Origin: a virus | Lineage: Duplodnaviria; Caudoviricetes | IMG/VR virus record: IMGVR_UViG_3300005805_000082 | Location: 4,826-68,825 of that record | DNA length: 64,000 bases | Direction: 5' to 3' (one strand) | Position numbers and translations under genes: made by a program | Shown: positions 1-64,000 of the stretch, in pieces | Numbering within the stretch: position 1 is the stretch's first letter | How the letters are laid out: each line of letters opens with the position of its first letter | The notes under the pieces: generated by a model | What the model saw: the letters and a program-made list of their open reading frames with translations, nothing else | Databases searched by the model: none | Told to the model about the DNA's origin: nothing

Positions 1-1
1 G

Positions 2-199
2 GAGGTTACCCTCAAGGGCGGAGAGGCTAAGCATCGTGGTAAGTGGGGAACCAAGGGAGGAAAGACTGAAGGTCAGGTGAAGAGCTACTTCGCTAGGCAT
101 GCAGGAAACAAAAGCCCCAAGGCTTACATAAATGACAAGAACTGGAGTAGCGGTTCGCAGATTGGAAAAACGGTTAACATACCTAACAATAGGTTCTAA
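2..199 (+). CDS. 5'-truncated small basic phage protein
   Basis: Open frame from position 2 (EVTLKGGEAK...SYFARHAG...NNRF); TAA at 197-199 overlaps the next ATG. Confidence 0.6.
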   Translation, partial: EVTLKGGEAKHRGKWGTKGGKTEGQVKSYFARHAGNKSPKAYINDKNWSSGSQIGKTVNIPNNRF

Positions 200-891
200 T
201 GGATATCAATGACGTACATCGGGTAATACTATTTGTTCTTGACAAGGAACAGAATGGTTATGTGTCTCACGAAGAGATTGATGACCAGCTTGACAGGGCT
301 CAGATGGTATTGTTCAATCAGTACTTCAACAACCCTAAACTGCCAGCTGCTGCACAGCCACAAGTATATTCAGAGAACCAAAGGATTCACGATAGTCTAG
401 CTCCATTCAAGGAGAAGTATACGTTCCTGACCACTGATACTCCATCTGGCGTACTCACCCTTCCTGCAGGATTCATGCATCTGTTGGGTCTGTACACGTC
501 TGTATACAATGCGACCTTATCCAGGAATGTATACTCAGGAGTTCAGGTACTGAACGAGGAGGAGCTGATTGAGCGCCTAGAGTCACAGGTAATCCCTGTG
601 AGTGTGGACGATCCGATCTGCATCATGAACAAGCAGAACAAGATTCAGCTGTTCCCTGAGACTGCACAGTCAGGTGCTGTGTATTATCTGAGAAAGCCTG
701 TGAAGCCTGTGTTTGGTTACACCTCCTCCGGCAGGGCAATTACTTACAGCTCGGGGGCATCTACTCAGCTAGAGTGGAAGGAGTCCGACATACAGAATAT
801 CATCGTGATCGCCTTATCATATTTGGGAATCAACCTTTCTAGTGCTGAAGTGATTCAGTACGCTGAAGGTAAAATAGCACAAGGACAGTAA
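199..891 (+). CDS. Putative tail ring/adaptor protein (crAss-like short tail)
   Basis: First of three coupled 200-250 aa ORFs upstream of the large muzzle-like gene; call is by position. Confidence 0.55.
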   Translation: MDINDVHRVILFVLDKEQNGYVSHEEIDDQLDRAQMVLFNQYFNNPKLPAAAQPQVYSENQRIHDSLAPFKEKYTFLTTDTPSGVLTLPAGFMHLLGLYTSVYNATLSRNVYSGVQVLNEEELIERLESQVIPVSVDDPICIMNKQNKIQLFPETAQSGAVYYLRKPVKPVFGYTSSGRAITYSSGASTQLEWKESDIQNIIVIALSYLGINLSSAEVIQYAEGKIAQGQ

Positions 892-1514
892 TGGCAACTA
901 CTAAATATAAAATTGCGGAACAGATACAGAGGCTGCTCAAGGGTGAGCCTACTATCTCTTCACGTCTGCACAGGAATGACATTATGTTGCTGATTGAACA
1001 GGTTGCCAATCAATTATTGAAGGCGGACTACTTCTCTGTCAATGTTCCTGAAGGAGATACCCTGCCATCTAACTGCATGGTATTTACCTACGACAATGTT
1101 CCTGTTACAACATATAAGACTACTAAGAGCAAGGCTACGCTTCCTGCTATACCAATCAGTTTGCCAAGGAATATGGGCGTACTCCATGTTTCTAAGACTG
1201 ATGCTATCGATGAACCTTTTGTTCCGATCCCTACGTCTATGTATGGGATTGTTAAACCGCAAGATCTTCTAGGAGATCTGTCGGGTTTGATCGGGTATGA
1301 GGTCGTGGGTAAAGATTTGATATTTACTGCAAACCTCCCAGGACTTAGTATCAACAGTGTGTACATCAGACTGGTTGGCGTTGACTTGTCTCAGCTGACT
1401 GATTATGACTTACTTCCTTTGTCGGCAGATATGGAGGCCCAGGTGGTGCAGCAAGTGTACGCCATCTTGGTGCAGACTCCTCCTGCTGACAGAGATCAAA
1501 ATATGAATGACTAA
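891..1514 (+). CDS. Putative tail ring/tubular protein
   Basis: Overlapping stop/start, size and position in tail module. Confidence 0.5.
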   Translation: MATTKYKIAEQIQRLLKGEPTISSRLHRNDIMLLIEQVANQLLKADYFSVNVPEGDTLPSNCMVFTYDNVPVTTYKTTKSKATLPAIPISLPRNMGVLHVSKTDAIDEPFVPIPTSMYGIVKPQDLLGDLSGLIGYEVVGKDLIFTANLPGLSINSVYIRLVGVDLSQLTDYDLLPLSADMEAQVVQQVYAILVQTPPADRDQNMND

Positions 1515-2272
1515 TGAAGCTCTATACTCTTGATAAGCTAGTAAGGGGTGCTCTCGCTTCGAGGGGCTATACCATGCATTGGTATCTTCAATTCCTTCAT
1601 TATGGCGTACAGGCGCTTCGTGAACTGAACTTTGATGTTCTGCAGAATGTCAAGAGTGTAAGACTGCCTGTCAATAGCTACGGGGCGGTAACACTGCCAT
1701 GTGACTTTGTTGACTACATCAGGGTGGGCAATGAGCTTGGACAATACATTCTGCCATGGGGTGAGCGTGATGATCTGAACAGGCTGAACAAATTTGATTC
1801 ACAAGGTAACAAGATTCCCTATGGAGACATCGAAGCTACTAACGGCCTACTTCCCAATAACTGGGAAGGTTTCTGGTATACTAATTATATCAACGACAAG
1901 GGAGAGCATCTTGGCAGAATCTTCAACAATAAACCTTCTTTTAGAAACTCTTTTGAAATCCTCAGAGAGCGTGGCGAAATGCAACTAGATACTAGTTACA
2001 CAGGAACTGAGATAGTTCTTGACTACATCACTGATGGCATATCTACTAGTGCAAGCAATGCGGTACATCCGTATGCTGCTGCAACTGTGGAGGCTTTTAT
2101 CATATATAAAATGAAAGAACACGGAAGGCAGTACGGACCAGGTGAAAGGCAAATGGCTCGGGAGGAATATTATAACCAGCTGAGAGTTCTTAGGGGTAGG
2201 ATGAATAGCATAGATGTTCAGGACATCCAAAGAAGCTTGGCTAGGAATTACGGACCTACTATCAGGAACTAA
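1514..2272 (+). CDS. Putative tail ring/tubular protein
   Basis: Overlapping stop/start, size and position in tail module. Confidence 0.5.
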   Translation: MKLYTLDKLVRGALASRGYTMHWYLQFLHYGVQALRELNFDVLQNVKSVRLPVNSYGAVTLPCDFVDYIRVGNELGQYILPWGERDDLNRLNKFDSQGNKIPYGDIEATNGLLPNNWEGFWYTNYINDKGEHLGRIFNNKPSFRNSFEILRERGEMQLDTSYTGTEIVLDYITDGISTSASNAVHPYAAATVEAFIIYKMKEHGRQYGPGERQMAREEYYNQLRVLRGRMNSIDVQDIQRSLARNYGPTIRN

Positions 2273-5200
2273 TGATTAGTAAAAAACTATTTACTGGCGG
2301 TATCAACTCTGACGATGCTGATATACTCGTTGACTCCAAGGAGTATCTGAATGCGTTGAATATCCGCTTTGCCACAACTGAAAGTGGTAAGGTAGGTCAG
2401 CTCTCTAATGTAGAGGGAAACACACTTAAGGCTACAACCCTAAATGGCTCGGGGGTTCAGGTTGCCTGGACATTGCCAGCAGGAACCAATACTACTATTG
2501 GCGCTATAGAGGATACACCCAACAAAAGAATCTTTTTCTTCAATAAGAACTCAAACGCAAGCGATGGCATCTATTGCTATGATGCGGACACTAATCTTGT
2601 GTATACCGTATTGCTAGCATCACAGGTTGAGGGTGGCCTTTCATTCAGCAGCAACATACACTCTGTTGCAATCATTGATAACTTATTGTACTGGACTGAT
2701 GGCATCAAGCCACAGCGCAGGATCAATGTAGAGGCTGGCATCAAGATGAACCATCCTTCCTACGCAACAGTAGTACCGCCATACGTTAGTACTGTACTTG
2801 CTCCCATTAAACAGTCTGTGATCAGTCTGATCAGGAATCAGCCATGGGCTCCGCCAACTATTCAGAAGTCAACCGATGCAACCTACCTGAATAACTTCAT
2901 CAAGAATGAGGCGTTTCAGTTTGCATATCGTTTTGTGTACAGGGACTATGAGATCAGTACGTTCTCGCCTCTGTCCGATCTTGCCAACTACAATACATCT
3001 ACAGATGGTTTCAACAGGATCCAAGTAACCATACCTACTACTCAAAAGATAGAGCAGGATGTTATTAGGATTGAGGTGGCGGTAAGGTTTGCGGTCGGGG
3101 GAAAGTATTCTGTCGTCAAGTCATTCTCAGATACCACAGCATTCTCATCCCACAATACGGGTACTGCATTAAACTTTTATTTTTATAATGACGCTGTAGG
3201 TATAGCTGTGGATGATGCAACAGCATTCAAGCAGTATGATTCAATACCGTTAAAATCTCAGACCCTTGAGATTGCCAAGAACAGATTGTTCCTTGGTAAT
3301 AACTATGATGGATACGAGACACCAAAGTCTACCTCTCTTTCTGTAGGTACTGCTAATGGTGGTGGTGCAACACTAACTGGTACATGGTGTAGTTTGGTAT
3401 ATGGAACTGCAGGAAGCCAGGCTACATTGTATCTTCTTGATGTTACGGGTATTGATCCTAACGCTGGATATTACGAGCCAAGCTCACCCCCGAACCCTAG
3501 TGCATTCCCAACAACTGTTGCCTGGAATACGCTGTCGTTTAGAGGCGCAGGCATCTCTAACGTATTATCATATTTGGGTATAACATATCAGGACATTATC
3601 AGCTTTACTGCTGGTCTTGGGTATGCTGATGTTACAGGATACTCTGGTGTTATCACAAGCATTGTAAACAAGAGGGCATTTAAGAGCGACTCTTCATACA
3701 GGCTTGGCGTAGTGTTCTTTGACGAGGCAGGCAGGAAGTGTGGTGTATCAACAAGGGAAGACCTGAAGGTAGTAACTGCTGACAGGGCTTATGCTACAGT
3801 TCAGTATACAACAGATGTTACCTGGGCATTGAGCAATAGCCCATCGACAGTGTTAAGTGAGATACCTGTTTGGGCTAAGTATTACTCAGTAGTAATGACC
3901 AAGTGTCTCAGGACATCGTTCTTCATGCAGCTCAAGGCGGATGGTATTAAGTGGGTTACTAAGAAAGATGACGGTACATATCAGGTAGAGAACTCATACA
4001 GTCAGAGTCACTACGGATTAGCGATAGACGTCAAGTCATTGTATGGTATCGGATATGGTTATTCATATCAAGAAGGAGATCTTGTGAAGCTTTATGGATC
4101 TAGCACACAAAAGACTACATTGTCTATAAGAGATACGTTTGGATCTTACATTGTGTGCGACAACTTCCATGCTACTGATGCCAACTTTCTATACGAAATT
4201 TATTCTCCATATACACAGAGTTTGAATGAGCCGTACTACGAAAGGTATCAGACTTATGTAGTAAATAATGCAGGCACAGATAACAGGGCATACTCTACAA
4301 TAACTGGATCGTTCCAGGGTGACATCACTATCATATCTCGTGGTACTTCTCCAACAGATTATCTAGTAGAGGCAATGTCTCCTGCAGATATCAACTGGAA
4401 GAACTGGAACACTGATGCTGGTAGGGCAAGTATTGTGCTAGACATCAAGCCTGCAGACAAGAAGACTAGCGTATACTTTAGTAACGTAATAGTCTTGGGT
4501 TCTCAGACCAATGGGTTAAGCACATTTGATGTACTTGATCAGACGCAGTTGCCTTATGAGCTATCTTCTATTCAGAAGCTGCAGCTTGTCAGCAAGGTGG
4601 AGTCTGAAGGTACAGTCATGCTAGCCATAGGTGAGCAGGAGACAGCATCTTTATACCTAGGCGAATCTCAGGTGTTTGACAATACAGGATCTTCCTTCCT
4701 TGCCAAGAGCTCGGGGGTAGTCGGTAATGTCAATGTTATGCGTGGTTCTTATGGCACTATCAATCCAGAGAGTGTTGTCAGATACATGGGAAATGTTTAT
4801 TGGTTTGACGCCAACAAAGGATCCGTAGTAAGCTACAGCGTAAACGGTCTGTTCCCGATCTCGGCTAACAAGATGCAGAAGTATTTCAGGAAGGTAGGAC
4901 AGGATGTGCTGAACAGGGGGCTGAAGTTCTATGGTGGTGTTGATCCTTACCATAATGAGATCCTCATGTATGCACCAAGAAAGTCTGCCATCCCTGAGGG
5001 GGCTAGACTGACTGACATGATCCTTGGTTCTAACACCTATAACTTTACAACGGTTGCAGCCGACTCAACTATCGTTGTTGTTGGCTTGGCAACCTATTCA
5101 TACAATGGCGCTCAGGTTGGTCCTAATCAGTCAACTGTTACAGGATCTACAGGTGCGGTTACATACTCATACTCCGGCACAGGGGCTACAGTCTACGGAC

Positions 5201-5880
5201 CTACCTCTGTAAGGCCTAGCCAGGTGGGCACATATCAGGTGGTTGCTTCTGTGGCCTCTGATGGTATTTATAATGCTGCAACTTCTGCACCATTTGCCTT
5301 CACCATTGCTACTGAGTTTGTGTTTGAGGCGGACTACATGTTGTTGACTTATCAGTTTACAGATGGTCTTGACCTTGATACTAGGACTAGGATAGTTACA
5401 CCTGACGTTGGACAGGATACACAGCCTGAATACGTGGGATGGGGTGTAGCAGGTTTCTGGCCGTCTATAGGTACGCCAATCTTAGATTGGGGTGGCGACA
5501 ATACAGGTACAGGTTTCGAGTCTGTACTAATCAACATTGCACAGCTTAAGGCATCCTATCCTGCAGCAACATCTTTGGTTGTTGACCTGAGGGCATTCTG
5601 GTATAACACTTTGGGTGTTCAGCCTGTGAATGTGGCAGCAACCCTTTGGAAGGGTGGAACGCCAATTGAGCAGGGACCAGGTGGAAGCCCTGCATACAGC
5701 TACACAAACCCCACTGCAACAGCAACCTTTAACATCAGTTCTGTAGGTAAGCAGATCTCCCTAGCACCAACAACCAATAAGGCTCAAAGCTCGGGTGAGA
5801 GGGTGGCCACACTGACATACAACCTGACTACTAATACAGGATCATTTAACTCTAACGACACCACAACTCCAAGCGTATGA
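2272..5880 (+). CDS. Tail muzzle/stabilisation protein, N-terminal part with Ig-like C-terminal addition
   Basis: N-terminus (GGINSDDADILV..EYLNALNIR..G.VG.LSNVEGN) and YWFDANKGSVV..GL.PIS..KM..YF segment typical of podovirus stabilisation proteins. Confidence 0.65.
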   Translation: MISKKLFTGGINSDDADILVDSKEYLNALNIRFATTESGKVGQLSNVEGNTLKATTLNGSGVQVAWTLPAGTNTTIGAIEDTPNKRIFFFNKNSNASDGIYCYDADTNLVYTVLLASQVEGGLSFSSNIHSVAIIDNLLYWTDGIKPQRRINVEAGIKMNHPSYATVVPPYVSTVLAPIKQSVISLIRNQPWAPPTIQKSTDATYLNNFIKNEAFQFAYRFVYRDYEISTFSPLSDLANYNTSTDGFNRIQVTIPTTQKIEQDVIRIEVAVRFAVGGKYSVVKSFSDTTAFSSHNTGTALNFYFYNDAVGIAVDDATAFKQYDSIPLKSQTLEIAKNRLFLGNNYDGYETPKSTSLSVGTANGGGATLTGTWCSLVYGTAGSQATLYLLDVTGIDPNAGYYEPSSPPNPSAFPTTVAWNTLSFRGAGISNVLSYLGITYQDIISFTAGLGYADVTGYSGVITSIVNKRAFKSDSSYRLGVVFFDEAGRKCGVSTREDLKVVTADRAYATVQYTTDVTWALSNSPSTVLSEIPVWAKYYSVVMTKCLRTSFFMQLKADGIKWVTKKDDGTYQVENSYSQSHYGLAIDVKSLYGIGYGYSYQEGDLVKLYGSSTQKTTLSIRDTFGSYIVCDNFHATDANFLYEIYSPYTQSLNEPYYERYQTYVVNNAGTDNRAYSTITGSFQGDITIISRGTSPTDYLVEAMSPADINWKNWNTDAGRASIVLDIKPADKKTSVYFSNVIVLGSQTNGLSTFDVLDQTQLPYELSSIQKLQLVSKVESEGTVMLAIGEQETASLYLGESQVFDNTGSSFLAKSSGVVGNVNVMRGSYGTINPESVVRYMGNVYWFDANKGSVVSYSVNGLFPISANKMQKYFRKVGQDVLNRGLKFYGGVDPYHNEILMYAPRKSAIPEGARLTDMILGSNTYNFTTVAADSTIVVVGLATYSYNGAQVGPNQSTVTGSTGAVTYSYSGTGATVYGPTSVRPSQVGTYQVVASVASDGIYNAATSAPFAFTIATEFVFEADYMLLTYQFTDGLDLDTRTRIVTPDVGQDTQPEYVGWGVAGFWPSIGTPILDWGGDNTGTGFESVLINIAQLKASYPAATSLVVDLRAFWYNTLGVQPVNVAATLWKGGTPIEQGPGGSPAYSYTNPTATATFNISSVGKQISLAPTTNKAQSSGERVATLTYNLTTNTGSFNSNDTTTPSV

Positions 5881-6062
5881 TAACAGAGAAGCAGGCTATG
5901 GGTTTGATATACTACAACCTTGGTAAGGTAGTAGTAGCCGAGAGGGATGGCAGTAGAAATATTTTCAGCTCGGGGGAGAGATTCATGGTAGCCATACTTA
6001 ATGGAGACGACAGTTCAGTGAGCCCTGTATTCCAAACCCTAGAAGAAGCACAAGCATGGTAG
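5877..6062 (+). CDS. Small hypothetical protein inside the muzzle locus
   Basis: 61-aa ORF coupled at both ends. Confidence 0.55.
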   Translation: MITEKQAMGLIYYNLGKVVVAERDGSRNIFSSGERFMVAILNGDDSSVSPVFQTLEEAQAW

Positions 6063-6817
6063 CAACAGTAAACATATCAGTCATTGAAGGCAGGGAGTAC
6101 CTGGTGACCGCCCCGTCAGGAGTAACGGTTCGTTACAATGGTGAGATCGTGACTAGTACTTTCATTGCAGTGTCTAGTGTCAACCAGGTATTACTGATCT
6201 CTCAGAATACTCTGTCTGGGCAGGTGACCATTACCGAAGTGGTTCGGGGGTACTACGATGCATATGACGGACAGGGGGGCGTATGGGCGTTTCAGCCAGG
6301 TGTAGATAAGTGGACAAGTCAGTACAGCTTCAGGCCTGAGTGGATGACCCTAGTAGGTAATAGGTTAGTAACCTTTCGTGACGGCAAGCCATACATCCAT
6401 GACAGTACCACACGCAATACATTCTATGGACAGACCTACGATTCAGTAGTGGCGTTCAATCACAATGAGGCAGGAAACATAACCAAGTCCTACCTGACAG
6501 TTTCTGTTGAGGGTTCTAAGCCAGACCTGGTTCATACAAGGACTGAGGTGCCGAATGTGCAGAGCAGTGATATAAGGCTTAATGAATTTGAAGTAAAGGA
6601 GGGCGTTAATTATGCGCCACTGTGGAGAGACAGACTTAGCCCTAATGTATCAGGAGATGCAGAGCAAAAGCTTAGGAAGGGGGACAGGATCCGTGGAGAG
6701 ATAGGTAAGTTCCAGGTGAACTATTCACTGCCTACTAATCCTAAGGATTTAAAACTTTTCAACATTGGATTCAATATAAGCAGGGGGCACAATACCATCC
6801 CTGAAAATGAAGGATAA
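6056..6817 (+). CDS. Tail muzzle/stabilisation protein, C-terminal part
   Basis: WAF...KWTSQYSF.PEW...RNTFYG..Y.S.V.F segment typical of the C-terminus of such proteins. Confidence 0.55.
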   Translation: MVATVNISVIEGREYLVTAPSGVTVRYNGEIVTSTFIAVSSVNQVLLISQNTLSGQVTITEVVRGYYDAYDGQGGVWAFQPGVDKWTSQYSFRPEWMTLVGNRLVTFRDGKPYIHDSTTRNTFYGQTYDSVVAFNHNEAGNITKSYLTVSVEGSKPDLVHTRTEVPNVQSSDIRLNEFEVKEGVNYAPLWRDRLSPNVSGDAEQKLRKGDRIRGEIGKFQVNYSLPTNPKDLKLFNIGFNISRGHNTIPENEG

Positions 6818-6833
6818 CTCACTAATTTAGAGA

Positions 6834-6841
6834 TAACTTTG
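6834..6841 (+). promoter_or_regulatory. Bacteroidota-type -7 promoter element (TAACTTTG)
   Basis: Exact TAnnTTTG 14 nt upstream of the ATG at 6855. Confidence 0.6.
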
Positions 6842-6854
6842 TAAATACTTTATT

Positions 6855-7517
6855 ATGGCAGGAGGATTAGCAAAATTGGCAAGTAAAGCAATTGGCTTAG
6901 CCCCAGGGGCAGGAGCCCTTATGTCTTTAGCCGGAGGCATATTCAACCTTGTCCAGGGTCGGAAGATGATGAAGGAGGCTAAGGGAATTAAACCTGACTA
7001 CTTTGGATTCAATGATAGTAGGCTCAACGGAATGGAGAGTCAATATGCCAAGGATATGCTTGGTCGTGCACAGACTCAGCTCAACGCAAGGATGACTGGT
7101 GCTGCAGCTCGGGAGAGACAAATACAGGCAGGCCTTGCAGGCACTCAAGCAAATATTGCTAGAGGAGCAGTAGATCCAACCATGGCCATGCAGGCTATGC
7201 TAGCATCCCAAGCACAGGCATCTGACCAAACCAATCAGCTGTTTGGCTTAGAGAATCAGATGCAACAGCAGAGAGACGCAAACCTCATGAATGCTCAGGG
7301 TGTGATGATCTCTGAAAGAGACAAGGCACTGCAGGAAAAGAACATGAAGTATCAGATGGATATGTCTCAGAAGAATGCTCTAGCAAATGCAGGACGCCAA
7401 TCTATATCTGGGGGATTAAGCTCTATGGCGGGTACTCTTATTGGCTTGGGCCAGCAGAAGCAACAAAAAGATTACAACAACCAATATCTGTCCATGATGC
7501 AGAAGATGTACGGATAA
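6855..7517 (+). CDS. Putative ejection (pilot/cargo) protein
   Basis: G/A-rich hydrophobic N- and C-termini, Q/M/A-rich coiled coil, position after tail genes. Confidence 0.55.
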   Translation: MAGGLAKLASKAIGLAPGAGALMSLAGGIFNLVQGRKMMKEAKGIKPDYFGFNDSRLNGMESQYAKDMLGRAQTQLNARMTGAAARERQIQAGLAGTQANIARGAVDPTMAMQAMLASQAQASDQTNQLFGLENQMQQQRDANLMNAQGVMISERDKALQEKNMKYQMDMSQKNALANAGRQSISGGLSSMAGTLIGLGQQKQQKDYNNQYLSMMQKMYG

Positions 7518-7544
7518 TCCCTACTTCTGGTAAACCTATATAAG

Positions 7545-9356
7545 ATGTTTGAATTACCTAGGCCTATACAGACACAAGATAATACGGGAGCCCTTCTTAT
7601 GAAGGCTGCTGAAGAGGCTCGTCTGCAACAACAGCAATTGTCACAGCTTGTTCAGAAGAATGAGCAGATAAGGCAGGAAGCGTTCGGGGGTGCTCAGAAA
7701 CAATTGTTTGATATATCTAGTGCACAGAATGTTCCAGCAGAGGTACAGCGCCAAATCCTATCACAGGGTATGGATAAGCTTACTAAGCTATACAAAGATA
7801 GGCAGAACGTAAGAAGCGGGGACATTGCTATGCTTGCCATGGATACTCTCGTCAAGGCAAAGAATGACGCTACAGCATATCAGCAATATCTTGGTAATAG
7901 TGAAAAGTTTATAGCGGATCTGAAAGAAAAAGGGTTTGATGAATTTAATCTCAAGACAGCAATATCCAACAGCATATTTGATGAGAAGGTAGTACAGACC
8001 CCCAATGGTCAGCAGCAGATGGTTCGTGTGCCTAAGGACCCAACAAAGCTTGGGGATCCTCTTCAGTTTTTAGCGAAAGAGGTGGATGGTAACCCACAGA
8101 AGTATTTGAACCGTGAGAAAAGTAGCCAGGCATTGACAAAGCTTGTTGGTGACTATAAGCCAGGAGAGCTGACATTCTCTGACACAAAAGACCTGACAGG
8201 CAAGAAGACTGTTAAGGTTTCATATACCGAGAAGTCTTACCCATGGACTAGAACTCAGGAGCAAAATCAAAATGGCATTCCTGTTAAGATAAACGTACTT
8301 GACACAGAGCCGGAAGATATAGGCGGACAACAAGTTCAGATATTGTCTAAGAAGGCGTATGACTACTTCGCCAATAATCCAAACCCAACTATCGTCAAAG
8401 AAGTTGACGCAATGGGTAGGGATTATATTGATGATCACAACAGAAACCTAGGTATTAATCCACAGCAGATAACGGCTGATAATTTTGATAAGGTTGCTGC
8501 TCAGTTTCCTGGCGCCATCAATCCTTTCGACAATGGCAACAGGATGATCTTCAGCAGGCTTGCTTTGACAAAAACATTGCAACCAACATTTGGTAGGTTC
8601 GGGAACCCTAGTGTTACTATTGATGCTGCTAAGCCTAATGTGACGAATGTATACAACAATGATCTATACACACGAACTGGCAATCTGAGGCCCGAGGCTA
8701 GATTCCCTACATCATGGGCACAGATAGTTAATCAGGATGCTGACGTAATGAGGGTGTCTGATGAGGTGTCTTTCCAATTTGATGGTAAGACTCTTTCTGG
8801 GAAGAAGACTGGTGACAGAGCCCAGGGTCAAATCATAAAAGACAATGGTAAGAGAGCAACGGTGTTGTCTAGACCCGAGGAGCCTGGTGTTATCTACGTA
8901 GCAGAGCTTGAGGATGGAGAGATTACTGATAATGTAATAAAGCTTTCTGGTAAAGAGGCCGTTGACTATGGCGCCAAGATATCAAGTGCAAACGGGTCTG
9001 ACATTAAGACATTTGGCAAGCTGTATCCAAACGCAACAAAGACTGTTGTCCCTATGAGTGATGCAGATAAAGCTACTGTTGCAGATAACCTTTCGCTTCA
9101 GAGTGAGAGGGAAGAGGGTAAGGCTCTTGTTGGTGCTGCATCTCAGATTAGAGCATTGAAAGACGGTGAGACCAAGAATGTTAATAATGCTCGAGTGAGT
9201 TTGAATGGTAAGGAAGTTGTGATAAAATCAATCACTAGAAAGAATACAGGTTGGTTTACTGACAGTCCTGTTGAAGTAACATTAAAGGATGGCAGTAAGG
9301 TAACGTTTGCTAACAAAGAGGAGTTCATAAAAACCTTAATCGACTCAAACAAGTAA
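7545..9356 (+). CDS. Putative internal virion/ejection protein
   Basis: Q-rich N-terminus; between pilot-like gene and giant polyvalent protein. Confidence 0.5.
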   Translation: MFELPRPIQTQDNTGALLMKAAEEARLQQQQLSQLVQKNEQIRQEAFGGAQKQLFDISSAQNVPAEVQRQILSQGMDKLTKLYKDRQNVRSGDIAMLAMDTLVKAKNDATAYQQYLGNSEKFIADLKEKGFDEFNLKTAISNSIFDEKVVQTPNGQQQMVRVPKDPTKLGDPLQFLAKEVDGNPQKYLNREKSSQALTKLVGDYKPGELTFSDTKDLTGKKTVKVSYTEKSYPWTRTQEQNQNGIPVKINVLDTEPEDIGGQQVQILSKKAYDYFANNPNPTIVKEVDAMGRDYIDDHNRNLGINPQQITADNFDKVAAQFPGAINPFDNGNRMIFSRLALTKTLQPTFGRFGNPSVTIDAAKPNVTNVYNNDLYTRTGNLRPEARFPTSWAQIVNQDADVMRVSDEVSFQFDGKTLSGKKTGDRAQGQIIKDNGKRATVLSRPEEPGVIYVAELEDGEITDNVIKLSGKEAVDYGAKISSANGSDIKTFGKLYPNATKTVVPMSDADKATVADNLSLQSEREEGKALVGAASQIRALKDGETKNVNNARVSLNGKEVVIKSITRKNTGWFTDSPVEVTLKDGSKVTFANKEEFIKTLIDSNK

Positions 9357-9359
9357 TTC

Positions 9360-12300
9360 ATGCCGGACCCTATACTGGATTTAATCTTAAGGCGTAAGTC
9401 TGCCAAGGGCAAACTAGATGCAAGCAGAAACTACCAGCCTATAACCATGGCATCCCCTGCCTTCAGTTACATTGGAACTGACGATGAGATGAATGCTAAG
9501 TTTGAGTTGGATGATATCAACGCTCAGATCTCTAGCCTGGGCCTTGATCCAGATTATGCAGAGGGTAAGATAGGAGATCTTCCTGACAATACTCCAGACT
9601 TCCTTGTTAGGGACGTATTGAATATAGAGAATCCTGTAGACCTTGCTAGAAAGAAGGCTGCCATCAAATGGCAAGCTCCTATTGCTAGGGCTATAGATAA
9701 TATTGCTGATCCCGAAGGGAAGCAAAAGGCAAAGGAAGAATTATCGTGGGTGTATAATGGCATTCGTGGTGATGAGAAAAGTAATTATGAGACTGCATAT
9801 AATGCAACCAAGGCAGCGGTTGATATAATCAGGAAGTACAATGGGTCAGGTGATATAGATGATATGCTGAAGAACCTTAGGGTTGATTCAGAGTACGGTC
9901 TTGCTAAAAGTATGCTTCGTGATCCAGCAGCACAAAAGCGTTGGGAGTCTTTGGGCCTAAATCCTGTACAGGGTATTGCCCTTGACTTCAAAGAATTATT
10001 TGACGATAACGGTAAAGAGTTTAAGAAACAAATAACTCAAAAGGTGGAGGCCCCTGATGCCCTCAGTGAGCAGAACATAAAGAAGGCAGAGCTTGAAAGA
10101 TACGGGTACAGCATCCTTGGCAATGAGATTGATTATCTCCTTGATAAGAATACTAGCGTAGTAAAGCAAGCTAACGAATACTACAGTCAGAATAAACCTA
10201 GGCTTGATGAGCTAGGCAAGCAGATTGGCAACGACTCAAAGCTTACCGATGAAATGAAGGTCAAGCTTTCTGGGTTTCAGAAAGAATACAATGATGCACT
10301 GATGGGAAGGGATGGAGAGGTGTTTACTAGTCCGTTTACATTTGATGGTCTCAAGGAAAAGGTAGAGTCAAAGACTGCATCTTCATATGAATTGAGGGAG
10401 TACAACAAGATGGCGGGAAAGTTGAATGCCATCGTAAATAAATACAAAGGCGATTTTGATACATACAACCAAACTGCTACAGAACAAAACGAATCAGTTC
10501 GGGAGTACAACAAGATTGTAAATAAAATCCAGGAGTCATACCAACAGTTGGGTGACTACAATAATCTTGGCGCTTGGGCTGAGTACTTAGCCAAGCAAAG
10601 GAATACACTTGGTGATCGCTACCCTGAGTACAAGCAACAAGAGCTTGAGGGATTGGTAAAGGATCTTGCAGGTGATAATGTAGGACTAGGTGAGAAGACA
10701 GCATTTAGATTGGCTCAGTCTATAGGTGGTGAAGCTGTTGATGGTGTGCGCAAGGTATGGAACAACCTGACTATATGGGATGGCGATAAGCTGCGTGAGA
10801 CCGAGATGGGTGATGCCTACAGGAGAAGAGTTGAAGACGTGATATTCAGCTACGAGACTGGTGACCAGATGCTGAAGGATGAACGTAGTGTTATACCTGT
10901 AGTTCCAAAGGAGGTACAGGAGCAGCTTAATGCTATCAAGAATAGCAACATGTCTGAGGAAGATAGGTACCAGGCAAACTATGACATTGTAAGTAAAGCT
11001 TTTGATGGAAAGAAAATACAGTATGTTGCTAATCCTAAGTACGGTAAGTACAATATAACTGCCGATTCGATACTCAATACTATATCAAGCGTTTCTTCAC
11101 AGTTCATTGGACAGATGGTCCAGTCTTATCTGACTGGGGGATTTGGTAATGTTTCTAAGTTGAGGAGGTTGACTACGCTATTTGGTACAACAGCAGCACA
11201 GACATTCTCAAGAGAGTATGACGCAGCTGTACAACGTGGTGACTCAAATCCATTTGAGCAGGCTGTAACCAAATCCTTTATTGAGGGCGTAAGTGAATTA
11301 CCATTTGATAATATTGAGTTTGTAAAGAAGCTGTCTCCTCAGTTTACTAGGTTGGCGGGAGATATGAGTCAGGCAGAATGGGCTGCACTCCGTTCCGGCA
11401 AGATGCCTGGAAACCTTGGAAGAGAGTTTGTTAATGCCGTAGAATCTGTGGCTAAAGAAGGCGTACTTGAAGAGGGGTTGGCTCAGGTCGGGGGTAATAT
11501 TGCAGACAAGTATCTGTTCGGTAAGGATAAGGATATCACAGAAGGACTTGACGTGGCCATGCTCGCAGGTACAATTGGTTTTGCGCCAATGTCACTGATC
11601 GGTCTACCCATGAAATACAGGTCCGCAAACATGGGTAACAAGCTCATGATGTACCAAGCTGGATACAAAGCAGACCAGGTGATCAATGCCATCAATCAGC
11701 AGTTGGCGGATGGTGGTATCACAGCAGAGGAAGCGAAGCAGAGGATTGAGTCAGTTAAGTTAATGAAGGAAGTGGTTGGCAAGATGAGTATGTACGATGC
11801 TAACGGCAAGCCACTTACAGATAATCAGAAGGCACAGTTTGCCTGGAACGAGTACACTAAACTCAAGGCAAAAGATATTGAAGGTCTACCTGAGCAGCAG
11901 AAGCAAGAGGTGGAGCAAGTAGTTAAAGAGGCGGATCAAAGTAGTAGTAACATATTAAACGGTACAGAAGATGCCACTTATGAAAGCCAAAGGCCCATGC
12001 AAGGAATGCCTGCAGAAGGCGATCTCCAACAACCTCAGGCAGTTGGACAAGGACAACAAGAAGCTAGCCAAGCCACGCAGTCGCAAACAAATATTGGCAA
12101 TAGCAATATCGGCAGCCAAGGGGGAGTAAGGGTATACACTGTTGACACAATCGATACCCTGCCTGCCGAGAACCTCGATGAGGTGCAGACCCAGGTGGTT
12201 ACTGATATCAAGTCCGCCACCAAAGCTGTAGCCAATCTTGCGATTGAGTCTACAGACAAGCCTGTATCTGTCCACATCCATGACACTCCTGAATCCTACG

Positions 12301-15300
12301 AGAAAGCTGTAATGATGGCGGGTGGTAGCAGGCAGGAGGCTAGCGGATCAAGGGGATTCTATTTGGCTAACGATGGCTCCATGCATTTCAACATGGACAA
12401 GGTAGCTAGGGATACAGGTAAACACGAGCCGTTCCATATTGTACTTGACTATGTGGCGCAGAAAGCACCTGAGAAGGTTAACGAGTTGTTCAATCAGCTT
12501 CAGTCTATCACAGGTGGTCAAGGTGCTGCATCGGATCTTATTGCTAGGAACCAGAGGTTGTACGAAGGCGACAACACTCAGAAGAAGGAAGCCATCACAG
12601 ACTTCTTTGCTAGGTTGAAGACGGGTCAGTTCAAGGTTGATCAGACAAACTTCGACAAGGTCAAGACATTTGTCGCCAATGTTTTGGATACACTTGGATT
12701 CAAGGATGTCGCAACCAAGGTAAGGAATGCAACCTCATCCCTGAATACTGAAGGGGCAACTGAACTGATGAGTCTGTTGGATATGGTAGGTCGTAAGTTT
12801 GAGACTGGAGAGAGCATCGAGGTTAAGGATCTTGAGACATACATACAGAAGGCTGAGACCTCTCAGACTAGCGATGGTGTAGATACCAACATCGACATCT
12901 CCGACATGCCTGAGTCAGGTCGGGGGATACAGTTTACCAAGGATGTTGCTGATGAAACGCTGAGAGCTGTGAAGACCGCCATTGTAAGTGCAAAGGATTT
13001 GGCGGGTACTAAGATATCTAGAACATTGTTCTATGACAATACAAGAGTAGGTAAGCTTCAGATAAAGAACAGGCTTACAGGATACACTCCTGACGTTGAC
13101 GGTAAGGGTGGGTTCTTCTACTCATACATGCCTGAAGCTATTAAGAACAAGGCGGTGCTTGCGTTCACAAGTGTGAACCAGGCTATCCAAACATTGCAGA
13201 GGCAGCTCATGTACCCTGATGCGGTACAGGCTATTGCTGCACAGAATGTACAGACTGCCCACCTCGGTAACAAGTCTACACTGAAGGCTTTGTTCGGTGA
13301 GGGTGATGTGATGGGAATATTCCAAGAGTCAGTAAAGGGTAACAAGGAAGGTGAGCAGGAGTTGCTGAAGGTGTTGCTTGATTCTGTAAATGAACTTGCA
13401 GGTAAGCGTAACCTGAAGACGGGCGAGATGACACCTGAGGCTGTGCTGATGACTAAGGTGTTGGAGAAGGCAGGTGAAGTAAACAGTATCGATGAGTTTA
13501 GGGATAAGGTATTGATTGGCGATGGTGACTCATTTGGTACAAGGAATACTCTATTCCAATACATGCTGCAGGAGAAGCCTACTAAGGTTACTAAGAATAC
13601 CCGTGACTCTCATAACATCCTCCACTACAAGTATGGTATCCCAACCATAGCTGAGATTGCTGAGGGTAATAACCAAAGCCAACTGAATAATGCTGAGACA
13701 GGGGATGTGGTCAAGATGGTTAAGCCATACACTGATCCTGTAATATATACAACCATCCCTGAGATATACGAGCAGTACAAGAGTAAGCCTACTCCTGAGA
13801 TGGTGAAGAACGGTATCAGCATTGAGCTGCTGCCTGAGTCTATGAACCATGAGTCTTACCCGTTTGTTTTGAGGGGTGAGAACGTAGGTGTTCTTGACAA
13901 CTACATTGCAGCTACAAGCTTGTATGAGCAGTTCAAAGATCTTCCAAAGAAGCAGGCGTTCTATAACGTAGGCAGGATGAAGAAGGATGCTGATGCGGGT
14001 ACAGTTCCACAAGAGGCAGTACCGCAGGGAGCTCCTGCGTTTTCAAAGATTGAAACTGAAGAGATCCTTAATGGTTTCTACTCTCCAATAGTAAAGAGGG
14101 TGAACGAGTTCAAGCAGCCTAAAGCCTCCGCCACTAAGTGGAAGGAGATTGTGGGTATGAAGTCTGATGAGGCTGTGTTCTCAGGCTTGGCAGACTGGCT
14201 CGGGGGCATGAAGCCTGATCAGCAGGTATCTAAGGAAGATGTCCTCAAGTTCATGAAGGATAATAGGATTGAGATCAGAGAGGTAGAGAAGAGTGACGAC
14301 ACAACAAGACTCGGAGAAATAATTGATAGGAAGAACGAGATTGAGGAAGAGGCTAACAAGATAGCTTATCAGACAGGAGTGTTTGATCAAAGGGCGTATA
14401 GAAAATACCTCATTGATAGTGATGAGTATTATAATCTTGAGAAGGAAGAGCAGGAACTTAAGAAAGCGTCTAGCGAAAGCCGTACTAAATTCTCAAGCTA
14501 CCAACTTCCAGGTGGAGAGAACTATAAGGAGGTGTTGATTACTTTGCCTAACAGAGATGTTGACCAAAAAAAGATTGAAGAGTTTAACACTAGACTGCAG
14601 AAAGCGTCTTCTGACGAATCTCAGAGGCTTGATGACTTTGAAAGAGATATGCAATCAAAGTGGGGTATGGGTTGGGAACAATTCTTATCTCCACAAGTTA
14701 ACGAAGCAGACTATAACAAATGGATGTCTTTAACAGAGGCTGCAGGAAAAAATAACAATACTGATGAGTATAATAAAATTCTAGAGGAGAAAAGTCAGTA
14801 CATAAATAGTGTTACTAATAAGTTTGTTACGTTTGTTTCATCTCACTTCTCAGATCCCAACATCATTACTCACCTTAGGATGAACACCCGTACAGATTCC
14901 GATGGTAAGAAGGTATTGTTCCTTGAGGAGGTGCAGTCAGACTGGGGTCAGAAGGGTAAGAGAGAAGGGTTTGCTAAACCATTTGTTGATAAGACTCTTG
15001 AAGATTGGTTAAACGGTGAGCGTTCTGAGGATAGTGTTTTAGATGGACTTATAGATAAATATAATGTTGACACAAGTGGTGAGTATGGAATTGAATCTAA
15101 ATTAGAAGAAATATTAAAGAATCAGAAGATAGGAGTATCTGCCGCTCCATACGTAACCAACACCAACGCTTGGGTAAAGCTTGGATTAAAGGTTGCATTG
15201 AAGGAGGCTGTCAAGCAGGGTGCAGATAGAATAGCTTGGACTACAGGTGATCAGCAGAATGAAAGGTATGACCTTAGCAAGCAGGTTGATGAGATTCAGT

Positions 15301-18300
15301 ATAACGATAACGGTGATGGAACATATAGCTATTCTGCTGTCAAAAGAAATACGGAGGTAGCTTCTAAGGAAGACGTTGACATTAAGACCATCGAGGCGGA
15401 TCTCGGTAAGGATATTGCAGATAAGATACTAAAGTCTGAAGGATCTAAAGTTCCATTTGCAGATATTGAAGGTGTAAGGTCCTTGAAAGGACAAGACCTT
15501 AAGGTTGGCGGTAAAGGAATGAAAGCCTTCTATGGTGACGTTCAGAATCCAGGTATTGTTGCTAACGTAGCTAAGGCCTTGGTTAAGGAGTTGACTGGCA
15601 AGGAAGGTCAGATTGTAAAATCGCAGATTGAGGTTGGTAAAGATGAAGATGCTCTACGCCAGGAGATGAGGGGACAAGAGGCCTTGAACGAGTTTGTAAA
15701 CATTTCAACAGAGGACATACCAAGTCTTAGGTCGGTCCAACCCGCCATTGACATCACCCCAGAACTTAAGGCTGCTGTCCAAGGTGGTATACCACAGTTC
15801 TCCAAGAAAGAAATCTACCACAACACAGATAAGGAGGGAGACCTTACTGAAGGTTCTGCCTGGTTTACATCTGCCAAAGGTTATGTACCTGGGAGAAGCA
15901 AGCCTAAGTATTCTATACCAAGAACAATTGATCTGACTCAGTTCAATCTTGGAAACAGAAAAGACTTCAATGAAGCAGGTGGCAAGAACAATGACGCTAC
16001 CAAGCAGGCTCTTATCGAAAAGGGGTTTGATGGAGTTAAGTATACTGTCGATGGCGATACCCACTATTGGATATTTGATGTAAGCAAGCTTGATGCACCA
16101 CAGTTCTCTAAGGTTGGAGACTTTGTCAAGCAATCTACAGGAGGTATAGTAGATAAGATATCTGACCTAGTTACTAGGATGGGATATGGATACCTGCCTG
16201 AGGATGTTCGGGAGAGACTGAAGAAGAAGCAGAGACTGATTGATGCGGATCTCAATGAGATGAACGTATTGTCTAAGAGACTCGGTGATGCAGTAAAGGA
16301 AGCCTACGGTAAGGAGTACAAGAAGCTAGACGATGCAACCATGACCCTTCTTGACAATGCGCTCAGGAACTTTGAGGGTCTGACCCTGAAGGAGAAGGCT
16401 GCAGAGGCAGCTAAGATTCCTGATAGGGTGCTCTCTATTATAGAGCAAATGCGTGCAAATATCGATGGTATGTCTATAAAACTTATAGACCTCGATATAC
16501 TTGACGATATGTTTGAGCCTGTGTTTGACGGAGAGAAGGGGTTCGGGGCTTACCTGACTAGGACATACAGAAAGTATGACGACCCTGAGTGGGTGAAGAA
16601 GATACCCGAAGAGGTACGCAATCGTGCGATCAAGTACCTGAAGGAAAACAATTTCGTAAGGCAGTTTGATGAGAATGGCAATGAGCTTGAAGAGAGAGAG
16701 CTTACAGACCAGGAGGTCGAAGGCTTGATTAATTATATAGCCACCAACATGCAGCCTGTTATGCAGGGTCTGTCTAGTGCTAACCTCGGTAAGACTAAGG
16801 TGGACATCCTGAAAGGAAGAAAGGAAATACCCCAAGAGATCAGGGACCTGATGGGTGAGTACAAAGACCCAATGGTAAACTTTGCTAAGTCATTCGCCAA
16901 GATGTCTAGCCTGATCCATACCCACCAAACTCTCAAGGCTATTGCTGACGCTAACAAGGGTACGCTGTTCTTTGACCGTCCTACTGGCGATAACTACGTA
17001 CCTGTAGCGGGTGAGGACTCAAACTTCCTGCAGCCTTTGTCAGGTCTGTATACCACCCCTGAAATTGCTGAAGCATTCAAGAAGGTGGAGGCTAGCCTAG
17101 ATGGTGATGATATTAACCTTCGATTACTCAGGATATTGGCAGGTATAAACGGTATAGTTAAGGTTGGTAAGACAGCCTTGTCCCCAGCATCGTGGGTACG
17201 TAACGTAATTGGTGGTCACATCATTATGATGAAGGATGGCCACCTGTTCGGGAACGGTTACACAGATGGATGGAAGAGTGCCATCGGATATTTTGCCAAC
17301 AAGAGCAAGGAGGATCCTGCCTTCCAGGCAAAGATGCGTGAGTACATTGAGCAGGGTATCCTTGGAGATGGCGTACAGTCTGGTGAGTTCCAAGCCATCA
17401 TCAAAGCAGCACAGAAGCACGATGACCCAATAGAATGGTTGAAGTCAGATAGTAAGCTTGGCAAGATGGTAAGTGGTGTGAAGGGATTCTATTCAGCTCA
17501 GGATGACATTTTCCGTGTGTGGACATATGAGAATGAAAAGGCAAGGCTAAAAAAGAGAAAGCCTAGCATGACTGAGGAGCAGCTCAATGCAGAGGCTTCA
17601 CGAAAAGCAAGGGCTGTCTACCCAACCTACTCTGAACTACCTGAGGTGGTACGCCAATTGGCTAAGTTCATCCCGATCTCATCCTTCCCTGCATTCTCTG
17701 CAGAACTTATAAGGACAACTAAGAACTCAGTTAAGATAGCTATCGAGGAAATCAGGGACCCTGACATGAGGGATGTTGGAATCAAGCGTCTTGCTGGGGT
17801 GATTAGTGCGATGAGTTTTGGTAGTGCATTAGCAGGCTTGAGTTCCATGTTGGTTGGTGTAGGGGATGATGAGGAGCAGGCAATCAGAAGATACTTCCCA
17901 GAATGGAGCAAGAATAGTCCGGTGATTTGGTTGGGACGTGATGACAATGGTTTGCCTAAGTACATAGATCTCGGATTCTCTGATCCATTCTCATACTTTA
18001 AGAAGCCTGTAGTTGCTCTGACCAATGATGACAATGAAATGTCTGACAGGATTAAGAGTGCTGTAGGTGAAGTAGCTGCTCCGTTTGTATCTCCAGAAAT
18101 TTTCCTTTCTGCCCTAGTCAAAGGAACTAAGAAGCTAAAAGAAAGCGATGATCTTGATCAGGTGATGGGTAAGTATGCAGGACCTGTATACGAAGCTCTT
18201 GAGCCTGGATTGGTGGCAAGCTTGAGAAGAATAGGCAAGGGAATGATGGGGGATGTTGATAGGTACGGTCAACAGTATGATGCAGGTCTTGAGCTCTTAG

Positions 18301-18665
18301 CATTCTTCTCTGGTCAGCGTATCAAGAAGATGGATGTGCCTGTAGGATTCAGTTTCAAGGGTAAGGAGTTTGTCAGCGCTAAGCGTGACATCATGGGAGA
18401 CTACTACATCGAGAAAGCTAAGACCGATGGCGATCCTGAGAAGCAGGCTGAGGAATTGGCGGATGCAAACGAGAAGGTTGAAAAGTATTTCAACGAGCTT
18501 AAGAAAGACTACGATGCTGCAATGATTCTTATGACTAGAACAATGCCAGCTGCACAGGCAAAGAAGATCCTGAAGAACACTATGAAGGACCGTAATGTAC
18601 CGAATGATTTTATAAAAGCTATAGAGAAAGGAACCGAATACCCTAAGATTGAAGATGATAAATGA
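9360..18665 (+). CDS. Giant polyvalent/ejection protein (HExxH metallopeptidase-like, ExQSDW domain, minimal ART-like domain)
   Basis: 3101 aa; HEPFH at 12423, EEVQSDW at 14925, YHNT..WFT..GFDGV at 15807-16094; modules separated by xQFSK-type linkers. Confidence 0.7.
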   Translation: MPDPILDLILRRKSAKGKLDASRNYQPITMASPAFSYIGTDDEMNAKFELDDINAQISSLGLDPDYAEGKIGDLPDNTPDFLVRDVLNIENPVDLARKKAAIKWQAPIARAIDNIADPEGKQKAKEELSWVYNGIRGDEKSNYETAYNATKAAVDIIRKYNGSGDIDDMLKNLRVDSEYGLAKSMLRDPAAQKRWESLGLNPVQGIALDFKELFDDNGKEFKKQITQKVEAPDALSEQNIKKAELERYGYSILGNEIDYLLDKNTSVVKQANEYYSQNKPRLDELGKQIGNDSKLTDEMKVKLSGFQKEYNDALMGRDGEVFTSPFTFDGLKEKVESKTASSYELREYNKMAGKLNAIVNKYKGDFDTYNQTATEQNESVREYNKIVNKIQESYQQLGDYNNLGAWAEYLAKQRNTLGDRYPEYKQQELEGLVKDLAGDNVGLGEKTAFRLAQSIGGEAVDGVRKVWNNLTIWDGDKLRETEMGDAYRRRVEDVIFSYETGDQMLKDERSVIPVVPKEVQEQLNAIKNSNMSEEDRYQANYDIVSKAFDGKKIQYVANPKYGKYNITADSILNTISSVSSQFIGQMVQSYLTGGFGNVSKLRRLTTLFGTTAAQTFSREYDAAVQRGDSNPFEQAVTKSFIEGVSELPFDNIEFVKKLSPQFTRLAGDMSQAEWAALRSGKMPGNLGREFVNAVESVAKEGVLEEGLAQVGGNIADKYLFGKDKDITEGLDVAMLAGTIGFAPMSLIGLPMKYRSANMGNKLMMYQAGYKADQVINAINQQLADGGITAEEAKQRIESVKLMKEVVGKMSMYDANGKPLTDNQKAQFAWNEYTKLKAKDIEGLPEQQKQEVEQVVKEADQSSSNILNGTEDATYESQRPMQGMPAEGDLQQPQAVGQGQQEASQATQSQTNIGNSNIGSQGGVRVYTVDTIDTLPAENLDEVQTQVVTDIKSATKAVANLAIESTDKPVSVHIHDTPESYEKAVMMAGGSRQEASGSRGFYLANDGSMHFNMDKVARDTGKHEPFHIVLDYVAQKAPEKVNELFNQLQSITGGQGAASDLIARNQRLYEGDNTQKKEAITDFFARLKTGQFKVDQTNFDKVKTFVANVLDTLGFKDVATKVRNATSSLNTEGATELMSLLDMVGRKFETGESIEVKDLETYIQKAETSQTSDGVDTNIDISDMPESGRGIQFTKDVADETLRAVKTAIVSAKDLAGTKISRTLFYDNTRVGKLQIKNRLTGYTPDVDGKGGFFYSYMPEAIKNKAVLAFTSVNQAIQTLQRQLMYPDAVQAIAAQNVQTAHLGNKSTLKALFGEGDVMGIFQESVKGNKEGEQELLKVLLDSVNELAGKRNLKTGEMTPEAVLMTKVLEKAGEVNSIDEFRDKVLIGDGDSFGTRNTLFQYMLQEKPTKVTKNTRDSHNILHYKYGIPTIAEIAEGNNQSQLNNAETGDVVKMVKPYTDPVIYTTIPEIYEQYKSKPTPEMVKNGISIELLPESMNHESYPFVLRGENVGVLDNYIAATSLYEQFKDLPKKQAFYNVGRMKKDADAGTVPQEAVPQGAPAFSKIETEEILNGFYSPIVKRVNEFKQPKASATKWKEIVGMKSDEAVFSGLADWLGGMKPDQQVSKEDVLKFMKDNRIEIREVEKSDDTTRLGEIIDRKNEIEEEANKIAYQTGVFDQRAYRKYLIDSDEYYNLEKEEQELKKASSESRTKFSSYQLPGGENYKEVLITLPNRDVDQKKIEEFNTRLQKASSDESQRLDDFERDMQSKWGMGWEQFLSPQVNEADYNKWMSLTEAAGKNNNTDEYNKILEEKSQYINSVTNKFVTFVSSHFSDPNIITHLRMNTRTDSDGKKVLFLEEVQSDWGQKGKREGFAKPFVDKTLEDWLNGERSEDSVLDGLIDKYNVDTSGEYGIESKLEEILKNQKIGVSAAPYVTNTNAWVKLGLKVALKEAVKQGADRIAWTTGDQQNERYDLSKQVDEIQYNDNGDGTYSYSAVKRNTEVASKEDVDIKTIEADLGKDIADKILKSEGSKVPFADIEGVRSLKGQDLKVGGKGMKAFYGDVQNPGIVANVAKALVKELTGKEGQIVKSQIEVGKDEDALRQEMRGQEALNEFVNISTEDIPSLRSVQPAIDITPELKAAVQGGIPQFSKKEIYHNTDKEGDLTEGSAWFTSAKGYVPGRSKPKYSIPRTIDLTQFNLGNRKDFNEAGGKNNDATKQALIEKGFDGVKYTVDGDTHYWIFDVSKLDAPQFSKVGDFVKQSTGGIVDKISDLVTRMGYGYLPEDVRERLKKKQRLIDADLNEMNVLSKRLGDAVKEAYGKEYKKLDDATMTLLDNALRNFEGLTLKEKAAEAAKIPDRVLSIIEQMRANIDGMSIKLIDLDILDDMFEPVFDGEKGFGAYLTRTYRKYDDPEWVKKIPEEVRNRAIKYLKENNFVRQFDENGNELEERELTDQEVEGLINYIATNMQPVMQGLSSANLGKTKVDILKGRKEIPQEIRDLMGEYKDPMVNFAKSFAKMSSLIHTHQTLKAIADANKGTLFFDRPTGDNYVPVAGEDSNFLQPLSGLYTTPEIAEAFKKVEASLDGDDINLRLLRILAGINGIVKVGKTALSPASWVRNVIGGHIIMMKDGHLFGNGYTDGWKSAIGYFANKSKEDPAFQAKMREYIEQGILGDGVQSGEFQAIIKAAQKHDDPIEWLKSDSKLGKMVSGVKGFYSAQDDIFRVWTYENEKARLKKRKPSMTEEQLNAEASRKARAVYPTYSELPEVVRQLAKFIPISSFPAFSAELIRTTKNSVKIAIEEIRDPDMRDVGIKRLAGVISAMSFGSALAGLSSMLVGVGDDEEQAIRRYFPEWSKNSPVIWLGRDDNGLPKYIDLGFSDPFSYFKKPVVALTNDDNEMSDRIKSAVGEVAAPFVSPEIFLSALVKGTKKLKESDDLDQVMGKYAGPVYEALEPGLVASLRRIGKGMMGDVDRYGQQYDAGLELLAFFSGQRIKKMDVPVGFSFKGKEFVSAKRDIMGDYYIEKAKTDGDPEKQAEELADANEKVEKYFNELKKDYDAAMILMTRTMPAAQAKKILKNTMKDRNVPNDFIKAIEKGTEYPKIEDDK

Positions 18666-19098
18666 AGCAGGAAAAGAACTGATTAAATCCTATGAAGGCC
18701 TCAGGCTGAAGAGTTATAAGTGCTCAGCCGGAAAGGACACCATCGGATTTGGCGTAACCTTCTACGAAGATGGGCGCCCCGTTAAGCCTGGAGATACCAT
18801 TACTCTGGAAAGGGCTCACAAGTTATTCGACTTCATTATATCCAAGTTCACTAACAAGGTTAAGAGTTTAGTCAAGACAGAGATCAATGACAATCAGCTG
18901 TCGGCACTGGTAAGCTTTGCCTACAACTGTGGCATAGCTAACCTAATGAACTCAACCTTACTTAAGAAAGTAAACGCAAATCCAAACGACCCAACCATAG
19001 AAGACGAGTTCAAGAAGTGGACCAAGGCAGGAGGGAAGCAGCTCGGGGGGTTGGTAAAAAGAAGAGAAGCAGAAGCAAAACTATACTTTAATGTTTAA
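18649..19098 (+). CDS. GH24 phage lysozyme (endolysin)
   Basis: EGLRLKSYKCSAGKDTIGFG, ALVSFAYNCG and C-terminal GLVKRREAE motifs. Confidence 0.92.
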   Translation: MKMINEAGKELIKSYEGLRLKSYKCSAGKDTIGFGVTFYEDGRPVKPGDTITLERAHKLFDFIISKFTNKVKSLVKTEINDNQLSALVSFAYNCGIANLMNSTLLKKVNANPNDPTIEDEFKKWTKAGGKQLGGLVKRREAEAKLYFNV

Positions 19099-20299
19099 TA
19101 CACTATTCTCAGAAGAACCAAAGGACAAAGTAAGTGTCCTGAATAAACAGAAGCAGATGACAATCGATGCTAAGAGCTTGTCATTTGATGAATGGAATAA
19201 GAAGTGGGGCAACATGGATGCAGAGGATACTAAAGCTTTCTTCCCAGGGCAGATCTATGAAGGCAAGGGGACATACAAGATGTTCAAAGAGTTTGATCCT
19301 GCTGTATACGACAAGCGTATATCTACTGAGACCAAGAGGTTAGAGACTGCAAAGAAGGAGGACGAGAGATTGACAAGTGAAGCTGCACAGAAGGCAGGGT
19401 TCCTGAAGACTTACATGCAGAACCAGTCAGATGTAGAGAGGATCTACAAAGAAGCTCCCTCTAAATTTGGATACGATCCAAATGAAGACCTAGATCCTGT
19501 TTCATATTTTAAGGCGGGCATGATGAAGGAAGCTGAGGAGAGGATAAAGAATAAGCAGGGTATAGGTCTTACGGGAGATCCCAAGAATGAGATGGTTTGT
19601 ATCAAAGGTATATGTACACTAGCTGCTAACCAAGGAGTAGACTTCTCAAAAGCGTTCAGCGATCCCAAGTACAAGGAGGGGGTAGACATTGATGAGAAGG
19701 GAAGAATGATACCGCAGTACAATCCATTCTTTGCAGAAGCTTATGAGAAGGCTGGGTTCCAAAAGCTACCCAAGGGGGAGAAGCCAAAGCCTGGTGACTT
19801 TGCTCAGTATTACACTGATGGGAAGCCCAAGCATATGGAGATGGTATTGGCGGATAAGGGAGACAGTATTGAGACTTTCAACAATTATGAACTTTACAAT
19901 ACATACGTAACCCATTTGGTAGAAGAAGAGGATGGCGCTGGTAGATCCATCAGACAATACCAGGGCAACACGCCTAACGTAGGCGCATACAGTCAAACGG
20001 ATTATTATAGAATAAGCCCCGAAACAGCAGCAGCTGCACTTGCTAAGAACCCTGAATACTCAAAGAAGGTAGAGGGTAAGAAAGCCTTTGAAACCTCAGA
20101 AGAGAAGAAGCGTTATGACGAGGCTACCAAATTTCTAGTAGATAACAAGAGTGTGAACGTATTTGGAGAAGACCAAGGTCTGATGCAGGATATTATCAAA
20201 GGCATCAGGTCGGGGGCTAAGAAGGAGGACCTTATCAAATCTCTAATACCTAAATCTAAAAACCCAAGACTGCTAGAAAGAACAATCAACAATCTATGA
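19091..20299 (+). CDS. Protein with NlpC/P60/CHAP-like Cys-His peptidase domain
   Basis: VCIKGIC...PKPGDF...HMEMV pattern of papain-fold amidases. Confidence 0.55.
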   Translation: MFNTLFSEEPKDKVSVLNKQKQMTIDAKSLSFDEWNKKWGNMDAEDTKAFFPGQIYEGKGTYKMFKEFDPAVYDKRISTETKRLETAKKEDERLTSEAAQKAGFLKTYMQNQSDVERIYKEAPSKFGYDPNEDLDPVSYFKAGMMKEAEERIKNKQGIGLTGDPKNEMVCIKGICTLAANQGVDFSKAFSDPKYKEGVDIDEKGRMIPQYNPFFAEAYEKAGFQKLPKGEKPKPGDFAQYYTDGKPKHMEMVLADKGDSIETFNNYELYNTYVTHLVEEEDGAGRSIRQYQGNTPNVGAYSQTDYYRISPETAAAALAKNPEYSKKVEGKKAFETSEEKKRYDEATKFLVDNKSVNVFGEDQGLMQDIIKGIRSGAKKEDLIKSLIPKSKNPRLLERTINNL

Positions 20300-20562
20300 A
20301 ACAATTCCTAAAGTCCCTGTTCAGCGATGAGAACAGCATCAATGAAAAGACTGTCATCGGCATTGCATCATTCCTGGTTATGCTTATCTATTCTATAGTA
20401 GACGTAGCCACAGGTGCATTCGGTAAAGACCTCGCCATCAATGAGAGGATCTACACTTCATTTGAGACAATCGTGCTTGGATCATTTGTGATTTCAGCAG
20501 GAGAAAAGATTACTAAAATTTTTAAAGGGAAAATAAATGGCGAAGAACCAAGAGTCAATTAA
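20296..20562 (+). CDS. Putative holin
   Basis: 88 aa, two hydrophobic segments, in lysis cluster. Confidence 0.55.
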   Translation: MKQFLKSLFSDENSINEKTVIGIASFLVMLIYSIVDVATGAFGKDLAINERIYTSFETIVLGSFVISAGEKITKIFKGKINGEEPRVN

Positions 20563-20656
20563 GATCAGCTTCGGTAAAAGAAGAAAGGGTAAAGCCCAGA
20601 AGAGAAGGGGACCGAAGGATAAGAAAATTTCTAAATATAAAGGACAGGGGAAATGA
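20537..20656 (+). CDS. 39-aa very basic protein (not in ORF track)
   Basis: MAKNQESIKISFGKRRKGKAQKRRGPKDKKISKYKGQGK; ATGA overlap with next gene. Confidence 0.65.
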   Translation: MAKNQESIKISFGKRRKGKAQKRRGPKDKKISKYKGQGK

Positions 20657-21120
20657 AACTATCAGAACACTTAGACTTATCGGAAGTAGTACGCAGTGAG
20701 TCTGCAAAGAGGAAAGGCATTAGTAATATGCCTACCCCCGAGCATATCGTCAACTTCAAACTGTTGGCGGAGAAAGTATTTGAACCAATCCGTAATCACT
20801 TCAGATGCCCAATACACATCTCATCAGGATACAGGAGCAAAGAATTAAACGCAGCAATCGGTGGTTCCGCCACAAGCCAGCACTGTTCGGGAGAAGCCAT
20901 CGACATCGACATGGACGGATCTCCAAACGGAGTGAGCAACGCTGACGTATTCAACTACATCAAGAACAACTTAGCATTCGACCAACTAATCTGGGAGTTC
21001 GGGAGTGACAGCAACCCTGACTGGGTGCATGTATCATACGAGTCTTCCGGCAAACAACGCAAACAAATTCTTAAGGCGAAGAGAGTGAATGGTAAAACAA
21101 CATACACTCCATATGAATAA
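20653..21120 (+). CDS. Peptidase M15 family zinc peptidase (second endolysin)
   Basis: SGYRS..LN..IGGS.TSQH..GEAIDI and WVHVS motifs. Confidence 0.88.
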   Translation: MKLSEHLDLSEVVRSESAKRKGISNMPTPEHIVNFKLLAEKVFEPIRNHFRCPIHISSGYRSKELNAAIGGSATSQHCSGEAIDIDMDGSPNGVSNADVFNYIKNNLAFDQLIWEFGSDSNPDWVHVSYESSGKQRKQILKAKRVNGKTTYTPYE

Positions 21121-21298
21121 CATCACAAGCTTTATCGGATCGCTGCTAGTCATGGCTATAGCTATAGTCATCTTCTTCATGCTCATGGAAAAGGAAATGC
21201 CACAGTCTAACAGGGAGCTTCTCATTGCATTTGTATCTGTACTGTTTGGTGCAATGGCCACATCAATCAAGAAAATAACTGGTGACGATGGCAAATAA
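21113..21298 (+). CDS. Small two-TM membrane protein (holin/antiholin-like)
   Basis: Two hydrophobic helices; ATG at 21113 in frame with track ORF 21089. Confidence 0.5.
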   Translation: MNNITSFIGSLLVMAIAIVIFFMLMEKEMPQSNRELLIAFVSVLFGAMATSIKKITGDDGK

Positions 21299-21485
21299 AA
21301 TCATTGCAGTCCTTGGGGCGATATGCCTGTTGGCGTTTACTATCTACATGTACAGCCGTACCCCCGAACCGATTCAACCTGAGATCAGGGCGATAGACAG
21401 TACCTTCATGAAGGCTGACTCTAGTATGCTCGTCAGGATCAAGCGGGTAGAACGCAGGGTAAAATCTCTAGAGAATGGAAAGTAA
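21288..21485 (+). CDS. Single-TM lysis accessory protein
   Basis: N-terminal hydrophobic helix, lysis cluster. Confidence 0.45.
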   Translation: MANKIIAVLGAICLLAFTIYMYSRTPEPIQPEIRAIDSTFMKADSSMLVRIKRVERRVKSLENGK

Positions 21486-21741
21486 GAAGTTCCTGTCTGA
21501 GAACTGGTCCGCCATTGTTGGTGTACTGACCGTAGCGTTTGTAGCCGGGGGAGTCCTGTCTGAGTTCAGACTGATGAGGGCGGAGATAGAGGAGTTGAAG
21601 AGGGATACCGCAATCAAGATTCAGCAGATAGAAGACAAGGATGTCAGAAAGAAAGACTGGCTAGAAGAACAGGAGCAGAGGATTGATGACCTCGAGGAGT
21701 GGAAAAGCTATGTAGAGGGCTCAAAGATCCTCGACAAGTAG
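21475..21741 (+). CDS. Single-TM coiled-coil protein (lysis accessory)
   Basis: N-terminal TM followed by charged coiled coil. Confidence 0.5.
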   Translation: MESKKFLSENWSAIVGVLTVAFVAGGVLSEFRLMRAEIEELKRDTAIKIQQIEDKDVRKKDWLEEQEQRIDDLEEWKSYVEGSKILDK

Positions 21742-22053
21742 CTTTATCTGCAGCAGAAGATCTACTATCTTGACAGCTCCATCAGTCAAACAATAGACAA
21801 CATGCTCGCCATCTATCTTTTTGATCAGTCTGTCCCTTTCTAATTCCCTTAAACTTTTGGTAAGCATATTACCGCTGACACCTGGAAGAAGCTGCTTGAT
21901 CTTATTAAATCTGGCGGGCTTATCTCTCAATATCATCAGGATAACAGGCTTCCACTTACCGCCTATCTTCTTCCTATTCAAGTCTATTATGTTTGGATCA
22001 ATCTTTCTGATGACAGAAATTAGAAAAACATGCTGCCTTATTCTACAAAACAA
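21721..22053 (-). CDS. HxlR-family winged-helix regulator
   Basis: IGGKWKPVILMIL...RFNKIK..LPGVS..MLTKSLRELE.D.LI signature. Confidence 0.85.
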   Translation of the reverse strand: MFCRIRQHVFLISVIRKIDPNIIDLNRKKIGGKWKPVILMILRDKPARFNKIKQLLPGVSGNMLTKSLRELERDRLIKKIDGEHVVYCLTDGAVKIVDLLLQIKLLVEDL

Positions 22054-22145
22054 TAAGAAACAGGTTAGATAAAGCTAACCTAAACAATGTCCATGGCTGC
22101 TTGTGTGTCTCTCTATAATAGATATTTGACACATAACTATTAGCT

Positions 22146-22460
22146 ATGGCAATTAAAAAAACAGTAAGTAAACTTCCAGTCGGAAGGTCCGTACGTGTTG
22201 AGTCGGGCGATGTATTTATCATTCAAAGAGACATACCACTGTCAGGGTTCAGGTCTATAGGCGCAAGCCTTAGGTATCCCTTTACTGAGATGGCATCAGG
22301 AGAGTCGTTTGAAATGAAAGTATCAAAGTCTGAGATCAGGAAGGCTGTATCCAGGGCAAGCGCAGCGTGTGTAAGTTTTGTAAAGAAAAACAACAAAGCT
22401 GCAAAGTTTACAGTCAGGCGTACAGGTCCTGATACACTAAGAGTATGGCGGATCAAGTAG
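22146..22460 (+). CDS. Small putative DNA-binding phage protein
   Basis: YPF..M..GESF...F.VR......RVWR pattern; divergent from HxlR gene. Confidence 0.55.
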   Translation: MAIKKTVSKLPVGRSVRVESGDVFIIQRDIPLSGFRSIGASLRYPFTEMASGESFEMKVSKSEIRKAVSRASAACVSFVKKNNKAAKFTVRRTGPDTLRVWRIK

Positions 22461-22674
22461 AGGGAGCCCCCAGTTCGGGGGCTTTGTATTTGCATTCAAA
22501 TTTGCCGTCATAAATTGTATATGGCTTGCCGATGATGTAGTTATACGGGAACATAAGTTCAGGAGTGTACCTCTGACATTTTAATGGGCAGTCAGAACAC
22601 CTACACAATAAGGGCGTCTGGAATGACTGCATGCTCGTCAAGTAGTCGTTGTAGTTCGTCATAGATAATGTCAA
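22453..22674 (-). CDS. Small Cys-rich hypothetical protein
   Basis: CRCSDCPLKC motif; end of leftward operon. Confidence 0.45.
   Translation of the reverse strand: MTLSMTNYNDYLTSMQSFQTPLLCRCSDCPLKCQRYTPELMFPYNYIIGKPYTIYDGKFECKYKAPELGAPST
22464..22486. terminator. Hairpin terminator between convergent genes
   Basis: GAGCCCCC-AGTTC-GGGGGCTT. Confidence 0.65.
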
Positions 22675-22858
22675 GTGAATCGTAAGGTGTAAAGTTCTTG
22701 TCTTGTTCTAAGGCTCTTTCAATCTTGCCCAACATCTCTTTCCTGGTGTTGTGCACCAATTCCCAAAGGACCAATGCCATGTCGAGGGATTTGACTGCCC
22801 GCTCATGGGCAAGGCGATCATCTAAATCGTTAAGGTCATACTCTAAAATTCCTTTCAT
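22601..22858 (-). CDS. Hypothetical phage protein
   Basis: ATG start, natural-looking composition. Confidence 0.6.
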   Translation of the reverse strand: MKGILEYDLNDLDDRLAHERAVKSLDMALVLWELVHNTRKEMLGKIERALEQDKNFTPYDSLDIIYDELQRLLDEHAVIPDALIV

Positions 22859-23075
22859 AGTAGTCGTTTATAAATTTAATCTTCCAATCTCCTGTATGCC
22901 CATCTTCATCGAGAGCATACATAATAGCTTCGGCAATATGATTCCTTTCTATTGCTTTTGCTTTATTAACTATGTCTATTAAATCCTCATGCTGTTTAAA
23001 TGCCCTTTCATCGTCATAAGAAATATAATTAACTAATTGTTCAAATAACCATTCAACTGCTGGTTGTTGTGCCAT
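22836..23075 (-). CDS. Hypothetical protein, xQ(T/P)AVEWL family
   Basis: MAQQPAVEWLFEQL N-terminus, paralog of 32267-32476. Confidence 0.65.
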   Translation of the reverse strand: MAQQPAVEWLFEQLVNYISYDDERAFKQHEDLIDIVNKAKAIERNHIAEAIMYALDEDGHTGDWKIKFINDYYERNFRV

Positions 23076-23078
23076 AGT

Positions 23079-23327
23079 TTATTTATTATAAGGTGATTTA
23101 TTGAGAATCTTTGATTTAACACCTTTGAAAAATGCATCATTGAACTGGTAGCTTTCAATTTCAAGAGCCTTATCTATTGCCTCCTGCATATCGCCACTGT
23201 GTTCTGTGACGTTATACATCATCCATTTTGCTAAAGTTTCCACTGCTGTTAAAGGATTATACAAACCATCCTTAGCATCTGCTTCCATGATTCCTGTTAG
23301 CAGTTTCTTTTGTTCATTCTTTTCCAT
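23079..23327 (-). CDS. Hypothetical protein (TAVE-type motif)
   Basis: LTAVETLAKW; coupled operon. Confidence 0.6.
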   Translation of the reverse strand: MEKNEQKKLLTGIMEADAKDGLYNPLTAVETLAKWMMYNVTEHSGDMQEAIDKALEIESYQFNDAFFKGVKSKILNKSPYNK

Positions 23328-23511
23328 CGACTATATTTTTTAATTGGTTCCAAATGCTTTCAGAATTTTCACCCCAGTAATGGTCGCACTTGTCATCTTT
23401 GATCGGGGGGTTGAGAAAGTAGGATTGTCTATAGCTAGGTTCTGCGGTGAACCTGTAGCATGATTCTTTTGCTGGGCATTCTTCACCCGAGCACATTGTT
23501 ATGTCTGGCAT
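23314..23511 (-). CDS. Small Cys-rich phage protein
   Basis: MPDITMCSGEECPAKESCYRF. Confidence 0.65.
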   Translation of the reverse strand: MPDITMCSGEECPAKESCYRFTAEPSYRQSYFLNPPIKDDKCDHYWGENSESIWNQLKNIVDGKE

Positions 23512-23810
23512 TAGAGTTTATTTATAAAGTCTTCTAATTTCTTTTTAGTCTTGTCGTCCATATGCGTAGCACACCTGAGCAGTTCGTCATAGAACAGGTG
23601 ATCCTTTGCCTTGGCTATTCCTCTCTTGTCGGCAGGTATCTTTAATTCTATGGCGGTCTTCAGCCACCTCAGCTTGGTGATTACGGGAGGCATGGTTTCT
23701 CTGAATGCAACGTGCCTGGTACTGAGCAGATCCTCTGCATACGTAAGTGCATTGCATATGTTGGCGTGCAATAATTCAAACGACTCTGTTTGCGATTCCG
23801 TCAACTTCAT
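23511..23810 (-). CDS. Hypothetical protein
   Basis: Likely start MKLTESQ at 23810 (track start 23840). Confidence 0.55.
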   Translation of the reverse strand: MKLTESQTESFELLHANICNALTYAEDLLSTRHVAFRETMPPVITKLRWLKTAIELKIPADKRGIAKAKDHLFYDELLRCATHMDDKTKKKLEDFINKL

Positions 23811-24798
23811 AAATTGCTTTAAATATTTGATAAACAACATTGGGTACTATCGCATTTCCTCCGGCCTTGATTGACTCTCTTCTCCATTTAGAAAAGGTAA
23901 TACCGTCCAGTCTGTCGGAAAGCCCATCATCTCCATAACAAATTGGGGAGACAGTTGGGAAGATTTCCCAGGAGGAGGGTCTGTCATATTGATAACCACC
24001 TCCGCCATGTAGAAACGATCCTTCCGGTGCTGGAATGAAGGCTGCTCCACCTTGGTTGAGTGGTTCATGTCGTTGGCTCTCGGGGTTGGGAGCATTTTCC
24101 AATTCATTAAATCCGTTAAGGTTACTCCGGGTTTGTATTTGCTGTTTGGATTTCGTTTCTCCCAGCTTGCAGAAGGGGCCTCCATTGCTTTTGGAGTCGG
24201 TAGCATCCCATTGAAAATCTGAGTCGCAAGATTTGGCATTGTTGTACCATTGGGATACTTCTCCATCCGTGCCTTGAACTTTTCTAGATCCATTACCTCC
24301 TCTCTTGTTGTTGGCGTGAGCAACAAACCAGATCCGGTCTCTCCTGTGGGGAGCGTTGACACCTGCAGCTGGAATAAGAAACGATTGGACTTCATATCCT
24401 TCCCTTTCCAAGTCATCGTACACCTCGTGGAAAACCATTCCCCCGTTCCAACTAACAAGTCCACGAACATTTTCGCCAACAATCCATCGGGGTTTGATTT
24501 CTTTAATTGCTCTAAGCATTTCTGGAAAGAGGTGTCTTTCGTCTTCTTTGCCGAGCCTTTTACCTGCGGTTGAGTAGGGCTGACAAGGGAATCCACCTGT
24601 GAGGATGTCAATGTTTCCTCTGTGAACGGAAAAGTCTGTTGTACAAATGTTCTCATATGAAATTGATTTAGGCCAATAATGTTTTAATACTTTTTGTCCG
24701 AATGGGTTCCACTCACAATGGAATACATTTTCCCATCCCATCCATTCTGCAGCAAGGTCAAAGCCACCGATGCCTGAAAATAAACTACCGTGTTTCAT
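23776..24798 (-). CDS. C5 cytosine DNA methyltransferase, alpha polypeptide (motifs I-VIII and X)
   Basis: LFSGIGG, GGFPCQ, ENV, HRRDRIW, GNAIVP present; motif IX absent from this frame. Confidence 0.92.
   Translation of the reverse strand: MKHGSLFSGIGGFDLAAEWMGWENVFHCEWNPFGQKVLKHYWPKSISYENICTTDFSVHRGNIDILTGGFPCQPYSTAGKRLGKEDERHLFPEMLRAIKEIKPRWIVGENVRGLVSWNGGMVFHEVYDDLEREGYEVQSFLIPAAGVNAPHRRDRIWFVAHANNKRGGNGSRKVQGTDGEVSQWYNNAKSCDSDFQWDATDSKSNGGPFCKLGETKSKQQIQTRSNLNGFNELENAPNPESQRHEPLNQGGAAFIPAPEGSFLHGGGGYQYDRPSSWEIFPTVSPICYGDDGLSDRLDGITFSKWRRESIKAGGNAIVPNVVYQIFKAIYEVDGIANRVV
23847..24656 (-). CDS. C5 methyltransferase beta polypeptide (motif IX) nested in alternative frame
   Basis: 269-aa ORF wholly inside the MTase gene, ending QLSPQFVMEMMGFPTDWT (motif IX-like). 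Confidence 0.78.
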   Translation of the reverse strand: MRTFVQQTFPFTEETLTSSQVDSLVSPTQPQVKGSAKKTKDTSFQKCLEQLKKSNPDGLLAKMFVDLLVGTGEWFSTRCTMTWKGKDMKSNRFLFQLQVSTLPTGETGSGLLLTPTTREEVMDLEKFKARMEKYPNGTTMPNLATQIFNGMLPTPKAMEAPSASWEKRNPNSKYKPGVTLTDLMNWKMLPTPRANDMNHSTKVEQPSFQHRKDRFYMAEVVINMTDPPPGKSSQLSPQFVMEMMGFPTDWTVLPFLNGEESQSRPEEMR

Positions 24799-24813
24799 GT
24801 ATAAATAACTATT

Positions 24814-24945
24814 TTAGAGAGTTTCGTTGATAAGAATTTCCAGCCTTGATAAGATCTGTCCGATTACAATTCCTAGGCGCAGGTCATCGCCTTCTTCCAC
24901 AGCTCGGGAGAGAGAGATGTACAGCTGTTTAAGTTCTTCCTTCAT
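24814..24945 (-). CDS. 43-aa hypothetical protein (not in ORF track)
   Basis: MKEELKQLYISLSRAVEEGDDLRLGIVIGQILSRLEILINETL; start overlaps upstream stop. Confidence 0.55.
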   Translation of the reverse strand: MKEELKQLYISLSRAVEEGDDLRLGIVIGQILSRLEILINETL

Positions 24946-25169
24946 GTTAATTTCTTTTTGAGTTCATCATATGTGAAGGGACAGACGAATGACATCCCGT
25001 TGGAGTGGATTAGCGAGCAGATGATACTGTCATCCTTGTAGTATCCGATGGCGTCAATCCGAAAGAACATCATCATTTTGGTCTCTGCGTTTTCAAGTGA
25101 TGTCTTTATCCCGAGCTGCTCCAATTCGTTTGAATGATCGTCATGGTGGTAGATGGGTAATTCAATCAT
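24942..25169 (-). CDS. Hypothetical protein
   Basis: Coupled operon. Confidence 0.6.
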   Translation of the reverse strand: MIELPIYHHDDHSNELEQLGIKTSLENAETKMMMFFRIDAIGYYKDDSIICSLIHSNGMSFVCPFTYDELKKKLT

Positions 25170-25690
25170 AGTTTAATTTGTATCAGCGCCTCCACGCTTT
25201 TGGTGAGATGATCAATGTCTTTATCGTTCTTGATGTAGAAGTCGAAGTCCCATCCATCAAGTGATGTCTCAGAGGGGTGGTCATTTACTGGCGCACCACG
25301 CTCTATACGAATGATGAGTCCATTGTACAGCTTGATCCTTTCCGCTTCATTAGGGAACCTGCAGTCAACAATCAGCCAGTTGTCTCCAACTCTGTAGTCA
25401 GCTAGGAGCGCATTCACCCATGCATCCTTGTGCAGTCCATTACGAATAGCATCAGTGCCTAGCTTTTGAAGAAAGGTTCTGACATCCATGTCCCATCCTG
25501 GGAGGTAGGACTGCTTGAATGATTGGCTCTCAAACATTCCTGTTGGAATGCCTGTGAGTACTGACGCCACATCCTTAAGTTTCTGTGAGTAGCCTTTGAT
25601 TTGCCATTTCTTTTCTGGCTGAAGCTTTTGTATGATCTCTGCCACGGTGTTCTTACCTGACAGAGCATATCCTGATATTCCTACAATCAT
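25166..25690 (-). CDS. Deoxynucleoside monophosphate kinase (T4 gp1-like)
   Basis: GISGYALSGKNT P-loop, R.FLQKLGTDAIR, IVDCRFPNE, H.SE. Confidence 0.85.
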   Translation of the reverse strand: MIVGISGYALSGKNTVAEIIQKLQPEKKWQIKGYSQKLKDVASVLTGIPTGMFESQSFKQSYLPGWDMDVRTFLQKLGTDAIRNGLHKDAWVNALLADYRVGDNWLIVDCRFPNEAERIKLYNGLIIRIERGAPVNDHPSETSLDGWDFDFYIKNDKDIDHLTKSVEALIQIKL

Positions 25691-26127
25691 ATTATCTTTT
25701 CTAAGTATTGGTTAATGAGATTGTCGCAAGTATGTTGATAGTCGGAGAGAGCATCCACGAAGGGGACATTGCATCCCTGCTCCCTGGCAAGTCTCATCTC
25801 TTCGGTGTTATCATCAAGGTGGAACACGAACTTGGTTCCGTTGAGGTAGTTGTACTTCCACTCCATACATGTGAAGCGGATGTGATGCTTGGGGATGCAA
25901 AGCTTTTCAGCTACGCCCCACACATGGAAGTTGGGATCGCCATCATGGTTGTCATATATGGCAGCCCATTCCTCTTTGGGGAACTTTGCACGCCATTTGT
26001 GGTCATGGTTTGAGTCATACCTAGTGGTAACAATCCATACCTCTATGCCTCTCTTGATCAGAGACTGGGCGTAATCTTGCACGTCTTGGAACTCAAGAGT
26101 GCCATCGAAATCAAATGATACTTTCAT
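25687..26127 (-). CDS. HAD-superfamily phosphatase
   Basis: SFDFDGTL motif I, VTTR motif II, FHLDDN motif IV. Confidence 0.8.
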   Translation of the reverse strand: MKVSFDFDGTLEFQDVQDYAQSLIKRGIEVWIVTTRYDSNHDHKWRAKFPKEEWAAIYDNHDGDPNFHVWGVAEKLCIPKHHIRFTCMEWKYNYLNGTKFVFHLDDNTEEMRLAREQGCNVPFVDALSDYQHTCDNLINQYLEKII

Positions 26128-26140
26128 AAGTAAGAATTAA

Positions 26141-26163
26141 AGAGGGAGCATTTGCTCCCCCTT
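26141..26163. terminator. Hairpin, likely terminator
   Basis: AGAGGGAGCA-TT-TGCTCCCCCTT. Confidence 0.5.
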
Positions 26164-26165
26164 GT

Positions 26166-26411
26166 TTAGAATGGTAGGTCACCTGCCTCCTGGCCTGCAA
26201 ACTTTGGTGCAGCAGCAGTAGGTTTCCATGTGTCAATCTCTAGGTACTGAGTACCCTTCTGTGAGTTCTTAAGGGTCAGGTTCACCCATCCCTTTTCGCT
26301 GAGGTGTTCAGACAACTTCTGCAGATCGTCCTTTGTAAGTCCAATCTTTGTCATGGTTCCGAACTTGGTCTCTTTGGCTTCGACCTTGCCGACAAACAGC
26401 TTCTCGCTCAT
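26166..26411 (-). CDS. Small putative ssDNA-binding protein
   Basis: Beta-rich, acidic DLPF C-terminal tip typical of SSBs. Confidence 0.55.
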   Translation of the reverse strand: MSEKLFVGKVEAKETKFGTMTKIGLTKDDLQKLSEHLSEKGWVNLTLKNSQKGTQYLEIDTWKPTAAAPKFAGQEAGDLPF

Positions 26412-26554
26412 TGTTTTTCGATTTTAATTGTTAGTGAATATTTAAGAAAGTAGAATCCTATCTCCAGTTGTTGTGGTCCAGGATCAAATACGATTGCTAG
26501 TGTTGGTAGGAGTATCCATACCTCCATCGGTTGTGCGTTGATTTCTATCTTCAT
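26408..26554 (-). CDS. 48-aa hydrophobic hypothetical protein (not in ORF track)
   Basis: MKIEINAQPMEVWILLPTLAIV...; coupled at both ends. Confidence 0.5.
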   Translation of the reverse strand: MKIEINAQPMEVWILLPTLAIVFDPGPQQLEIGFYFLKYSLTIKIEKQ

Positions 26555-26889
26555 GGTTTTATAATTTGATTTTGAATGAGCATCTCTAGTAACTCCTTAA
26601 AGTCTTCGATAGTCATGGCGACAATGGTTCCCTTCCTGTTCCGCTTGTGGAAGACTAGGTTGTAGTTTTCAGGTGGCATCCTAGCAAGGACATCATGTAT
26701 ACTCCCGAGCTTTTCTACTGCCTTAGCCTGGACATTGAATGGATCCGTGTAGCACAGGTCAATACCTTGGTCATCCTTGTTCTTGGATTCTGATCTTGAA
26801 CTGACTGCCTTCTCCCATCCTAATTCCCTAAACCAATCTCTGATGGTCAGCTCGTAGGCGTGTCCTTTCTTTCTTGGGTTGATTGCCAT
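26551..26889 (-). CDS. Holliday junction resolvase-like PD-(D/E)xK nuclease
   Basis: RKKGHAYE...D...VQAK pattern. Confidence 0.7.
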   Translation of the reverse strand: MAINPRKKGHAYELTIRDWFRELGWEKAVSSRSESKNKDDQGIDLCYTDPFNVQAKAVEKLGSIHDVLARMPPENYNLVFHKRNRKGTIVAMTIEDFKELLEMLIQNQIIKP

Positions 26890-27158
26890 ATCCTTCCTGT
26901 TTTGTGTAGTTCCTTAATGCTGTCCCATGTAACTGATGGGTGAAATGTGGTGGGGTGAAAGTGCTGTGGGTTGGTGACCTGCTGCATGTAGTATGGATGC
27001 TCAGGCTTGATGTCTTCTAACTTGGTAGGTTCAAGGAGTCCTTCGCCTACCGTGTCCTCGACATACTCCAACCACGCTCCGCCATTGTTGTACTTCCTCC
27101 AGTTCTCCTTAAAAAGGATCTGCAAGTGAGGCGAATTTTTGTACGTCTTCTTTGCCAT
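26847..27158 (-). CDS. Hypothetical protein
   Basis: Coupled operon. Confidence 0.5.
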   Translation of the reverse strand: MAKKTYKNSPHLQILFKENWRKYNNGGAWLEYVEDTVGEGLLEPTKLEDIKPEHPYYMQQVTNPQHFHPTTFHPSVTWDSIKELHKTGRIWQSTQERKDTPTS

Positions 27159-28875
27159 AGGGTTGCCTTACGAATTTGGTTTGGTCTGTGCCGTCATTTA
27201 TTTTTTCAGCGGGATCGAACCTGCTGTTGGCCAGATTAAAATGGAAGTAGCTCGTGCCAATCTCACCTGTGTACCTGAACCTGATCTTCCACCTGTGCAC
27301 CTCAGTCTGCCTAGTCTCGTAGTTTCTGTACACACTGAGTCCATTGTCAGTCAGGTTGTACCAATGTGATGAGTCACCCACACTGTACCCGTCAGGGACC
27401 TCATGCTTATTGCCTACCTTGGTCATCTTCTTGGGGTGCGCCACTATGAATACATGGATACCATTGTTCCTGGCGAACTTGGCTAGGTCATTCATCATGT
27501 TCTTAATCTGATGGTGACGCTGCTGCTCCTGGTTGCTGAGGCTCTTCTCAACTGTACTCATGTTATCAATCACCAGAGCATTGATCCCGTTGCGCCTTAC
27601 CATTTCCTTAGCCTTCATAAGAATACCATCGATGGTTAGGTCATTGTCACTGAGTCGGTAATACTTGAAGTGCTCGTTCATGAACGGGATCAGCCTCTCA
27701 ACCTCTTCCTTGGCGATACGCTCTGCATGTGGAGTCTTAAAGAAGCTCTTGCCTGTAGCTATTTGGTAGAGATCTGCAAGGGCAAAGGCAGTGTTGGCCT
27801 CCTCGGCTGAGTAGATGAAGAACCTCTGGTCGTGCATCTTGGCTAGGCGGTACATCAGGTTCTTGAGGAAGGTAGACTTACCATGCCCAGGTATACCCGT
27901 GATCAGGGTCACCTGTCCAGGGTGGATCGTATATCCATAACCCACATCAAAACCTACAGGCTCTCCCTCTTCATAGAGTCTGAGCAGGTCATCCTTAACA
28001 GAGGATGCATCGTCAACGCCTTCGATGGGGAAAGGGCTAGCAGAGTTGTAACACTCCACTAGCTTCTCTTGTCCACCATGAATCAACGTCTCATTTGCGT
28101 CCTTGTATGGGAGGGAAATTATATAGCAATTCTCCCGACCTAGCCGTCTTGCAAGCTCGTTCCTCAGAGCGATGCCTGCCTCGTCCATGTCGGTTGCTAT
28201 GTAAATTCTTTTGCCTTCAAACAGATCTATAAATTCATCGAGCCACTCCAGTTTCTGAGAGCCCTTACTCGCTCCATTAGGGACTGATACAGCGATCTTA
28301 ATACCCGCTTCATAGAACGACATAGCATCAATCTCTCCCTCGCAAATAATAATATCAGTGGTGCTATTATCACAAGCGATATCAATACCGAAAGGACCCA
28401 ACAGAGCGCCAGATACCAGCTTAAAATTCTTACTAGAATCCCTGTACTTAATGTTGAAAATTTTCCCATTCTTAAAATAGTTAAAGTGAATAGTGCGGAC
28501 CTCCTTGTTAACCTGTGGCATGTAGTCGATGCCTTCTGATACGCCAAACCTGATGAGTGTTTGGTTGGAGATCTTCCTGCTAGCAAACCAATCGAGGACA
28601 GGCTGTGACAATGTCTTCAGCTCTGTTGGCGGGGATACATATTCCTTCTCCGGCTTCTTCTGCACAGCTCCCTTCCATCCACAGTTATGGCAGTTCCATA
28701 TCCCTTCCTCAACATCCACAGACAGGCACGGGTCGTGTTTCTTTTTGCGGTCTTGACTACACTTAGGACAGGTGGTCTTGATGTTACCACGCTGCCCATA
28801 GCGTACGTTAATCCCCAGTGATTGTAGCTGTTGGATCATGAGCCTTTTGTTTAGTGTTCCAATACATGTTAGCAT
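27109..28875 (-). CDS. T7 gp4/Twinkle-type primase-helicase
   Basis: CPKC..CHNC zinc finger, TOPRIM EGEIDAMS and DMD, Walker A GIPGHGKS, VAHP; likely start ATG 28839. Confidence 0.92.
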   Translation of the reverse strand: MLTCIGTLNKRLMIQQLQSLGINVRYGQRGNIKTTCPKCSQDRKKKHDPCLSVDVEEGIWNCHNCGWKGAVQKKPEKEYVSPPTELKTLSQPVLDWFASRKISNQTLIRFGVSEGIDYMPQVNKEVRTIHFNYFKNGKIFNIKYRDSSKNFKLVSGALLGPFGIDIACDNSTTDIIICEGEIDAMSFYEAGIKIAVSVPNGASKGSQKLEWLDEFIDLFEGKRIYIATDMDEAGIALRNELARRLGRENCYIISLPYKDANETLIHGGQEKLVECYNSASPFPIEGVDDASSVKDDLLRLYEEGEPVGFDVGYGYTIHPGQVTLITGIPGHGKSTFLKNLMYRLAKMHDQRFFIYSAEEANTAFALADLYQIATGKSFFKTPHAERIAKEEVERLIPFMNEHFKYYRLSDNDLTIDGILMKAKEMVRRNGINALVIDNMSTVEKSLSNQEQQRHHQIKNMMNDLAKFARNNGIHVFIVAHPKKMTKVGNKHEVPDGYSVGDSSHWYNLTDNGLSVYRNYETRQTEVHRWKIRFRYTGEIGTSYFHFNLANSRFDPAEKINDGTDQTKFVRQPYGKEDVQKFASLADPF

Positions 28876-29407
28876 CGTCCAGGTAGCGCAGGAACTGCTT
28901 ACCTGATCTGAAGATTGTACCTGGTCTGTTGTACTCCTTCATCTTCTCATCATTGCCCCAGGTTTCTTTCTTGTGTACGATGACAGACTTGAAGTGATCT
29001 ATCGTCAGCCTTGGAGACACCTTTAGGATGGCCTTCACCAACTCCATATTGTTCGGGAGCAAGTACTTCGTTCCGTTTATATCGTTGAAGGCGGTGACTA
29101 CATCCTTGGCTAGGTCTGTGTCCTTGGTGCTGACCTTGACAGGCTCCTCGAAGAATGCCATGTACCAATTATTGGTGGGGTATACACTCCCGTTCTCTGC
29201 TATCTCTAGCAGGGGAGGGTTGGCTGTGCGCATTTCATCTATGGCCACTGATACTGCTCTAGTAGAAAGACCGAGGGCCCCGGCCAACGAATTAATCGAG
29301 GTCGGGAGCCACACGGACTTATGCTGTGCACATGCATCAGCAATCATATAGTGTACGGATGAAATGCCAAGCTTTACTCTTACGTTGTGGTCAATTGCAG
29401 TGATCAT
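28808..29407 (-). CDS. Phage replication initiator-like protein (HTH plus conserved C-terminal domain)
   Basis: N-terminal HTH; FN...G.KY...W..D.KM..Y.RP.TIF...F..YL C-terminal pattern. Confidence 0.65.
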   Translation of the reverse strand: MITAIDHNVRVKLGISSVHYMIADACAQHKSVWLPTSINSLAGALGLSTRAVSVAIDEMRTANPPLLEIAENGSVYPTNNWYMAFFEEPVKVSTKDTDLAKDVVTAFNDINGTKYLLPNNMELVKAILKVSPRLTIDHFKSVIVHKKETWGNDEKMKEYNRPGTIFRSGKQFLRYLDDANMYWNTKQKAHDPTATITGD

Positions 29408-29793
29408 ATGCTTATGTATTCTTCCATCTTGAGATAAGGGTTTCGTTTAGTGGCAGTCCTGATAGCGTTCAGACACATGCCCACCTTGATGTAGAACTTT
29501 CGGACATTGTCCTCCGATTCGTAGAGTGTACCCTCATTCAGTCTCCTGTGACCTTCTTTGTAATACTCCCTAAACTGCATCAGTTTGTTTCGGTATGAGT
29601 CGTAGCCCATATCCAAGTGGTTCATGACATCGCCACCATCGAAGCCATACATGTCGGCAAGGCCAACGAATATGGTTCTGGCTAGCTCCTTGTTACCCTC
29701 GATCTCCTCATAGACCTGCATATATTTCTGACCTTCTCTGTCCCACACGAACTGGGGCTTCATTACTTGTTCTATCTCTATAAGTTTGATCAT
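29404..29793 (-). CDS. Hypothetical protein
   Basis: Coupled operon. Confidence 0.6.
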   Translation of the reverse strand: MIKLIEIEQVMKPQFVWDREGQKYMQVYEEIEGNKELARTIFVGLADMYGFDGGDVMNHLDMGYDSYRNKLMQFREYYKEGHRRLNEGTLYESEDNVRKFYIKVGMCLNAIRTATKRNPYLKMEEYISI

Positions 29794-30773
29794 AGTTTCA
29801 CGTTGAATTGTTTACGCCAGGTTATCTTCCCGTTGGGCAGGATCATGGTGGTAGCGCCTTCCTTCTCCATTACTTGCTTGAGCTTGTTCTGGTAGAGCTG
29901 CTTGTCACTTTCGATTGCTTTTATCTCTGCATTCAACTTAGTGTAGCTGTATGCCCACTGCTCATGCTCATCTGATCCCTGCATGGAGATCTCTTCCTCC
30001 CGAGCTTTGTGCTTTTCAGATATGAAGGCATTGAATGCCTGGGAATTGTCGGCATCAGGTTCATATTGCGATGCAACTTGCAGTGCTTGATCAGGATCAA
30101 GACCTTCAGTCTCTTGCTTAGCGGTGAGTACACGCTGCTGAAACTCTACAGCCTCGTGTAGGATTCTATCCTGCAGTTCCTTGTCCTTCTCGAATGTTAC
30201 ACAGCCTAGCTGTCTCCCGTCTTTCAGATAACAGATCTCTGCATAGTTTAACTCCATCACCAACATGTAGTGCTGCACCTGGATGAGGTAGTTCGGGGGG
30301 ATGCCTGCCTCATAAGAGTCAGCAGAGTACCCAGAGATCGTTTTGATCTCTAGGATTCCCCGCTTCTTCCCGTAGTTTGGATGTTTGGTGATAATGCCGT
30401 CTACATTAGCAAACAGCACGGGATATTTTGGATTGATAACTATAGACCTGAGCTTCTTGAAACGCTTGATCTTGTTATCCTTCAAAGTATTTTCAACCCA
30501 TCCCTCATCTGTGCCATCGTAGTACTGCCAACACTTGGCAACGTAATCCTCTAGCTGCTTACCATGGAGCATGGCAGCATTCATAATGGATGGGAGTGAG
30601 CCTAGTCCGAGGCACTGGTAGAACATGTTAATGGGACTCTTGTATTGATTGAGTCCGAGTAGGGTTCCTGAGTCAGATCCCCCGACCATGCCCTTGTTTA
30701 CAAAGGTTTGGCGAAGGCTCTGCCATTCGGCCTCGCTTAGCTTGGCCGTGGGTATCAACGTTAAGTGCTTCAT
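29790..30773 (-). CDS. YqaJ-like (lambda-exo family) exonuclease
   Basis: W..LRQ..VGGSD, HGKQLE, ANVDG..LEIKT, Y.IQVQHYM. Confidence 0.9.
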   Translation of the reverse strand: MKHLTLIPTAKLSEAEWQSLRQTFVNKGMVGGSDSGTLLGLNQYKSPINMFYQCLGLGSLPSIMNAAMLHGKQLEDYVAKCWQYYDGTDEGWVENTLKDNKIKRFKKLRSIVINPKYPVLFANVDGIITKHPNYGKKRGILEIKTISGYSADSYEAGIPPNYLIQVQHYMLVMELNYAEICYLKDGRQLGCVTFEKDKELQDRILHEAVEFQQRVLTAKQETEGLDPDQALQVASQYEPDADNSQAFNAFISEKHKAREEEISMQGSDEHEQWAYSYTKLNAEIKAIESDKQLYQNKLKQVMEKEGATTMILPNGKITWRKQFNVKL

Positions 30774-31510
30774 TTTTTTGCTGCTTTGGTTACGGCCTCT
30801 GCTTTGGCCTGATTGATAAGTGATGTGAGTAGCTTCTTCTGTGAGTCGTTCAGCTTGTATTTCTTGAGGGCGGACTCAACCTCTTTGATCTTGCCATCAT
30901 TAATAAACTTGACCATGGCATCATACTTATCCTTGTCTAGAGCAGGGAGGTCAGAAGTGGATGTGCTCGGGGGCTTGGCTGTAGTTATAGAACTGTCTGT
31001 ACCTGTATTAATCAGGACATTGCCTGAGCCATTGATTACAATCTTAGCGGTAGCTGTACCTCTGTTGTTGATGTGGCTAGTCAGATCCCATACTCTGTTG
31101 CCATTGTTATCCACCACATTCCCGTACTGATCGCAGGGCATGGTAACCATGGATAGATCGTATAAGAACCTGCCAACACCCCACATAACTGCTGCCCTTT
31201 TAAAGGCATCTGAGGCTGCAGACTTTCCTGCCTGGTCATACATCTGATCCTGAGGGTTATCCTCTACACGGGTCCCGCAGTCCCATCTCCAATGGGTTTG
31301 GCCATCAACGGTGATGCCGATACCGCAGAAGATAAATCCTCCGATCTCTTTGTACTGCACCTCCCAGGTACAGTGCTCATCTAAAACTTTCATAACGTCT
31401 CGTGCATCTATATATGCACTGCACATTGCTTTGGTCTTGTCCTTATTCCTGGACTGTACCCGCCATTGGTAGGGGATCGGTTGGCGGAGCTTTTCTAGTA
31501 GGGTTTTCAT
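30770..31510 (-). CDS. Rad52/Rad22-like single-strand annealing protein (Sak)
   Basis: AYIDARDVM..LDE, KSAASDAFKRAAVMWGVGRFLY. Confidence 0.88.
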   Translation of the reverse strand: MKTLLEKLRQPIPYQWRVQSRNKDKTKAMCSAYIDARDVMKVLDEHCTWEVQYKEIGGFIFCGIGITVDGQTHWRWDCGTRVEDNPQDQMYDQAGKSAASDAFKRAAVMWGVGRFLYDLSMVTMPCDQYGNVVDNNGNRVWDLTSHINNRGTATAKIVINGSGNVLINTGTDSSITTAKPPSTSTSDLPALDKDKYDAMVKFINDGKIKEVESALKKYKLNDSQKKLLTSLINQAKAEAVTKAAKK

Positions 31511-31727
31511 TTATGTAATTTTTGGTGAACTCGTATTGCTCGGCAACGAAATAGATATGCTGCCAGTCGTATGTAAACTTGATCTTATCGCCAACCCTGA
31601 TAGACTTGATAAAGTGACCGTTGCACAACTGCTCATGATTGGCGAGCAGCCATTTTCTAAAGGGCGACAGGAGATAGTCCTCGCCATCAATTGTCATTAT
31701 ATCTTTAGAAAAGTTGTATTTTATCAC
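31443..31727 (-). CDS. Hypothetical protein divergent from repressor (possible Cro/Xis-like)
   Basis: Position only. Confidence 0.45.
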   Translation of the reverse strand: MIKYNFSKDIMTIDGEDYLLSPFRKWLLANHEQLCNGHFIKSIRVGDKIKFTYDWQHIYFVAEQYEFTKNYINENPTRKAPPTDPLPMAGTVQE

Positions 31728-31789
31728 TATTTAAAGGTATAACACAATAAATTAGAGAGTCTAGAGTTATCAACATAGTTATCCGAATC

Positions 31790-31799
31790 CTTATATTTG
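31790..31799 (+). promoter_or_regulatory. TAnnTTTG promoter for repressor gene
   Basis: TTATATTTGC upstream of ATG 31821. Confidence 0.55.
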
Positions 31800-31820
31800 C
31801 ATTTAAACACACCCTTAGAC

Positions 31821-32138
31821 ATGAGAATAAAGAAGACACAGACTAAAGACCAAATCGCTAAAAGATTGAGAGATATTCGTATCGATAATAGATTGACTCA
31901 AAAAGACATGGCTAAACTGATCAACATGACATCTGGATCGGTTGGTGCTTTAGAGAATGGATTGTACACACCAAACTTTGACGTTCTTCGTATACTCAAG
32001 AAGAAACTGAACGTATCTTATGACTTTATGCTAGATGGTGAAGTGGGGCCAGATTCAAGTAAACTTAAAGATGAAAATGCTAGGCTAAAGGAAGAGGTGG
32101 ATCGGCTCAAAAAAATGATTGACAAACTATTGAAATAG
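31821..32138 (+). CDS. XRE-family HTH repressor
   Basis: RLRDIRIDNRLTQKDMAKLI...VGALENGLYTPNFDVL...LNVSYDFML; ATG at 31821 preferred over TTG 31797. Confidence 0.88.
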   Translation: MRIKKTQTKDQIAKRLRDIRIDNRLTQKDMAKLINMTSGSVGALENGLYTPNFDVLRILKKKLNVSYDFMLDGEVGPDSSKLKDENARLKEEVDRLKKMIDKLLK

Positions 32139-32286
32139 GATCTCGCTTCCTGATCTTGTTCATCCTAGTCTTTGCTGCTCGACATGGCTTACAGTAGATG
32201 GCTAAGTTGTCCGTCATTCTGTAGTCTTTCCCGAACTGATCAGCAGGTTTAATCTCCTCGCAGATTTTACACTTTTTTACTTTCAT
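32107..32286 (-). CDS. 59-aa zinc-finger protein (not in ORF track)
   Basis: KCKICEEIKP..QF...YCKPC. Confidence 0.6.
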   Translation of the reverse strand: MKVKKCKICEEIKPADQFGKDYRMTDNLAIYCKPCRAAKTRMNKIRKRDPISIVCQSFF

Positions 32287-32476
32287 TGTTTACAAATTTT
32301 TGGTTGTAGTACTGCTCAGCATCTCCCTCAAACATATGGTGGAGGTCGTGCTTATAGGCATCTAGGATCTGCTGCTTCTCCATTGCTTTGGCTTGTTCAA
32401 TTTCCTTTCTATAACTAACTACTATTCTTGTAGGTAATAAATCTTCTAACCATTCCATTGCTGTTTGTTGTGCCAT
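32267..32476 (-). CDS. Hypothetical protein, xQTAVEWL family
   Basis: MAQQTAMEWLEDLL. Confidence 0.65.
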   Translation of the reverse strand: MAQQTAMEWLEDLLPTRIVVSYRKEIEQAKAMEKQQILDAYKHDLHHMFEGDAEQYYNQKFVNNESKKV

Positions 32477-32491
32477 AGTTTAATAATTAAG

Positions 32492-32520
32492 AAACCCCCG
32501 ATCTGGTTGACCGAGGGTTT
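32492..32520 (-). terminator. Hairpin downstream of integrase
   Basis: AAACCC-CCG...CGA-GGGTTT. Confidence 0.45.
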
Positions 32521-32542
32521 AGTTCTAAAAAAAGGGGGTGGT

Positions 32543-33847
32543 TTATTCTCCTAGGAAATCTTTGTAGTAGTTCTTCACCTCGCTATTGAAGTGCTTTTCC
32601 ACGAACGCCACATACCTCTCAAAGGACATGCTCCTATCACTATGGCCGGAGCAGAACTTGATGTGCCTCTCGGAGACCTTGTGGTAGATCATGGTTGTGA
32701 TGGCGGTCTTCCTGAGCATGTGCGGGTGGATGTGCTTGTACATCTCCGCCACCTCAGTAGTCTCTTCACCATATATCCCAAACTTTTTTACCGTGGCAAT
32801 CTGCTGCATCTCAGGGTAGAGGGAGAATACCGTCTTAATATCCCTGTATAAGTTAGAGTAGTGGCCATTCTCCTTGGTGAAGATCCTTCCATACCTAGTT
32901 AGGTTCTCCCGATAGACTTTCTCTAGAAACTTAGGGATGGGGACGTTGGTGTACTCCCTAGTTTTCCCGTTCATCTTGGAAAGGAACATGGCATCTTTGG
33001 TGATGTGCAGGTCATTCACGGACATGTTCATGGCATCGTTGATCCTCATGGTCGTGATCAGGATGGTGGCAGACACCTCCCAGGCATACCTCAGGTTCTC
33101 ATCTAGGGTGTTGTAGGTCTTCTCCTCAGTCAGGAAATGCTTGACAAAAGTTGGCTCTAGTACTACCACGGGATTCGGATCCGCCTTGTAGCTAATGATC
33201 TTGGGCAGCTGCAGGTAGAGGTGTTCCTTCCAGTAGTTGACCATGATGGCGATGTTGTGGAGGTAGACAGTTCGGGTGCTCATGAACATACCCTCATCAA
33301 TCATGTAGTCATCAAATCCCCTAAAGTATTTATTCCATTTATCAGTAATCTCCCGCTTTCTAGATGCCTCATCCCTAGGATTGATTGCCATCTCCATGAG
33401 ATCTAGGCTTCCAGCTATTTCACTAAATGTAGCAAGCCTTTTTACAGCAGATGCGTAAAGCATCAAGGTTTTTTCAGAATAGCTTCTGTTCCCCTTAGCT
33501 TTAATTTCTCCCCGAACCGCCATCTGAACATACCTCTTCAGCATATCCACCAAATCATAGGAATCCGTGTTGACTGGTTCTTCCTCCCTGACTTCTGGAC
33601 TGTATAGGGATTTGATTTTGGAGACATTGCCTCGATAAACCATGAACAGGTCTGTTAGCTTGACCTTCTGTCGGTCTATCTCATTGTTGAGACTGTCTAC
33701 AAGCGGATCTTTTCCTACAAACCTGCCCTTGACAAACTTTAGATAGGTTGGGACTTTTATGCCCGTAGAAAGTCTCAATGAGATGTCTGTTCCGTGTGTA
33801 ATCCTAGCCTGGATTGTGCTGCCTCTCTGTGTGAAAGAAACTGTCAT
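32543..33847 (-). CDS. int: Tyrosine recombinase/integrase
   Basis: TTMRIND (R), HPHMLRKT (HxxR), SGHS, FERY (Y); Bacteroidota-type N-terminal arm-binding region. Confidence 0.92.
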   Translation of the reverse strand: MTVSFTQRGSTIQARITHGTDISLRLSTGIKVPTYLKFVKGRFVGKDPLVDSLNNEIDRQKVKLTDLFMVYRGNVSKIKSLYSPEVREEEPVNTDSYDLVDMLKRYVQMAVRGEIKAKGNRSYSEKTLMLYASAVKRLATFSEIAGSLDLMEMAINPRDEASRKREITDKWNKYFRGFDDYMIDEGMFMSTRTVYLHNIAIMVNYWKEHLYLQLPKIISYKADPNPVVVLEPTFVKHFLTEEKTYNTLDENLRYAWEVSATILITTMRINDAMNMSVNDLHITKDAMFLSKMNGKTREYTNVPIPKFLEKVYRENLTRYGRIFTKENGHYSNLYRDIKTVFSLYPEMQQIATVKKFGIYGEETTEVAEMYKHIHPHMLRKTAITTMIYHKVSERHIKFCSGHSDRSMSFERYVAFVEKHFNSEVKNYYKDFLGE

Positions 33848-34193
33848 AGTGTTGATTTAAGTGTGGTGAACTATATATAACTCTCTAAAATATTGTCACA
33901 AATCTAGAAATAATTTGTGAATGTGACAGCATAAATGATGCACTCGTAATCAATTATTTGTGAAAATAAATTGCTGAGCCTGCACCGATTTTGCACACCT
34001 TTTTTGTCATATTTACTCATAAATTAATGATAGACAATGGTTTACATCATTAAGGGTTAAAAGTAAATCCCCCATCTCTATGGGGGATTTACATTTATAT
34101 GCTCTGTAAGACGCTCATTATCAATCAGTAGCAAATATACTAAAAAAAGTTATCCGAAAAGTTTTTAACAATTTGTCACACATTGTCACGCTT
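33848..34193. other. AT-rich intergenic region next to int, candidate attP/regulatory region
   Basis: Four TGTCAC copies, a 13-bp perfect inverted repeat at 34063-34092, minus-strand TAnnTTTG at about 33899 and 34133. Confidence 0.45.
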
Positions 34194-34544
34194 TTACACA
34201 GCAATACATGCACGTATTTTCTCGATGATTCCATCAACATCGATGGGAGAATTTTCATTCAGAGAGGTGAACTTAGTGAGTTCATCGTACAAATCCAGGT
34301 ATTCGTCTTCCATGCGGTAGCGGTCGCTATGTTTCCGCAGATGATGGATCACGGTGGAGTGATGCATACCTGCAAAGCTACCGATCAAGACCGTGGTCAT
34401 CCCGTAGTACCTAGATAGAATGTTGATGATACATGCCTTGATGAGAACTACTTCAAACCTCCTGGACCTAGCGTAGGTGATGTCCAGGTCTGTTACCTCC
34501 TTAGCTTTCTGCACTAGCCTCTTGTAGACTTCTTCTTGTTTCAT
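34194..34544 (-). CDS. DnaA C-terminal-like HTH protein
   Basis: RSR..V..K...YGMT...IG...GMHHSTVIH. Confidence 0.75.
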   Translation of the reverse strand: MKQEEVYKRLVQKAKEVTDLDITYARSRRFEVVLIKACIINILSRYYGMTTVLIGSFAGMHHSTVIHHLRKHSDRYRMEDEYLDLYDELTKFTSLNENSPIDVDGIIEKIRACIAV

Positions 34545-34728
34545 TGTACTTAAATTTTAGACGTTCATAGGATTTGAGGAGATCCACAACTTGGTCGCAC
34601 ATCTCTTCATTAATTGTTTTCAGCGACTGTAGAACCAACATAGCTTCGGGCGTGGGTGCGGTCTCTATTTTGATTAGACCATCGTTGATTGCTCGAAACA
34701 CTTGCCTGACCTCGGATACTTTGCTCAT
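34501..34728 (-). CDS. Hypothetical coiled-coil protein
   Basis: Operon context. Confidence 0.5.
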   Translation of the reverse strand: MSKVSEVRQVFRAINDGLIKIETAPTPEAMLVLQSLKTINEEMCDQVVDLLKSYERLKFKYNETRRSLQEASAES

Positions 34729-34787
34729 ACTGTTCTAATTTTTCTTTAGGGTAATTCAATTCTTGGCGGATGTAAAGCATCCACTCG

Positions 34788-34985
34788 TTAAATGATAATT
34801 GTTCCATCGTTTGAAATTTGAAAGGGTTCCAGTTCGGGGATAAGATACTTAACCCAATTGCCATCCGCTACCATCTTCTCCGCTATCCTTTTTGCATCTT
34901 CAATTGGGAGCTTCACCGAGGGGCAGTTCTCCCTTACTGATGGGGGATCGAGGGTCACATCGTTGTAGTAGACTGTTACGTACAT
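34788..34985 (-). CDS. Hypothetical protein
   Basis: Operon context. Confidence 0.55.
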   Translation of the reverse strand: MYVTVYYNDVTLDPPSVRENCPSVKLPIEDAKRIAEKMVADGNWVKYLIPELEPFQISNDGTIII

Positions 34986-34988
34986 AGT

Positions 34989-35690
34989 TTAAAATCTTAG
35001 GTTTACTTTTTCTCTACGCCTATAGTTGTAGATGTCTTCGAGGAGTTCCTTGTACTTTTCAGTACTTGTGCAGTCAACCAGGGAACTTGGCTGTAGTTTT
35101 ATTTTTGCCAATAGTTCGTCCAGGGTGAAGCCCTGCTTGTCCATGATGGACATGATGGCGTACACAAACGACCTTCTGCGGTAGCCATTGTAGTAAGGCT
35201 TGATCTGCATGAGGTAGTTGGCAACCCTTTCGGCTTTGCGGAGATTAACAATCTTAAATTTGCCCGTATTGAACTCGTTGTAGCCTCGCCCTTTATCTGA
35301 GTTGGTCAAGAGGACTAAATTTACCTGATGGTCGAAGCCATACTTGTCCTGGAAATCTTGGTAGATGATGTAATCCCGATAGCCATTCTTGACATAGCTT
35401 TGGAGATAGTCCTTTGGACCCCAATTTTTGGAGTTGGCATTCATAACCTGGACCTCACGAATGCCGTAGCCATCCACACTGATGTACCTCACGGGGAGAT
35501 TCAGTTGGCGACAAGCCTCAAGGCGGTGCTGCCCGTCAATGACCTCTAGGTTCTCATTGACAATGATGGGATTAAAGAGGTAGACATCCTGCATGGAATC
35601 CTTGAGCCTCTCTAGGTGGGTTTGGTTCAGTTCCCGATTGTCATCAAGATGCCTGAACTGATCGTAGTTCCGTGTCGTTAGAACTTTCAT
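34989..35690 (-). CDS. ParB/Srx-like N-terminal domain protein
   Basis: NREL...L..SM...PIIVN...VIDGQHRLEAC. Confidence 0.8.
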   Translation of the reverse strand: MKVLTTRNYDQFRHLDDNRELNQTHLERLKDSMQDVYLFNPIIVNENLEVIDGQHRLEACRQLNLPVRYISVDGYGIREVQVMNANSKNWGPKDYLQSYVKNGYRDYIIYQDFQDKYGFDHQVNLVLLTNSDKGRGYNEFNTGKFKIVNLRKAERVANYLMQIKPYYNGYRRRSFVYAIMSIMDKQGFTLDELLAKIKLQPSSLVDCTSTEKYKELLEDIYNYRRREKVNLRF

Positions 35691-35817
35691 GTTTCATGTG
35701 TTCAGCAACGCTGTCCCCCGCTTTGGTTTCATAATACATTTGGCGAACTATTTCCCCCAACATCATGTCGTTGGGAGTCTTGTAGATTAGATCTACGGGT
35801 ACTGCTATGTAATCCAT
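35644..35817 (-). CDS. 57-aa hypothetical protein (not in ORF track)
   Basis: MDYIAVPVDLIYKTPNDMMLGEIVR... Confidence 0.45.
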   Translation of the reverse strand: MDYIAVPVDLIYKTPNDMMLGEIVRQMYYETKAGDSVAEHMKHESSNDTELRSVQAS

Positions 35818-35835
35818 AAAAAAGTTTTAGAAATT

Positions 35836-35864
35836 AAAAACCCAGGTGTAGAAACACCCGGGGT
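35836..35864 (-). terminator. Intrinsic terminator after tRNA-Trp
   Basis: Minus strand ACCCCGGGTGT-TTCT-ACACCTGGG followed by TTTTT. Confidence 0.6.
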
Positions 35865-35884
35865 AATTTTTAAAAATGAGTCAG

Positions 35885-35956
35885 CACCCATGTGGGGACT
35901 CGAACCCCCATCTCTGCTTTTGGAGAGCAGCATTCTTCCAATTGAACTACACGGGC
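35885..35956 (-). tRNA. trnW: tRNA-Trp(CCA)
   Basis: Cloverleaf: GCCCGTG/CATGGGT acceptor, CTGCT-CTCCAAA-AGCAG anticodon arm, GGGG-TTCGAGT-CCCC T arm, G73; CCA end not encoded. Confidence 0.92.
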
Positions 35957-36001
35957 AAAACCCCTTCAACGTGGACACGTTCGGGGGTATAAACACACAC
36001 A

Positions 36002-36325
36002 TTAGTATAGCTTTTTCACTTCCTCTCTTCTCCATTCTTCCTTGATGTAGGGTTCAATGTCATCCCATAGGAAATCCTGGAGGAGGTCTTTAATTTTTTG
36101 TTCGGTTCGGTATCCTTCATCCCATCGCCTTTGCTCGTCTATAAATCGCCAAGAATAATCTTGGTTGTGGATGAGGTCAATCAGTTCAGTCAGTTGCTCA
36201 TTTGCCATAAGTGTGTAAAAAATTTCGGTTTGGTGATAGGTGAGGTGTAGTTTTCTAGCATGGTCTATGGCGAATCTGCCGACCACGATGCCCGTCCTCT
36301 CATAATGGTCAATTGCCTGATTCAT
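36002..36325 (-). CDS. Hypothetical early protein
   Basis: Coupled operon. Confidence 0.6.
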   Translation of the reverse strand: MNQAIDHYERTGIVVGRFAIDHARKLHLTYHQTEIFYTLMANEQLTELIDLIHNQDYSWRFIDEQRRWDEGYRTEQKIKDLLQDFLWDDIEPYIKEEWRREEVKKLY

Positions 36326-36504
36326 GAAATCAGGAGGGCTACCTTAACGATATTGGATAGGGTTTTGTCTTGCTCCATGCATTCCTTAAGCATGGTGACC
36401 AAGTCCTTGCCTTTGCCTTGTACCTTGAAGGTGTACTTGTCGCCATTTTCTTCTAGCAAAAGGAGGGCGGGTACTTTCTTGGGTGCTGCTTTCTTCGTTG
36501 CCAT
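36322..36504 (-). CDS. Hypothetical early protein
   Basis: Coupled operon. Confidence 0.6.
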   Translation of the reverse strand: MATKKAAPKKVPALLLLEENGDKYTFKVQGKGKDLVTMLKECMEQDKTLSNIVKVALLIS

Positions 36505-36505
36505 G

Positions 36506-36712
36506 TTATTTGATTTTGAGTGTTATCGGTTCAATAAGGTCATTTTGGAGCATCATCTCAACGATCTTGAGGTATAGTTGGTAGAATGCTTTCGGGTCGT
36601 TGTCCCAACGTGAGCCGTCACCATAGATGAGGTGATGGGGGACGATGTAATTGTTTCTCTCGAATGTAGCCACGATGGTATCGTAGCATTCGTTGAAGGT
36701 TTGCTTGGTCAT
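36506..36712 (-). CDS. Hypothetical early protein
   Basis: ATG 36712 preceded by ACAC-rich leader. Confidence 0.55.
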   Translation of the reverse strand: MTKQTFNECYDTIVATFERNNYIVPHHLIYGDGSRWDNDPKAFYQLYLKIVEMMLQNDLIEPITLKIK

Positions 36713-36722
36713 GTGTGTGGTT

Positions 36723-36950
36723 TTATTTGGTGATTTTATCTTCGATTGCGTAGTCAATTCCTAACCATATTTGCTCATAAGTAGCCTCATTTTTTAAGGC
36801 ATTTTCCAGTATCTCATATGCCTCCTCATCGGAGCATTCATGCTTGAACTTGACATCATCAATATGCCATAGGTTTGTTACATAGTAGCCATACTTTTTT
36901 AGAACTGCCCTTGCGTTGTCAATCTCTTGTTGCTGTGTTTCTAAATACAT
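36723..36950 (-). CDS. Hypothetical early protein
   Basis: LWHIDDVK...SDEEAYEILENAL; ACAC leader. Confidence 0.65.
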   Translation of the reverse strand: MYLETQQQEIDNARAVLKKYGYYVTNLWHIDDVKFKHECSDEEAYEILENALKNEATYEQIWLGIDYAIEDKITK

Positions 36951-36968
36951 GGTGTGTTTTTTATTTAG

Positions 36969-37220
36969 TTAAGAAAATTTTATCTCATCATATGCTCTCA
37001 TGTCAACCTCATCAAGATTATTCAGTAATAGCTCTTGACCATCCTCTACAACATCTTCGGGTAGATAGCCTACTTCTTGGAGAATGTCCTCAATAGAGAT
37101 TGAAAATGATCCGCTTTCTTTCAGTTTTGAAAGGATGCCATGTCGGTAGAAAAACTCCTTTTGGACTTCATGGTCAAAATACCAATCGATAAATCTTTTT
37201 TTGTTGATTAACAGTTTCAT
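36969..37220 (-). CDS. Hypothetical early protein
   Basis: ACAC leader, acidic. Confidence 0.6.
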   Translation of the reverse strand: MKLLINKKRFIDWYFDHEVQKEFFYRHGILSKLKESGSFSISIEDILQEVGYLPEDVVEDGQELLLNNLDEVDMRAYDEIKFS

Positions 37221-37238
37221 GGTGTGTGTTTTGATGAG

Positions 37239-37281
37239 GAACTGCCACGGGACTCGAACCCGTGTACAACCATTGCAGTTC
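37239..37281 (-). ncRNA. tRNA minihelix (acceptor stem plus T arm only)
   Basis: GAACTGC-10 nt-CACGGG-TTCGAGT-CCCGTG-GCAGTTC, intergenic. Confidence 0.65.
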
Positions 37282-37288
37282 GGGGGTA

Positions 37289-37438
37289 TTATTGGTTGTC
37301 CCTATAGTACTCCGCAATAGCAATCAGCCTATCAACCAATTGCTCTAGGGTTTCTTTACCTAAAGAGGCAACTTCCTCTTTAGTTTCAAACTCATCTCCC
37401 GATAAGTCTAAAATCGCATCAATCATTTTGTTTTTCAT
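37289..37438 (-). CDS. 49-aa acidic early protein (not in ORF track)
   Basis: MKNKMIDAILDLSGDEFETKEE...; ACAC leader. Confidence 0.6.
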   Translation of the reverse strand: MKNKMIDAILDLSGDEFETKEEVASLGKETLEQLVDRLIAIAEYYRDNQ

Positions 37439-37477
37439 TGTGTGTGGTTTTGAGGTTTAAAAATCTATTCTAGAGAG

Positions 37478-37561
37478 TTACTGACAAAAGGGGTCTTGGA
37501 GTTGACCGACAACATAGGCAGCGACTAGGAGTGCTGCAACTAGGCGAAGGATTGATTTCAT
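37478..37561 (-). CDS. 27-aa membrane peptide
   Basis: MKSILRLVAALLVAAYVVGQLQDPFCQ; ATGA overlap with upstream peptide. Confidence 0.5.
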   Translation of the reverse strand: MKSILRLVAALLVAAYVVGQLQDPFCQ

Positions 37562-37638
37562 TTTCTTCTTGGTTTGAGTGTTACAAAAAAGATGACGTTC
37601 GCTAGGATAAAACCTACAGAGGTGCTGAAGACTATCAT
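37558..37638 (-). CDS. 26-aa membrane peptide
   Basis: MIVFSTSVGFILANVIFFVTLKPRRK. Confidence 0.45.
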   Translation of the reverse strand: MIVFSTSVGFILANVIFFVTLKPRRK

Positions 37639-37644
37639 GCCGTA

Positions 37645-37980
37645 CTAGTTGAAGAGTGTTTTGGCTGTATCAAATGTGGCAAAACGTTGGTCATAGTTCG
37701 GGAGGTCATACTCAAAGCCGAATGCAGTGTCTATGTAGTCATCAACGCTAGAGAATGTATTGTATGAGTACTCAACATCTCCATGGTCATAATGGAAGGA
37801 AACTACATGACCGTTGGAAAGCCTCAAGAAGAGGTGATAGAACCCGCCTCCTGAACCATACCCTACAACCTCCTCTACATCGTTGTGAAGGTTGAGGTCA
37901 AGGATTTGAGGGTTGTACTCTGCCATAGTTTTGGTGAGTGACTGCTCATCTAGGAGAATAGAAAACTGATGCTTTGTCAT
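37645..37980 (-). CDS. Hypothetical acidic early protein
   Basis: ACAC leader; starts 19 nt after the hammerhead cut site. Confidence 0.65.
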   Translation of the reverse strand: MTKHQFSILLDEQSLTKTMAEYNPQILDLNLHNDVEEVVGYGSGGGFYHLFLRLSNGHVVSFHYDHGDVEYSYNTFSSVDDYIDTAFGFEYDLPNYDQRFATFDTAKTLFN

Positions 37981-37993
37981 TGTGTGTGTTATT

Positions 37994-38045
37994 GGTTAAG
38001 ACCTCCCGTAGGAGGTTTCGCCTAGTGAAGGCTCATCAGTTAACC
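37994..38045 (-). ncRNA. Type I hammerhead ribozyme
   Basis: GGUUAA-CUGAUGA-GCCU(UCACU)AGGC-GAAA-CCUCC(UACG)GGAGG-UC/UUAACC; complete core and three stems. Confidence 0.93.
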
Positions 38046-38239
38046 TTTGTGGACTCAATTAGGGAATAATACTTGTCATACAGTTCATTGAAAATATCTT
38101 GAGCCTCTTCGGTGTATTTTGCACCGCCATCGCATTCCTCCCAAATAACAATAGAGTCCTGCCATTTTTTTTGCAATTCGTAGTCTGCTAGTTCGGATGC
38201 CAATTCAACTGCGTTGATGGTTAGTTCATGTAAGTTCAT
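38036..38239 (-). CDS. 67-aa acidic early protein flanked by ribozymes
   Basis: MNLHELTINAVELASELADYEL...; ATG 38239 has an ACAC leader (track start 38272 lies in the twister). Confidence 0.7.
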   Translation of the reverse strand: MNLHELTINAVELASELADYELQKKWQDSIVIWEECDGGAKYTEEAQDIFNELYDKYYSLIESTKVN

Positions 38240-38259
38240 TGTGTGTGTGATTTGTGTGT

Positions 38260-38322
38260 AACCTCTCTGCATTCATAGAGACTTGAGACTCTCACCCCTG
38301 GACGGGCGTGGTTGCATTAGTT
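38260..38322 (-). ncRNA. Twister ribozyme (type P1, with P3)
   Basis: P1 AAC/GUU, UAA, P2 UGCA/UGCA, P3 CAC-CCC/GGG-GUG, P4 AGAG/CUCU with loop UCUCAAGU, pseudoknots AC:GU and CUC:GAG, catalytic GA. Confidence 0.88.
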
Positions 38323-38561
38323 TCTCACCCTTTAGCCTCACGACTACGCTGAAAACCTAAGTGATAGATCAAAGTAGGTTGCGAAGGGCGGGTTACTCGC
38401 ACATCCTAGAGGATGCCATGTCGTTTACTGATTGTGCCTACTCTCAAACGATTTACATCGTGTGCTTTTCTTCGTGTGTGGGTTGCCTGAGGGCAGAGCC
38501 GTTTATCACAAAGGTTCAACTAGACAATGTTGCTTTCACTCCGTATTTTCAAAGAACTGCA
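38323..38561 (-). ncRNA. Structured 5' leader RNA of early transcript with boxA-like element
   Basis: Nested stems; GTTCTTTGAAAA at 38546-38557. Confidence 0.55.
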
Positions 38562-38747
38562 ATAGCAATAACTAAAACAATAATATCGAGAGCTAAATTC
38601 TAGAGAAAATATTTAACCGCAAAATGTGGATTAAAATACAGCGACAAAAAACGGTAGACAAATCCTCTACAAACCAGTCATAACAACAACGAAAACGTTT
38701 TCGTGATTTTATGTAAAAATGTTTTTCAGTAGATATTGTGTAAATCT

Positions 38748-39017
38748 TTAAGATAGGGTTTTGAGATATTTATTCAACCTCAAATCATCTATGTAAAACA
38801 TATGACAAAGGGCAACAAACTGAGGATCTTCTTCGCCATTGTACTGCATCAGGAGACGGACAAAATCATCCTCATTTTTAGCTTCAATCTCAGTGATTAA
38901 TTTCTTCAGGTCTTTTACTACGTTTTGCTTTGCGGACTCAAAAATTGTGTTCATGTGGTCAGTTTTGGTGACGGGCAAAATATATGAAACCAAGTATTCT
39001 GGATTAGGGGTTTTCAC
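38748..39017 (-). CDS. Hypothetical protein
   Basis: Coupled to upstream HTH gene. Confidence 0.55.
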   Translation of the reverse strand: MKTPNPEYLVSYILPVTKTDHMNTIFESAKQNVVKDLKKLITEIEAKNEDDFVRLLMQYNGEEDPQFVALCHMFYIDDLRLNKYLKTLS

Positions 39018-39047
39018 GTACTTTCAAATGGGGCAGTTCGGGGGAAA

Positions 39048-39371
39048 CTACAGTCTTCTATTGAGCAGATATCTCCTAACACCTGAGAGATAGTCTCTAC
39101 CCTTATAGGTAAGAGAATACACAAGACCTTCACGCTTTATAAATTCAATATCACAGAGAAACTTCAGCGACCGATTCACATACACGTAGGAGACGGTATA
39201 AAAGCATGAGGCAGCGTGTGAGAGGATAGTGGTAACCCTAGGGGTATTCAAATAACGTATGGCATAAAGCACAAAGGTCTCACACTGATTGAGGGGACGG
39301 GATGACCCATACTTACGGGAGTAGAGATCATTGGCTTTGCCGTAGAGGAAAACGTACTTGTCTATCTTCAT
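39048..39371 (-). CDS. Winged-helix (MarR-like) DNA-binding protein
   Basis: LN..ETFVLYAI...VNRSLKFL....FIKRE...YSLT.KGR. Confidence 0.65.
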   Translation of the reverse strand: MKIDKYVFLYGKANDLYSRKYGSSRPLNQCETFVLYAIRYLNTPRVTTILSHAASCFYTVSYVYVNRSLKFLCDIEFIKREGLVYSLTYKGRDYLSGVRRYLLNRRL

Positions 39372-39804
39372 GGGTAAAGGGATATGCTTACTAATTGGGT
39401 TCAGTGGTCAACATATATATTGACAGAGGTTTGCATAGGTATTGAGGACGAAAGAGGGAAGGGGTGGCTGCTGTGGTTTAACACTCACACTCACGGAACT
39501 GCCCCGTTCCCCCGCATCCGATTGGCTCATAGGATTCCAATTTCCCGTTCATTGTCACATGGCTCAGTTCCCTTTTCGGTTGTCGGAATGATAAGTTGCT
39601 GTGGCTCAAGCGTTTTCGGTTTCTTGCTCATTTATGCTACATAAATTTTGTGTGACAATTATCGATTTTGGAATGGCCATTTTGACCCCCACCCACTCGC
39701 AAATCCGCAGTTCGCATCGGTCAGTCGCCCAGGGTCTTTCAGTATATTACCCCCACTTCTCGCCCACATACAACCCTCACAAATTTCCACGGCTTTCTGT
39801 GAGC

Positions 39805-40044
39805 TCATTGCGGGCTAACTTGGGCATTATCTGGCGCCTCGCCATTAGCTATCTTAATCCAGGATATCCTCTCTTCTAAGCACCTGTAATAGGTCACCAT
39901 GGCGCCATGCTGTATATTGATCATAGATATCTGGACTGTAGATATTTTAGATAATTGATCGCCATCTACTAATTGCTCTAGCTTTTTAATCTTCTTTAGT
40001 AGCTCATCTTTCTCCTTATGCAGTCTGTCGATGTACGTATCCAT
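39805..40044 (-). CDS. Small helical phage protein resembling the crAss001 gp48 family
   Basis: YIDRL..EKDEL..KI.KL...Q..M..Q..AM..Y...LEERI. Confidence 0.65.
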   Translation of the reverse strand: MDTYIDRLHKEKDELLKKIKKLEQLVDGDQLSKISTVQISMINIQHGAMVTYYRCLEERISWIKIANGEAPDNAQVSPQ

Positions 40045-40105
40045 AGTTTATCTCTTTTGGTTTTGGCGTAGTATATCACCGTTATTCTGGCGTTAATTAA
40101 ACTTG

Positions 40106-40248
40106 TAGAACAGGCAGGACTCGAACCTGCATGGTGGCTTTCCGAGAAGCGTCCTCCGATAACTCACGTTACCCCGACCACTATCCACCGCCTTGTTTAG
40201 CTGCGTCTACCACGACCGGGGACACCCCGATCCTTCCGCCACTGTTCT
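40106..40248 (-). ncRNA. Expanded tRNA-like RNA (Leu-type D arm, no canonical anticodon arm)
   Basis: AGAACAG/CTGTTCT acceptor, TGGCGGAA...TGGTAGACGC D arm with inserted hairpin, GCAGG-TTCGAGT-CCTGC T arm, A73; 143 nt. Confidence 0.7.
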
Positions 40249-40330
40249 ATGTGCCTGTCTTTCCAAGCTGTCAGATAAGTTCTCCAGCTTAATGGACTGG
40301 ATGCCATGTAGGGAGATTATCATTTCTCCG

Positions 40331-40414
40331 CAGAACAGAAGGGAGTCGAACCCTTGTAAGTAGTGCACTACCTATCTACATCGTAGACTGCGGACCACTT
40401 TCCGCAACTGTTCT
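40331..40414 (-). ncRNA. tRNA-like RNA with long variable arm and closed anticodon hairpin
   Basis: AGAACAG/CTGTTCT acceptor, GCGGA/TCCGC D stem, GTCTAC-GAT-GTAGAT, AGGTAG-TGCA-CTACTT, AAGGG-TTCGACT-CCCTT, G73; 84 nt. Confidence 0.7.
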
Positions 40415-40591
40415 ATGTCCCCACTTTCGTGGGCACTTCTGGATTTGCTCCTGAGTCTGCAAACTCACCTGTATAAGACCTACAAATGGGAGTCATACAG
40501 CGAAGATAAACGGCCAACTCTCTAAAATATTTTGTTATCATCAAATGTTCATAAGTTTCAAATCATAATAGATAGCTTCCTAAATTCGCCA

Positions 40592-40805
40592 TCCTGGTTC
40601 CACCTGCTAGGGTCGGGGTCCAGTCAAAACCCCAAGCTAGGTTTATCCGAGGACGGAATGTTTAAGCTGATAGCAGGAGCGACAGTGATCCACTCACTGA
40701 CCGAAAGGTAGCTGCGGTGACGGAGTACGAGGAACTCAGGAGCAGTTTAATCGAACAGGGCTTTCCTTTTAAGCGAAGCTGTGTTCTGAAATACTTCAGA
40801 ATCTT
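40592..40805 (+). ncRNA. Structured 5' leader RNA of late transcript
   Basis: Follows TAAATTCG (40581-40588); nested stems TCCTG.GTTCC/GGAAC.CAGGA, CCTGCTA/TAGCAGG, CAGTGA/TCACTG, ACC-GAAA-GGT. Confidence 0.55.
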
Positions 40806-41313
40806 GGAGCAGTTTAATCCTAGAAAGTTTAGAAGAGAGTCACACCAAGACTCAGACCTCATATGCAGGTTGGAAGCCATCAGGCTATTCTACCATCACC
40901 CCACCTACAAAGCTGTACTAGCAGAAGACTACTACCCTGAAGATGAAGAGGTGCAGTACAAAGCTGACATCGCCCTGGTCAATAGGGTGACTGGCGCACA
41001 CGAACACTGCCTGGAGGTGGAGATGAAACGGTCGTGGGTCGATGAGTTCCCCTACAAGGACATTCAGTTCCTGCCCAGGAAGAAGGAGAAGTGGGACGAC
41101 CCCAAGTTCACCTTTGGCAAGCCTACCCACTGGGTCCTGTTCAATCGGGATGCCTCCCAGCACCTTGTGATTTTTGATAGTGTAATTCGGAATATTTCCG
41201 ATGTACGCATGGTAAGTTGCCAGGTTCGGGGTCTTGAGGAGCTCTATACCATCCCTACCAAGTTTGCCTATCTCAACTACCTTAATGAAAAAACATACGA
41301 AGATTTACCTTGA
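40717..41313 (+). CDS. PD-(D/E)xK-like nuclease; true start probably downstream of 40717
   Basis: ADIAL...LEVEMK; the N-terminal ~30 codons overlap a structured RNA. Confidence 0.6.
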   Translation: MTEYEELRSSLIEQGFPFKRSCVLKYFRILEQFNPRKFRRESHQDSDLICRLEAIRLFYHHPTYKAVLAEDYYPEDEEVQYKADIALVNRVTGAHEHCLEVEMKRSWVDEFPYKDIQFLPRKKEKWDDPKFTFGKPTHWVLFNRDASQHLVIFDSVIRNISDVRMVSCQVRGLEELYTIPTKFAYLNYLNEKTYEDLP

Positions 41314-41539
41314 TTACTTTGGGTATGTGTTGGATGACTTTATTCCTTGTGAGGTTTGTTCCTCCCGAGCTGTTGACATTCATCATATTGATTGCCGGGG
41401 TATGGGTGGCGGAAAAACTAAAGACAAGATCGAGAACCTGATGGCTCTGTGCAGATCCTGCCACTTAGAGTATGGCGACAAGAAGCAGCACATGGACATG
41501 CTTGTTGATAAGCATGCGGACAAATTAGGCAGGAACTAA
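41285..41539 (+). CDS. HNH endonuclease
   Basis: CEVC...DIHHI...NLMALCRSCH. Confidence 0.88.
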   Translation: MKKHTKIYLDYFGYVLDDFIPCEVCSSRAVDIHHIDCRGMGGGKTKDKIENLMALCRSCHLEYGDKKQHMDMLVDKHADKLGRN

Positions 41540-41550
41540 ACAAACTTGTT

Positions 41551-41558
41551 TACCTTTG
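41551..41558 (+). promoter_or_regulatory. TAnnTTTG promoter element (TACCTTTG)
   Basis: Exact consensus in intergenic region. Confidence 0.5.
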
Positions 41559-41597
41559 CCTCGAACAAATCTTTCTTTACTTTCATGTATTCCGAAG

Positions 41598-41625
41598 ACC
41601 CTGGAGTGATCCAGGGTTTTTGTTT
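41598..41625 (+). terminator. Intrinsic terminator
   Basis: ACCCTGGA-GTGA-TCCAGGGT followed by TTTT. Confidence 0.7.
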
Positions 41626-41662
41626 AACATACCATTAGAATATAACTCTCTATTTTAGCGTC

Positions 41663-42331
41663 ATGATATTACTCCTCATCTCGCTATTCACCATCCAATC
41701 CATACCAACTCCTGCAGGATACACGAGAGTCCAGGCAGTAGGATTCGGAGAGTACCTCAGGAATGTTGCCCTGAAATCTGACAAGACCGTTTACCTGTAC
41801 AACGGAAAGAAGAAACAAAACCAAGAAGCTCAGTATGCAGTGCTAGATGTGTCTGTTGGTAACGAAGATCTGCAGCAGTGCGCTGATGCTGTAATGAGAC
41901 TCCGTGCCGAGTATCTATTCAGGTCCAAGCAGTACGACAAGATTGTATTCAACAGCGTCAGTGGTAAACCAATCAAGTTCAATCCGCCAAATGACTACGG
42001 CCATCTGCTCAAGCACATGGATATTGTCTACAGGGTCTGTAACAGCTGGAGCCTTGAGAGAGACATGAAACCTAAACGTATTCAGGATGTAGAGATCGGT
42101 GATGTCCTGATCAAGGGTGGGTTCCCTGGACATGTGGTGATTGTTGTTGATGTGGCGGTAAACAAGAAAGGAGAGAAGGTATTCATGCTAGCCCAATCTT
42201 ATATGCCAGCACAAGATATTCATATACTCAATGGTGAAGACGGGCCATGGTATCACGCCCGAGAGGGAGTCATCGATACCCCCGAGTATACGTTCTACTC
42301 TAACCAACTAAAAACATGGGCTCCTTTGTAG
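41663..42331 (+). CDS. DUF4846-like secreted protein (Cys-His papain-like fold)
   Basis: Signal peptide; P.GY.RV...F..YLR...K.NQ..QYAVLD..VG..DLQQCADAVMRLRAEYL, PGHVV. Confidence 0.8.
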   Translation: MILLLISLFTIQSIPTPAGYTRVQAVGFGEYLRNVALKSDKTVYLYNGKKKQNQEAQYAVLDVSVGNEDLQQCADAVMRLRAEYLFRSKQYDKIVFNSVSGKPIKFNPPNDYGHLLKHMDIVYRVCNSWSLERDMKPKRIQDVEIGDVLIKGGFPGHVVIVVDVAVNKKGEKVFMLAQSYMPAQDIHILNGEDGPWYHAREGVIDTPEYTFYSNQLKTWAPL

Positions 42332-42398
42332 GAGCCTTTTGTTTATATCTATGTGGACAACTACGAATGAAGTCGTAGTTCGTGTCTAACTTAGATGC

Positions 42399-42956
42399 AT
42401 GCAATCCCCAACCCGAATAATCGTATCTGTTGAGAAGAAGTTCAACGATGAAACCAAGTCAGGTTTCTACATTGACACGAGCTTCAAGCCGGAGCACCAT
42501 GTGGTTATTTCCGGCAAGGTAATCGCTACCGCCAAACGACTCCCCAAAGATTTTGACAAGCCAGGATTCTACGACACCGTAGAGATCGGAGACAAGCTGT
42601 ACTTCCACTACCTAGTTGTGTTAGATCCAGAATGCTCACTCGGTAACGACCTGTACATTGTGGATTACTTCCAGGCACTAGCCACTGTCAGAGGCGGTAA
42701 GACATACCCTGTTGGCGAGCATATTCTCATTGAGCCCATGGAGGAGGAGGTGACACACAGCACTCTTATTATCCCAGACATAGCCAAGAAGAAAGAACTA
42801 AACCGTGGACGTGTATATGCGTCTAATGATCCTGATATACCTGAAGGTTCTATTGTCGAATTTGACGAGCATGGAAAGTTTGAGAATGAGATTGAAGGCA
42901 AAAGGCTTTTTGTAATGTACAACTCAAACATCATGTATATCCATGAAAAAAAATAA
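42399..42956 (+). CDS. GroES-like co-chaperonin (tandem domain)
   Basis: PVGEHILIEP..EE..S.LIIPD..K...GRV.A; related N-terminal half. Confidence 0.7.
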   Translation: MQSPTRIIVSVEKKFNDETKSGFYIDTSFKPEHHVVISGKVIATAKRLPKDFDKPGFYDTVEIGDKLYFHYLVVLDPECSLGNDLYIVDYFQALATVRGGKTYPVGEHILIEPMEEEVTHSTLIIPDIAKKKELNRGRVYASNDPDIPEGSIVEFDEHGKFENEIEGKRLFVMYNSNIMYIHEKK

Positions 42957-43317
42957 ATATATAAAGGAGATAGCAAAGAACCTGCCCGTGGTAATGGACC
43001 AGACCGTTTCGGGTTTCTACATGGACTTTGACGAGAATGGAGAAGAGAAGATCTATCCCAACCTTGTGTCTCACCCCATCAACCATGAAAGGAGAATCCG
43101 TAAAGCCTACGAGACTCTCGGCATGGAAGGTGTCAAACAATATTTACATAAAATCTATACCCTACAAAATGAATATCTACAACACTTACAAAGAGTACAA
43201 CAGCAGGAACTACCAATGGATAATCAGACTGTGGACCCTGTCACTGGATCTGCTGATAGTCAACCTGAAGTTCAGGATCCCAACACAGATAACCAAGAAG
43301 TCTCTAGCGCAGATTGA
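42943..43317 (+). CDS. Hypothetical protein
   Basis: NH.RRIRKAY motif; coupled operon. Confidence 0.5.
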   Translation: MKKNKYIKEIAKNLPVVMDQTVSGFYMDFDENGEEKIYPNLVSHPINHERRIRKAYETLGMEGVKQYLHKIYTLQNEYLQHLQRVQQQELPMDNQTVDPVTGSADSQPEVQDPNTDNQEVSSAD

Positions 43318-43417
43318 AGCTGAGAACGAAGTTATCCGTAAGGCCCTTGACGAGTTCTTTAACAAGAGTAAAAAGAAAGCAGCCAAGAAGGCGACAAAGA
43401 AGAAGAGTGCCAATTAG
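43169..43417 (+). CDS. Small protein with Lys-rich C-terminus
   Basis: ATG 43169 in track ORF 43028. Confidence 0.45.
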   Translation: MNIYNTYKEYNSRNYQWIIRLWTLSLDLLIVNLKFRIPTQITKKSLAQIEAENEVIRKALDEFFNKSKKKAAKKATKKKSAN

Positions 43418-43772
43418 TGGATGTGCAGTAGAGTCCCTATTTGATTTCATGGCGATGAGTAAGGGATTTGTTGTTTCCGCCCCCCGAACTGAGAAGGCTC
43501 AGTACGACAGAATACTTGACACTTCCAAAAGGCTGTACCGAGTACAGATAAAAGCCAGAAGAGGTAATGGCGCCAAATCAATCGTGGTACGAGTGAAGAG
43601 GTCGCAGAACCAAGTGTATACCATCAAGGACGCAGACATCATTGCTCTCTATATTGAAGACATTGACTCCTGGTACTTTATCCCTGTTGCCAAGTGTAAA
43701 CACATCTTCAGGCTGAACATTGACAAGGACAAGCTAGATACCTACAAAAACAACTGGACTATATTCAAGTGA
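43314..43772 (+). CDS. PD-(D/E)xK endonuclease (PDDEXK_5-like); true start likely near 43410
   Basis: G..VE..F...G..VS.P....YD.I.D...LYRVQIK. Confidence 0.75.
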   Translation: MKLRTKLSVRPLTSSLTRVKRKQPRRRQRRRVPISGCAVESLFDFMAMSKGFVVSAPRTEKAQYDRILDTSKRLYRVQIKARRGNGAKSIVVRVKRSQNQVYTIKDADIIALYIEDIDSWYFIPVAKCKHIFRLNIDKDKLDTYKNNWTIFK

Positions 43773-44038
43773 AACGATACAAGGTCATATATAAAAACCT
43801 AAAGAAGGCCTGGGGATATGCTGACCTTGACAGGAAGGAAGTTGTTATGGACAAGTCCCTCCATGGGAAAAAGCACATGGAGATTCTCATCCACGAAGTG
43901 GCGCACCTGCTTCTGCCGGAGGCTACCGAAGATGAGATTGTCAGGATATCTATCTATATCACCAATACCCTGTGGCAGCAGAAGTACCGCAGGATCGATG
44001 ACAGAAATCATTTACCACTTCAAGACGGATCAAAATGA
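43769..44038 (+). CDS. Small HExxH zinc metallopeptidase-like protein
   Basis: AWGYAD...LIHEVAHLL. Confidence 0.7.
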   Translation: MKRYKVIYKNLKKAWGYADLDRKEVVMDKSLHGKKHMEILIHEVAHLLLPEATEDEIVRISIYITNTLWQQKYRRIDDRNHLPLQDGSK

Positions 44039-44268
44039 GCGACAGATTTATTACCCTACCCATGTGTTTTTTAGTTGAGGAAGAGCTGATGCAGTCAGAC
44101 CTTAAACTCAACCCATTCCAAATAGAAGGCTACGTTTCATCTAGTGTAACATACCAGGATGATGACAACATCCCTATAGAAGCTGAAGCCACCAAGATAT
44201 TTACAAAGAGTGGGTACGAGTACGACATCCTCCTTCCTATTGAGGAGTTCGAGAAGCTTATCAAATAA
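44035..44268 (+). CDS. Hypothetical protein
   Basis: Coupled operon. Confidence 0.55.
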   Translation: MSDRFITLPMCFLVEEELMQSDLKLNPFQIEGYVSSSVTYQDDDNIPIEAEATKIFTKSGYEYDILLPIEEFEKLIK

Positions 44269-44307
44269 TCACCCCCTGTTTTCCACATACCCTATAGGTG
44301 TCGCTGG

Positions 44308-44315
44308 TAAATTTG
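44308..44315 (+). promoter_or_regulatory. TAnnTTTG promoter element (TAAATTTG)
   Basis: Exact consensus upstream of packaging genes. Confidence 0.6.
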
Positions 44316-44337
44316 CAAGTGCGATAATCCGTACCAA

Positions 44338-44946
44338 ATGATACCAGACAAGGACTTCTCTATTATGGAGTTTAATCCTCTGATAAAGGGTAAAATCCTA
44401 GAGAAACACCCCAAACTCAAGGAAGTGGTGGGCGAGGCAGAAGACAAGGTGGTTCGATACATCCTGCTGATGTACGACCAAAACAGTCCCCTGCGCCATC
44501 ACTACCCAGACCTTTTCAAGCGGAAGCAGTTTGCTGCAGACTTGGCGGGGTTTGACCTGGACAAGGATGATGTTGTGGGGTTATTCGAGTTTAAGGTAAA
44601 GACGGATGATGGCTATGAACCTGACGAGGGTTTAATCAAGGTTGTGATGCGGTACTTGAAGTACCAGAACAATATGGTGTGGGTGATGATTGTGAGTAAT
44701 GAGCAGGCGTTCTTTGAATACAACAAACGGGTTATGATGCCCGTGGATGGGAACCGTGACAAGGATATCCTCCAGGCTGTGGAGATCAAGACCAAGATCA
44801 TGCAGTCCATGGATGACATCTATCAGCGGTTACAGAAATACAACAGAGACCTGACTGGCGGTGACGACAAGCTTGAAGAGGTGTTAACCAAAAAGAAAAG
44901 GCTTAGGCCTGAGGAGATAGCAGCCAATGTTCAAGCCAGTCGATAA
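44338..44946 (+). CDS. Possible terminase small subunit
   Basis: Helical 202-aa protein overlapping the terL start; call is by position. Confidence 0.45.
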   Translation: MIPDKDFSIMEFNPLIKGKILEKHPKLKEVVGEAEDKVVRYILLMYDQNSPLRHHYPDLFKRKQFAADLAGFDLDKDDVVGLFEFKVKTDDGYEPDEGLIKVVMRYLKYQNNMVWVMIVSNEQAFFEYNKRVMMPVDGNRDKDILQAVEIKTKIMQSMDDIYQRLQKYNRDLTGGDDKLEEVLTKKKRLRPEEIAANVQASR

Positions 44947-46927
44947 CGGGTCTGATGAAAATATTCAGGGGCTTGTGTGTCACCTGCCACCTGTCGGATA
45001 CGTGTATAATGTATTGACAGGTGAGGTCGAGAAACGAGGTGTGTATGCAAGATCCCCTAGAAAAACAGATCAGTACTGGGAGCCGACAAGGTTGCCGACT
45101 GACTACCATAAGCTTCGTGAGAAGGAACTGAGGAGACAGGAAGAAGACAAAGAGTTCTTTGACCCAGTGCTTGAGCAATTCAGGCAGCAGGAGTGGGACA
45201 GAAGGTTGAATGGATTTTGGTTCAAGTCAAATGGAATCGACATCTACATCACAGGTCTGCACTACTTCTACCTAACCTACTGGACCCTAGATACTGGACT
45301 ACCTAAGTATCGTGATACTGACCGCAAGTACTTCTACTTCTTACAATACTGTATAGAAGACCCTGAGTGCTTCGGGATGGTGGAGATTACCAAACGTAGA
45401 CAAGGTAAAACTTTTAGAGGTGGAGTATTTCTCTACGAATATACCTCCCGAACCAAGAATGCCCAGGCGGGCATACAGTCAAAGACGGGTTCGGATGCCA
45501 AGACGGTTTTTCGTAAAGCAGTAATCCAACCTTTCAAAAAGTTACCTGACTTCTTTGTGCCTGTGTTCGATGCGAGTAAAGGTCTTACACCTACATCCGA
45601 GCTGAGATTTTATAACACGGTAGTAAAGGGTAAGAACGCCAACACGATTCGTGGTGAGGATGAGCTTGAGTCAATGATTGACTGGAAGACATCTGAAGCC
45701 ATCTCCTATGATGGTCAAAAGATCCATAGGTATTTAGGTGATGAGGTTGGTAAGACGATGGAGGTGAATGTTTGGGAGCGATACCTGGTAACTAGGTACT
45801 GCCACCTGGATGACGAGGGAAGGATCATTGGTAAGTCGCTGCTCACCACGACTGTGGAAGATATGGAGCAGGGAGGGGAGTCATTTAAAAAGATATGGCT
45901 CAACTCTGATCATACCAATAAGCCAGGCAAGAGAACGCCATCGGGATTGTACCGATACTTTTGTCCTGCTGACGAGACACGTTACTATGACGACTATGGT
46001 TTTGCAGATAAGGATAGGGCGCTGAATGAAATACTAGAGGAGCGTAAGCTCTTAACGAATGACCCCCGAGCTCTCAGTTCGGTTATCCGCAAGGAGCCAC
46101 TCAGTTGGGAGGAGGCATTCAGAATAGATGGATCCAAGTGCTTGTACAACGCAATGAAGTTGAACGAGAGGTTGGATCGATTGAGTTGGAAAGACAACCT
46201 GACCACAAGAGGAAACTTTGTTTGGGAAGGTGGCGAGAAAGATACGAAGGTGATATGGGAGCCATCACAGAATGGCAGGTGGGAAGTGGTGAAGTTATTT
46301 GACACGGATGATGAGAGCAACAAGATTGTGAAACGAGGAGAGTCGTACACTCCGAACAACCATGGGTTTGTTATGGGTGTTGACCCAGTGGATCACAATC
46401 AGACGCAGGATGGCAGGAGATCAAACGGTGCGGGAGTGGTACTGCAGAAGTACAACTCAGCTCGGGAGAATGACCCATACAACTTTGCGTTTGTTTGCAA
46501 ATACATATACCGTCCTGAGTCTGTTCAGATCTTCTACGAGGACATGCTCAAGACAGCAGTATACTACGGATGCAGAATACTGTTCGAGAATCAGAAGGTC
46601 GGGATGATGCATTACTTCAATGACAGGGGGTACGGAGACTTCCTTATGTGGCTACCAGAGAGAACTCAACCAGGTATAGCTGCATCTCCGAAGACACACC
46701 AGCACATAGCCGAACTAACAGAAGCCTACATCAACGACTACTGCGACAGGGTCTTCTTTAAAGACATCGTCAAGGAGTGGTTGGAGTTCGACATATCAAA
46801 CACTACCGCATACGATGGAGCTATGGCAGCAGGTTATGCATTAATCGCAGACCAAGCCAAAACAGTAAAACAAGATTTGTCAGCAGTACGAGACGTCTCT
46901 GACTTTTTTAAAGCACATAAAATATGA
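44927..46927 (+). CDS. terL: Terminase large subunit
   Basis: KRRQGKT Walker A, YLGDEVGK Walker B, GVDPVD nuclease, YDGAMA. Confidence 0.93.
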   Translation: MFKPVDNGSDENIQGLVCHLPPVGYVYNVLTGEVEKRGVYARSPRKTDQYWEPTRLPTDYHKLREKELRRQEEDKEFFDPVLEQFRQQEWDRRLNGFWFKSNGIDIYITGLHYFYLTYWTLDTGLPKYRDTDRKYFYFLQYCIEDPECFGMVEITKRRQGKTFRGGVFLYEYTSRTKNAQAGIQSKTGSDAKTVFRKAVIQPFKKLPDFFVPVFDASKGLTPTSELRFYNTVVKGKNANTIRGEDELESMIDWKTSEAISYDGQKIHRYLGDEVGKTMEVNVWERYLVTRYCHLDDEGRIIGKSLLTTTVEDMEQGGESFKKIWLNSDHTNKPGKRTPSGLYRYFCPADETRYYDDYGFADKDRALNEILEERKLLTNDPRALSSVIRKEPLSWEEAFRIDGSKCLYNAMKLNERLDRLSWKDNLTTRGNFVWEGGEKDTKVIWEPSQNGRWEVVKLFDTDDESNKIVKRGESYTPNNHGFVMGVDPVDHNQTQDGRRSNGAGVVLQKYNSARENDPYNFAFVCKYIYRPESVQIFYEDMLKTAVYYGCRILFENQKVGMMHYFNDRGYGDFLMWLPERTQPGIAASPKTHQHIAELTEAYINDYCDRVFFKDIVKEWLEFDISNTTAYDGAMAAGYALIADQAKTVKQDLSAVRDVSDFFKAHKI

Positions 46928-49311
46928 ATGCTGGTTTTCCCTCACACCTGATTAGTCCATCCGAGAAGGGTAAAGATTGGGTGTTACAATTCTGCAAAGC
47001 AGCCTGGTCAAGTTTTGAAAACGACAACCCCAGGGAGATGTTCTACCACGCCCGCTACCGCTACGAAGTTATCAAGTCGTACGCCATGGGCAACCAAAGT
47101 ATAAATAAGTACAGACCTCTATTGGGGGTAGCCGAGGAGTCCAAGGAAGATTGGTTGGCGATTGACTGGAGTATTATTCCAATCGTTCCAAAGTTCAGGA
47201 GGATTGCCTTGGGTAAACTCAATAAGATCGGATACAATATAGATGCAACGCCTGTCGATGCATTGGCGAATGATGAGGTTGAAGATTACTTCGCCCAATC
47301 CAAAGCTAAGCTCTTGATGAGAGACCAAGCCATGAAGGTTGATCCGGCACTGCTTGAAGATCCCATTCTTCAGTTGGAGCCAGGTGAAGCCAAGGATATG
47401 GAGGAGCTTGAGATTCAGATGAACTATACATTCAAGCATCAGATGGCGCTTGAAGCTGAGCAGGGAATCAAACTGATCCTTGAGCAGAATGAAATAGAGA
47501 AGCTGAGAGAGAGAGTAAAGGAAGACATATTTGACTACGGGGTCGGGGGATACAAAGAGTATATAGACTCAAACGGTGCTGTCAAGATCAGAAGCATCAA
47601 CCCAAGAAACATCCTCATCAATCAGTGCAAGAATAATGACTTCAGTGATGCAGCCTATGTAGGTGAGATCATTGAGATGACCATTGCAGATCTGAAGCAG
47701 ATGGCGGGTAATGAGTTTACTCCTGAGCAGTACGAGGATATCGCCAAGAATGTAATTGGTAAGTACGGCAATCCTAAGGAATGGCCTTCTTCATTGTCTA
47801 TATATAACAAAGGATATGACAAATTCAGGATACGTCTACTCGACATTGAGTTCTTCTCCGTTAATGAAATGGTGTACGAACAACGTATTGACAGACGTGG
47901 AAATAAAATATACGCTCGTGCTAGATACGAAGACAAAAACAAGCGTAAGGATAAGTTTGATCGAGTTGCCTACAAAGTAGTATACAAGGGCAAGTGGATT
48001 ATTGACACCCCGTACATATTTGACTACGGACTGTGCACAAACATGAAGCGTGCCAAGTCTAGTCTGATGGATACCAAGCTCAGCTACCATTTGATTGCTC
48101 CTGAGTTTTGGGACATGAAGGCTTACGGCCTGATGGAGCAGCTGATCCCAATTGCCGATGCTATTCAGATAGCCTGGTACAGGATGCAGAACGCCATCAA
48201 CCAGGCAAGGCCTAAGGGCATCATCATTGAGATGGGCGCCCTTGAGGATATCCCACTTGGTGCCGGAGGCAAGAAGCTGTCGCCAATGAAGGTGCTTGAT
48301 CTTTATAACAAGACAGGTACGTTGGTGTACAGAAAGGCTGATGCCCAGGGTAGGATGACCAACTACAAGCCTATCGAGGAACTTGAGAACGGATTGGGCA
48401 GGGATGTGATGAACTACTATCAGATCATTCAGAATCATATTCAGATGTTGAGAGACATCACGGGTATGAACGAGATGACTGACGGATCCACTCCTGATCC
48501 AAGGACTTTGACTACAGTTGCCAAGCTTGCATACGAAGGAACAAACAACTCTCTTGCCCACATCATCAGTGGCGAGAAGAAGCTGTTGGAATCATTAGCC
48601 AACGCAGTTATCCTGAGACTTCAGGATGTAGCTGCTGTGGGTGGTGTAAAGGGTTACATCAGATCTCTTGGCGCAAACACCATGAAGTTCTTCCAAGTAT
48701 CTCCAAACATCGCATTGTACGAGTTTGGAATATTCATCGAAGACAAACCAACTGATGAGCAGCGTGCCATGCTAATGCAGCAGATACAGGCGGGACAGGC
48801 TAACGGTATGCTAGATATTGAAGACGCCATCGTCATTCAGAATACAGACAACCTTAAGGTAGCTCAGCAGCTATTGGCGTACAAGATCAAGAAGCGCAGG
48901 GAGCAGGCACAGCAGGAAGCCATGCAACAGCAGCAGATGAATGCTGAGGTGCAGATGCAGTCAGCTCAAGCTGCAGAGCAGGCGAAGCAGCAGACACTTC
49001 AGGTGGAAGCCCAGGTTAAGTCACAGCTGATCCAGGTGGAGAAGGAGATGGAAGCTAAGCTTCTCGAGATGAAGTATCAGTACGAACTGATGCTCGAAGA
49101 GATGCGCCAAACAGGGAAGCTTAAATCTAAGAAGCTTGAGAACAGGGGTAAGAAATCTGTACAGCGTCTGAAGAACGGAGAGCCTATAACCGAAGATGAT
49201 GAGGATGATGCATTACCAGCTCCGCAAATGATGCAACAGATGCAGCAGCAAATGCCGGAACAAGAGGAACCTAGTGAAGAGATGGAAGGACAAATGGAAG
49301 AGGAGGCGTAA
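46924..49311 (+). CDS. Portal protein
   Basis: 795 aa after terL; IDWSIIPIVPKF, GMNEMTDGSTPDP; Q-rich tail. Confidence 0.85.
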   Translation: MNAGFPSHLISPSEKGKDWVLQFCKAAWSSFENDNPREMFYHARYRYEVIKSYAMGNQSINKYRPLLGVAEESKEDWLAIDWSIIPIVPKFRRIALGKLNKIGYNIDATPVDALANDEVEDYFAQSKAKLLMRDQAMKVDPALLEDPILQLEPGEAKDMEELEIQMNYTFKHQMALEAEQGIKLILEQNEIEKLRERVKEDIFDYGVGGYKEYIDSNGAVKIRSINPRNILINQCKNNDFSDAAYVGEIIEMTIADLKQMAGNEFTPEQYEDIAKNVIGKYGNPKEWPSSLSIYNKGYDKFRIRLLDIEFFSVNEMVYEQRIDRRGNKIYARARYEDKNKRKDKFDRVAYKVVYKGKWIIDTPYIFDYGLCTNMKRAKSSLMDTKLSYHLIAPEFWDMKAYGLMEQLIPIADAIQIAWYRMQNAINQARPKGIIIEMGALEDIPLGAGGKKLSPMKVLDLYNKTGTLVYRKADAQGRMTNYKPIEELENGLGRDVMNYYQIIQNHIQMLRDITGMNEMTDGSTPDPRTLTTVAKLAYEGTNNSLAHIISGEKKLLESLANAVILRLQDVAAVGGVKGYIRSLGANTMKFFQVSPNIALYEFGIFIEDKPTDEQRAMLMQQIQAGQANGMLDIEDAIVIQNTDNLKVAQQLLAYKIKKRREQAQQEAMQQQQMNAEVQMQSAQAAEQAKQQTLQVEAQVKSQLIQVEKEMEAKLLEMKYQYELMLEEMRQTGKLKSKKLENRGKKSVQRLKNGEPITEDDEDDALPAPQMMQQMQQQMPEQEEPSEEMEGQMEEEA

Positions 49312-49380
49312 CTATCACCCCCCAAATTCCATGGTTTATCCACATTATAGAAAAAACTTTGCATAATCAAACTAAACCCT

Positions 49381-50325
49381 ATGAACGAGTTCGACTTTTC
49401 AAATGCAACTCCTGATGATTTTAAATTACCAGGGGAAGCAAAGACGGAAGTAGCTACTGAGGTAGCACAACCTGAAACAACTACTCAAGCAGAACCTCAG
49501 CCACTAGCAACGGAGACCGTAGCTGAAACAAAGGCAGAGCCTGTAAAATCTGAGTACAATTTTAAAGACGACTTCATTAAGGGAGTTGTTGAGTTCTATG
49601 AAAAAACTGGTGATATCACACCGTATCTGCAAGCCAAGTCAACTGACTTCACAAAGATGTCTGACGAGGAGATCATGAGACGTGAACTCCGTGAGCAGTA
49701 TTCTGAGCTTTCTGATAAAGCCTTCGACAAGTTTTTCAAGCAGGAAGTCCTTGACAAATACAAACTAGATGCAGACGAATGGGGAGAGGATGAATCCGAA
49801 CTGGGCAGAGAATTGCTCAAGGTACAAGCATCCAAAGCCCGTGAGAAGTATTTAGAGTGGCAAAAGAACTTCCAGGCCCCGGAACCTGCGCAAGTTGACG
49901 ACAACACGCAAGAGCTGTTAAAGCAATTCGAGGAGTCGGTACGCAGCAATGAAGTTACTCGTCAGATCCTCAATGCTAAAAAAATTAGCATTAAGAGTGG
50001 AGAGGATGAGTTTCATTATGAGCTGCCTAATGCAGATGCGATGATTGATATGACTGTTGATAATGATAAGTTCTTTAGTCAGTTCGCACAGGGCGAGGGT
50101 CAGTTGGACTATAACAAATGGTATAAGACCGTAGCGTATAGTCAGAATCCAGAGGTGTTCGAGAAAGCCTTGATCAACTTTGGCAAAACCCTTGGCAGGT
50201 CCGAAATAACTAAAGAGATCAAAAACCCAAGTACATCCCCAGTGGGTGATGTGCCTACTGAGAGTTCGGGAGATTTTGCTTCAGGACTTCTGCAGGCCTT
50301 CCTCTCTAGGGGCGTTTCTAAATAA
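49381..50325 (+). CDS. Putative scaffolding protein
   Basis: Acidic helical protein between portal and capsid. Confidence 0.6.
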   Translation: MNEFDFSNATPDDFKLPGEAKTEVATEVAQPETTTQAEPQPLATETVAETKAEPVKSEYNFKDDFIKGVVEFYEKTGDITPYLQAKSTDFTKMSDEEIMRRELREQYSELSDKAFDKFFKQEVLDKYKLDADEWGEDESELGRELLKVQASKAREKYLEWQKNFQAPEPAQVDDNTQELLKQFEESVRSNEVTRQILNAKKISIKSGEDEFHYELPNADAMIDMTVDNDKFFSQFAQGEGQLDYNKWYKTVAYSQNPEVFEKALINFGKTLGRSEITKEIKNPSTSPVGDVPTESSGDFASGLLQAFLSRGVSK

Positions 50326-50346
50326 CCCTATTTAAACTTTTAAAAA

Positions 50347-51672
50347 ATGCCTGGACAAATTGGTGGGATTCAAAAATCCTACGTTTCTTCTGTAAGCTTC
50401 CTTGATCAAAGGGAGATCCTCAACAAGATTCTCGACATCACTAATGAAGAATCTTCTTTCTTGGACATCATGGAATTGACTGGTCGCTCTGTAGTGAGTG
50501 CAGTTCCTGAGTATCATCACTTCGTAAACGATGAGTTGTATGTATTGGCTACTGTCACCTCTGGTGGTTCTGTTGCTGCTGATACCCTGACTCTCGTTAT
50601 CGATGCTACTGCGTTTGATTATGTTAACATTGGTGAGCAGGTTCTGTTCCCAAGTGGTAAGGTTGGTATTGTAACTGCTAAGAACAGCGGTACTAGCGCA
50701 ATCACTGTTAAGAATGTTGACGCTGCTGATGGTGACTTGAGTGTTGCTGACGGTGGTAAGATCTCTTTCTTCTCTAACGCAGCTGCTGAAGGTTCTCTTT
50801 CTCCTGACGCCAAGAGGTGGAAGCCAGCCTACTATTCTAACCAAGTTCAGATCTTCAAAGGTAAGTTCTCTATCACTGATATTGAGAAGGCCTCTAAGGT
50901 TGAGACTGAGTTCAATGGTAAGCCTTTCTACATGTACAAAGGTCAGCATGAATCTCTGATGAAGTTCCGTAGCGACATTTCTGCTGCTATGATCTTCGGA
51001 CGTAAGAGTGCTACTAAGTTCTCTTCAACTTCTCCTGCTTTGGCAGATGCCGATGGTAAGCCTATCCAAACTACCATGGGTATGGATCAGTATGTAACCT
51101 CTATGGGTAAGGATCTGAGCACTGATGTAACTGGTGTTCTTGACCTGGACGATTGGGGTAAGCTGACTCAGAACCTGAATAAGGATCGTGCTCCATTGAC
51201 TTACTTCCTCTTCTTGGGAACCTCTTCCAATATTCTGTTTGACAACCTGTTCAACAACCTCGGTAACAGCCAGCTCCTTTCTCAAGGTGCTCGTTTCCAA
51301 ATCGCAGGTAAAGAGTTGGATCTCGGTATCGACAGCGTGAAGATCTACGGACGTACCTTCTACAAGAAGTACTTGCCAATCCTTGACCACAAGAATATCG
51401 TAAACTTCACTGGCGGTTATAACGCTAAGGATAGCATCTACGGTGTTCCTGCTGATAAGATCAAGACCAATGACGGTCAGATGGTTGACCGCATGAGAGT
51501 TCGTTATCTGGCTGGTGACGGAACCGACCTGAAGTATCGTGAGATCCTTCTCGGTGGCCTGGCTCCTGTTCCAACTAACGAGCGTTCTGTACTTGAGATT
51601 CACTACGAATCTGTACAAGGTCTCGAGATCCTCGGAGCTCAGCAGTGCTTCAAACTGAAGACTGTATTCTAA
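50347..51672 (+). CDS. Major capsid protein (crAss-like type)
   Basis: 441 aa after scaffold, followed by terminator; NQVQIFK..FSITD, AMIFG patterns. Confidence 0.85.
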   Translation: MPGQIGGIQKSYVSSVSFLDQREILNKILDITNEESSFLDIMELTGRSVVSAVPEYHHFVNDELYVLATVTSGGSVAADTLTLVIDATAFDYVNIGEQVLFPSGKVGIVTAKNSGTSAITVKNVDAADGDLSVADGGKISFFSNAAAEGSLSPDAKRWKPAYYSNQVQIFKGKFSITDIEKASKVETEFNGKPFYMYKGQHESLMKFRSDISAAMIFGRKSATKFSSTSPALADADGKPIQTTMGMDQYVTSMGKDLSTDVTGVLDLDDWGKLTQNLNKDRAPLTYFLFLGTSSNILFDNLFNNLGNSQLLSQGARFQIAGKELDLGIDSVKIYGRTFYKKYLPILDHKNIVNFTGGYNAKDSIYGVPADKIKTNDGQMVDRMRVRYLAGDGTDLKYREILLGGLAPVPTNERSVLEIHYESVQGLEILGAQQCFKLKTVF

Positions 51673-51679
51673 TCTATCA

Positions 51680-51711
51680 GGGGGTAGGGTAATGCCTGCC
51701 CCCTTCTTTTA
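51680..51711 (+). terminator. Intrinsic terminator after capsid gene
   Basis: GGGGTAGG-GTAATG-CCTGCCCC followed by T-tract. Confidence 0.75.
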
Positions 51712-51731
51712 TTAAACCAAACCCCAAACAA

Positions 51732-52565
51732 ATGAAGAAGACAAAACTGTTTAACAATGTATCCCCTGAGCTTATTGAATCCACTAAGCTTAAGAAAGGG
51801 GAAAAAGTTGTTTATAGGATTCATAACATTCAAAGGAATCCTATGGACCCTACAAAGTGGGCACTACCATCTGTTAGGTCTGTGCCTCCTGTAGATCAGA
51901 TCTACGATGAGAAGAAGCAGGAGTACGTTGACATTGCTGCTGTAAGGTCTGTAACCGCAGATGGCGATCACAGTTTTCATGAGCTTTATTTCTACGGAAG
52001 CCAGGGAGGAATGCTTGTCTTATCTGGCGGTATTGCTGCCCACCAAGAGATGCACAGCTACCTGAGCTTGTGCAACTACAATGCATCAAACCCAAACCGA
52101 GATACCACCAAAGAACCATTATTTGAGCTTGTTGACGAAAGCGCAAGGAGTGAGAAGGAGCGTAAGAATCGCAACCTGAAGAGGGAAGCGCTGAATGCTG
52201 CTTATGACTTGAGTGCTGACGATGTAAAGAACTACATAGCTGCCCTTGGCCAGGATGACACCAGGCCTATGGAGGTTATGAGGAATGAGCTCGAGACGCT
52301 TGCTGATACAGATCCTAAGGGATTCCTTGATCTGATCAACAACAAACAGGCTTCCATGAAGGCTGTAATCAATAGAGCACTTGTCAAGGGTGTACTCATC
52401 TTTGACCATGAGAGCTCTCGTTACACTTGGCCAAATGGAGAAGCAATCCTCACTGTTGCCAGGACAACTGGCAGTGAACCAGTTGAGGAGCTTATTAGCT
52501 TCTGCGTAAGTGGCGCCAAAGGTGAGAAGGTCTTCCAGACCATTCAATCCAAGGCGAAAAAATAG
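51732..52565 (+). CDS. Conserved head-module protein, function unknown
   Basis: Directly after capsid gene. Confidence 0.65.
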   Translation: MKKTKLFNNVSPELIESTKLKKGEKVVYRIHNIQRNPMDPTKWALPSVRSVPPVDQIYDEKKQEYVDIAAVRSVTADGDHSFHELYFYGSQGGMLVLSGGIAAHQEMHSYLSLCNYNASNPNRDTTKEPLFELVDESARSEKERKNRNLKREALNAAYDLSADDVKNYIAALGQDDTRPMEVMRNELETLADTDPKGFLDLINNKQASMKAVINRALVKGVLIFDHESSRYTWPNGEAILTVARTTGSEPVEELISFCVSGAKGEKVFQTIQSKAKK

Positions 52566-52598
52566 TCTCTCTCGTTTGGTTTTTGTTTGGTGAACTAC

Positions 52599-52628
52599 GC
52601 CCTGGGTTTTCTAGCCTAGGGCTTTTTC
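52599..52628 (+). terminator. Intrinsic terminator
   Basis: GCCCTGGG...CCTAGGGC followed by TTTTT. Confidence 0.65.
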
Positions 52629-52680
52629 ATATCCTGTTTTTCGGGGTATTCTACTCATCGTTTAGGAATTTTGCATTACG

Positions 52681-53853
52681 ATGCCGTCCATCAACAACAT
52701 AAGTTTTTCTGTACAGTTTGATCTTACAGGTGTTCCAACTTTGAGGATTACAGACACGAGTACACATGGCCTTTCAAGGGTCGCTTCATTTGATGTTACT
52801 CAGCCTGACCTGTACACCAGGGTTGGCAATATCCTGGCTCCTGACATGGGTGTTGGTGTGACTACATTTTCCCTTCCGCTTCGACTCGATAGTAATGGCA
52901 TGCCACAGTGTGGTACATATACAATCGTAATGACGGTAAGGTCTGCAGGATATGATGACACTACGTTTACAAGAACATGGGTATCTCAATATAAACCCGT
53001 CAATCTAAACATTGGCGAAGATTTTGATGTATTCACACCTAACTTGAGCGTAAGGGATAACACGTCCTACTCTGTATCAAACTATAACTATGGCTCTCTT
53101 ACAAGGGCTTGGAGTATTACAAGCACTCCAACAGGAACTCTGACTGGTTCGGGGGTAACTAGAAGTTTCCTGTATAATGGCAGCTACTATGCAGCCGTCT
53201 ACTCTATATCCCTTACCTCAAGTCTTTTGTACACCCATCAGGTTTACTCATGGTTTACGGTAAATGAGACGCTAAGCAAATCATACAGTGCATGTATCCA
53301 AACTCCTCCAGACTACGAGGGGTTTGTTAATCTTATAAGTGAACTGAAGGCGCAGCTAGATGCAGCGATCAATACTTGCCAAAAGTATGACAACCTGCAG
53401 GCTGACTTTGAGTTTGCGCAAACCTTATTCAATCATATCATAGATAAGATAAAGGTTGGGGATACTGCCAACATATATACAGACCTGAAGGATCTAATGA
53501 AGGTCCTTTCTAACAACCAGGTTCCGGCTTGTAATCCTGACAACCTACCTATACCTGCATTTAACTTAGGTATACTTGATGGTGTTGCATGGGGCACGAT
53601 TACTGGAGACATCCAAAATCAGACCGACCTGTGGAATATTATCACAGACTTGTATGTTAGAGACCATTATATACATACTCAGGCAGTGGCCAATACTACG
53701 TGGACAGTCACGCATAATATGGGGAAAAACCCAAGCGTGTCGATCATCGATAGTTCGGGGGATGAGGTGCTCGGAGAAGTAAATCACATTTCCAATAATC
53801 AATTAATAATAACCTTCAGCGCAGCCTTCAGTGGCGTAGCCTATTTAAACTAA
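52681..53853 (+). CDS. Structural (collar/fibre-base) protein
   Basis: WGTITGDIQNQTDL and HTQ...TW.VTHNMGK.PSV fibre-associated motifs. Confidence 0.6.
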   Translation: MPSINNISFSVQFDLTGVPTLRITDTSTHGLSRVASFDVTQPDLYTRVGNILAPDMGVGVTTFSLPLRLDSNGMPQCGTYTIVMTVRSAGYDDTTFTRTWVSQYKPVNLNIGEDFDVFTPNLSVRDNTSYSVSNYNYGSLTRAWSITSTPTGTLTGSGVTRSFLYNGSYYAAVYSISLTSSLLYTHQVYSWFTVNETLSKSYSACIQTPPDYEGFVNLISELKAQLDAAINTCQKYDNLQADFEFAQTLFNHIIDKIKVGDTANIYTDLKDLMKVLSNNQVPACNPDNLPIPAFNLGILDGVAWGTITGDIQNQTDLWNIITDLYVRDHYIHTQAVANTTWTVTHNMGKNPSVSIIDSSGDEVLGEVNHISNNQLIITFSAAFSGVAYLN

Positions 53854-53857
53854 AGTC

Positions 53858-54982
53858 ATGGCAAAGAAAGTCCTGGTCAACTTAGACCTTACCAAAAATC
53901 AGGTGCTTAACATAGCACTTCACAACTTGGCATCGGCTCCAAGTTCACCTGTCCAAGGACAGATCTACTACAACACCACTGATAAGGTGATCTACTACTG
54001 GGATGGTACAGCATGGATTTCTGCATCAGGAGATATTACTGCAGTTACTGCAGGATCAGGTCTTACTGGTGGCGGAACCTCAGGTGCTGTAACTCTTGAT
54101 GTCAACATTGACAACTCCACATTGGAGGTTAACTCTGACATTGTAAGGATTAAAGACCTAGGAGTCACCACAGGAAAGATTGCTGATTCAGCCGTAACCA
54201 CAGCCAAGATTGCTGACGCTAATGTTACGACAATTAAGATCGCTGATAACAATGTAACCTTTGCCAAGATACAGGACATCGCAACGATGACTGTGATAGG
54301 TCGTGTGACTGCTGGTACAGGAGATCCTGAGGCTATCACTCTGATCAACGACAATACGATGGCAACAGCTTCAGCTACAAATATATCTACAGCTGGATCT
54401 ATCAAAACCTATGTTGATAACAGGGTAGCATCTCTCGGTAACCTTGAGGGTGGCTTTGCTGCAGGTTCTAGCACTAACTTCCCTACAGGATCTGGCGGAA
54501 CAAAGAAGGGTGACTACTGGTATGTTACTACAGCTGGTACTGTTCAGGGAGTTATCCTGAATGTTGGTGATGTTCTTGTTGCTACAATAGATAACGCATC
54601 TACAACACTTGCTTCTGACTGGATCTTCTTGGAGTCTAACAGGGATCAGGCTACAGAAACCGTAAAGGGTGTTGCTGAGATTGCTACTCAGACTGAGGTA
54701 AATACGGGAACAGACGATGAAAGAATTGTAACTCCTCTTAAGCTTAAGACATATCTCGATAATCGGGTTGGTGGATTTGCTTCCAATATAGGCAATGCAT
54801 CTGCTACATCTTTTGCTGTTACTCATAACTTGGGAACAGTTGATGTAATTGTCTCTGTTAAAGATAACACAACACTTGACACAGTGATTACAGATGTCGT
54901 TATTACAGATGCAAATACTGTAACAATATCATTTGCTTCTGCTCCTGCGCTTAATGCTTACAGGGTTATTGTAAAGAAATAA
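53858..54982 (+). CDS. Fibre protein
   Basis: VTTAKIAD repeats, ATETVKGVAEIATQTEV. Confidence 0.65.
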   Translation: MAKKVLVNLDLTKNQVLNIALHNLASAPSSPVQGQIYYNTTDKVIYYWDGTAWISASGDITAVTAGSGLTGGGTSGAVTLDVNIDNSTLEVNSDIVRIKDLGVTTGKIADSAVTTAKIADANVTTIKIADNNVTFAKIQDIATMTVIGRVTAGTGDPEAITLINDNTMATASATNISTAGSIKTYVDNRVASLGNLEGGFAAGSSTNFPTGSGGTKKGDYWYVTTAGTVQGVILNVGDVLVATIDNASTTLASDWIFLESNRDQATETVKGVAEIATQTEVNTGTDDERIVTPLKLKTYLDNRVGGFASNIGNASATSFAVTHNLGTVDVIVSVKDNTTLDTVITDVVITDANTVTISFASAPALNAYRVIVKK

Positions 54983-54985
54983 TGA

Positions 54986-57334
54986 ATGAGGTTTCTCTCT
55001 GATATACTAGCCAAAGCTGGGTTAATTGTTGATGGTACAACCACATTAAATGGTGCTGGTGCTGCAACTGTTGACACGGATAAGTTTGTTGTTCTCGATG
55101 GTGCTGTTGTAAAATACAGGACAGGCGCACAAGTGTTGTCTGATATTGGTGCAGTATCTACTAACATTTACACAAGTAATGGAACCTTAACAGGCAATCG
55201 TACACTAACCTTGTCTACCAACTACTTAGATATAGTAGGTACAACTACAACTCGATTTTCCTCAGCTGGTAATCTTATAATTGGAGGTACTGTAGATAGC
55301 GGATGGAAGCTAGATGTAAATGGCAACATTCGTGCTACTTTGCCTGGACAATCTGGTGAACTTGGTGGAGTTTTTTATGTTGCAACTGGAGCCACTGTAA
55401 GACCATACGCTGTCGATATGGTTGTTGGTAATTATTTGATACGAGCCAACGATAGTGATTTGCACCTTGGTGCGTATTATGGCACATGGCTTAGTGGTCC
55501 ACAGATGTATATTCAAGGCGTACCTACTTTAATTTGGGGTACAACGACTGGGCCTGCGAATGTGTCTAGATTGAATATGGGTGTAAGTAATACTAATGAA
55601 TACTTACAAGGTGGAAGCTACCCTAATACAACAGATAATTACTTCTATATTTCAACTGAAATTGTTTCTTCTTCATTTGACAGAAGAAGGTTTCAGATAA
55701 GTGCAAAGGATATAAGGTTCCTTACTGGAGCAAGTGAAAGTCTTGCCATGACTATTGGTAATACTGGCACTGTTACCGTTAATAACCTTTCCGGCACAGG
55801 AACAAGAATGGTTGTTGCTGATGCTACAGGCTTGTTATCTACCCAGGCAATACCGACAGGCGGTGGTGGTGGATCAACCTCTAGGTCAACTCAGACATTT
55901 ACTGCCACATCCAACCAAACAGCGTTTACTGTATCGGGCACTCTAACTGCAGGATACTTTGATGTGTATCTTAATGGCGTAAGATTAAACTCTAGCTCTT
56001 ATTCAAATACATCCTCGGTACTTACACTTGTTGATGGTGCTGCTACAGGGGACATCATTGACGTTATTAACTACGATACACTTAGTATAACCACCCTACT
56101 TCCTGATCAGACAGGTAATGCAGGTAAGTATCTAACTACTGACGGTACAAATTTATCCTGGGCTGCAGTTTCAGGATCTGGAACTGTTACGTCTGTATCT
56201 GTAGTATCCGCTAATGGATTTGCAGGTACGGTTGCAACGGCAACAACAACCCCAGCAATCACCATCAGCACAACTATCACAGGTCTGCTGAAGGGAAATG
56301 GAACTGCAATATCTGCAGCTGTAGCTGGAACAGATTATCAATCTCCTATATCACTTACAACAACAGGCAGTTCGGGAGCAGCGACATTCAGCTCAAACTC
56401 CCTGAACATACCTAACTATACTTTAGCAGGTTTGGGCGGTCAGCCACTTGCTACGAACCTTACATCTCTAGCTGGTTTGTCTTATGTGTCTGCTTCATTT
56501 GTAAAGATGACAGCAGCTGGCACATTCTCTCTTGATACAAATACTTATTACCTGTCATCCAATCCTAACGGATATACTTCTAACACAGGAACAGTAACAA
56601 CCGTTTCTGTAGTATCTGCTAATGGGTTTGCAGGATCTGTAGCAACCGCATCGACAACTCCTGCAATAACTATATCAACTAGTGTAACAGGTATATTGAA
56701 AGGAAACGGTACAGCTATAAGTGCAGCTGTTGCAGGAACTGATTACTTGGTATCCAACCAGACAATCACCTTATCTGGAGATGTATCAGGATCTGGATCT
56801 ACAGCAATCACCACAGCCATTGGCGCAAACAAAGTTACAAACGCCATGCTTGCTCAGGTGTCTACTGCGACATTCAAGGGTAGGACAACAGCAGGTACAG
56901 GTAATGTTGAGGATCTTACAGGTACTCAGGCTACTGCCTTGCTTGATCTTTTTTCTTCTAGTGTTAAAGGTCTTGTACCTGCAAGTGGTGGAGGAACTAC
57001 AAACTTTTTAAGGGCAGACGGCACATGGGCTGCACCTCCTGCAGGTGGCGGTGCATATTCAGTTATAACTGTAACAACAACCCATTCAGAAACTGCAACT
57101 TCAGGAACTAAGATAATTAAAGCGGATACATCAGGTGGAGCATTTACAATTAACCTACCTACTGCTGTGGGTAATACAGCAACAATCATCATCAAAAAAA
57201 TAGCTGGTTCGGGGGCATTGACAGTTGATGGTAACGGAACACAGACAATAGATGGTGGAACAACAGCAATTTTAAATAAAGTATATGAGTCTATAACACT
57301 CATATCAGATAACTCAAACTGGCAAATAGTATAA
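54986..57334 (+). CDS. Tail fibre protein
   Basis: T/G/S-rich with internal 50-aa duplication. Confidence 0.7.
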   Translation: MRFLSDILAKAGLIVDGTTTLNGAGAATVDTDKFVVLDGAVVKYRTGAQVLSDIGAVSTNIYTSNGTLTGNRTLTLSTNYLDIVGTTTTRFSSAGNLIIGGTVDSGWKLDVNGNIRATLPGQSGELGGVFYVATGATVRPYAVDMVVGNYLIRANDSDLHLGAYYGTWLSGPQMYIQGVPTLIWGTTTGPANVSRLNMGVSNTNEYLQGGSYPNTTDNYFYISTEIVSSSFDRRRFQISAKDIRFLTGASESLAMTIGNTGTVTVNNLSGTGTRMVVADATGLLSTQAIPTGGGGGSTSRSTQTFTATSNQTAFTVSGTLTAGYFDVYLNGVRLNSSSYSNTSSVLTLVDGAATGDIIDVINYDTLSITTLLPDQTGNAGKYLTTDGTNLSWAAVSGSGTVTSVSVVSANGFAGTVATATTTPAITISTTITGLLKGNGTAISAAVAGTDYQSPISLTTTGSSGAATFSSNSLNIPNYTLAGLGGQPLATNLTSLAGLSYVSASFVKMTAAGTFSLDTNTYYLSSNPNGYTSNTGTVTTVSVVSANGFAGSVATASTTPAITISTSVTGILKGNGTAISAAVAGTDYLVSNQTITLSGDVSGSGSTAITTAIGANKVTNAMLAQVSTATFKGRTTAGTGNVEDLTGTQATALLDLFSSSVKGLVPASGGGTTNFLRADGTWAAPPAGGGAYSVITVTTTHSETATSGTKIIKADTSGGAFTINLPTAVGNTATIIIKKIAGSGALTVDGNGTQTIDGGTTAILNKVYESITLISDNSNWQIV

Positions 57335-57335
57335 G

Positions 57336-58421
57336 ATGGCATATCAACCTTCACCAGATTTAGGGCAGGCTACATCGGCCAACAGTTTGCCCGTAGTAAT
57401 ATCTTCAGACCAAACATCAGTGCCTATATCTGATGGCGGTAATACATTGACCGTTGATGGAACGGTAGGCGTTAGCGGTACGGTAACTGTATCGGGAACT
57501 GTTGATACAGAACTTCCTACTGCTGCAGCTCTTGCCGACTCTACAGCTAACCCAACAACACCTATTGTTGGTACAGCATTGCAAGGCTTCAACGGATCTA
57601 CTTGGGACAGGTTAAAGACCGACACCTCTCTTGCTGGTAATGCAGCAAACGATAGTGCTGTAGGTATTCTTGCAGCTGGTATTGGTCCCGGTTTTTCGAT
57701 AAGGATGAACCCTGCCAACTTAGGTACAGCTGCCAACTCTGCTTCGACAATGAATGTTGACGGAGCCAACTCAATTACTGTAGGTATAGCAACAACTACC
57801 ACGGGTACTTTCATATTTGAAGGAACTGTAGATAACACCAACTGGATTACAGTTGAGGCCTTTGACGGTAGCCAGGATATTTGGGTGAGTGCTCAGAATA
57901 TTACTCCGACAGCAGGCAGGGTATATCAGCTTTTGACTCAAGGTTACAGGCAGGTTAGACTAAGGACTGTAACTACTCTAGGAGCAACTGTATCTCACTT
58001 TGTAACTCTCAGCTCTGCTCAGCAGTTCTTGGGGGGAATAGATACTGGAGCCGCTCCTCACAACTTTGGATACGTACTAGTACATAAAGATGGCGAATAT
58101 TCAACAGCTCAGACAGGCGCTGCTCTGTGGACTCCTGCATCAGGAAAGAAGTTTGCTGTAACGGACATCACAATCACAACAGGTGGTACTACTGCTGGTA
58201 TCGTAACGCTATGGCAGGGTGCATCTGGCGACACTGCATATACGGTGGGTACAGACCCTGTTGTTTTCAGGGGTGAATTTGCGCCATCAGCAAACTCGAA
58301 GCCGGGTGTTGTAAAGTCATTCAATGTACCATATGTTTCCACAACTGCTGATCATGTGCTTAGGGTTACTACTTCAGCTGCAATGACTGTTTATGTACAA
58401 GTAAATGGATATGAATTATGA
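57336..58421 (+). CDS. Structural/fibre-associated protein
   Basis: A/T/G-rich beta composition. Confidence 0.55.
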   Translation: MAYQPSPDLGQATSANSLPVVISSDQTSVPISDGGNTLTVDGTVGVSGTVTVSGTVDTELPTAAALADSTANPTTPIVGTALQGFNGSTWDRLKTDTSLAGNAANDSAVGILAAGIGPGFSIRMNPANLGTAANSASTMNVDGANSITVGIATTTTGTFIFEGTVDNTNWITVEAFDGSQDIWVSAQNITPTAGRVYQLLTQGYRQVRLRTVTTLGATVSHFVTLSSAQQFLGGIDTGAAPHNFGYVLVHKDGEYSTAQTGAALWTPASGKKFAVTDITITTGGTTAGIVTLWQGASGDTAYTVGTDPVVFRGEFAPSANSKPGVVKSFNVPYVSTTADHVLRVTTSAAMTVYVQVNGYEL

Positions 58422-58618
58422 TGACTCAAGAAATACATTTAGTTGAAAAGGTTGTCAATGGTGATGGGACAGTTAGTATGATTGCTGAACTGTGTGTTTA
58501 TAAGGATGGTGTATTCAGTCACCATGATTCCAGAAGTCCGTTCACGTTCCCTGATACTATGACCGATCAGGAGATCATTGACTCTTTAATACTTAACGAA
58601 TACTCAAGGTATTACTAA
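58418..58618 (+). CDS. Small fibre accessory protein
   Basis: Coupled operon. Confidence 0.5.
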   Translation: MMTQEIHLVEKVVNGDGTVSMIAELCVYKDGVFSHHDSRSPFTFPDTMTDQEIIDSLILNEYSRYY

Positions 58619-59340
58619 TGGCTACATTCTTTGGAGTATCTGCTGTTCCTGTTGATGGTGCTGCTGCAACAAATGCAACCACCACAATAACCATTACGCC
58701 TCCAACATCTATGGTTGCAGGGGACTTGGTAGTGGTCTATGGTCAACAGAGGGGTAGTACTGCATGGACTGTTGGTTTAGATGGAGGACAGTCATGGACA
58801 AACGTAGGTAACTCAACGGCTACTACCAACGTATCTATGAATACATTTTGGTGCACGTTCAACGGAACTTGGTCGGTGAACCCAAGGTTTGATAACTCTG
58901 GCGGTACTTGTACGAGTGCAGTTATGCTTGTATTTAGACCAGCTGATAATACCAAGGTTTGGGCGACAGAACAGATAGCCACTACTGCTGCAGCAGCTGC
59001 AGCCACAATCACTGTAACAGGTGTAACTCCAGCCAATGGTGAGAATGTAACAATAGCATCATGGCACACAGCAGATGATAATACTTGGGGTACACTGAGT
59101 GGTACGAACTGGACGAAGGGAACTCTGTCTGCTCAGTACAGAAATACTTCAGGTCAGGACCAATCAATGACGCTAGCGTATCAACTGCAAGCTACAGCAG
59201 CACCAACTAATAACGTGTCGCAGACTCAGTTGACTTTGGGTAACGATGCTACTACTTGGAGAAGGATAACTTTCTATGAGAGTGCACCTGTTTTAGGAGG
59301 GTTTGATCCAATGGGAACTATGGGATTTTTTGGACTATGA
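58618..59340 (+). CDS. Beta-sandwich structural protein
   Basis: TITITPP....GDLVVV pattern, T/A-rich. Confidence 0.55.
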
Positions 59341-60218
59341 GATACCTATTTATTATACTACTGTTTGTTTCCTGTGTTAAGGAGAAACCTATGGAAAAGA
59401 AGCCAGAGGTATGCAACCTTGGCGGTCTTGCTGTTCACTCCACCCGTGAAGAGTTCGAGATGGCCCGTTCGGGGGGAACTAGAACAAAGGATGGTGACAG
59501 AGACGGTATAGCTGATAATATAGACAACTGTCCAAGGAAAGCTAACCCTGATCAGAAGGATAGTGATGGTGATGGGATAGGTGACGTGTGTGACAGCACT
59601 CCATTCTCTGTGCCGAATACAACCTATGGTGTTATCCTGCTAGACTTTGATGGCCATGTGCTTCCTGCATATAATGTGTGGAATAGCTCGGGGGCTTTGT
59701 ATACAGCTCAGCCTAGCGGATTATATCCAGCAGAGGTTCAACAGATCACTGACCTAGTAGCTTCTGACTACAGTAAGTTTAAAGTAATTGTAACAACAGA
59801 CGAGAATATATACAAGTCAGCAAACCAGTACAAAAGAATCAGGGTGATAGTAACTACATCTAGTGAATTGTATCCGGGTGCTGGAGGTGTTGCGTATGTA
59901 GGCAGTATGTTTTGGGGTGGGGAGGCGACATGCCTAGTATTCTCAGACAGGCTTTCTTATAACCCACTAAGAGTTAGGCTGGCAGCAACTCACGAGTCAG
60001 GTCATACTGTAGGTCTGTATCATCAGTCATTGTGGGATGCCAACTGTGTTCAGATATATACTTACAGACCGTGTGATGCTGCAACCAATACAGGCCCTTT
60101 CATGGGTTCTGTTGGTACTAGCTGTGTGGCGCAGTGGTGGGTTGGTCCCACAAACAGAAGCTGTACTGACATTCAGGATGATGTGGCGATAATAACTAAA
60201 AACGTAGGATTAAAATAA
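59337..60218 (+). CDS. Lipoprotein with thrombospondin type-3 repeat and metzincin-type protease
   Basis: [13 protein letters not shown] signal; [32 protein letters not shown]; [11 protein letters not shown] at 59991. Confidence 0.8.
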
Positions 60219-60224
60219 TTATCT

Positions 60225-63200
60225 ATGGCTTTCAATAGACAAAGGAGAACAAGCGACATAGCCAATGTAGTTGTAGCTGATGCTAGTAGGAACGTAACGC
60301 TTCCTGCTGATCTGACTGTCACTGCCTTGGTTAATGCAGGTTTGCTCAAGGGTAATGCTGCAGGTAAGCTTGTTGCTGCTGTAGCAGGCACAGACTTCCA
60401 ATCTCCTATAAGCCTAACTACTACAGGCACATCAGGAGCGGCAACCTTTGTTGGGGGAACTCTAAATATCCCACAATATCAAGCTCAAGGAAGCTATATA
60501 ACTTCTTTGACTGGCGAGGCAACCGCTTCTGGTCCGGGAGCTGCTTCTGTAACTCTGTCTAATGCAGCTGTTATTGGCAAGGTGCTTACAGGTCTTAACA
60601 TAACAGGAGGAAGTGTTGTTGCTACAGATACAATACTGACAGCCTTTGGAAAGCTTCAGAATCAGGTAAACGGTTTAACTGGTGGTGTAACTTATCAGGG
60701 TACATGGAACGCATCAACCAACACTCCAACTTTAACTAGCTCTACAGGAACAAAGGGATACTACTATGTAGTTTCTGTTGCCGGATCTACAAACTTAAAT
60801 GGCGTAACCGACTGGAAGCTTGGGGACTGGGCAATATATAACGGAACGTCATGGGAGAAGGTAGACAATACGGATGCTGTTGTTTCGGTAAATGGCTTTA
60901 CTGGCGCTGTAAGTTTAACCAGCGATAACGTATCAGAAGGTTCCACAAACTTATACTTTACTAATACAAGAGCTAGGTCCGCTATCTCATTGACAACTAC
61001 AGGCAGCTCGGGGGCATCAACTTACAACAGTTCTACAGGCGCACTGAATATTCCAAACTATACACTTGCAGGATTAGGCGGTCAGGCACAGCTGAACGGA
61101 ACAGGCTTTGTGAGGATGTCTGGTACTACGGTTTCATATATAAGTGGAACCAGTGCTCAGTTTGTAAAAGCTGACGGATCGTTGGACTCTACTGCCTACA
61201 CAGCCAACACGGGTACTGTAACTTCTGTGGCTTTGGCTACGGGTACAAGTGGAACTGATGTTAACGTATCAGGATCTCCGATTACTACTTCTGGTACTAT
61301 TACTCTTAATATCCCTGACGCATCGTCAACTGCAAGGGGTTTGATTACTACGGGAACACAGACTATCGTAGGTCAGAAGACCTTATACTCCGGCACAACC
61401 GTATTTGATTCCAATCAGGTTTCTACTTTAATTGAGGGAAGGGCAGGAGGTACATTGTATGGAGGGATCTTCTTTGGGTCTTTTATTCAGTTCAATGCAT
61501 ATACTTCTGCTTCAAGTGGATTTCTTTGGAAGAACGGAGCCAGTACAAACATAATGACTCTTGACCAGTCTGGAAACCTAGGGGTTAACACACTGGCAGG
61601 TACTGGGACTAGGATGGTGGTTGCCAGCAGTACGGGGGTATTAAGCACCCAAGCTATAACTACTGGTACAGTAACAAGTGTAGCTTTGGCCACAGGTTCT
61701 ACAGGTACTGACATCAACGTATCAGGATCTCCCATCACATCTTCAGGAACTATCACCTTAAACATACCTACAGCTTCAGGGTCAGCTCGGGGGCTTTTGA
61801 GTTCTGCTGACTGGACTACATTCAACAATAAACAAGCTGCCTTAACCAACCCAGTTACAGGTACAGGTGCATCGGGTCAGGTAGCCTACTTCAATGGTAC
61901 TACTACAGTTACAGGAAACAATAACTTCTTCTGGGATATAACAAATAGTAGGCTTGGTATAGGTATAAATACTCCTGTTCAAAAACTTCATGTATACGGA
62001 ACAACTAATTCAAGAGTTGGTGTAGAGGGAACAACAAACTATTCAGCGTTTCAAAATATAAATACTTCTGGTAATATCTACTGGGGAATTGATAATAGTA
62101 CGGGGTCTGATTTTACAGGAGTTGCTTATGCAAGGTTTATTTATAGTGAGGGAGCATATCCATTAATAACATATGTTAATGGTGCTGAACGTATGCGTAT
62201 TGCATCTACAGGTGCAGCTACTTTTAGCTCTACAATAGCTTCAGGAGGTGATATTACGGCTCCATATGATACTACTGATAAGCTAATCGGTATCAGATTC
62301 TCTGCTACATATTACAATGGATTTGTTTTAAATGGAACTACTCGTAGCACTGGTATTGTGTCAAGAAGTGGAGATGCAAGTGATTACATTTGGTTTGGCA
62401 CGAATGCTGCTACTGAGCGTATGCGCATTACTAATGGCGGAAACCTATTGGTGGGAACTACAAATGATCAGGGTTATAAATTAGATGTCAATGGGAAAAG
62501 TGCATTCAGAGGTGCTATGGCACTTACATCAGGAGCAACAGGTTTACCTGCAACTGCTGGTGGTGATTTGATTATTGGTGGTGGTTACTTATCTCCAACA
62601 TCAGGTAGGATTTATTTTGGTGATGGAACAGGATGGAAGCTTTATATATCAAAAAGACTTAGCTCAGTTGATACTGATCTTTTCACCTTCCAAGATAATG
62701 GTAATTTTGGTATAGGCACGAATAGTCCTGCAACACAGCTTCACTTATCTGGTTCTTCAGTACTGCGGACTACAAACACAGCAAACACTTCTGGCTTTGA
62801 CTTCGGTCTTATTGGTGGTGTATCAGATGCGACAGGATATATATACAATAGGGCAAATGCAGCATTAGTATTTGGTGTTAATAATGCCGAGCAAATGCGT
62901 ATTACTACTACTGGTCTTGGTATTGGTACTGCAAGTCCATCTTATAAACTTGATGTTGTCAGTGGAAATGGAGATGGTATTGTTTATAGAACTTCAACAA
63001 GGTCTATAGGCATAGGTCAAATATCCAGCGAACCATCATTGTTCTGGGGAAGCGGAACCCCACTAACATTCTTTAGCGGTTCTGAGTTAATGCGTATCAC
63101 ATCTGACGGTAATGTTGGTATAGGTACTACAAGCCCAAATTACCCATTACAAGTAAGAAGAGCAGGAGGTGCTGGTTCTTTAGGAATAAGTATAGATGGT

Positions 63201-64000
63201 GTTGGTAGTACTGATAGAGCCGTTCAGTATTTTGCTATTCAAGATAGTGCAGCTGGAGTAGGTGCAGGTCATGCTTTTTATTATAGGGGACCAAGTAGTA
63301 CAACAGATACTTTTGGTTATATTTTAGATGAAAATGGCCGTGTTGGTATTGGTACTACACTTCCAGCAGCAAGACTAAACGTATCAGGAAACATACTATC
63401 GTACGTTGAATCTGCAAATACAGCTGCTCTATTTATTGCAGCCAATGGTTCAAATAACTTCCAGTTCGGTATAAACAACGGAACAAGCTTTGTTATTACA
63501 GAAGGCGGCGGTGGTGATGCAATTGGAACCACAAGACTAACAATGTTAGCAAGTAGCGGTTTTGTAGGTATAGGTACTACAACTCCTGATGCAAAATTAA
63601 GAGTGGCTGGTACTTATAACGGTGCTCAAGCCGTATTTGGATTTACAGACGGAAGAGGATTAGCTATTTCATCATCTATAGTAGCAGGAACAAATGAAGC
63701 TGGAAGTGTATTAAATGCAAGAGGTGCTGGTGCTGGAACTGTAATATTCCAAACGGATGATACTGAAAGGATGCGTGTTAACTATGACGGTAATGTCGGT
63801 ATAGGTGTTACAACCCCTGGATATAGACTAGACGTATCAGGAAGTGCAGGCTCAGGTGCAGTTAGAGTAACAGACGCTACCTCTCCTGCTTACTTCATAA
63901 ATAATGTAGCTGTTCAATGGAAAAACTATATAGCTGCAAGCAGCAATGATTATAGGATTAATGACGGTATAGGTGATTATGTTACTATAAAGTATAACAG
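60225..64000 (+). CDS. Long tail fibre, 3'-truncated (not in ORF track)
   Basis: ATG at 60225; frame open at points checked and at the window end; repeated E.MRI...GN.GIGTT.P units. Confidence 0.8.
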   Translation, partial: MAFNRQRRTSDIANVVVADASRNVTLPADLTVTALVNAGLLKGNAAGKLVAAVAGTDFQSPISLTTTGTSGAATFVGGTLNIPQYQAQGSYITSLTGEATASGPGAASVTLSNAAVIGKVLTGLNITGGSVVATDTILTAFGKLQNQVNGLTGGVTYQGTWNASTNTPTLTSSTGTKGYYYVVSVAGSTNLNGVTDWKLGDWAIYNGTSWEKVDNTDAVVSVNGFTGAVSLTSDNVSEGSTNLYFTNTRARSAISLTTTGSSGASTYNSSTGALNIPNYTLAGLGGQAQLNGTGFVRMSGTTVSYISGTSAQFVKADGSLDSTAYTANTGTVTSVALATGTSGTDVNVSGSPITTSGTITLNIPDASSTARGLITTGTQTIVGQKTLYSGTTVFDSNQVSTLIEGRAGGTLYGGIFFGSFIQFNAYTSASSGFLWKNGASTNIMTLDQSGNLGVNTLAGTGTRMVVASSTGVLSTQAITTGTVTSVALATGSTGTDINVSGSPITSSGTITLNIPTASGSARGLLSSADWTTFNNKQAALTNPVTGTGASGQVAYFNGTTTVTGNNNFFWDITNSRLGIGINTPVQKLHVYGTTNSRVGVEGTTNYSAFQNINTSGNIYWGIDNSTGSDFTGVAYARFIYSEGAYPLITYVNGAERMRIASTGAATFSSTIASGGDITAPYDTTDKLIGIRFSATYYNGFVLNGTTRSTGIVSRSGDASDYIWFGTNAATERMRITNGGNLLVGTTNDQGYKLDVNGKSAFRGAMALTSGATGLPATAGGDLIIGGGYLSPTSGRIYFGDGTGWKLYISKRLSSVDTDLFTFQDNGNFGIGTNSPATQLHLSGSSVLRTTNTANTSGFDFGLIGGVSDATGYIYNRANAALVFGVNNAEQMRITTTGLGIGTASPSYKLDVVSGNGDGIVYRTSTRSIGIGQISSEPSLFWGSGTPLTFFSGSELMRITSDGNVGIGTTSPNYPLQVRRAGGAGSLGISIDGVGSTDRAVQYFAIQDSAAGVGAGHAFYYRGPSSTTDTFGYILDENGRVGIGTTLPAARLNVSGNILSYVESANTAALFIAANGSNNFQFGINNGTSFVITEGGGGDAIGTTRLTMLASSGFVGIGTTTPDAKLRVAGTYNGAQAVFGFTDGRGLAISSSIVAGTNEAGSVLNARGAGAGTVIFQTDDTERMRVNYDGNVGIGVTTPGYRLDVSGSAGSGAVRVTDATSPAYFINNVAVQWKNYIAASSNDYRINDGIGDYVTIKYN

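Follow-up and report, generated by a model that had tools for sequence, protein, structure and literature searches.

What would a phage do with a gene whose product has the body of a tRNA and, where the anticodon loop should be, a sealed hairpin? The question is raised by an 84-nt element, here called W1, in a 64,000-nt stretch of viral DNA (the window) that forms part of a 68.8-kb IMG/VR virus record. W1 is a real tRNA-like element, and it is non-decoding. Set among its relatives, it is the minimal, cargo-free member (an "empty chassis") of a phage family of anticodon-less RNAs apparently derived from class II tRNAs, and its job is most likely RNA processing or tRNA mimicry.

By its genes, the phage is crAss-like. 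The window encodes a crAss001_48-related protein, a muzzle-protein C-terminal domain and an SU10-type capsid protein, in addition to a large terminase, a portal protein and a 3101-aa ORF. A leftward module carries genes for a primase-helicase, a YqaJ exonuclease, a Rad52-like annealase, a dNMP kinase, a C5-methylase, a ParB-like protein and an integrase. The coordinates of W1, its parts and the features around it are collected in Table 1.

Table 1. Positions in the window of W1, its structural parts and neighbouring features
Feature	Position	Strand	Basis or remark
Tyrosine integrase	32543-33847		6.5 kb from W1
Acceptor/T-arm minihelix, 7 + 6 bp, UUCGAGU loop	37281..37239	-	between a stop codon and the next ATG
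Hammerhead-like motif	37995-38079	-	24.5 bits
Twister-P1-like motif	38259-38323	-	47.5 bits, E = 1e-8, below gathering score 67.2
W2, 143-nt W1 paralogue, second tRNA-like gene	40106..40248	-	82 nt downstream of W1
Spacer between W1 and W2, 82 nt	40249..40330	-	ends in W2 leader hairpin and ACAU
W2 leader hairpin GCUUG-GAAAGA-CAGGC	40268-40253	-	then ACAU
W1, 84-nt tRNA-shaped RNA gene	40331..40414	- (5' end 40414)	sequence, MFE cloverleaf, Rfam tRNA score, chance estimate
W1 acceptor AGAACAG/CUGUUCU, 7 bp	40414-40408 / 40338-40332	-	sequence
W1 U8 U9	40407-40406	-	sequence
W1 D arm GCGG-AAAGUGGU-CCGC	40405-40390	-	4-bp stem with GG in loop, then A26
W1 sealed anticodon-arm analogue GUCUAC-GAU-GUAGAU	40388-40374	-	6-bp hairpin; GAU triloop 40382-40380
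W1 variable arm AGGUAG-UGCA-CUACUU	40373-40358	-	6-bp stem, 4-nt loop, then AC
W1 T arm AAGGG-UUCGACU-CCCUU	40355-40339	-	canonical loop
W1 G73	40331	-	sequence
W1 leader hairpin CCCAC-GAAA-GUGGG	40420..40433	-	then GACAU, then W1 +1
-7-like promoter box TATCTTCG	40501..40508	-	conserved block in relatives; leftward transcription

The preliminary description of this locus had proposed an 84-nt tRNA-like RNA with a closed GAU triloop instead of an anticodon loop, and its exact position was borne out, on the minus strand. It had also held that all arms, including a 6-bp variable arm, pair well, and here too the fold agrees: W1 forms 28 pairs, all of them standard and two of them G-U, and the cloverleaf is the unconstrained RNAfold MFE with one added U9-A26 pair on the D stem (-30.8 kcal/mol; z = -2.95, with 1 of 200 shuffles as good). 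Compared with an alternative in which a 7-nt loop tops a 4-bp stem, the sealed triloop is more stable by 3.8 kcal/mol; the inner pairs of the sealed arm have probabilities of at least 0.97. Both sequence and fold bear out the earlier statement that there is neither a U33 nor a 7-nt loop: the arm is 15 nt long instead of the usual 17 nt, has no 5-bp anticodon stem, and would carry C33, not U33, if it were opened to a 7-nt loop. As W1 has no accessible anticodon, no U33 and no 7-nt loop, it cannot be a normal decoder. The rest of the molecule has the features by which tRNAs are recognised, namely a 7-bp acceptor, a D arm with G18 and G19 and a T loop matching UUCRANY. The D arm, with its 4-bp stem and 8-nt loop, is class I-like and not of the class II type, and no CCA is encoded after G73.

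Standard tRNA finders deal poorly with this element. ARAGORN, run on the window, did not call W1 as a tRNA and found no tmRNA, and the Rfam tRNA model (RF00005) missed it both in a whole-window search at the gathering score and in a 1.7-kb search at E <= 10. Presented alone as a 96-nt stretch, W1 scored 30.3 bits against a gathering score of 29, with an alignment that covers the acceptor, D and T arms and flags the anticodon stem as non-canonical. In order to estimate how often such a unit would arise by chance, 200 Markov-simulated 64-kb windows were searched for a 7-bp acceptor together with a T arm bearing the T-loop motif within 100 nt. Such units occurred 0.105 times per simulated window, falling to 0.02 when a 4-bp D stem was also demanded, and the real 64-kb window contains exactly one, W1. 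Two exact scans of IMG/VR with 21-24-mers yielded no W1 orthologue, and blastn of W1 against 50,697 phage records returned chance matches at the level of the T arm only. W1 has no orthologue in the collections searched, and this singleton status limits what can be concluded from W1 alone. Two other identities for the element were considered and rejected: a primer-binding site, as the phage record holds no second site complementary to W1, and a Y-RNA-like RNA, for which the Rfam matches were fragmentary only.

W1 lies in a hypervariable cargo island of ~700 bp (about 39800-40495), which holds both W1 and the second tRNA-like gene, W2, between two conserved blocks. The right border block (40496-40691) is non-coding, is 74-90% identical in relatives over a core of ~190 nt, and comprises divergent promoters of the Bacteroidota type and, ahead of the late genes, a structured leader; its outer stem is CCTGCTA/TAGCAGG, and one inner hairpin is compensated in relatives (CCG-UCCU-CGG vs CUCC-CCUU-GGAG). 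On the left, a conserved motif near 39629-39799 on the minus strand, which forms a small hairpin, marks the distal edge of the island in all relatives; it reads UAGAAUCGCCUGUAAUGA.CUCACAG in the relatives and has diverged to GCAAUGAGCUCACAG near 39800 in the window.

W1 is the first structured gene after the early leftward promoter, and both W1 and W2 precede the first ORF. The promoter's -7-like box reads TATCTTTG or TACATTTG in the relatives, and all three versions fit the Bacteroidota -7 consensus, TAnnTTTG. The promoter was called because of this consensus and because the box is conserved in relatives; a sigma-70 promoter scan of 39700-40900 found nothing. Transcription is predicted to start ~75-85 nt upstream of W1.

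Comparison of the island with those of ten relatives (L003, L004, L005, L006, L015, L027 and L032-L035) revealed one tRNA-like unit, a unit with a small ORF, other non-coding sequence, or nothing at all at this site. The phages L027 and L034 are identical as far as the leader hairpin and then carry different cargo. The close relatives L003, L006 and L015 have no tRNA-like unit at the island site, which points to an accessory role for the unit.

W2 shows this exchange of content within a single gene. Its acceptor stem is identical to that of W1, and it has a T arm and A73. Its D arm is of the Leu type with a hairpin inserted in the D loop, and its anticodon and variable arms are replaced by a branched domain of ~70 nt. 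When W2 is aligned with the unit of L035, the two ends are 98% and 97% identical and the 69-nt middle is unrelated. The backbones of the two phages are 68-82% identical, below the identity of the W2 ends.

To place W1 and W2 among other such RNAs, 19 distinct units were gathered from viral and metagenomic contigs by means of the neighbouring protein, the conserved promoter block and the leader hairpin; one of these (L042) proved to be a genuine tRNA-Trp. Every unit begins with A1, G2-C71 is invariant, and A1-U72 is found in 15 of 18 units. Three main acceptor types occur (AGAACAG, AGUCAGG and AGCAAGG), each with a fully complementary 3' strand. The AGAACAG/CUGUUCU acceptor is common to W1, W2, L027, L032 and L035, copies within one genome have the same acceptor, and acceptor pairs 3-6 are compensated across the family. 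Most members have U8 G9, a D arm of the form UGGCGGAA..GGUAGACGC, a UUCGAAU T loop and A73 (the last in 13 of the 19). Between the D and T arms, the members have from 15 nt to more than 100 nt of sequence that defies alignment, the anticodon/variable region having been exchanged wholesale among members (73-161 nt). W1 follows the same plan, in that a non-anticodon hairpin takes the place of the anticodon arm and the T arm is kept. It is nevertheless an outlier of the family, with the D arm UUGCGGAAAGUGGUCCGC and G73 as against the Leu-type UGGCGGAA..GGUAGACGC and A73. That A73 occurs in 13 of 19 units and the UGGCGGAA..GGUAGACGC D arm in most of them points to descent of the family from class II genes of the tRNA-Leu type.

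Covariation was assessed in the acceptor and T stems, on which 18 members were aligned after exclusion of the L042 unit, a genuine tRNA-Trp. In these stems, 97.2% of cells are paired, compared to 78.5% in shuffles, and 7 of the 12 pairs vary on both sides. The covariation score of 0.518 was reached by none of 500 shuffles (0.161 when shuffled), and slid controls did not exceed 0.08. Together with the like ends and unrelated middles of W2 and the L035 unit, this covariation of the acceptor and T stems provides evidence that selection acts on the tRNA body.

The family units were found solely in phage and metagenome contigs among the collections searched. A leader-plus-acceptor pattern gave 26 matches in 185,579 bacterial and archaeal species genomes, none of them with a T arm or an acceptor partner, and a sample of 401 Bacteroidota genomes contained no T arm with CTGTTCT after it. 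As the species genomes yielded chance matches only and the Bacteroidota sample none, the unit looks phage-borne and not like a copy of an attachment site.

A small hairpin lies just 5' of both W1 and W2, its loop being GAAA or GAAAGA, and AYAU follows it. The family leader hairpin has the consensus GCYNG-GAAAGA-CNRGC, lies 3-4 nt upstream of +1 and has compensated stems; the leader of W1 (fold -12.7 kcal/mol, z = -5.15) is unlike this consensus in sequence and like it in shape, and may be a variant of it. In L042 (5858-5947, plus strand), the leader hairpin GCCGG-GAAAGA-CCGGC stands directly 5' of the genuine tRNA-Trp(cca), and leader stems of this type covary, with U-A, G-U, G-C and C-G at one position. 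The presence of this hairpin before a genuine tRNA gene suggests that it is a general tRNA-gene module in these phages. Three members lie inside an array of about 20 genuine tRNA genes in L021 (7953-8074, 8272-8398 and 9319-9422, minus strand). These three have one acceptor (AGUCAGG), differing inserts and CAA-type 3' trailers like those of the neighbouring genuine tRNAs. The shared leader in L042 and the shared trailers in L021 fit a maturation route in common with genuine tRNAs.

Some individual members have features of their own. In one L021 member, a 29-nt hairpin directly precedes a CUUAAAA loop and 3' stem that are otherwise intact. The idea that inserts beside this CUUAAAA motif in relatives are introns was discarded, as they range from 3 to 110 nt, sit at inconsistent positions and have no conserved boundaries. 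The unit of L004 can be folded with a 6-7-bp stem and a 5-nt loop or, alternatively, with 5 bp and a 7-nt loop with U33. ARAGORN labels this unit (2545-2617, minus strand) as tRNA-Ala(cgc) and that of L032 (730-821, minus strand) as tRNA-Gly(ccc), and both labels are mistaken.

The early leftward operon carries other motifs associated with RNA processing besides W1 and W2, including the twister-P1-like and hammerhead-like motifs and the bare minihelix listed in Table 1, and it also contains a tRNA-Trp followed by a terminator-like hairpin. The minihelix is also conserved in L037, where its T stem shows compensation; it probably serves as a signal for RNase P/Z processing. Hammerhead III-like motifs lie in the equivalent operon of several relatives (L006 1302-1355, L003 526-581, L005 959-1018 and L038 282-334).

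Our preferred explanation, to which we give roughly even chances, is that host tRNA-processing enzymes excise W1 and so set ends within the early transcript, and that the freed 84-nt RNA persists as a tRNA mimic. The acceptor/T-arm stack and the D-loop/T-loop elbow would let the host's tRNA maturation enzymes accept W1 as a substrate. The RNase P cut would fall between U-1 (40415) and A+1 (40414), and an RNase Z-type enzyme would cut after G73 (40331), with CCA addition to follow; a cut of this type is proposed because CCA is not encoded. The cuts would act as punctuation in the early polycistronic RNA, and the product would be a tRNA mimic of 84 nt, compact and stable. With its anticodon loop sealed, W1 cannot decode, and whatever it does must be done by the tRNA body.

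Several observations agree with this explanation. The parts conserved in the family, the 12-bp acceptor/T stack and the D/T elbow, are those read by RNase P, RNase Z and the CCA-adding enzyme, and the dispensable part is the one that decoding requires. RNase P processes non-tRNA phage and cellular RNAs (PMC11143913). The operon contains RNA-cutting motifs, including a bare minihelix, and in about 9 of the 18 members an ORF with an A-rich leader begins 14-61 nt 3' of the unit. The preliminary description had viewed the element in isolation, and while its reading of a tRNA-like, non-decoding RNA with a long variable arm stands, the surroundings lead elsewhere: the second copy, the phage family and the RNA-processing motifs in the operon favour a processing or tRNA-body role over specific aminoacylation.

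Punctuation is arguably not the whole story, however. Two tandem units before the first ORF exceed its needs, and the elbow and D arm have been kept though a minihelix suffices for RNase P, which hints at a further partner. The hypervariable setting would suit a host-interaction role too.

These same observations bring in a trans-acting decoy, which we regard as possible but unlikely. Here the released RNA would occupy a host protein that binds the tRNA body, with a tRNA-targeting defence nuclease, a nucleotidyltransferase, or a modification or processing enzyme as proposed targets; processing would be its biogenesis route only, and the exchangeable middle would tune specificity in the relatives. 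The location of the ~700-bp hypervariable island at the very start of the early operon, between conserved blocks, is what such a function would lead one to expect, as are the cassette-like swapping of the RNA middle in otherwise similar phages, the retained elbow and the restriction of the unit to phage and metagenome contigs. No recognisable defence or anti-defence gene adjoins W1, however, and W1 itself is essentially without cargo.

A bolder version of a body-only role is that W1 and its relatives form a distinct class of CCA-tailed, possibly aminoacylated tRNA bodies that never decode, are the first made in infection, and neutralise or hijack a host tRNA-binding factor. We hold this to be doubtful. 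If it were true, the target might be a tRNA-directed defence enzyme or a synthetase, for example, and the cargo-free W1 would show that the tRNA body alone is the active part.

Aminoacylation as such can be considered separately. W1 would be charged with Ser and its A73 relatives with Leu, and the charged RNA would serve as an amino-acid donor away from the ribosome, or would soak up a synthetase or EF-Tu, an explanation that appears quite doubtful. The preliminary description had named G73 and a long variable arm as SerRS identity features and noted that SerRS ignores the anticodon, in agreement with the published account in which serine identity does not depend on the anticodon and is set by the variable arm, G73 and acceptor pairs (PMC9976931). 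In addition to G73 and its 6-bp variable arm, W1 has G2-C71, and it is C2-G71 that blocks SerRS (PMC9976931). G73 shifts Leu identity towards Ser, and E. coli tRNA-Leu can lose both its anticodon arm and its variable arm and still accept leucine, provided that A73 and the D/T tertiary pairs remain (PMC9976931). The features of W1 are compatible with Ser charging and those of the relatives with Leu charging, the prevalence of A73 and of the Leu-type D arm pointing the same way, as does the CCA encoded by L004, the sole member to do so. Against this, the class I-like D arm of W1 lacks the class II geometry by which the variable arm is oriented, A1-U72 is an uncommon pair, and the degenerate T loops of some members (GGCAGAU in L005, and 8-nt loops) would harm charging. 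A scan of 30 window proteins found no tRNA-metabolism enzyme, and Fem, L/F-transferase, CDPS, MprF and synthetases, that is, the enzymes that would use or make an aminoacyl-tRNA, were absent among the window proteins scanned.

It is very doubtful that W1 is a decaying duplicate of a phage tRNA gene without a function of its own. Such a gene could well be a singleton without orthologues, relatives could be without the unit, and its D arm, discriminator and leader could depart from the family consensus, all as seen here. All five helices of W1 are perfectly paired, however, and random decay would not be expected to shorten the arm by two bases and leave a perfect 6-bp hairpin. W1 shares its exact acceptor with W2 and three other phages, and compensatory changes are seen in the family. 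The earlier argument that clean pairing speaks against simple decay is upheld by these helices and by the family-wide covariation of the acceptor and T stems; W1 looks neither like a chance product nor like decay.

It is extremely improbable that W1 is an ordinary decoding tRNA-Ile. In that form, the A-U and C-G inner pairs would be open, leaving a 4-bp stem and an ACGAUGU loop whose positions 34-36 read GAU; against it stand the 3.8 kcal/mol cost, the closed inner pairs, C33, the 4-bp stem, the missing ARAGORN call and the anticodon stem flagged by Rfam. Integrases often target tRNA genes and the window encodes a tyrosine integrase, but it is hardly credible either that this enzyme uses W1 as an attP-type copy of a tRNA gene of the host. 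W1 is a complete cloverleaf and not a 3' fragment, and it lies 6.5 kb from the integrase gene; a T arm with CTGTTCT after it occurs in 0 of 401 Bacteroidota genomes, and the leader-plus-acceptor pattern has chance matches only in the species genomes.

The tRNA body is under selection, the anticodon region is free to change, and even the cargo-free version has been kept perfectly paired. This narrows the possible functions to those of the body only, namely RNase P/Z punctuation, CCA addition or charging, and mimicry towards tRNA-binding proteins, and W1 offers a compact 84-nt test object for such assays. There is also a consequence for annotation, in that standard tRNA finders miss or mislabel such genes. 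Full-text literature searches returned no description of anticodon-less tRNA-like RNAs in crAss-like phages, and tRNA-like candidates receive only general mention in a catalogue of structured viral RNAs from 2023 (PMC10690425).

Among known systems, tmRNA is like W1 in being non-decoding and in having an acceptor/T-arm mimic that is processed by RNase P. W1 differs in having A3-U70 and not the alanine-identity pair G3-U70, no mRNA-like segment, no pseudoknots, a true D stem and a length of 84 nt. The Rfam tmRNA model matched only the 18-nt T-arm/acceptor end (13.7 bits), and a tmRNA identity was rejected on this fragmentary match, the lack of G3-U70 and the absence of an ARAGORN tmRNA call. 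The tRNA-like processing modules, such as the mascRNA of MALAT1, the tRNA punctuation of mitochondrial and some bacterial operons and the C4 RNA of P1/P7, are comparable in that a tRNA-shaped fold within a longer transcript would recruit RNase P/Z (PMC11143913). They are unrelated to W1 in sequence and host, the cleavage of W1 being a proposal, and the Rfam alignment of mascRNA to W1 is weak and partial (15.1 bits). Class II tRNAs (Leu, Ser; RF00005) have the acceptor, D, variable and T arms in common with W1, whose relatives keep a tRNA-Leu D-arm sequence. W1 departs from them in its 15-nt arm without a 7-nt loop or U33, in A1-U72 and in receiving no ARAGORN call.

Phage "tRNA-like stable RNAs", represented by T4 species 1 and T5 RNA1, have been known since the 1970s, and to our knowledge they have never been explained. 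Judged by architecture, these two appear to be the closest known RNAs to W1. T4 species 1 RNA (rnaC, 139 nt) is a stable small RNA encoded with tRNA genes in the T4 tRNA cluster, with a tRNA-type T arm, a terminal stem and long hairpins in the middle; unlike W1, it lacks a recognisable D arm, pairs imperfectly in its 5'/3' stem and is much larger, and it has no detectable sequence relation to W1. T5 RNA1 (GenBank AY543070, misc_RNA 30501-30644) is annotated as "tRNA-like stable RNA with unknown functions" and sits among phage tRNA genes. Like the W1 family, it combines an acceptor-like stem and a canonical T arm with a Leu-type D arm (CCGGAAUUGGUAGACGG); its variable-arm hairpin stands apart, and an extended branched hairpin takes the place of the anticodon arm. 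The T arm and 3' acceptor strand resemble those of W1; the alignment covers the 3' end only, and any homology is putative. T5 RNA1 belongs to another type of phage in another host phylum, no leader hairpin is seen beside it, and it measures 144 nt with a large insert, in contrast to the 84 nt of W1 with its sealed 6-bp/3-nt hairpin and no cargo. By this comparison, the class of tRNA-like stable RNAs would extend to the crAss-like phages of Bacteroidota, and within this known but unexplained kind of phage RNA, W1 stands out as a cargo-free, Ser-flavoured minimal form.
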